Assembly (NCBI GenBank): GCA_964424005.1
Contig: CAYRHA010000001.1
Span: 1-24,601, forward strand
Direction: 5' to 3'
DNA: 24,601 nt
From: an uncultured Muribaculaceae bacterium
GTDB lineage: Bacteria > Bacillota_I > Bacilli_A > RF39 > UBA660
Shown here: positions 1-24,601 of the stretch, piece after piece
Layout of the letters: every line of letters begins with the position of its first letter
Numbering within the stretch: position 1 is the stretch's first letter
The notes under the pieces: model-generated
What the model was told of the DNA's origin: nothing
The model's database searches: none
What the model saw: the letters and a program-made list of their open reading frames with translations, nothing else
Program-made: the position numbers and the translations under genes

Positions 1-15
1 ATTCACCTCTAGTTT

Positions 16-44
16 ATTTTCTCAAATTACTATCATTTTGTCAA
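16..44 (-). promoter_or_regulatory. Possible sigma70 promoter for a minus-strand gene starting just left of the window
   Basis: TTGACA (44-39), 17 bp, GAAAAT (21-16, non-consensus first base); SD-like AGAGGTGA at 10-3 on the minus strand. Confidence 0.4.
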
Positions 45-75
45 CTGCATTGTCACTACTAGAGACATTAATTGG

Positions 76-104
76 TTGGAATTTATTATCATTTGTTGTA
101 TAAT
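76..104 (+). promoter_or_regulatory. sigma70-type promoter of recU-ponA
   Basis: TTGGAA (76-81), 17 bp, TATAAT (99-104); SD AGGTGA at 111-116. Confidence 0.65.
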
Positions 105-121
105 TGCATTAGGTGATTAAG

Positions 122-685
122 ATGAGATATCCAAACAATATTAAAAAAGAAAAAACACATAATTGTACTGATCACTCAAATAGAGGATTATCATTGGAAA
201 ATGACCTAAATATCACAAATGAATACTATAGAAGTAAGGAAATTGCTATTGTATATAAGAAACCAACACCAATAAAATGTGTTGATGTAAAAACCATTAA
301 CAAAAAAACAATAATAACAAAGGCATTCTATGAAATGCCATCTACAACAGATTATAATGGGATTTACAAAGAAAAATACATTGATTTTGAAGCAAAAGAA
401 GTTAAAAGTAGTAAGTCTTTCGCTCTTACAAACATACATAGTCATCAATTAAAACACTTATTTGATATAGTGAAACAAGGTGGAATATCATTTATAATTG
501 TTAGATTCTGCAAATGTGATGAAACATATATATTAATGAGTAATATATTAAAAGAATTTGTAGAAAATAATAAAAAATCAATATCAATTGAAGAATTTAG
601 AAATTATGGTTGTCTTGTGAAAAATAACTATAACCCTAGATTGGATTATATAAATGCAGTTAATAATTTGTATTTTGGAGGATAA
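122..685 (+). CDS. recU: Holliday junction resolvase RecU
   Basis: MRYPN start, NRGLSLE, KKPTP, STTDYNG-x(5)-IDFEAKE nuclease motifs; upstream of ponA as in Bacillus. ATG at 122 preferred to GTG at 113 because the latter lies inside the SD. Confidence 0.95.
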   Translation: MRYPNNIKKEKTHNCTDHSNRGLSLENDLNITNEYYRSKEIAIVYKKPTPIKCVDVKTINKKTIITKAFYEMPSTTDYNGIYKEKYIDFEAKEVKSSKSFALTNIHSHQLKHLFDIVKQGGISFIIVRFCKCDETYILMSNILKEFVENNKKSISIEEFRNYGCLVKNNYNPRLDYINAVNNLYFGG

Positions 686-686
686 G

Positions 687-3572
687 ATGAATTTTAAGAA
701 GATAGTAAATACAATTGGCAGCAATATATTCTTAACAGCTGCTCCAGTTGCATTATTAGCACTAATACTAGGAATAATAATGTTTGGTATTGTTAAGAGT
801 TTATTAGTAGCTGCAACAATAATGCTAGTTCCAACAATAATATTATTAGGAGGTAAAATAATGAAAAGAAGAAATAAAAAAGGCAAAGTAGAAGGTAAAA
901 AGAGAAGTAAATTTAATAAAGTAATAAATACTATATTGAATATTATCCTAATAGGTATTATTGTATGTATTGTTGGTGCTGCTGCATTCGCAATATATAT
1001 AGTTAAAAACGCTCCTGATTTTGATCCGGATAATCTTTATCAAAAAGAAGCAAGTATTATATATGATTCAGATGGAGAATTAATAGCAAAATTAGGTTTA
1101 GAAATAAGAGACGTAATAACATATGATGACTTACCACAAGTATTAATAGATGCAATTATTGCAACAGAAGATTCTAGATATTATCAACATAATGGATTTG
1201 ATTTTCCTAGATTCTTAAAAGCTGCTTTAGGCCAAATATTAGGTCAAAATGCTGGAGGAGCATCTACAATATCAATGCAAGTTGTAAGAAATAACTTTAC
1301 TGAGTCTACAGTATCACTAAAAAGAAAGTTTACTGATATATATTTAGCAATATTTAAATTAGAAAAAAATTATTCTAAAGAAGAAATATTAGAATTTTAT
1401 GTAAATGCTCCGTTTCTTGGTGCATATTCATATGGTGTAGCAGAAGCATGCAGAAGCTACTTTGGAAAAGAAATACAAGACATTAACTTATCTGAAGCAG
1501 CATTAATAGCTGGTTTATTCCAAGCGCCATCAGCATATGATCCATATGTAAATCCAGATAAAGCATATGAAAGAAGAGCTGTTGTATTGAATCTTATGGT
1601 TAGACACGGATATATAAATGATGAACAAAGAGATATAGCAAATAGCATTGCTATTGAAGATATGTTAGTTGGGCAAGGAAGCAGACAAAATGCTTATCAA
1701 TCATTTATTGATACTGTTGTTACTGAAGTAGAAGAAAAAACAGGTTTAAGTCCTTATTCAACTTCAATGGAAATATACTCAACAATGGATAGAGAAAGAC
1801 AAGATTATATTAATAGTGTATTTGATGGAACTAAATGGAAATGGGAAAACGACCTTGTTCAAGCAGGTGTAGCTGTTACAAATGTTAAAACCGGTGCAAT
1901 AGTTGCACTAGGTGGTGGAAGAAATTTAGTAGGAGAAAGAGTATATAATTTTGCAACTATGATAAAAAGACAACCGGGTTCCACAGCTAAGCCAATATAT
2001 GATTATGGTCCTGGTGTTGAATATGAAAACTGGTCTACGTACACTACTTTCCTAGATGATTTACCAGCTAGTTATTCAAATGGAATACAAATACAAGACT
2101 GGGATGGAAAATACATGGGACTACTTACAATGAGAGAGTCTCTTGGATTATCTAGAAATATACCAGCATTAAAAGCCTTTAAAATGATAAATAATGCAAA
2201 AATATTAGAATTTGCCACTAAATTAGGAATGGAACCTGAAATCGAAGGCGGAAAAGTACATGAAGCTCATGCTGTTGGAGCTTACAATGGTACTAATCCT
2301 CTACAAATGGCAGCTGCTTACGCTGCATTTGGAAATAGTGGATATTATATTGAACCTTATTGTGTAACAAAAATAGTATATAGGGAGACAAATGAAACAG
2401 TAGAATTTACCGCTACAAAGGTAAAAGCAATGTCAGATGCTACTGCATATATAGTATCTAATGCCTTAATATGGGGTGTTAATTCTGGTATAGCAAGTCC
2501 TGTTAGAGTTAGTGGATATCAAGTTGCTGCTAAATCTGGTACAACAGACTTTGCAAACGAAACAATTGAGGCGTTTGATTTACCTAGTAATGCAGTAAAT
2601 GATTTATGGACAGTTTCTTATACAAATGATTACGCTATGGGATTGTGGTATGGATATGATAAAATTAGCAACGAATATGTAAGTACATTAGCAACAGCTG
2701 CCACAAAGAGCAAATTAGCAAAACAAATATTTACACAAATGATAAAAGGATCTTCAAAGACATTTAAAATACCAAATAGTGTTGTTGCAGTTAGTATTGA
2801 AAAAGAAACAATACCTGCTAAATTACCAAGTGCATATACACCAGAAGAAATGATAACTACAGAATACTATAAAAGGGGAACTGAGCCTACTACTATTTCA
2901 ACTAGATACAAGCAATTAACTGATGTTGTTAATTTAAACTTAACAGAAAACACATCAACAGTTACATTGTCTTGGGATGCAATTGAAACACCAGCAGATT
3001 TCACCTTTGAATACTTATCAAATTATTTTGAAAATCACTACGGAACAAATTGGGAAGACTATTTAGAGGAGCAATTATTAATTAATAGTGTTGAACTTGG
3101 AGTAATTGGTTATGATATATATTATCAAGATGAAGCGGGGGTCAATACATATATTTCAAGTACAACAGATACAACAGTTACTTTAGATAAACCAAGTACT
3201 TACGGTCCAATTACATATGTGATTAAAACTGCTTGGTCAATATTTAAAACTAATGCGTCTGTTGGTGCTGAAGTGTTCTTTGAAAATGAGGAACCAGATA
3301 TAGTAATTATTACAGTCAATAATCCAGACAATGTTTTAATAGTTGGCACTCCATATACTGAATATTCAGTTACAGTCTATGTTAACGGGGTTGCTACTAC
3401 AACAACGCCAAGTGACAAGACTATTACTAATGTATTAACAGATTTACCAGTACAAGAAAGTACATTTACTAATAATGTTGGTACTTATTCAGTTAAATAT
3501 ACTGTATCCCATGAAGGACAATTGTTCTATGCTTATAGAACTGTAACAGTAAATGCTTCTTCAGAAGGATAA
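687..3572 (+). CDS. ponA: Class A penicillin-binding protein PBP1A (GT51 + transpeptidase) with C-terminal FN3-like and Ig-like domains
   Basis: GT motifs EDSRYYQHNG, GASTISMQ, RKFTD, KEEILEFYVN; TP motifs STAK, SRN, KSG; SD GGAGG at 677-681 before ATG 687; second in-frame SD/ATG at 848-863. Confidence 0.93.
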   Translation: MNFKKIVNTIGSNIFLTAAPVALLALILGIIMFGIVKSLLVAATIMLVPTIILLGGKIMKRRNKKGKVEGKKRSKFNKVINTILNIILIGIIVCIVGAAAFAIYIVKNAPDFDPDNLYQKEASIIYDSDGELIAKLGLEIRDVITYDDLPQVLIDAIIATEDSRYYQHNGFDFPRFLKAALGQILGQNAGGASTISMQVVRNNFTESTVSLKRKFTDIYLAIFKLEKNYSKEEILEFYVNAPFLGAYSYGVAEACRSYFGKEIQDINLSEAALIAGLFQAPSAYDPYVNPDKAYERRAVVLNLMVRHGYINDEQRDIANSIAIEDMLVGQGSRQNAYQSFIDTVVTEVEEKTGLSPYSTSMEIYSTMDRERQDYINSVFDGTKWKWENDLVQAGVAVTNVKTGAIVALGGGRNLVGERVYNFATMIKRQPGSTAKPIYDYGPGVEYENWSTYTTFLDDLPASYSNGIQIQDWDGKYMGLLTMRESLGLSRNIPALKAFKMINNAKILEFATKLGMEPEIEGGKVHEAHAVGAYNGTNPLQMAAAYAAFGNSGYYIEPYCVTKIVYRETNETVEFTATKVKAMSDATAYIVSNALIWGVNSGIASPVRVSGYQVAAKSGTTDFANETIEAFDLPSNAVNDLWTVSYTNDYAMGLWYGYDKISNEYVSTLATAATKSKLAKQIFTQMIKGSSKTFKIPNSVVAVSIEKETIPAKLPSAYTPEEMITTEYYKRGTEPTTISTRYKQLTDVVNLNLTENTSTVTLSWDAIETPADFTFEYLSNYFENHYGTNWEDYLEEQLLINSVELGVIGYDIYYQDEAGVNTYISSTTDTTVTLDKPSTYGPITYVIKTAWSIFKTNASVGAEVFFENEEPDIVIITVNNPDNVLIVGTPYTEYSVTVYVNGVATTTTPSDKTITNVLTDLPVQESTFTNNVGTYSVKYTVSHEGQLFYAYRTVTVNASSEG

Positions 3573-3575
3573 AAT

Positions 3576-3607
3576 AAAAGAAGTGATTCAATATAATCGC
3601 TTCTTTT
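3576..3607. terminator. Bidirectional intrinsic terminator between ponA and nth
   Basis: AAAAGAAGTGATT-caatat-AATCGCTTCTTTT (one G:U pair), A/T runs on both sides. Confidence 0.8.
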
Positions 3608-4208
3608 TATATACACAAATATTATTTAATTTACAATCAGTGCATTTAGGAGATCTTGCTGTACACTTATATCTACCAAACAATACTAACTGCATGTGAA
3701 GTTTAATTAACTTATTTTTTGAAAAAATATTAACCAATTTCTTTTCTATTACCAATACATTATCTTTCTCCGCTACTATCCCTAACCTCTTTGATATTCT
3801 CATAATATGTGTATCAACTGGCATACATGGTTCTTCATATAATTGAGATAGTACTACATTTGCTGTCTTTCTACCTACTCCATTTAATTTAGTTAGATCT
3901 TTCATAGTATTAGGTACTTTATAGTTATATATATTAACCACATCATTTGCTATGCTTTTTATATATACAGCTTTCTTCTTATACATTCCTAATGGTCTTA
4001 ATATCTTCTCTAAATCCTCTACTCTTGCTTTAGAAAGAGTATTAATATTATATTTGTCAAATAATACTTTTATTACTTTATTTACCTTTTTATCAGTACA
4101 TTGAGCACTTAGAACTACTGCTATTAGAAATTCAAAATCATTTGAACATTCTAACTCAGACTTAGCATTTGGATATAACTCTTCCAAATATTCAATAACA
4201 TTATTCAT
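3588..4208 (-). CDS. nth: Endonuclease III (HhH-GPD, 4Fe-4S)
   Basis: SAQCTD, HhH LNGVGRKTANVV, VDTH, C-terminal CTARSPKCTDCKLNNIC (Cx6Cx2Cx5C). Confidence 0.95.
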   Translation of the reverse strand: MNNVIEYLEELYPNAKSELECSNDFEFLIAVVLSAQCTDKKVNKVIKVLFDKYNINTLSKARVEDLEKILRPLGMYKKKAVYIKSIANDVVNIYNYKVPNTMKDLTKLNGVGRKTANVVLSQLYEEPCMPVDTHIMRISKRLGIVAEKDNVLVIEKKLVNIFSKNKLIKLHMQLVLFGRYKCTARSPKCTDCKLNNICVYKKKRLY

Positions 4209-4848
4209 TATTATTTAGCCAATCATAATCTGGAACATCAGTATTTTCTTCTTTCTTTGAAGAATATTCTTTTTTATTGCTTACTATTTGTTCTTTGCTA
4301 TTAATACCTTTCTTGTTCCATTCAAAAAGTATTTTATCTATATATCTAAAACTACTAACTCCAGAGAATACTGCTTCTTTTAAAGCTTCTATTATTATTT
4401 CTTCTTTATATCCACTACTAAGCCATCCACTTATCAATTCATATTCCATTGGAGATAAAACTCTACCTAATTCTTTCTCAAATAAAGAATATATACTGTT
4501 GTCTTTCTCTTTATCTTCATTGTCGATGAAATTAATAAATATTTTACTAAATAGAGGATCTAAAAATATATACTCTTCTAATTTACTTTCATTGTTTTTA
4601 TCTACTCTGATTTCTAATAGTCCTTTATTCTTTAAGTCATTGATACAAGTCATAATATTTTTCTTTTCTATATTCATATCTTCTGATATTTTTTTATAAT
4701 TGCATATTAAAGGCTGTTCTTTATTTATTAAATATATTAATACTATTAATTCTTTATCAGTTATTCCTAATGTAGAATAATTTGAAAATAAATATGCAGG
4801 AATAACATAGTTTTTAATCTTTAATAATTCCATGAACTTCTTATTCAT
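4201..4848 (-). CDS. dnaD: DnaD primosomal replication protein
   Basis: N-terminal wHTH-like region, DnaD domain LSPMEYELISGW...EALKEAV...RYIDKILFEW; SD AAGGAGG; 8 bp overlap with nth as in the Bacillus dnaD-nth order. Confidence 0.88.
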   Translation of the reverse strand: MNKKFMELLKIKNYVIPAYLFSNYSTLGITDKELIVLIYLINKEQPLICNYKKISEDMNIEKKNIMTCINDLKNKGLLEIRVDKNNESKLEEYIFLDPLFSKIFINFIDNEDKEKDNSIYSLFEKELGRVLSPMEYELISGWLSSGYKEEIIIEALKEAVFSGVSSFRYIDKILFEWNKKGINSKEQIVSNKKEYSSKKEENTDVPDYDWLNNNE

Positions 4849-4859
4849 AAAGTCCTCCT

Positions 4860-5945
4860 TTAATGATTATTCAATATATACTTTATTATTTCTTCTTTCT
4901 TATTTACTATATTACCATATACAATTTCTTTTTCAAGATTATTATATATCTCTTTTAACCAACCATTCGGTTCTTTATTAAGAGCTTTGCATATCTCATC
5001 AGTTTGTATATCAATATCCTTTTTTGACCTAATAGGAAGCTTCTTTTCTACTTTTACAAGCACTTTTCTACTAATACCTAAAATATCTGCTGCAATTTGA
5101 CATATATATAATCCATAGTTGTATAAATCCATTATATTTACTTCTCCGTTTTTAACAATTAAATTTATTTTTTCAATATAATCTCTTTCAAGACGAGAAA
5201 ACGAATATATATCTAATATATTTAATTGAGACATCATACCTAGTACATCCTCAGTTATAATCATTTTATCTAAATTACTTAGTTCTAAGTATTTATCTAA
5301 TTCTAAATCTAATAACAATTTTATTCCATATCTAATATTTTTACTTGCAAATATCTTAGTTAATTCTTCTTTCTTTCTTTGATAGGACAATTGACTAATA
5401 TATTGCATATTATTTCTTATACCATTCACAGTAGATTCATCTAATTTAAAATCTAATTGAGTTGCAAAACGAATCGCTCTAAGCATTCTTAGAGGATCAT
5501 CTTTAAATTTCTCATCTATATTTCCAACAACTCTTATAACTCTGTTATTTATGTCTGATTTGCCATTTAAAAGATCTATTATTTTACCAGAACTATTCAT
5601 ACATAGAGTGTTAACGGTAAAATCTCTTCTTTGAATATCTTCTTCAAAATTATTACTATATTCTATTTCTATTGGTTTTCTATCTTCATATTTTATTTCT
5701 TTTCTAAATGTAGTTATTTCAAATCTAATACCTTTATATACTAAAGTTACTGATCCATACCTTTCTTTAGGCAATACTGCTGATTTAAATATATTAATTA
5801 AGTCTTTTGGCTTTGCACTAGTACATATATCAACATCATGTGACTCTTTTTTCATACAGTAATCCCTTACAAAACCACCTACAATATATGCTTCAAAACC
5901 TGAAGCTTCGATCATCTTAAGTAATTCAAGACTTGTTTTTTGCAT
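4860..5945 (-). CDS. cca: CCA-adding tRNA nucleotidyltransferase (class II)
   Basis: VGGFVRD, DVDI, RRDFTVN, DDPLRMLRAIRF; start placed at MQKT (5945) after SD GGTGA. Confidence 0.92.
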   Translation of the reverse strand: MQKTSLELLKMIEASGFEAYIVGGFVRDYCMKKESHDVDICTSAKPKDLINIFKSAVLPKERYGSVTLVYKGIRFEITTFRKEIKYEDRKPIEIEYSNNFEEDIQRRDFTVNTLCMNSSGKIIDLLNGKSDINNRVIRVVGNIDEKFKDDPLRMLRAIRFATQLDFKLDESTVNGIRNNMQYISQLSYQRKKEELTKIFASKNIRYGIKLLLDLELDKYLELSNLDKMIITEDVLGMMSQLNILDIYSFSRLERDYIEKINLIVKNGEVNIMDLYNYGLYICQIAADILGISRKVLVKVEKKLPIRSKKDIDIQTDEICKALNKEPNGWLKEIYNNLEKEIVYGNIVNKKEEIIKYILNNH

Positions 5946-5960
5946 AAGCTCACCAAGATG

Positions 5961-5969
5961 ATTATACCA
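5961..5969 (-). promoter_or_regulatory. Extended -10 promoter of cca
   Basis: TGG-TATAAT on the minus strand about 16 nt before the start; no good -35. Confidence 0.5.
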
Positions 5970-5980
5970 AATATAAGGAC

Positions 5981-6014
5981 AAAAAAAAAGATAAAGCATT
6001 AAGCTTTATCTTTT
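5981..6014 (-). terminator. Intrinsic terminator of hup
   Basis: AAAAGATAAAGC-attaa-GCTTTATCTTTT perfect stem followed by a long T run on the minus strand. Confidence 0.85.
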
Positions 6015-6017
6015 ATA

Positions 6018-6290
6018 TTAGTTAACTGCTGCTTTAAGCTTGCTTCCAACTTTAAATGATACTGCATTTCTTGCAGGGATCTTAACAGCTGCTCCAGTTT
6101 GTGGATTACGAGCTGTACGAGCTTCTCTTCTCTTAGAAGCGAAAGTTCCAAATCCTACAAGAGTTACTTTCTTGTGTGACTTAAGTCCTTTTGTTACCCC
6201 TTCCATGAATGCATCTAGTGCACGTGCTGAGTCAGCTTTTGTTAATCCTGACTTTCCAGCCATGAATTCAACTAGTTCTGCTTTTGACAT
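6018..6290 (-). CDS. hup: HU nucleoid-associated DNA-binding protein
   Basis: 90 aa; KAEL, VTLVGFGTF, RNPQTG, KLKAAV signature. Confidence 0.96.
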   Translation of the reverse strand: MSKAELVEFMAGKSGLTKADSARALDAFMEGVTKGLKSHKKVTLVGFGTFASKRREARTARNPQTGAAVKIPARNAVSFKVGSKLKAAVN

Positions 6291-6482
6291 AAATATTACC
6301 TCTACCCTTTCTTAAGCATAAGAATGTATATGCTTATATTTATAAAATAGCATTTTTGCTATATAAAATCAAGTATTTTTGCGTATTTCGTGCAAAAAAG
6401 TGCTATTTATCCTTATATTTACTGTGTAAATCTTCATTATTGTACACTTATATCAATTTGAATACATATTTTATTTTATATT

Positions 6483-6491
6483 TGATATAAT
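6483..6491 (+). promoter_or_regulatory. Extended -10 promoter of the PMM/PGM gene
   Basis: TGA-TATAAT, then SD GGTGA and ATG at 6509. Confidence 0.5.
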
Positions 6492-6508
6492 TATTATGGT
6501 GATAATAT

Positions 6509-7870
6509 ATGAAATTCAATCAAAATGTATATAGACCTTATGATATAAGAGGAATATATGAGAAAGATATAGATAATAACTTTGCATATACTCTTGGTAT
6601 GGCTTTTGGTAGTATATTGAAAGAACAAAATAAAAATACTACAATTGTAGGTTATGATAACAGATATTCTTCTAAAGATTTAAAAGAATATCTTATTAAA
6701 GGTTTAAATGATGTAGGTATAAATGTAATCAATATTGGATTAGTAACAACACCAATGTATTATTTTTCTTGGCGCTTATTAAACATAACATCAGGGATAA
6801 TGGTTACTGCTTCTCATAATCCAAAAGAATACAATGGATTTAAGCTGTCATTTAATGGCATTAACAATGCTTATGGGCAACAAATACAAGAACTAAGGGA
6901 ATATATGGAAAAGGATCATTCTGTTCAAGAGAACAAGGGAAATACTACTATTAGAGATATTAAAGATGAGTATATAAGTTTTCTGTTAAAGAATATTAAA
7001 ATTAATAGAAAATTAAAGGTAGTAATAGATGCAGGTAATGGTACATCTTCAATAATAATAAAAGATATATTTGATAAATTAAACGTTGATTACATACCAA
7101 TATTTATAGATTCTAATCCAAACTTTCCAAATCACCATCCAGATCCAAGTGTACCTGAAAATATGAAACAATTAAGTAATAAAGTAATAGAAACAAATGC
7201 AGATGCAGGCTTTGCATATGATGGAGATGCAGATAGAATTGGAATGGTAGATGAAAACGGGAAAATAGTACCAGTAGATCATATAATGATAATAATTTTA
7301 AGAAATATCATAGGAAACTTAAGTGATAAGAGAATATTATTTGATGTTAAATGCTCAAGAAGCCTTAAAGATGAAATAGTAAAGCTAGGTGGTACACCTA
7401 TTGAATATAGAACTGGGAACTCATATTTAAGAGCAAAAATAGTAACAGATAACATATTGTTTGGTGGAGAATTATCAGGACATATATTCTTAAATGATAA
7501 ATTCCCCGGATATGATGATGGTATATATGCCTCTTTAAGAATAATAGAAATATTGAGCAATACTGACAAAAAAGTTAGTGAATTACTAGAAGGAATTAAT
7601 AAATACTTTTCTACTCCAGAATTAAAGATACATGCAGATGATAATATTAAATATGAAATAGTAGATAATATTAAAAAATATTGTGATCAAAGAAAATATA
7701 AATATTTAGATATTGATGGTTGCAAAGCAATATTTGAAGATGGTTTTGCATTAATAAGAGTATCCAATACCGGTCCAAATATAACAATGAGATTTGAAGC
7801 AAAGACAGAACAAAGATTAAATGAAATACAAAATGAATTTGAAACAAAATTAAAAGAGATGTTAAATTAA
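6509..7870 (+). CDS. Phosphomannomutase/phosphoglucomutase (alpha-D-phosphohexomutase, AlgC-like)
   Basis: YDIRG N-terminus, phospho-Ser loop TASHNP, metal loop DGDADR, sugar loop GELSGH, RVSNT. Confidence 0.9.
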   Translation: MKFNQNVYRPYDIRGIYEKDIDNNFAYTLGMAFGSILKEQNKNTTIVGYDNRYSSKDLKEYLIKGLNDVGINVINIGLVTTPMYYFSWRLLNITSGIMVTASHNPKEYNGFKLSFNGINNAYGQQIQELREYMEKDHSVQENKGNTTIRDIKDEYISFLLKNIKINRKLKVVIDAGNGTSSIIIKDIFDKLNVDYIPIFIDSNPNFPNHHPDPSVPENMKQLSNKVIETNADAGFAYDGDADRIGMVDENGKIVPVDHIMIIILRNIIGNLSDKRILFDVKCSRSLKDEIVKLGGTPIEYRTGNSYLRAKIVTDNILFGGELSGHIFLNDKFPGYDDGIYASLRIIEILSNTDKKVSELLEGINKYFSTPELKIHADDNIKYEIVDNIKKYCDQRKYKYLDIDGCKAIFEDGFALIRVSNTGPNITMRFEAKTEQRLNEIQNEFETKLKEMLN

Positions 7871-7880
7871 CATCTCTTTT
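7852..7880. terminator. Bidirectional terminator between PMM/PGM and der
   Basis: AAAAGAGATGTT-aaatt-AACATCTCTTTT perfect 12 bp stem overlapping the stop at 7868-7870. Confidence 0.8.
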
Positions 7881-9183
7881 ATTCACCCCTGTTTTTAAAT
7901 ACCATAGTTATAGGTGTACCCTCTAAATCAATTGATTCTCTTATTTTATTTTCTATATATCTTTCATAAGAAAAATGAACTAGTTTTTTATCATTAACTT
8001 GAAATAAAAACTTTGGTGGAGTTTTATCTATTTGATTAACATAAAGTATCTTTAACTTCCTTCCTTTATAAGAAGGAGGAGAGTTTAGTAAAACTGCATC
8101 TCCAATAATATTGTTAATAATACTTGTCTTAACTTCCTTATGCCAATTATCATATACTTTAATTACTTCTGGCATTAGAGTATGTATTCTCTTCTTAGTT
8201 AAAGCAGATAAGAACACTATTGGGGCATATTCCACAAATGGGAAATGATTTCTTAATTCTTTCTTAAAAGTAATCATATCTTCTTTTGCTTTATCCCATT
8301 TATTAACTACTAAAACTAAAGCTTTACCACTTTCTATTGCATACCCAGCAATATGCTTATCCTCTTCAATTATACCTTCATCTGCATTTATAATTGTTAG
8401 ACATACATCACTTCTATCTATTGCTTTCATTGATCTCAATATACTATATCTCTCAATATTTTCATAGACTTTTCCTTGTTTTTTTATACCAGCAGTATCT
8501 ATAACTACAAATTGTCTATTTTCATATGTAAAAGGAGTATCAATTGAATCTCTAGTAGTACCAGATATCTCAGATACAATTGATCTTTCTTCATTTAATA
8601 TACAATTTACTAAACTGCTTTTACCAACATTAGGTCTTCCAATTACACAAAACTTAACTACATCTTCACTATAGCTTTCATCCTTAAAGTCTTTAAAATC
8701 TTTAATAATATGTTCCAATAGCTCATATATACCAACATTGTGTTCTGCACTTACATACATATAATCATTAAATCCAAGTTCATAGAAATCATACATATTA
8801 TCTTTTGCTTCTTTATTATCAAACTTATTAACAGCAACCACTATATTCTTGTTACTTTTTCTCAATATATCTCTTATTAATATATCATCTGAAGTAATGC
8901 CATCTTTTCCATCCACAACAAATACAATTGTATCGGCTTCATCGATAGCAAGTTCTGCTTGTACTCTAATATCTTCGCTAAATACATCTTTATTTAATGT
9001 TATTCCGCCTGTATCAATTAAATGAAATTTAATACCCTTATGCTCAACCATTCCATATATTCTATCTCTAGTAACTCCGGGAGTATCTTCTATTATAGAT
9101 ATTCTCTTACCTACTAACTTGTTGAACAATGTAGATTTCCCAACATTTGGTCTACCAATTAATGCTACAACAGGAATCTTCAT
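7879..9183 (-). CDS. der: Ribosome biogenesis GTPase Der (EngA)
   Basis: Two tandem G domains (GRPNVGKS/DTGG/NKFD and GRPNVGKSS/DTAG/NKWD) plus KH-like C-terminus; SD GGAGGTG. Confidence 0.97.
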   Translation of the reverse strand: MKIPVVALIGRPNVGKSTLFNKLVGKRISIIEDTPGVTRDRIYGMVEHKGIKFHLIDTGGITLNKDVFSEDIRVQAELAIDEADTIVFVVDGKDGITSDDILIRDILRKSNKNIVVAVNKFDNKEAKDNMYDFYELGFNDYMYVSAEHNVGIYELLEHIIKDFKDFKDESYSEDVVKFCVIGRPNVGKSSLVNCILNEERSIVSEISGTTRDSIDTPFTYENRQFVVIDTAGIKKQGKVYENIERYSILRSMKAIDRSDVCLTIINADEGIIEEDKHIAGYAIESGKALVLVVNKWDKAKEDMITFKKELRNHFPFVEYAPIVFLSALTKKRIHTLMPEVIKVYDNWHKEVKTSIINNIIGDAVLLNSPPSYKGRKLKILYVNQIDKTPPKFLFQVNDKKLVHFSYERYIENKIRESIDLEGTPITMVFKNRGE

Positions 9184-9207
9184 ATTAACACCTCCAGAAT
9201 CATTAGA

Positions 9208-9216
9208 ATTATACCA
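9208..9216 (-). promoter_or_regulatory. Extended -10 promoter of der
   Basis: TGG-TATAAT on the minus strand. Confidence 0.5.
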
Positions 9217-9218
9217 TA

Positions 9219-9247
9219 AAAAAAGAAAAAGATGAACTTAGTCATCT
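9219..9247 (-). terminator. Probable terminator of engB
   Basis: AGATGA-acttag-TCATCT short stem followed by a long T-rich run on the minus strand. Confidence 0.5.
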
Positions 9248-9831
9248 ATAAAATCTAAATATTTCTCAATTGTAGATTGAACTTCTTTCTTACCATCTTT
9301 CGTAATACTAGAAAATAGTATAAGTTCATCTTCAACAATACTTAAAGTCTCCATTATAACTTTCTTTTGTTTTTCTTTTTGATTAACTGATATTTTATCC
9401 ATCTTTGTTGCTATTACTTTAACTTTTAATTTGTAATATTTCAAGAAATTATACATAAGCACATCATCTTCAGATGGTTTATGTCTTGAATCTACAAGCA
9501 TAAAGACTTCTTTTAAACACTTTCTGTTTTCAAGATAGTCCTCAATCATCTTGCCAAATTTCATTTGTTTTAATTTATCTGTACTTGCATATCCATATCC
9601 AGGAACATCTACAATATAAAAATCTTTATTTACTAAATAAAAATTTAATGTTTGAGTCTTACCCGGTTTACTTGATACCCTTGCAAAGTTCTTTCTATTA
9701 ATCAATACATTTACAAAGCTACTCTTACCTACATTTGAACGTCCTACAACTAGGAATTCAGGTAAAGAATCATTTGGATATTGACTTTGTCTTACAGCAA
9801 CCGACGGTAACTCAACGCTAGTTATTTTCAT
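9238..9831 (-). CDS. engB: GTP-binding protein EngB/YsxC/YihA
   Basis: GRSNVGKSS, SSKPGKTQ, DVPGYG, TKMDK, FSS. Confidence 0.95.
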   Translation of the reverse strand: MKITSVELPSVAVRQSQYPNDSLPEFLVVGRSNVGKSSFVNVLINRKNFARVSSKPGKTQTLNFYLVNKDFYIVDVPGYGYASTDKLKQMKFGKMIEDYLENRKCLKEVFMLVDSRHKPSEDDVLMYNFLKYYKLKVKVIATKMDKISVNQKEKQKKVIMETLSIVEDELILFSSITKDGKKEVQSTIEKYLDFIDD

Positions 9832-9846
9832 AATATCACCAAATGA

Positions 9847-9875
9847 ATTATAGCAAATACAATAGCTATTTGCAA
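9847..9875 (-). promoter_or_regulatory. sigma70 promoter of engB
   Basis: TTGCAA (9875-9870), 17 bp, TATAAT (9852-9847) with TG extension. Confidence 0.7.
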
Positions 9876-9876
9876 A

Positions 9877-10836
9877 TTATTCACTTTTCGCTTCTTCCTT
9901 ATACTTTTTACATAATTCATCCATCTTACTAACTATTTCATCTACTTTATCAAAATTTTCAATCTTGATACCGCTTGCTTGTTTATGCCCTCCACCACCA
10001 TATTGATTAGCAACTTCATTAATAATTGGTCCTCTAGATCTAAGAGATACCCTTACTAAGTTTTGTTTAACATCCTCAGAGAAAGTAGCCCATACTAATA
10101 ATTCGTCTATGTAAGTAAAGTTATTTACCATATTACCTGCACTAGCAGCATCTACTCCAAATTCTTTAATCATACTATCAGTTATTAGTATATATCCAAA
10201 ACCATTTTCAGTTATCTTCATATTTTGAGATATAAATCCTTGTAGCTTAAGTTCACTAATACTCCTCATATACAATTTACCATATATATCAGATGTATCT
10301 ATTTTATAGTTCTCCATTAAATCTGCAGCAACTTTTAATGTATATGGTGTTGAATAACTAAATAGGAATCTATTTGTATCAGTAATAATTCCCATAAATA
10401 TTCTTTCTGCAGCATATTTAGTTAGTTCAAATTTTGTATTCTTACACAAATCATATATCATTTGACAAACACTTGAAGCATTATCTTCTATCCATTCATA
10501 CTCACAAAACTTCTCATCAAAAGGATGATGATCTATCTTTAAAGTACATGCAAAATCATCCATAGATTCAATATCTACTCTTCTTTTAATTGGTGTGTCT
10601 AATACAATTAATAATGATTCTTTGTTGATAATTGGATCAACTTTATCAAGTTCTCCAATAAATCTAAATTTTGCAGAACCAGAACCTACTGCATATACCT
10701 TCTTATTTGGAAATAAATTTAATATAATGCTTTTTAATGCAATTTGAGATCCATAGGCATCAGGATCAACACCTACATGTCTTGCAATAACAATACTGTC
10801 ATATTTTTTAATTAGCTTAAATATTTCTTTATACAT
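9877..10836 (-). CDS. nrnA: DHH-family bifunctional oligoribonuclease/pAp phosphatase
   Basis: RHVGVDPDAYGS, VLDT, IDHH, DTNRF, DHHA1 GGGHKQASG. Confidence 0.9.
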   Translation of the reverse strand: MYKEIFKLIKKYDSIVIARHVGVDPDAYGSQIALKSIILNLFPNKKVYAVGSGSAKFRFIGELDKVDPIINKESLLIVLDTPIKRRVDIESMDDFACTLKIDHHPFDEKFCEYEWIEDNASSVCQMIYDLCKNTKFELTKYAAERIFMGIITDTNRFLFSYSTPYTLKVAADLMENYKIDTSDIYGKLYMRSISELKLQGFISQNMKITENGFGYILITDSMIKEFGVDAASAGNMVNNFTYIDELLVWATFSEDVKQNLVRVSLRSRGPIINEVANQYGGGGHKQASGIKIENFDKVDEIVSKMDELCKKYKEEAKSE

Positions 10837-10840
10837 CTCA

Positions 10841-12022
10841 TTACCTTTCTATCAATTCATATGTTTCTTTTGCTATCATTAATTCTTCATCTGTTGGAAT
10901 AACATAGCACAAAACACTAGAATTCTCACTAGATATTTTCTTTAACTCTCCCCTTATCTCATTTGCCTTCTCATCAACATATATTCCCAAACAATTTAAT
11001 CTATCAATGATATCTTTTCTTATTTTAGGTGTCATTTCTCCAATACCTGCTGAAAAGACAATTACATCTGCTTTGTTTAATAAAGTGTAGTAATAAGAAA
11101 TATATGAAACAACTCTTTCAACAAACATTTTTTCTGCAAGCAAACATCTCTTATTATCGTGCTCAATACCATTTATGATATCTCTGGAATCAGAACTTAG
11201 TCCACTAACTCCTAGAAAACCACTTTTATTGTTTAAGTCATACATTACTTCATCTATTGTCTTGTTAGCGTTTTTCATAATATATGGAATAATAGTTGGA
11301 TCAATATCACCACATCTAGTACCCATCATTACTCCAGATAATGGAGTAAATCCTAATGAATTAGCAATACTCTTTTTATCTTTTATTGCAGATATACTTA
11401 CTCCATTTCCAAGATGACAAGTTATAATCTTTAAATTATCATTACCAACTATTTCACAAATCTTATCAGCTAAATACTGATGACTAATTCCGTGAAATCC
11501 ATATTTTCTAACTTTATATTGCTCATACCATTCATAAGGTAATGGATAAACATGTTGTTCTTGAGATATAGTTTGATGAAATGCAGTATCAAAAACAGCT
11601 ACATTTTTAGAATCAGGTAATATACCTTTAACAACTTTAATACCTAATAAATTAGCTGGATTATGTAAGGGCGCTAAAGAAACAAATGATTCTATATCAT
11701 TAATTACTTTTTCATCTATTAATACAGAGCAAAAGTATTTATCTCCGCCTTGAACAACTCTATGACCTATCCCTTCAATCTCGTTGTAATTTAAAATTAC
11801 TTTCATATCTACTAATTCTTTTAAAAATGATTTTAAAGCATCAGAATGATCTTTTAAAACCACCTGTTTAACAATTTTTTCAGAATTATAATTAATTGTA
11901 TAAATACTGTTATCTAAACCTATTCTCTCATATCTAGCTGCGACTAAAACATCCCCTTTAGGCATATCAAATAATTTAAATTTAACACTTGAACTTCCTG
12001 CATTTACTGATAATATCTTCAT
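10841..12022 (-). CDS. ackA: Acetate kinase
   Basis: NAGSSS, HRVVQGG, PLHNP, FDTAFH, YGFHG, HLGNG, MGTRCGDIDP, AGIGE, TDEELMIA; start set at MKIL (12022). Confidence 0.96.
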   Translation of the reverse strand: MKILSVNAGSSSVKFKLFDMPKGDVLVAARYERIGLDNSIYTINYNSEKIVKQVVLKDHSDALKSFLKELVDMKVILNYNEIEGIGHRVVQGGDKYFCSVLIDEKVINDIESFVSLAPLHNPANLLGIKVVKGILPDSKNVAVFDTAFHQTISQEQHVYPLPYEWYEQYKVRKYGFHGISHQYLADKICEIVGNDNLKIITCHLGNGVSISAIKDKKSIANSLGFTPLSGVMMGTRCGDIDPTIIPYIMKNANKTIDEVMYDLNNKSGFLGVSGLSSDSRDIINGIEHDNKRCLLAEKMFVERVVSYISYYYTLLNKADVIVFSAGIGEMTPKIRKDIIDRLNCLGIYVDEKANEIRGELKKISSENSSVLCYVIPTDEELMIAKETYELIER

Positions 12023-12081
12023 ATAAACCAACTTTCTAAATTTGAATAACCAAACAAAAAATGATTGTTCAATCATATAAA

Positions 12082-12090
12082 ATTATAGCA
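12082..12090 (-). promoter_or_regulatory. Extended -10 promoter of ackA-nrnA
   Basis: TGC-TATAAT on the minus strand. Confidence 0.5.
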
Positions 12091-12091
12091 T

Positions 12092-12117
12092 AAAAAAAGA
12101 TGTGTTACACATCTTTT
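12092..12117 (-). terminator. Terminator of the DUF1292/coiled-coil unit
   Basis: AAAAGATGTG-tta-CACATCTTTT perfect stem with a T run on the minus strand. Confidence 0.8.
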
Positions 12118-13150
12118 AAATATTTGCTTTGCTTTTTTCTTCAGTAGGTGTAACTTGTTCTGATCCCCTTGATATAGTTGCCATCAAATAATTCATTAAT
12201 TTAGTTTCTTTATCTTTATATTGTTTTTTATAAAATTCTTCTATAGACGTTTTTTCATTTTCCTTAGCTTGTAAATCTTCGACAAACTTAACTTGCATTT
12301 TTTCTTTTTCAGAAGCAATTATTTGCAAATCACGTTCTAAGCCTTGTTTGTCTAATTGCAATTTTTCAACTTGATTAATTAATGAACCGTTTTCCAATTT
12401 AACAGTTCTTACTTCATCCTTTAATAATCCGTTGTTGTCTTTAAATTTTATAACTTCTTTTTTTAAGTTTTCTAATTGCTTTTTATATTCAATGTTTTCA
12501 TTAACAATATTAGTTGCTTGCGCAATAATTTCATCAAACTTATATTCTTCTTTTTCAGGCTCTTTTGTATTTTCAGTTACTGACATTTCTAAAGGTTGTT
12601 TTTCTTCTTTTTTAACTTCAATAGTTGGTTCAGTTGGCACTTCTATAGATTGAACATTTTCTTCGTTTACCTTTTCAGATAATTTACTAATTTCACTATA
12701 ATCAAAACCAGCACTGATTTCTTCTTTTGGTTTCGGTCCAAATATAGTTGCCCAACCTCTGTTAAGACTTAAAGCAAAATTTTCTGGAGTTAAAGCCATT
12801 CTTGGCCTGGAAGAATTCGATAAAACTCTGTTATAACCTGCTTCTTTTAGTTCATATGTCTTGATCTCTTCTGCTTTTTTTTCTGCATATTTATTATCTT
12901 TTGTTGGTTCATCACCACTTAAATCAATCGGTCCTTCTGGCAATTGTTCTTCTTGTTGTTTAGTGAAAATAAAACTAGGTTTTGACGAACTAAATATTCT
13001 ATCAAAGACCTCTTTCAAGAGTTCTATAACTGATAATTTAGTTTTTACCACTCTCTCAGAATTCAATTTTTCAACAGTAATTTTTGGCAAATTTTTTGAT
13101 AATTCTCTGCTAATTTCGTAAGGCAAATTTGCTCCCATTGTGTTTTCCAT
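12116..13150 (-). CDS. Hypothetical soluble protein with a long C-terminal coiled coil
   Basis: 344 aa ORF, SD GGAGG, Glu/Lys-rich heptad pattern in the C-terminal third, no TM; no family recognised. Confidence 0.75.
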   Translation of the reverse strand: MENTMGANLPYEISRELSKNLPKITVEKLNSERVVKTKLSVIELLKEVFDRIFSSSKPSFIFTKQQEEQLPEGPIDLSGDEPTKDNKYAEKKAEEIKTYELKEAGYNRVLSNSSRPRMALTPENFALSLNRGWATIFGPKPKEEISAGFDYSEISKLSEKVNEENVQSIEVPTEPTIEVKKEEKQPLEMSVTENTKEPEKEEYKFDEIIAQATNIVNENIEYKKQLENLKKEVIKFKDNNGLLKDEVRTVKLENGSLINQVEKLQLDKQGLERDLQIIASEKEKMQVKFVEDLQAKENEKTSIEEFYKKQYKDKETKLMNYLMATISRGSEQVTPTEEKSKANI

Positions 13151-13169
13151 ATAAAAACCTCCAATTAAT

Positions 13170-13451
13170 TTATTCTTGTACTTCTTGTCCTGATTTTGCT
13201 ATTTGCTTCATTACTTCTTTTACACTAATCCATTCTTCATCAGAATCAATTGTTTCAAATGAATATGATTCTCCATTATCAACTAATCTAGATGAATATA
13301 TCTTTATCATATTATTTTCATCTACTTCATTCAAAGTATAAAGAACATATTCTTTATCTGTTTCTTTTAGTTTAAAAATTATAAGTAATTCTGCTTCTGT
13401 CTCTGATCCATCTTCATTCACAACGATTAATTTCTTTTTGTTTTCTTCCAT
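13170..13451 (-). CDS. DUF1292 (YrzB-like) protein
   Basis: Acidic ~93 aa, pattern EDG-E...F...KEYVLY...DEEW typical of DUF1292; ATG at 13451 after SD AGGTG. Confidence 0.75.
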   Translation of the reverse strand: MEENKKKLIVVNEDGSETEAELLIIFKLKETDKEYVLYTLNEVDENNMIKIYSSRLVDNGESYSFETIDSDEEWISVKEVMKQIAKSGQEVQE

Positions 13452-13487
13452 AATCACACCTCTTTTATTCTTTTTTATTACAGATTT

Positions 13488-13496
13488 ATTATAACA
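13488..13496 (-). promoter_or_regulatory. Extended -10 promoter of the DUF1292 gene
   Basis: TGT-TATAAT on the minus strand. Confidence 0.45.
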
Positions 13497-13499
13497 CCT

Positions 13500-13793
13500 T
13501 TATTTATTTTTGTATACTCTTTTTATAACAAAATATTTGCAATTATAAGCACAGTTTTCACTAATATATTTTTGTAAATTCTTAATGTTATTTAAATCTC
13601 TATTCATTTGGTTTTTGTCTTCACAAAAACCCTTCAATCTCATCTTGCCATATGCCCAATCACCAACAATATAATCATAGTTATAAAAATAATCAGTATA
13701 TTTCTTTTTCAATTCATCAAGATCAAATCCACCTTTAATGTCATCTATTAATTCATATTCTTTATCCTCTAATAATATACTCTTGTTTTCCAT
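13500..13793 (-). CDS. yutD: YutD-like (DUF1027) protein
   Basis: YDYIVGDWAYGKMRLKGF and ENCAYNCKYF motifs; SD GGAGG before ATG 13793. Confidence 0.85.
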   Translation of the reverse strand: MENKSILLEDKEYELIDDIKGGFDLDELKKKYTDYFYNYDYIVGDWAYGKMRLKGFCEDKNQMNRDLNNIKNLQKYISENCAYNCKYFVIKRVYKNK

Positions 13794-13837
13794 AAATTCC
13801 TCCATTATTTGTTAATAATAATATAACATAAATAAAT

Positions 13838-13860
13838 AAAAAAAGCATTATAAATGCTTT
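13838..13860 (-). terminator. Terminator of the tail-anchored protein gene
   Basis: AAAAGCATT-ata-AATGCTTTT stem with a T run on the minus strand. Confidence 0.7.
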
Positions 13861-14635
13861 ATAGAATTAATATTATAAATACTAGTACAAGTAAAATTAA
13901 AGCAACTAGTATACCAATAGTAATTTTGAATATTAAGTTACCTTTTTCTTTTGGTTTTGATAAATCTTCTTCAAAATCTTCTTTTTTAAATGAATCATCT
14001 GATGCAAAGAATTCATTATCTTTCTTTTCAATATCATCTAATTTAAGATTCTCTTCTTTTATTATTGCGGTTGTATTTTCTTCGTCGGTTTCTTCTCTTA
14101 AGTCTGCAAAAAAATCTAAATTTGTTTTTGCAAAAGTTGATAGTTCTCCCTTTTCTTTAACAATTGTGTTTATTAATTCTTTTAATTGATCTTCTTTCTC
14201 TTCATTTGATATTTCTTCATTGTGTTCAGAGTTAACATTTAGATCTTTTAATATATCGTATTGAGTATTAGAAATCTTTCTAATCTTATCTTCATCAAAT
14301 TCACTATTTTGATTGCTTTTCTTCTTTTCAATGATCTCATTAATATCATAGTTTTTAGAATCAATCTCATCTAAATCATATCTAGTATTTAGTTTGTTAT
14401 CCTCTTTAGAATCATTGGTAATACTTTGATATTGTCTTAATTTCTTATAATCTTCTCTGTTACTAATCATTTCTTTTATTTTATTTATATCTATTTCATT
14501 AACATTATCAATAACCGTTACATTACTCTCAGGTTCTTTTCTTTGTGTATATATTTCATCATACAAAGATGAATTCCTATCAGTTCTTTTTGGTGTATCC
14601 ATTGATTCTGAATACTTTTCCATCCTAGATTTCAT
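13859..14635 (-). CDS. Hypothetical acidic protein with a single C-terminal TM helix
   Basis: 258 aa, Asp/Glu/Asn/Lys-rich, ends in a ~25-residue hydrophobic run; SD AGGCGGTGA. Confidence 0.78.
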   Translation of the reverse strand: MKSRMEKYSESMDTPKRTDRNSSLYDEIYTQRKEPESNVTVIDNVNEIDINKIKEMISNREDYKKLRQYQSITNDSKEDNKLNTRYDLDEIDSKNYDINEIIEKKKSNQNSEFDEDKIRKISNTQYDILKDLNVNSEHNEEISNEEKEDQLKELINTIVKEKGELSTFAKTNLDFFADLREETDEENTTAIIKEENLKLDDIEKKDNEFFASDDSFKKEDFEEDLSKPKEKGNLIFKITIGILVALILLVLVFIILIL

Positions 14636-14691
14636 GTAATCACCGCCTAAAATAATGATAACATATTTTTACGTTTTTTTAAATATTATAA

Positions 14692-14720
14692 TTGATTTTT
14701 TAAGTCAATATATATATAAT
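14692..14720 (+). promoter_or_regulatory. sigma70 promoter of ferredoxin
   Basis: TTGATT (14692-14697), 17 bp, TATAAT (14715-14720); a back-to-back TTGACT lies on the minus strand at 14708-14703. Confidence 0.65.
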
Positions 14721-14739
14721 CTCTTTTGGGTGGTGAAAT

Positions 14740-14934
14740 ATGACATTAAATGTTGATAAAGAAAAATGTATTGGATGTGGAGCATGTGTTGCTCTATCAA
14801 ATGAATTATTTGATTTTGATGAAAATGGCTTAGCTTATGCTAAAAAAATTGAATTAACAAAAGAATTAGAAAAGGTTACTGTTGAAGCAATTGAGAATTG
14901 TCCTACCGAGGCAATAGTAAAAAAAGAATTGTAA
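14740..14934 (+). CDS. fer: Single-cluster [4Fe-4S]/[3Fe-4S] ferredoxin
   Basis: 64 aa; CIGCGAC and distal CPTEAI. Confidence 0.9.
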   Translation: MTLNVDKEKCIGCGACVALSNELFDFDENGLAYAKKIELTKELEKVTVEAIENCPTEAIVKKEL

Positions 14935-14946
14935 AAATTCTTTTTT
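14920..14946. terminator. Bidirectional terminator between fer and rluB
   Basis: AAAAAAGAATT-gtaaa-AATTCTTTTTT perfect 11 bp stem with only one G:C pair. Confidence 0.6.
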
Positions 14947-15658
14947 ATTTTATCAAACTATATAGTTTCTTTATTTCTTTTGGTGTTATCTTTCTATATT
15001 CACCTGATTTTAAGCCTTCTAAAGTTAAAAATTCAATTCTTTCTCTTTTAAGCTTCTCAATTAAATATCCGATTGATTCAAACATAGTCTTAATTTCGTG
15101 ATTTTTACCATCATGTATAATAATTTCAACAATAGAAGTACTTTTTGTTTTATCAACTTTTCTTAATTTAACTCTATTTGGAATACATCTTCTTTTATCT
15201 ATTACAACACCTAATTTTAATTTTCTAATAACATCTCCGTTAACTATTCCTTTAACTTTAACAATATAGACCTTTTCTAATTCATTTTTAGGATGAGTTA
15301 ATAAATTTGCAAGTTCCCCATCATTAGTCACTATAATTGCACCATCAGTATCATAATCTAGTCTTCCAACAGGATATAATCTTTTATCAGAATCAAAATA
15401 ATCTAAAATGGTTTTTCTGTTTTTGTCATCGGAAGTCGAACTAATTACTCCTCTTGGTTTATAAAACAAATAGTGTTCTTTCTCTTCTTTAACTAATTTT
15501 TCTCCATCAATAATAATAGTGTCACTTACATTTGCTTTAGATCCAAGAACGCTTACAATAGAGCCATTTACAGATACTTTGCCCATCTTTATTAATTGCT
15601 CTGCTTTTCTTCTAGAACAATAACCGGATTCTGCTATAATTTTTTGTAGTCTTTCCAT
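14945..15658 (-). CDS. rluB: rRNA pseudouridine synthase, RsuA/RluB family
   Basis: S4 domain RLQKIIA...SRRKAE, catalytic GRLDYDT, LKRERI. Confidence 0.88.
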   Translation of the reverse strand: MERLQKIIAESGYCSRRKAEQLIKMGKVSVNGSIVSVLGSKANVSDTIIIDGEKLVKEEKEHYLFYKPRGVISSTSDDKNRKTILDYFDSDKRLYPVGRLDYDTDGAIIVTNDGELANLLTHPKNELEKVYIVKVKGIVNGDVIRKLKLGVVIDKRRCIPNRVKLRKVDKTKSTSIVEIIIHDGKNHEIKTMFESIGYLIEKLKRERIEFLTLEGLKSGEYRKITPKEIKKLYSLIK

Positions 15659-15802
15659 TTAAATCACCGCACTCATTATATAACAATAATCTTAAATAAT
15701 CTATACATGTTTTTTACATTAATTTAAAGAAATAGTAAATATCATATTTAATATTAACTAATTAAATGCTAAAATATAGTTATTATAGAGAGGGGTTATA
15801 CT

Positions 15803-16570
15803 ATGTTTGAAAATAAAGTAGCAATAATAACAGGTGCTGGTGGTGGAATTGGCAAGGCGGTAGCTAAAATATTAAATGAAAGCGGAGTTAAATTAGCGTT
15901 AGTAGATGTTTCTGTTGAATCTTTAACGGAACTTTCAAAAGCATTAAATCTGAACAAAGACAACTCGTTGTTGTTAAAAGCTGATGTATCAAGAGAAGAT
16001 AATGTAAAATATTATGTTGATAAAACAATTGAAAAATTTGGGAAGATAGATATATTTGTGAATAATGCTGGTGTAGAAGGTAAAGTGGCTAGTATTATGG
16101 AAACAAATAAAGAGGATCTTGATTTTGTATTAAATGTAAATGTTAAAGGTGTTTATTATGGATTGAAGTATGTAATGGCAGAGATGATGAAGAACAAAAA
16201 TGGAAGTATAATTAATACTTCTTCTGTTGCAGGTTTTATGGGTTCTCCAGGGCTTTGTCCTTATGTAGCGTCAAAGCATGCAGTAATTGGTATAACAAAA
16301 ACTGCAGCATTAGAAGGTGCACCATTAAATATTAGAGTAAATGCAATATGTCCAGGACCAGTAGATAATAGAATGATGAGATCAATTGAAGATGGCTCTC
16401 TTCCAGGAAATGGTGATGCAGTTAAAAATGAATTTTTAAAAATGATCCCGCTAGGTAGATATGCATCAAATGAAGATGTTGCAAAATTAATAGTATTCTT
16501 AGCATCAGATGATGCTACATATATAACAGGTCAAGCATATAGAATTGATGGAGGAATGAACGCAAAATAA
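15803..16570 (+). CDS. Classical SDR oxidoreductase, probably NAD(H)-dependent; substrate unknown
   Basis: TGAGGGIG, Asp at the end of beta2 (LVD), NNAG, catalytic YVASK, NAICPG, IDGG. Confidence 0.9.
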   Translation: MFENKVAIITGAGGGIGKAVAKILNESGVKLALVDVSVESLTELSKALNLNKDNSLLLKADVSREDNVKYYVDKTIEKFGKIDIFVNNAGVEGKVASIMETNKEDLDFVLNVNVKGVYYGLKYVMAEMMKNKNGSIINTSSVAGFMGSPGLCPYVASKHAVIGITKTAALEGAPLNIRVNAICPGPVDNRMMRSIEDGSLPGNGDAVKNEFLKMIPLGRYASNEDVAKLIVFLASDDATYITGQAYRIDGGMNAK

Positions 16571-16598
16571 AAGAAACTTTAAATAGTTTCTTTTTTTT
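16569..16598. terminator. Bidirectional terminator between SDR and asnS
   Basis: AAAAGAAACT-ttaaat-AGTTTCTTTT followed by a T run. Confidence 0.75.
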
Positions 16599-16601
16599 GT
16601 T

Positions 16602-17972
16602 TTAAAATTCACAGTTTCCTGGTGTTCTTGGAAATGGCAATACATCTCTTATATTTTCTACACCTGTTACATATATTAATAATCTTTCAAATCCCATTCC
16701 AAATCCACCGTGTTTTACACCACCAAATAATCTTAGATTTATATACCATTCTAATTCTTCTTTAATAATGTTTTTCTCTTCTATCATTCTAATTAAATAA
16801 TCATATCTCTCTTCTCTTTGTGATCCACCCATTAGCTCTCCTGCTCCTGGCACTAATAAGTCAACAGCTGCAACTGTTTTTTTATCTTCATTTAATCTCA
16901 TATAGAATGCTTTTATATCTTTTGGCCAGTCTTTTACAAATACTGGTGATTTAAAATGTTCCTCTGTTAAATACTTTTCATGTTCTTTTGCTAAATCACT
17001 ATTGTAACTTGGCTTGTTTTCAAATTCTTTTCCAGAATTTAATAATATATCTATTACTTCTTTATGTGTTACTCTTATTGCTTTACTATTTAATAAGTCT
17101 TTTAGTTTTGATATTATACCTGGTTCTACAAGCTTATCAAAGAATTTCATTTCTTCTTTTGCATTCTCTAAAATATACTTTACTATATACTTTAAAAAAT
17201 CTTCTTCTATATCCATTACACCATCTAAATCACAGAAAGCAATTTCTGGTTCTATCATCCAAAATTCAGAAGCATGTGTCTTTGTATTTGAATTCTCTGC
17301 TCTAAAGGTTGGTCCAAATGTATAAACTCTCTTAAATGCTAATGCAAAAGCTTCTGCTTGCAATTGACCAGAAACAGTTAATGATGTCTTTTTACCAAAA
17401 AAGTCTTTTGAATAGTCTAATTTACCCTTTATGTTGTCAATATCAAGTGTAGTTACTTTAAACATTTCTCCTGCACCTTCACAATCACTTCCCGTTATTA
17501 TTGGAGTATGAACATATACATAACCTTTTTCTTGAAAATAATTATGAATTGCTTGTGCTGCAATACTTCTTACTCTAAAAACTGCTTGGAATAAATTTGT
17601 TCTAGGTCTTAAGTATCCCATTTCTCTTAAAAACTCTCTTGAGTGTTGTTTTGGTTGTATAGGATATGTTTCAGGACAATCTCCTAATAAATCAATTGTT
17701 TCAAGTTGCAATTCAAAATTTTGTTCTTCTTTTGGTGATTTAATAAGTTTTCCTTTTACTCTTATTGCACTTCCAACTTTATATTTTTGAATCTCTTCAA
17801 AATTACTTAATTTATCATCATATACAATTTGTAATGTATTAAAACAAGTGCCATCAAAAAAATCAATAAAGCCAAATTCCTTTTGCTTCCTATGATTTTT
17901 AATCCATCCTTCTACAATTACATATTGATCTATATAATTCTTTTCATATAACTCTTTTACATCTAACAACAT
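16602..17972 (-). CDS. asnS: Asparagine--tRNA ligase
   Basis: OB-fold GWIKNHR, motif 2 FGPTFRAENSNT..HASEFWMIEPE, GGSQRE, motif 3 HGGFGMGFER; SD AGGAGTGA. Confidence 0.96.
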   Translation of the reverse strand: MLLDVKELYEKNYIDQYVIVEGWIKNHRKQKEFGFIDFFDGTCFNTLQIVYDDKLSNFEEIQKYKVGSAIRVKGKLIKSPKEEQNFELQLETIDLLGDCPETYPIQPKQHSREFLREMGYLRPRTNLFQAVFRVRSIAAQAIHNYFQEKGYVYVHTPIITGSDCEGAGEMFKVTTLDIDNIKGKLDYSKDFFGKKTSLTVSGQLQAEAFALAFKRVYTFGPTFRAENSNTKTHASEFWMIEPEIAFCDLDGVMDIEEDFLKYIVKYILENAKEEMKFFDKLVEPGIISKLKDLLNSKAIRVTHKEVIDILLNSGKEFENKPSYNSDLAKEHEKYLTEEHFKSPVFVKDWPKDIKAFYMRLNEDKKTVAAVDLLVPGAGELMGGSQREERYDYLIRMIEEKNIIKEELEWYINLRLFGGVKHGGFGMGFERLLIYVTGVENIRDVLPFPRTPGNCEF

Positions 17973-17993
17973 AGTATCACTCCTATTGGTTAT

Positions 17994-18002
17994 ATTATAT
18001 CA
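17994..18002 (-). promoter_or_regulatory. Extended -10 promoter of asnS
   Basis: TGA-TATAAT on the minus strand about 22 nt before the start, leaving no room for a T-box leader. Confidence 0.5.
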
Positions 18003-18061
18003 TTATTTATTTGTAATTCATTACATTTTTTGTAAAGTTTAGTGTATTTTACTTTTCATGT

Positions 18062-18090
18062 TTAACAAACATTAAAATATATTGTATAAT
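18062..18090 (+). promoter_or_regulatory. sigma70 promoter of uppP
   Basis: TTAACA (18062-18067), 17 bp, TATAAT (18085-18090). Confidence 0.6.
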
Positions 18091-18105
18091 AATAATGGTG
18101 ATTAT

Positions 18106-18909
18106 ATGAATACAATTAAATATGTTGTTCTTGGCATTGTACAAGGTTTTACAGAAGCATTGCCTATTTCTTCAAGTGGACATTTACTTTTATTTAGAGA
18201 GTTGTTAGGCTTGGATTTCTTATACGATATGAATTTTGAAATTGTAGTAAATTTTGGTAGTTTAATTGCCATAATGTTACTGTATAAGAATGATATCATA
18301 TCAATCGTAAAAGATTTCTTCTTGTATATGAAAACAAAAAAAGAAAAATATAAAGCAAACTTTAAATATGCTTTACTAATTGTATTAGCAACTATTCCAG
18401 CAGGTATAGCTGGTCTTATATATAAAGATAGTATTGAGAAAGTAATGAGTTTAAAAATACTTGGTATTTCATTCTTAATGACTGCTGCATTTATATTCTT
18501 AATTAGAAATATAAAGGGCACTAAAGATGATAGTAAACTGACAATAAAAGATGCAATAATAATTGGTTTATATCAAATTGTTGCATTATTACCCGGTGTA
18601 AGTAGAAGCGGTGCCACAATATCTGCTGGTATGTTTAGAGGTTTAAAAAGAGAAGCAGCACTTAAATTTAGTTTTATGTTATATATTCCTATTAGTCTAG
18701 CATCAATGGCATTGGGTGTAAGTGACTTAGTTAAATCTCCAAACCTAAATAGTTTGTGGTTTCCATATTTAATGGCAACAATTGCAGCAATGGCAATTAC
18801 ATATTTCACATTTAAATGGTTTAAAAAGATATTGCTAAAGAATGGAAAATTAATATACTTCTCAATTTATACTTTCTTATTAGGACTAATATTATTAATA
18901 TTATTTTAA
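18106..18909 (+). CDS. uppP: Undecaprenyl-diphosphate phosphatase (BacA/UppP)
   Basis: LGIVQGFTEALPISSSGH and PGVSRSG motifs, multi-TM; start at ATG 18106 after SD GGTGA. Confidence 0.94.
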   Translation: MNTIKYVVLGIVQGFTEALPISSSGHLLLFRELLGLDFLYDMNFEIVVNFGSLIAIMLLYKNDIISIVKDFFLYMKTKKEKYKANFKYALLIVLATIPAGIAGLIYKDSIEKVMSLKILGISFLMTAAFIFLIRNIKGTKDDSKLTIKDAIIIGLYQIVALLPGVSRSGATISAGMFRGLKREAALKFSFMLYIPISLASMALGVSDLVKSPNLNSLWFPYLMATIAAMAITYFTFKWFKKILLKNGKLIYFSIYTFLLGLILLILF

Positions 18910-18934
18910 AAAAAGATGATTACTCATCTTTTTT
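18909..18934. terminator. Bidirectional terminator between uppP and rmuC
   Basis: AAAAAAGATGA-ttac-TCATCTTTTTT perfect 11 bp stem. Confidence 0.75.
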
Positions 18935-19999
18935 CTTTGTTTCAATAAACTTATCTACTTCAACTCTATTTATTGATTCAAACTTATCACTTATCTTTTC
19001 AGTAGTTACATTGACATCTTTCACATCTTTAGATACTTTTTCAATACTTCTAGATAATGTTTCCCATCTTTCTTTATATCTACTGAATTCTATACTTAAT
19101 CCTTGTAATTCTTTTTGTATAACTAATGCATATTTATCTCTTTCAGAATTCTTAATTACTGATTGTACTACAGTAAGTACTGCCATTAATGTAGTTGGAG
19201 ATGTTATCCATACTTTTTTTGTATATGCATAATTAATTATGTCTTGATGATATGCGTTTAGCTCAGCAAATAAGGCTTCTGCAGGAAGAAACATAAATGC
19301 TTGGTTAGATGTTACATTTGGTATTATATACTTCTCTGCAATAGCATCTATGTGCTTTTTGACATCTATTTTAAACTTTTTCTCATATAAATCTCTTTCA
19401 ATCTTAGAAATATTCTTATCTACCATATTTTGGTAGTTCTCTAAAGGGAACTTTGAATCTATAGCAACAAGTCCAAGTGGTTCAGGTGCTCTAAGTATTG
19501 CATCTGCTATATTGTTATTTTCAAATTTATATTGCAATTCATATATTTTAGTATTATTATCACCAAATATATTTCTTAATATATTATTTAAGCTTACTTC
19601 TCCAAAAGTACCTCTACTCTTTTTATCAGTTAATATACCTTGTAATGACACTATATCAGTTGATAATGCATCTATTTTCTTTTGTGCTTCATCTATTTTA
19701 GTAAGCCTTTCAACAATTGACATGAAAGTTTTATTACTCTTTTCAAAATTTTGATCCAATCTTTCATTTACTTTATCGTTAATTATTCTCAATCTTTCTT
19801 CAATTCTATTATTCAAAGACTCAAAATCTTGAAACAAGGTTCTATTTAAATCAGATTTAAAATCTCCAATTTCTTTAGTAATGGTATTTTCTAGTTTACC
19901 TAATCTTTCAGTAATATTGCTTTCATTTATATTTTTAAATAATGATATTACACCAAGTATTAACAATAATATAAGTAAACCAATTGTTATATATTCCAT
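18920..19999 (-). CDS. rmuC: DNA recombination protein RmuC
   Basis: N-terminal TM, coiled coil, RGTFGE, IDSKFP, MFLPAE, SPTTL; SD AAGGAGTGA. Confidence 0.92.
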   Translation of the reverse strand: MEYITIGLLILLLILGVISLFKNINESNITERLGKLENTITKEIGDFKSDLNRTLFQDFESLNNRIEERLRIINDKVNERLDQNFEKSNKTFMSIVERLTKIDEAQKKIDALSTDIVSLQGILTDKKSRGTFGEVSLNNILRNIFGDNNTKIYELQYKFENNNIADAILRAPEPLGLVAIDSKFPLENYQNMVDKNISKIERDLYEKKFKIDVKKHIDAIAEKYIIPNVTSNQAFMFLPAEALFAELNAYHQDIINYAYTKKVWITSPTTLMAVLTVVQSVIKNSERDKYALVIQKELQGLSIEFSRYKERWETLSRSIEKVSKDVKDVNVTTEKISDKFESINRVEVDKFIETKKKDE

Positions 20000-20003
20000 A
20001 ATC

Positions 20004-20570
20004 TCACTCCTTTATATTTAATAACTTTTGTATTAACTCTGATAGTAGATATGCCAGCAACATTATCATTAGTATTACCGCTATTACAAGTGGATCACTA
20101 ATACTTTGAATTAAGGTTTTACCAATATATCCCCAGAAGAATACCATAAATGGTTTTCCTATAAGAATAGCTAATATAAATTTTTTTGATTCCATCTTAG
20201 ATAATCCTGCAGATATATTTACTGCAAATGAAGGAGTAAAAGGCATTGCAACTAGTAATGTTAAGCTTCTAAAGCTTAACTTCTTTATTCTCTTTAGAAA
20301 TATATCTACTTTACCATCTAATTTAATGTGTTTATATAATACTTTATTAAATCCATTTTTAAATGCATAGAAAGATAGCAAACAACCACCTATTGTAGCT
20401 ATTAAAGATATTATATATCCTACAACATTACCAAATGCCAACATATTTAATGATACAAATAATCCAAGTGGAAGCACTGGAAATATTGATTCAATAATTA
20501 TTATTAAAAATCCAAATACTGGACCAAGTTGTAAAATCAATTGTACTATTACATCAATAATCTCTTGCAC
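20004..20570 (-). CDS. TVP38/TMEM64 (VTT domain, DedA superfamily; YhjE-like) membrane protein
   Basis: ESIFPVLP, AMPFTPSFAVNISAGLS, GKPF; multi-TM; GTG start after SD AGGTGA. Confidence 0.85.
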   Translation of the reverse strand: MQEIIDVIVQLILQLGPVFGFLIIIIESIFPVLPLGLFVSLNMLAFGNVVGYIISLIATIGGCLLSFYAFKNGFNKVLYKHIKLDGKVDIFLKRIKKLSFRSLTLLVAMPFTPSFAVNISAGLSKMESKKFILAILIGKPFMVFFWGYIGKTLIQSISDPLVIAVILMIMLLAYLLSELIQKLLNIKE

Positions 20571-20607
20571 TACATTTCACCTATAAGTATTATAATATAT
20601 TTAAAAT

Positions 20608-20633
20608 AAAAAAGATATACACAGTATATCTTT
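20608..20633 (-). terminator. Intrinsic terminator of the VirD4-like gene
   Basis: AAAGATATAC-aca-GTATATCTTT perfect stem overlapping the stop, T run on the minus strand. Confidence 0.8.
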
Positions 20634-22716
20634 ATTCTTCATAGAAGAAATCATCAAAGAATTCATCATCAGTAGTATCTTCCTTTTCAATAGATTCGAT
20701 TATTTTATCTATATCTGGATTTACTATTACTTCTTCTTCTTTTTGTTCAGGTACTACTTCTTTTATAGTCTTTTCTTCTACTTTATTTTCATCAATTACT
20801 ACTGGTGTATCCTTTTCACTAGTTGCATTTTGTGCTTTTTCTTCTTTATCTAATTCTTCAATCTTCTCATCAATCTTCTTAATGAGTTCATCAAAATTAA
20901 AGTTTTCTCCTTCGAATGAATTTGGCTTATTAATACTGTTAACTGATGGCCCAAACGAAGATTCTTTAGCCATCTTAAGAGGATCATCAATAACACCGAA
21001 TAAACTATTCATTCTTTTATTTTTTACCATTTCTTTTAAATCAAATAATTTAATTGGTTTCTTCTCTCTAGTTATGTATGTAGCCTTTGGATAATTTGGA
21101 TTATTCCAATTATACTCATCATTTGTTTTAACTTTTGTTTTAAATGGCGCACAACGATGTTTTAATATTACAACGTCTTTATATTTCAATCTTTGCAATT
21201 CTGCAACAGAAATTAAAGGCCTTACTTCTTCTTTATCTTTCTTCTTAACCTTCTTCTCTCCTGCTAATTTACTTATTTCTTCAAGAGATTGTAATTCACT
21301 ACTTAATAAATATATCGTATTAGCACAGTTACCTTTTATAGTTTCTGCTTTTTCTTTTCCATATACTTCATTTAACTGTGCAAAGTTTTGAATAATCAAA
21401 TTAAATCTAATAAGTCTAGATCTTGCTGCAGTTATCATAGTAGTAACATCATTTAATGGAGGCATATTTGCAAACTCATCTAGTATAAAATTTGTTCTAA
21501 TTGATAACTTACCACCATTACCTTGTGCTACATCAATTAAACTTTCATAGCATTGTTTAATAAATATTGTTGCTAAAGCATGATATGTTTTCTTTTCATC
21601 TTGAATTACTAAGAATACGGCAGTCTTCTCTTTACCTATATCAAACATATTAAAATCACTATGTGATAACATCTCTGATAAGTTTTCTGCCATAGCAAAT
21701 ATATTAACTTTTTGTCTGAATACAGATACTATACTTCCTCTAGTTTCATTTGGTGCATTAATAGTACCAGCAGAATTAATATATGCAGTATTAGAAGATT
21801 CTTTTGTTGCAAAATATTCTTTAATATATGTTGAATTATTAAACTTCTCTTCACCTGTTGTTAACATTTGTATTATTGAGTTTAAATTAATTTCTTCTTC
21901 TTTTGCATCTTGAAATAATCCTTGCGCTAAACCAGTAAAGAAGTCAGCTGCTGTGTTTTGCCAAAATGGATCTTCAGTCTTAGCTTCATATAATATATTA
22001 ATTGCTAAGTCTCTAAGTAATTCATTAGATTTATCTTTATTTCCAGATTTATACAATTCATAAGGTAATGTTAAAGGATTCCATGCATGTCCCATTTGAG
22101 GATCTCTAAAATTTAATACAATTATTTTATATCCTCTTTCCTTTAACATTTCAGCATTCTTTTCATATATCTCGCCTTTAGGGTCAGTAATAATCATTGA
22201 CTCTCCCTTTTTAGCTAATATATTTACTAATGGATTTACTATACAATAAGTCTTTCCTGATCCAGTAGCACCAATTACAATTGAGTGGGATTCACCATCA
22301 TCTACCCATGTTTCTTGGCCTTTTGAAAACAAAGGCATTCCTGCATAATTATAATTTCTATCAGATTGGTATATCTTTTTAACACCAATTGCGCTTATTA
22401 TGTCTTTCTCTTTAGCAAAACTTTCATATCCTTCAAATTTCTTTCCATCAGTGCTTATTCCAAATCCTTTTTCTCTTTCAAAAAAGTATGATGAAACAAC
22501 TAATATTATTGCAAACAATGCTATTGAATAAAATACTATCGTATAAACTAAATATGTTGGAGAAAAAGCTTCCACGGGGTTTAATCCATAAAAACTTCCT
22601 GTTTTTGAAAATGTAGATAAATTAAGTATTGCTAAAGCCACTATATATAATAAAAATATACAAAATAATACAAAATATAGTATATCTTGTGGTTCAGCTT
22701 TAAATTTTAATTTCAC
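20632..22716 (-). CDS. virD4: Type IV coupling protein, VirD4/TraG family ATPase
   Basis: Two N-terminal TMs, Walker A GATGSGKT, TDPKGE, WNPL, DPFW, Walker B FILDEF, ARSR, IIQNFAQL..VYG, GNC, RPLI; SD AGGAGG before GTG. Confidence 0.92.
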   Translation of the reverse strand: MKLKFKAEPQDILYFVLFCIFLLYIVALAILNLSTFSKTGSFYGLNPVEAFSPTYLVYTIVFYSIALFAIILVVSSYFFEREKGFGISTDGKKFEGYESFAKEKDIISAIGVKKIYQSDRNYNYAGMPLFSKGQETWVDDGESHSIVIGATGSGKTYCIVNPLVNILAKKGESMIITDPKGEIYEKNAEMLKERGYKIIVLNFRDPQMGHAWNPLTLPYELYKSGNKDKSNELLRDLAINILYEAKTEDPFWQNTAADFFTGLAQGLFQDAKEEEINLNSIIQMLTTGEEKFNNSTYIKEYFATKESSNTAYINSAGTINAPNETRGSIVSVFRQKVNIFAMAENLSEMLSHSDFNMFDIGKEKTAVFLVIQDEKKTYHALATIFIKQCYESLIDVAQGNGGKLSIRTNFILDEFANMPPLNDVTTMITAARSRLIRFNLIIQNFAQLNEVYGKEKAETIKGNCANTIYLLSSELQSLEEISKLAGEKKVKKKDKEEVRPLISVAELQRLKYKDVVILKHRCAPFKTKVKTNDEYNWNNPNYPKATYITREKKPIKLFDLKEMVKNKRMNSLFGVIDDPLKMAKESSFGPSVNSINKPNSFEGENFNFDELIKKIDEKIEELDKEEKAQNATSEKDTPVVIDENKVEEKTIKEVVPEQKEEEVIVNPDIDKIIESIEKEDTTDDEFFDDFFYEE

Positions 22717-22748
22717 ATTAACTCCTCCTAACAGATTCCATTAACATT

Positions 22749-22778
22749 ATAATACCAAATAACCTAGTAACATTTCAA
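22749..22778 (-). promoter_or_regulatory. Dedicated sigma70 promoter of the VirD4-like gene
   Basis: TTGAAA (22778-22773), 18 bp, TG-extended TATTAT (22754-22749); an overlapping TATAAT at 22751-22746. Confidence 0.6.
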
Positions 22779-22799
22779 GTAAAGTCAACAAAATTATTA

Positions 22800-24601
22800 T
22801 TAATAACAAGGATTCTTGTAATTTGTTGCGCTTGTATACAAATTAATTGGATTAAATAAATTTTCTCTAATAGATGAACTACCCTTCCATATTTGGAAAT
22901 GTAAGTGCCTTCCAGTTGTATTAATACCAGTATTACCCATTGTTGCAATAACCTGTCTGGTTTCAAGAACTTGACCTTCAGAAACTTTAACAGATCCAGC
23001 TAATAAATGTCCATAATATGTTGTATATGATTCTCCATCTATATCATATCTGATTTTTATGTATATTCCACCTTCCAAACTATTACCAACATCTACAACG
23101 GTTCCAGGTACCGTTCCTACTGAATATATATAATAATTCTCTGTTACGTTATATACAGCATCTATACCAGTATGAAATCCAGCAAATCTTCCTAATCTAT
23201 ATCCAAAATATGATGTGATTGAGTAAGCACCCTCGAAAGGCGGTTGTAAAACACTAACAACATTTTGTGGTATAGTAGCCATTTCTTGACATGTGGATAA
23301 TCTTTCGTCAAAATATAACATATCTGCAAGTAAATAAGTATTTTTTATGTCGTTAATTACTCTTGTTTTTTCCTCATCAGTTCCATCCTCAAAAAACTTG
23401 TTTGAATATAGTGTTTTTAGTATATTTGATTCAGCTAAATAATCAAAATACTTATCATAATCAATTTCACTATAGTAATCATAAATAGTAGAATTAACAT
23501 TTGCTTCATTACAAATCTTTTTTATATGGGTCTTTATATCAACACTTTTTGAATTGACATATTCTGTTTCATATACAATTACATTATCTTTTACTTTTTC
23601 AGTACACAAATATTCCACTTCTCTCATAGAAACCATATTACGTGCTAAAAAGGGAATAGCAGCTACTCTAATATTAGCTCTATCAACATTTAATTCTTCA
23701 CTATTTGATGATGCAGAATTTTCTAAATTAACGTCGTAAAATAAAGTGGACACTAATAAAGATATATCTAGTTCAATAGCATTTGTATCGTAATAATAAA
23801 TATATTCTTCTATTATTTCGTTTTTTACTTTTTCTTCGTTGGTTACAAAACCATCAAAAACAACAAAGTTACCGATTCTTTGAATATTCAATGCTGCTTT
23901 CTCACCAACATCATAATCAGTTAATCCTCCAAAAACATTTGAAAGTATTGATGATAAAGAAGCCACTAACACGAATGGTAATAATACTAAAGATATAACA
24001 AAAAGAAATGGTAGAACAAAAAGAAGAATTTTAAATCCTTTCTTTTTGTTTTTTCCTAGTAGTTCCTCAGTTCCTTCATCAAAATCAGACTCATCTTCGT
24101 TTTCAACTTCTTCATTTCCAGAGCTTAATTTATATTTATCTTTCTTTTTTGCTTCTTCATCTAATCTTGTAGTTTTTTTCTCAATATTATTATCCAATTT
24201 TGAATCTTTTTGCTTTATTTCATTTTTTAGTGAATTGCCATCAACATTTTTATTTGGTATTTTTGAACCATCTTGTATATTTGGTTGTATGCCTTGTTGT
24301 TTTATTGGAGTTGTAGAATTTTGTATAGCAGATGCACCATTTGCTGCTGTGGAAGCTGTTTGTGTTGAAGCAGCTGTATTTGCTGCTGCTGCAGTCTTTG
24401 CAGCTGCAGCTGTTTTAGCTGCCGTTGCTGTTTTTGCTGCTGCCGCCGCAGCAACAGGTGCTGCGTTTCTAACAATACTTAATACATTAACACCGTCATC
24501 TCCAATACTAGAAACATTTTTTTCTAATAATTCAATTACAAATAATGCAAGATAAAAAAAGATAGCAATGTATAATGTTGAATTACCATTAAATTTGTTT
24601 A
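22800..24601 (-). CDS. Membrane-anchored M23-family zinc metallopeptidase; 5' end unresolved, frame open to the window edge
   Basis: C-terminal HTGID, YGHL and HLHF motifs; one TM after KNKKKG; hand translation finds no stop between the ORF-track TTG (24197) and 24601. Confidence 0.85.
   Translation of the reverse strand, partial: NKFNGNSTLYIAIFFYLALFVIELLEKNVSSIGDDGVNVLSIVRNAAPVAAAAAAKTATAAKTAAAAKTAAAANTAASTQTASTAANGASAIQNSTTPIKQQGIQPNIQDGSKIPNKNVDGNSLKNEIKQKDSKLDNNIEKKTTRLDEEAKKKDKYKLSSGNEEVENEDESDFDEGTEELLGKNKKKGFKILLFVLPFLFVISLVLLPFVLVASLSSILSNVFGGLTDYDVGEKAALNIQRIGNFVVFDGFVTNEEKVKNEIIEEYIYYYDTNAIELDISLLVSTLFYDVNLENSASSNSEELNVDRANIRVAAIPFLARNMVSMREVEYLCTEKVKDNVIVYETEYVNSKSVDIKTHIKKICNEANVNSTIYDYYSEIDYDKYFDYLAESNILKTLYSNKFFEDGTDEEKTRVINDIKNTYLLADMLYFDERLSTCQEMATIPQNVVSVLQPPFEGAYSITSYFGYRLGRFAGFHTGIDAVYNVTENYYIYSVGTVPGTVVDVGNSLEGGIYIKIRYDIDGESYTTYYGHLLAGSVKVSEGQVLETRQVIATMGNTGINTTGRHLHFQIWKGSSSIRENLFNPINLYTSATNYKNPCY
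24354..24443 (-). repeat. Five degenerate 18-bp tandem coding repeats
   Basis: Encode AAAKTA, TAAKTA, AAAKTA, AAANTA, ASTQTA; K/K/K/N/Q codons fall exactly 18 bp apart (24432, 24414, 24396, 24378, 24360). Confidence 0.8.

Follow-up and report, generated by a model that had tools for sequence, protein, structure and literature searches.

The pLS20 family of Bacillus plasmids carries its mating-pair formation genes in a conjugation operon comprising genes 34 to 54 (Val-Calvo et al. 2021, PMC8557374). In Patescibacteria, a T4SS derived from the MPF-FATA class resides in the chromosome, with the relaxase absent from most genomes, and its describers concluded that it had been co-opted for something other than conjugation (PMC12102498). 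We analyzed a window of 24,601 nucleotides, the end of which holds a gene for a VirD4-like coupling ATPase and one for an M23 peptidase. We consider it likely, with a probability of roughly 0.8, that these two genes are the end of a chromosomal, vertically inherited, pLS20-like (MPF-FATA) Gram-positive T4SS that is devoid of DNA-processing and integration genes and forms part of the core genome in a family of Bacilli with small genomes (probably UBA660, within RF39). We found no paper describing this cluster in the literature.

The RF39 locus is nearly colinear with pLS20 genes 34 to 54, minus the relaxosome and primase (PMC8557374). The common order starts with a large surface adhesin, a protein of about 130 aa, and a VirB11/CpaF-like ATPase; continues with two polytopic membrane proteins (about 270 and 250 aa), small pilin-like proteins, and a protein of about 330 to 360 aa; and then runs through an extended VirB6, a two-TM protein of about 100 aa, a protein of about 190 aa, and a VirB4 of about 600 to 630 aa that is split in the same way (192 aa plus 631 aa). 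The last common components are a cell-wall hydrolase and a CD1115-family VirD4, the latter placed at the operon end in the RF39 locus and before VirB6 in pLS20. Compared with a pLS20-like plasmid of B. halotolerans, the ATPase is 32%, VirB4 23%, and VirD4 26% identical, and plasmid relatives of the locus proteins in general reach at most about 32% identity. Unlike pLS20, the RF39 locus is a core part of the chromosome and is passed on vertically; it lacks the relaxosome (Aux1, Aux2, and the MobL relaxase), primase, SSB, topoisomerase, and ArdC; it has an additional CpaB/RcpC-like gene and a sortase; and its hydrolase domains vary by genus. No NTF2/VirB8-like gene was recognized in it.

As in the Patescibacteria, the T4SS is monoderm and of the conjugation type, has VirB2-like pilins, and occupies a fixed chromosomal position in metabolically dependent bacteria with small genomes (PMC12102498). 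VirD4 in that phylum mostly lies far from virB4 and was in one case reported to be nonessential (PMC12102498), whereas in the RF39 locus, which belongs to the Bacillota (class Bacilli), it sits in the operon and is strongly conserved. The Tad-like/VirB11 module, sortase, and adhesins further distinguish the RF39 locus from the patescibacterial one. Its hydrolase resembles PrgK (pCF10; LytM/M23 plus SLT plus CHAP), CwlT (ICEBs1), and TcpG (pCW3) in being membrane-anchored, modular, and encoded beside VirB4, with intact M23/LytM zinc motifs, and differs from them in that its catalytic domains change from genus to genus (M23, SpoIID, NlpC/P60, CHAP, glucosaminidase, and lysozyme), with M23 the single recognizable one in this genome. 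The best curated family for VirB4 of the cluster is that of the transfer ATPases of Mycoplasma ICEs (the Mbov_0397 family VirB4/TraE; 3.1e-104, 349 bits, below the cut-off of 590 bits), which come from a related reduced lineage of Bacilli. Mycoplasma ICEs are mobile and patchy and carry a DDE transposase; the RF39 locus, unlike them, is fixed. A functional precedent may lie in rvh (Rickettsiales vir homolog) and other exapted effector-translocating T4SSs, which are vertically inherited and relaxase free and have kept VirD4 in reduced genomes. Those systems are diderm and P-type, with VirB7/9/10, eukaryotic host targets, and genes scattered in islands; their architecture is not homologous to that of the RF39 machine, for which they may serve as a model of how it works.

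The coupling ATPase and the hydrolase

The features of the window that bear on the locus are as follows.

20632..22716 (-), VirD4-type coupling protein (T4CP) gene, 694 aa, CD1115 family, from Pfam/NCBIfam matches
22249..22272 (-), VirD4 Walker A, GATGSGKT, residues 149-156, intact
21472..21492 (-), VirD4 Walker B, NFILDEF, residues 409-415, intact
20644..20661 (-), FFDDFF motif in the C-terminal acidic tail of VirD4, from ortholog comparison
22800..24601 (-), cell-wall hydrolase of the machine (VirB1 analogue), from Peptidase_M23 profile and fold match
22896..23174 (-), M23 catalytic core of the hydrolase with its zinc ligand motifs
23160-23174 (-), zinc motif HTGID, intact
22896-22907 (-), zinc motif HLHF, intact
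23955-24035 (-), second TM helix of the hydrolase
22749..22778 (-), candidate promoter, TTGAAA-18 nt-TATTAT with TG extension, 10/12 consensus matches
22724..22729 (-), Shine-Dalgarno AGGAGG, 7 nt before the GTG at 22714-22716, kept in the sister species
20608..20633 (-), terminator-like hairpin overlapping the VirD4 stop codon, compensatory change in the sister species
18920..20570 (-), housekeeping flank, VTT/DedA (20004-20570) and RmuC (18920-19999), conserved in relatives

The original prediction of an intact VirD4-like ATPase next to an M23 peptidase is borne out by the domain assignments and motifs. The VirD4 frame is intact from its GTG start and matches the Pfam domains T4SS-DNA_transf (9e-58), TrwB_AAD_bind, and TraG-D_C, as well as the NCBIfam model conju_CD1115 (308 bits; cut-off, 250 bits). 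Two N-terminal TM helices are followed by the nucleotide-binding domain, an all-alpha domain, and a variable acidic linker; about 100 aa ahead of FFDDFF vary freely among orthologs. FFDDFF itself was compared across 30 orthologs, which come from 28 other genera, the sister species G002, and a near-identical strain; 28 of them carry it unchanged, and the remaining two each show one substitution (FFNDFF and FFDAFF).

The hydrolase consists of a TM helix, an Ala-rich low-complexity stretch, a charged linker, the second TM helix, a middle domain of about 200 aa for which a fold search gave no match above noise, and the C-terminal Peptidase_M23 domain (4.6e-15). The fold of the M23 core matches that of lysostaphin/LytM (target TM of about 0.7), and the LytM domain of PrgK is among the weak fold matches of the protein. 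The frame is still open at the contig end; because the full protein of the near-identical strain, with 598 of 599 residues the same, has 614 aa, the copy in the window lacks only its first 15 codons. A TTG at 24197, considered as a start, is wrong by the same full-length protein.

Locus composition and inheritance

VirD4 and the hydrolase close a locus of roughly 25 to 30 kb, which comprises a sortase and surface proteins; a Tad-like/VirB11-like pilus module; VirB2-, VirB6-, and VirB3-like genes with the split VirB4; and finally the hydrolase and VirD4. The complete cluster is found in a relative whose VirD4 is 70% identical. That the rest of the machine would lie elsewhere or to the right agrees with what we found: contig C33 of the same metagenome-assembled genome (MAG) carries the upstream half, including TadB/C-like genes, a 56-aa pilin-like gene, a TadZ/ParA-like gene (328 aa), a VirB2-like gene (T4SS_pilin, 3e-4), and a VirB6-like gene (TrbL_4, 2.4e-8), the last of these truncated by the end of the contig. 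The near-identical strain shows the end of VirB4 at 22 bp past position 24601, upstream of the hydrolase, so that what lies past the contig end is the 3' end of VirB4 and not a relaxase, integrase, or att site; the contig of that strain covers no more than the 38 final codons of VirB4. This MAG, which is 64.6% complete, lacks VirB4, the VirB3-like gene, and the 3' part of VirB6, as do the two other assemblies of the genus, and for the presence of these genes here we rely on the contig of the near-identical strain.

Nearly every genome of the family has an ortholog of VirD4 (50 to 84% identity), present as a single copy in 35 of 36 genomes, each from a different genus, and in 49 of 50 family genomes of a second sample drawn from the class Bacilli. 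Across 29 other families, just 2 of about 345 genomes have one (one each in f7 and f14), and 27 families have none, so the gene is near-universal in the family and very rare beyond it. One genome (G003, 92% complete) has neither VirD4 nor VirB4, which makes the machine dispensable in at least one lineage. The cluster is colinear in 19 of 20 loci. The conserved flank reads VTT-RmuC-AsnRS, its VTT-RmuC part recurs in the sister species and in at least 11 other genera, and it gives this end of the locus a constant place in the chromosome; on the left, GreA borders the locus in G022 and G023.

The VirD4 tree mirrors that of RpoB: both show the same six clades, with the outgroup families outside the main body of the family, 8 of 18 bipartitions are common (0.17 in shuffles), and the Mantel correlation of 0.67 was reached in 0 of 2,000 permutations. 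VirD4 is under purifying selection, with a dN/dS of 0.13 (RmuC, 0.07; VTT, 0.11) and intact reading frames in all 30 orthologs examined. Its G+C content (28.1%; hydrolase, 29.9%) is close to that of the window (27.8%), in keeping with the host-like composition noted earlier, and both its dN/dS and its G+C resemble those of neighboring core genes. The locus is thus inherited vertically and is a core chromosomal feature of the family, as its place, near-universal presence, and agreement with the RpoB tree show. These observations, together with the relaxase-free locus, support the view of a domesticated T4SS put forward in the original prediction.

Mechanism, substrate, and alternative readings

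Since the locus is vertically inherited and has no DNA-mobilizing or integration genes beside it, the machine probably serves the cell itself. We envisage that sortase-anchored surface proteins and the Tad-like/VirB11-like module would touch another cell, that the membrane-anchored M23 endopeptidase would open the peptidoglycan locally, and that the VirB6-like and VirB3-like proteins and the split VirB4 would form and power a membrane channel. A VirD4 hexamer at the channel entrance would pick the substrate and feed it in; FFDDFF, judged by its conservation among orthologs, is probably a docking motif, with an adaptor or the substrate as its likely partner. The function (protein export, contact, or DNA) is one that we infer, with protein export favored over DNA. 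Proteins delivered to or onto neighboring microbes are, tentatively, our leading candidate for the substrate; DNA without a linked relaxase is appreciably less probable, some other substrate or role is unlikely, and DNA uptake is more unlikely still. The contact with a host suggested previously is improbable here, given that a bioreactor or digester is the source of this organism.

A serious competitor, which we nonetheless regard as rather unlikely, is a conjugation pore in the chromosome that continues to transfer DNA, with its relaxase in trans or of an unrecognized kind. It could take the form of a resident "public" mating channel for small relaxase-bearing elements or of Mycoplasma-like chromosomal transfer. 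VirD4 belongs to the CD1115 conjugation family and has kept the TrwB-type all-alpha (DNA-binding type) domain, the nearest curated VirB4 family is from Mycoplasma ICEs, as noted above, and the characterized Gram-positive relatives, pLS20 included, all move DNA (PMC8557374). Our relaxase survey covered five families in 41 genomes and detected Mob_Pre in 17, MobL in 4, PF03432 in 3 (over the cut-off), and Rep_trans and MobA_MobL in none of the 41. Given the common Mob_Pre relaxases, DNA could still pass through the pore; in five genomes with Mob_Pre (G004, G016, G023, G031, and G035) there is no second VirD4, and the Mob_Pre elements there therefore have no other resident pore. A relaxase of a class outside the survey (MOBC, MOBH, MOBF, MOBB, or novel) could likewise act in trans. 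Against this, 22 of the 41 genomes, including one that is 98% complete in 5 contigs, have none of the five families, no relaxase adjoins the cluster in any of the 41, the plasmid version's DNA-processing genes listed above are missing from the locus, and a benefit to hitchhikers alone poorly explains strict vertical inheritance and housekeeping-level conservation.

A DNA-uptake machine akin to H. pylori ComB or the archaeal Ced/Ted systems would fit a lineage deficient in nucleotide synthesis, as RF39 is reported to lack de novo synthesis of nucleic acid precursors (PMC13155120), and the Tad-like pilus module could bind DNA; VirB4 also gives weak matches to CedB/CedD. We regard this as improbable: ComEC (in 40 of 41 genomes), numerous prepilin-type (N_methyl) proteins, and an A24 prepilin peptidase already offer an ordinary route to competence, and a single-membrane cell has no periplasmic step to bridge. 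ComB and Ced, the established uptake T4SSs, are not known to use a VirD4 coupling protein; here, in contrast, VirD4 ranks with the most conserved components. An ordinary ICE or decaying remnant whose relaxase and integrase merely went unassembled is very improbable, even though the contig ends within the cluster of an incomplete MAG and CD1115-family coupling proteins normally reside in ICEs and plasmids. VirB4 lies just past the contig end, the single copy keeps its chromosomal place in both samples, and the RpoB-congruent tree, low dN/dS, and intact frames speak against this reading. The flank of VirD4 in the window has no relaxase, integrase, or tRNA, as originally described, and the cluster's contig in near-complete relatives (G022, 98% complete, with G023 and G009) has no tyrosine or serine recombinase. 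True ICE-like sets, in which PF03432 and MobL relaxases lie beside distant VirD4 paralogs (about 35% identical), look different and occur in few genomes.

Expression signals

That VirD4 forms its own transcription unit, as proposed earlier, applies at best to this genus; in most genera, VirD4 lies about 15 nt after a lipoprotein gene, inside the operon. Here, the promoter-like site falls within the 83 nt that separate the hydrolase from VirD4, and its hexamers are kept in the sister species. Such sites are not enriched in the 28% G+C window (19 versus 34 in shuffles), and the promoter call therefore rests on conservation rather than statistics. The terminator-like hairpin has a 10-bp A+T-rich stem, a TGT loop, and a T-run; it fails the G+C rule of the terminator scan, and the sister species has C-G in place of T-A, a compensatory change. 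The next gene, VTT/DedA, follows after the predicted 61 bp. One metatranscriptome library has a 414-nt assembled contig 99.5% identical to VirD4, a sign of expression in a library that may contain DNA. The sequence GGWGTTAAT is present ahead of VirD4 and also ahead of the gene at 7879-9183.

The terminal genes of the window and their products

Both genes on which the original prediction of a domesticated type IV secretion module was built, one for a VirD4-like ATPase and one for an M23 peptidase, were confirmed; the machine as a whole is larger, and the window shows no more than its final two genes.

20632-22716, minus strand: VirD4, 694 aa, with the Pfam domains T4SS-DNA_transf (9e-58), TrwB_AAD_bind and TraG-D_C
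20644-20661, minus strand: FFDDFF motif at the C-terminal end of VirD4, within an acidic tail
22800-24599, minus strand: cell wall hydrolase, open to the contig end, with a C-terminal M23 peptidase domain

The VirD4 of the window belongs to the CD1115 subfamily of the VirD4/TraG type IV coupling proteins. It scores 308.4 bits (cut-off, 250) against NCBIfam NF045973 ("VirD4-like conjugal transfer protein, CD1115 family") and 196.7 bits (cut-off, 20.1) against Pfam T4SS-DNA_transf, and its all-alpha domain is matched by TrwB_AAD_bind at 1.1e-27. Two hydrophobic helices at the N terminus (residues 12-80) serve as a membrane anchor, and the Walker A (GATGSGKT, residues 149-156) and Walker B (NFILDEF, residues 409-415) motifs are both intact; searches of the PDB by sequence retrieved only weak matches, to TrwB and DotL. 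Among 30 VirD4 orthologs (loci L012-L040 and L175), the FFDDFF motif is exact in 28 and carries one substitution in the remaining 2, and it lies behind a linker of about 100 residues that varies freely in both sequence and length. This near-invariance behind a variable linker argues for a conserved docking partner of the tail.

The C-terminal domain of the hydrolase is a peptidase of family M23, of the LytM/lysostaphin type. It scores 56 bits against the Pfam M23 profile (cut-off, 28.7), has both zinc motifs (HTGID and HLHF), and retrieved lysostaphin, LytM and EnpA in Foldseek searches at E values of about 1e-7, with target TM scores of about 0.7. On L175, a Logan contig of a near-identical strain from a related sample, the hydrolase is identical to that of the window at 598 of 599 positions and has a full length of 614 aa, of which the window is short by 15 codons. 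The window protein is bitopic, with an Ala-rich low-complexity stretch separating its membrane helices; on the minus strand, this stretch (AAAAKTA repeats) is encoded by a GCTGCAGC-rich repeat, of which terminator-like plus-strand matches at 24350-24425 are artefacts. The membrane helices are followed by a middle domain of about 200 aa that is well predicted when folded alone (pLDDT, 77); the predicted structure of the whole protein is poor (pLDDT, 63.6). Comparison of this middle domain with the PDB yielded nothing above noise (Foldseek E values of at least 0.16; VIA-align Z scores of at most 5.5), and scattered lysozyme-like matches with Z scores of 3.3 to 4.8 were too weak for use. With fold matches at this level, the fusion of a VirB8-like domain to the hydrolase stays unproven, as does a second muramidase domain.

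A search for homologues of the hydrolase retrieved just two proteins because it is fast evolving and rich in low-complexity sequence. The hydrolase encoded between VirB4 and VirD4 is modular, and its catalytic domains vary from genus to genus: among 25 such proteins, M23 is found in 13, SpoIID in 5, NlpC/P60 in 4 and CHAP in 3, and others of the set carry glucosaminidase, lysozyme or muramidase domains. Such domain swapping is the pattern seen in the VirB1 analogues of Gram-positive T4SSs (PrgK, CwlT and TcpG).

A T4SS locus of the pLS20 type

The remainder of the machine can be read from relatives of the window's genome. On L175, a gene ends 22 bp upstream of the hydrolase, and its last 38 residues are identical at 36 positions to the C terminus of a relative's VirB4. 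Thus, just past position 24601, where a relaxase, an integrase or an att site would have spoken against domestication, lies the end of a VirB4 ATPase. In a relative whose VirD4 is 70% identical (L009; 98.8-kb contig), the genes form one co-oriented T4SS cluster that runs into the flank of the window.

Gene order of the T4SS cluster in the relative L009
1, CpaB/RcpC-like gene
2, VirB11/CpaF/TadA-like ATPase
3, two polytopic membrane proteins, the first TadB-like (predicted structure; TM score, 0.88)
4, pilin-like protein, 58 aa
5, protein of 131 aa
6, ParA/TadZ-like protein, 328 aa
7, VirB2-like protein
8, VirB6-like protein, 716 aa
9, TcpE/VirB3-like protein
10, VirB4 as ORFs of 184 aa and 594 aa (14104-16439)
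11, M23 hydrolase, 844 aa
12, lipoprotein, 232 aa
13, VirD4
14, prepilin-like protein
15, VTT, RmuC, UppP and AsnRS, as in the window's own flank

In the window, VirD4 is likewise followed by VTT/DedA and RmuC on the same strand, UppP on the opposite strand and then the asparaginyl-tRNA synthetase. A second, 5-kb contig of the same MAG (C33) carries the upstream half of the cluster, from the TadB-like protein through residue 428 of VirB6, where the contig ends, with proteins 39 to 75% identical to their L009 counterparts. The part from the 3' portion of VirB6 through VirB4 is unassembled in this MAG (487 kb in 63 contigs; 64.6% complete; G+C of about 27%), of which the window is the entire contig C1. 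The MAG gave no tblastn match to the relative's VirB3-like protein, its VirB4 or the N-terminal piece of VirB4, and VirB4 was not detected in G001 or G002, the genus's other two assemblies, either. An AAA_10 search of the MAG yielded two sub-threshold matches and no others, VirD4 and an unrelated 756-aa ORF of contig C14. The probable cause of this gap is tangling of the assembly where a gene is highly conserved among co-occurring relatives, and a real loss of VirB4 in the window's genus seems unlikely. Three independent assemblies of the genus or strain are interrupted either exactly at the VirB4/hydrolase junction or no more than about 1.3 kb from it: the MAG (at 24601, the window end), the sister species G002 (at the start of C27) and L175 (at its start).

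Farther upstream, three near-complete relatives encode a DUF5411 protein, a divergent fast-evolving protein, a sortase and an Ig-like surface protein. The fast-evolving protein measures 960 to 1,000 aa (1,296 aa in the outlying family f14; 900 to 1,300 aa over the relatives' loci L178:5926-13351, L179, L181 and L183), the sortase is recognised by Pfam in the relative G022, and the housekeeping gene greA adjoins the upstream end of the locus in G022 and G023.

VirB4, VirB6, the hydrolase, VirD4 and the VirB11-like ATPase are thus encoded in one operon, as seen in the relatives and on two contigs of the MAG (VirB4 being unassembled in the latter), and the locus is a pLS20-type (MPF-FATA) Gram-positive T4SS. 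In pLS20, genes 34 to 54 code in order for an adhesin, a 126-aa protein, VirB11, two membrane proteins, small proteins, a 361-aa protein, VirD4, an extended VirB6, a 103-aa two-TM protein, a 192-aa protein, a 631-aa VirB4, VirB8 and VirB1 (PMC8557374). The RF39 genes are colinear with those of this table, split VirB4 included, and their upstream surface protein/DUF5411 region mirrors the adhesin and the 126-aa protein (genes 34 and 36). Since pLS20 has the same split (genes 51 and 52, of 192 aa and 631 aa; PMC8557374), the division of VirB4 into two ORFs, which holds throughout the family, is an old feature of this type of T4SS and not a frameshift. In contrast to pLS20, VirD4 is terminal, there is an extra CpaB-like gene as well as a sortase, no VirB8 (pLS20 gene 53) is recognised, and the relaxosome (genes 56 to 58) and primase (gene 60) are without counterparts. 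The parts shared with a pLS20-like Bacillus halotolerans plasmid are 23 to 32% identical, and that plasmid has an SSB, a topoisomerase, ArdC and a MobQ relaxase, whereas the RF39 locus has none of these.

Comparison of the upstream half of the locus with Tad/Flp pilus systems gave a mixed picture. Its ATPase scores similarly against the VirB11, TrbB and TadA families and reaches the cut-off of none; its 297-aa protein is TadB-like by predicted structure (TM score, 0.88); and its CpaB match reaches 34.6 bits against a cut-off of 71. The ParA/CbiA-type likeness of the 328-aa protein comes from language-model features only; it is without a canonical Walker A motif, and a PDB sequence search with it found nothing. 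A 56-aa protein shows a Gly followed by a hydrophobic helix, without the EY at +5/+6 that the processing motif of Flp pilins (G/XXXXEY) would have. Searches of the locus found no VirB8 or NTF2 match and no prepilin peptidase gene, a single A24 peptidase gene lying elsewhere in the MAG (C17:1068-1394). Many proteins of the MAG carry a prepilin-type N-terminal methylation motif (contigs C3, C5, C9, C10, C13, C23 and C46). Several genera have a 436-aa prepilin-type gene between VirD4 and VTT, which is absent from the window, as is the LppM/DUF3153-like lipoprotein of about 230 aa that precedes VirD4 in most genera.

Vertical inheritance and the lack of mobility genes

Of 36 other genomes of the family, no two of which share a genus, 35 carry a high-scoring VirD4 ortholog (50 to 84% identity), and each of these carries just the one. 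A further sample comprised 399 Bacilli genomes, each at least 85% complete; there, the ortholog is present in 49 of 50 genomes of the family, and some 345 genomes of 29 other families yielded two matches, one each in the outlying families f7 and f14. The ortholog-bearing family is probably UBA660 of the order RF39 because carriers include "Firmicutes bacterium CAG:460" and the genus CAG-460 has been assigned to UBA660/RF39 (PMC13155120). RF39 is a widespread uncultured lineage with reduced genomes, found in animal guts and anaerobic digesters (PMC13155120, PMC7301438). Sequencing runs that contain the window's DNA come from metagenomes of bioreactors, wastewater and anaerobic digesters, and the named relatives are mostly gut MAGs; the locus is retained in both habitats.

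The gene order is the same in 19 of 20 loci from different genera, with the VTT-RmuC flank kept in at least 11 of the 20, and VirB4 is 67 to 82% identical across loci, above the identity of AsnRS. VirB4 and VirD4 lie 37 kb apart on one contig of one relative (G012:C5; 56067 and 94975), a 92% complete genome (G003) has neither gene, and another (G317) has VirB4 without a detectable VirD4. Trees of VirD4 and RpoB from 25 genomes agree on six highly supported clades; both place the same genus as sister to that of the window and set the two outlying families apart from the family's main body. In a 21-genome set, 8 of 18 bipartitions are common to the two trees (label shuffles: mean, 0.17; maximum, 3), and patristic distances correlate at an r of 0.67, a value reached in none of 2,000 permutations; the mean tree distance of VirD4 is 1.5 times that of RpoB. 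Between the window and the sister species, dN/dS is 0.13 for VirD4, 0.07 for RmuC and 0.11 for VTT, with dS near saturation. The G+C of VirD4 is that of the genome. The locus hence shows neither the patchy distribution nor the host-incongruent tree of an ICE or conjugative plasmid.

Five relaxase families were searched for in 41 genomes of the family. Rep_trans and MobA_MobL occur in 0 of 41, Relaxase (PF03432) in 3, over the cut-off, MobL (pLS20 type) in 4 and Mob_Pre in 17; 22 genomes are without any of the five. In 20 loci, the cluster neither contains nor adjoins a relaxase gene, and those present in the 41 genomes lie elsewhere. The PF03432 and MobL genes adjoin second, distant VirD4 paralogs (about 35% identical), and these sets mark genuine patchy mobile elements that serve as an internal control. 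Mob_Pre (MOBV) genes are often multicopy and away from the T4SS locus (e.g., G004:C1:86008, G023:C6:64725 and G066, with 5 matches); they may represent mobilisable elements using the resident machine. The contig that carries the cluster has no tyrosine or serine recombinase in G022 (98% complete; 5 contigs), G023 or G009; the borders of the locus are GreA and VTT/RmuC; and PLSDB plasmids hold no VirD4, VirB4 or ATPase above about 32% identity. We therefore reject an ordinary ICE or an ICE remnant. The parts list, the conservation of the parts and the lack of DNA-processing genes are established, and the proposed domestication is supported.

Possible functions and expression

On the basis of its parts, the adhesins and the Tad-like module would establish contact with another cell, the hydrolase would open the wall, VirB6, VirB3 and VirB4 would form the channel, and VirD4 would choose the substrate. 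We favour delivery of protein to neighbouring microbes, with a probability of about 45%, because relaxase-free T4SSs that retain VirD4 are protein translocators wherever they have been studied (Rickettsiales rvh, Dot/Icm and the Xanthomonas X-T4SS). The transfer of DNA with a relaxase supplied in trans, which we consider possible but less probable, stays a serious rival, given how often Mob_Pre elements occur in the family. A role in DNA uptake is unlikely: ComEC, present in 40 of the 41 genomes, together with the many prepilin-type proteins and the A24 peptidase, indicates that the usual uptake route already exists, and the retention of VirD4 also speaks against this role. As to the target, the digester origin of the MAG argues against an animal cell.

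A more specific, tentative proposal, on balance doubtful, is that the locus codes for an obligate organelle of cell-to-cell interaction, the Bacilli counterpart of the T4SS of Patescibacteria, which is chromosomal, mostly without a relaxase, and a functional parallel to the RF39 locus (PMC12102498). Small-genome RF39 cells would hold on to other microbes through adhesins anchored by sortase and through a Tad-like fibre, which a conjugation-derived machine would assemble; a VirD4-gated channel would then pass proteins into partner cells or onto their surface, or would exchange macromolecules with them; and the FFDDFF tail would be a putative docking site for an adaptor or effector set. If so, RF39, among the commonest uncultured gut and digester lineages, would depend on contact with other microbes, as their symbiont or parasite, and pLS20-type Gram-positive T4SSs would build a pilus-like fibre.

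The machine is conserved about as strongly as RNA polymerase and retained even in genomes of about 0.6 Mb, which points to a dependence on cell contact, and its locus offers a definite starting point for studying RF39 by enrichment, imaging and interaction work. After Patescibacteria, this is a second, independent adoption of a monoderm mating machine by a reduced-genome lineage, and two such cases suggest a general route in reductive evolution. It also provides a natural experiment in recognition by a coupling protein without a relaxase, and the conservation of the Tad-like/VirB11 module prompts one to ask whether Gram-positive T4SSs make a fibre. For the RF39 form, an exapted conjugation-type T4SS, we found no published description in the literature on RF39, RFN20 and Tenericutes with T4SSs, pili or conjugation, and two RF39 genomic studies do not mention secretion systems or pili.

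The promoter, Shine-Dalgarno and terminator signals predicted around VirD4 were all found in the window. The hexamers of the promoter-like site are retained in the sister species, where the hairpin 3' of VirD4 shows a compensatory base pair change. A 414-nt contig 99.5% identical to VirD4 from a metatranscriptome library (assembled contigs) is a weak sign of expression. The window also contains four copies of GGWGTTAAT (0.68 expected).

9184-9192, minus strand: GGWGTTAAT
22717-22725, minus strand: GGWGTTAAT
24486-24494, minus strand: GGWGTTAAT
2475-2483, plus strand: GGWGTTAAT

Two of these copies directly precede start codons, those of VirD4 and of the gene at 7879-9183, and the motif may be a preferred Shine-Dalgarno-spacer context of this genome.
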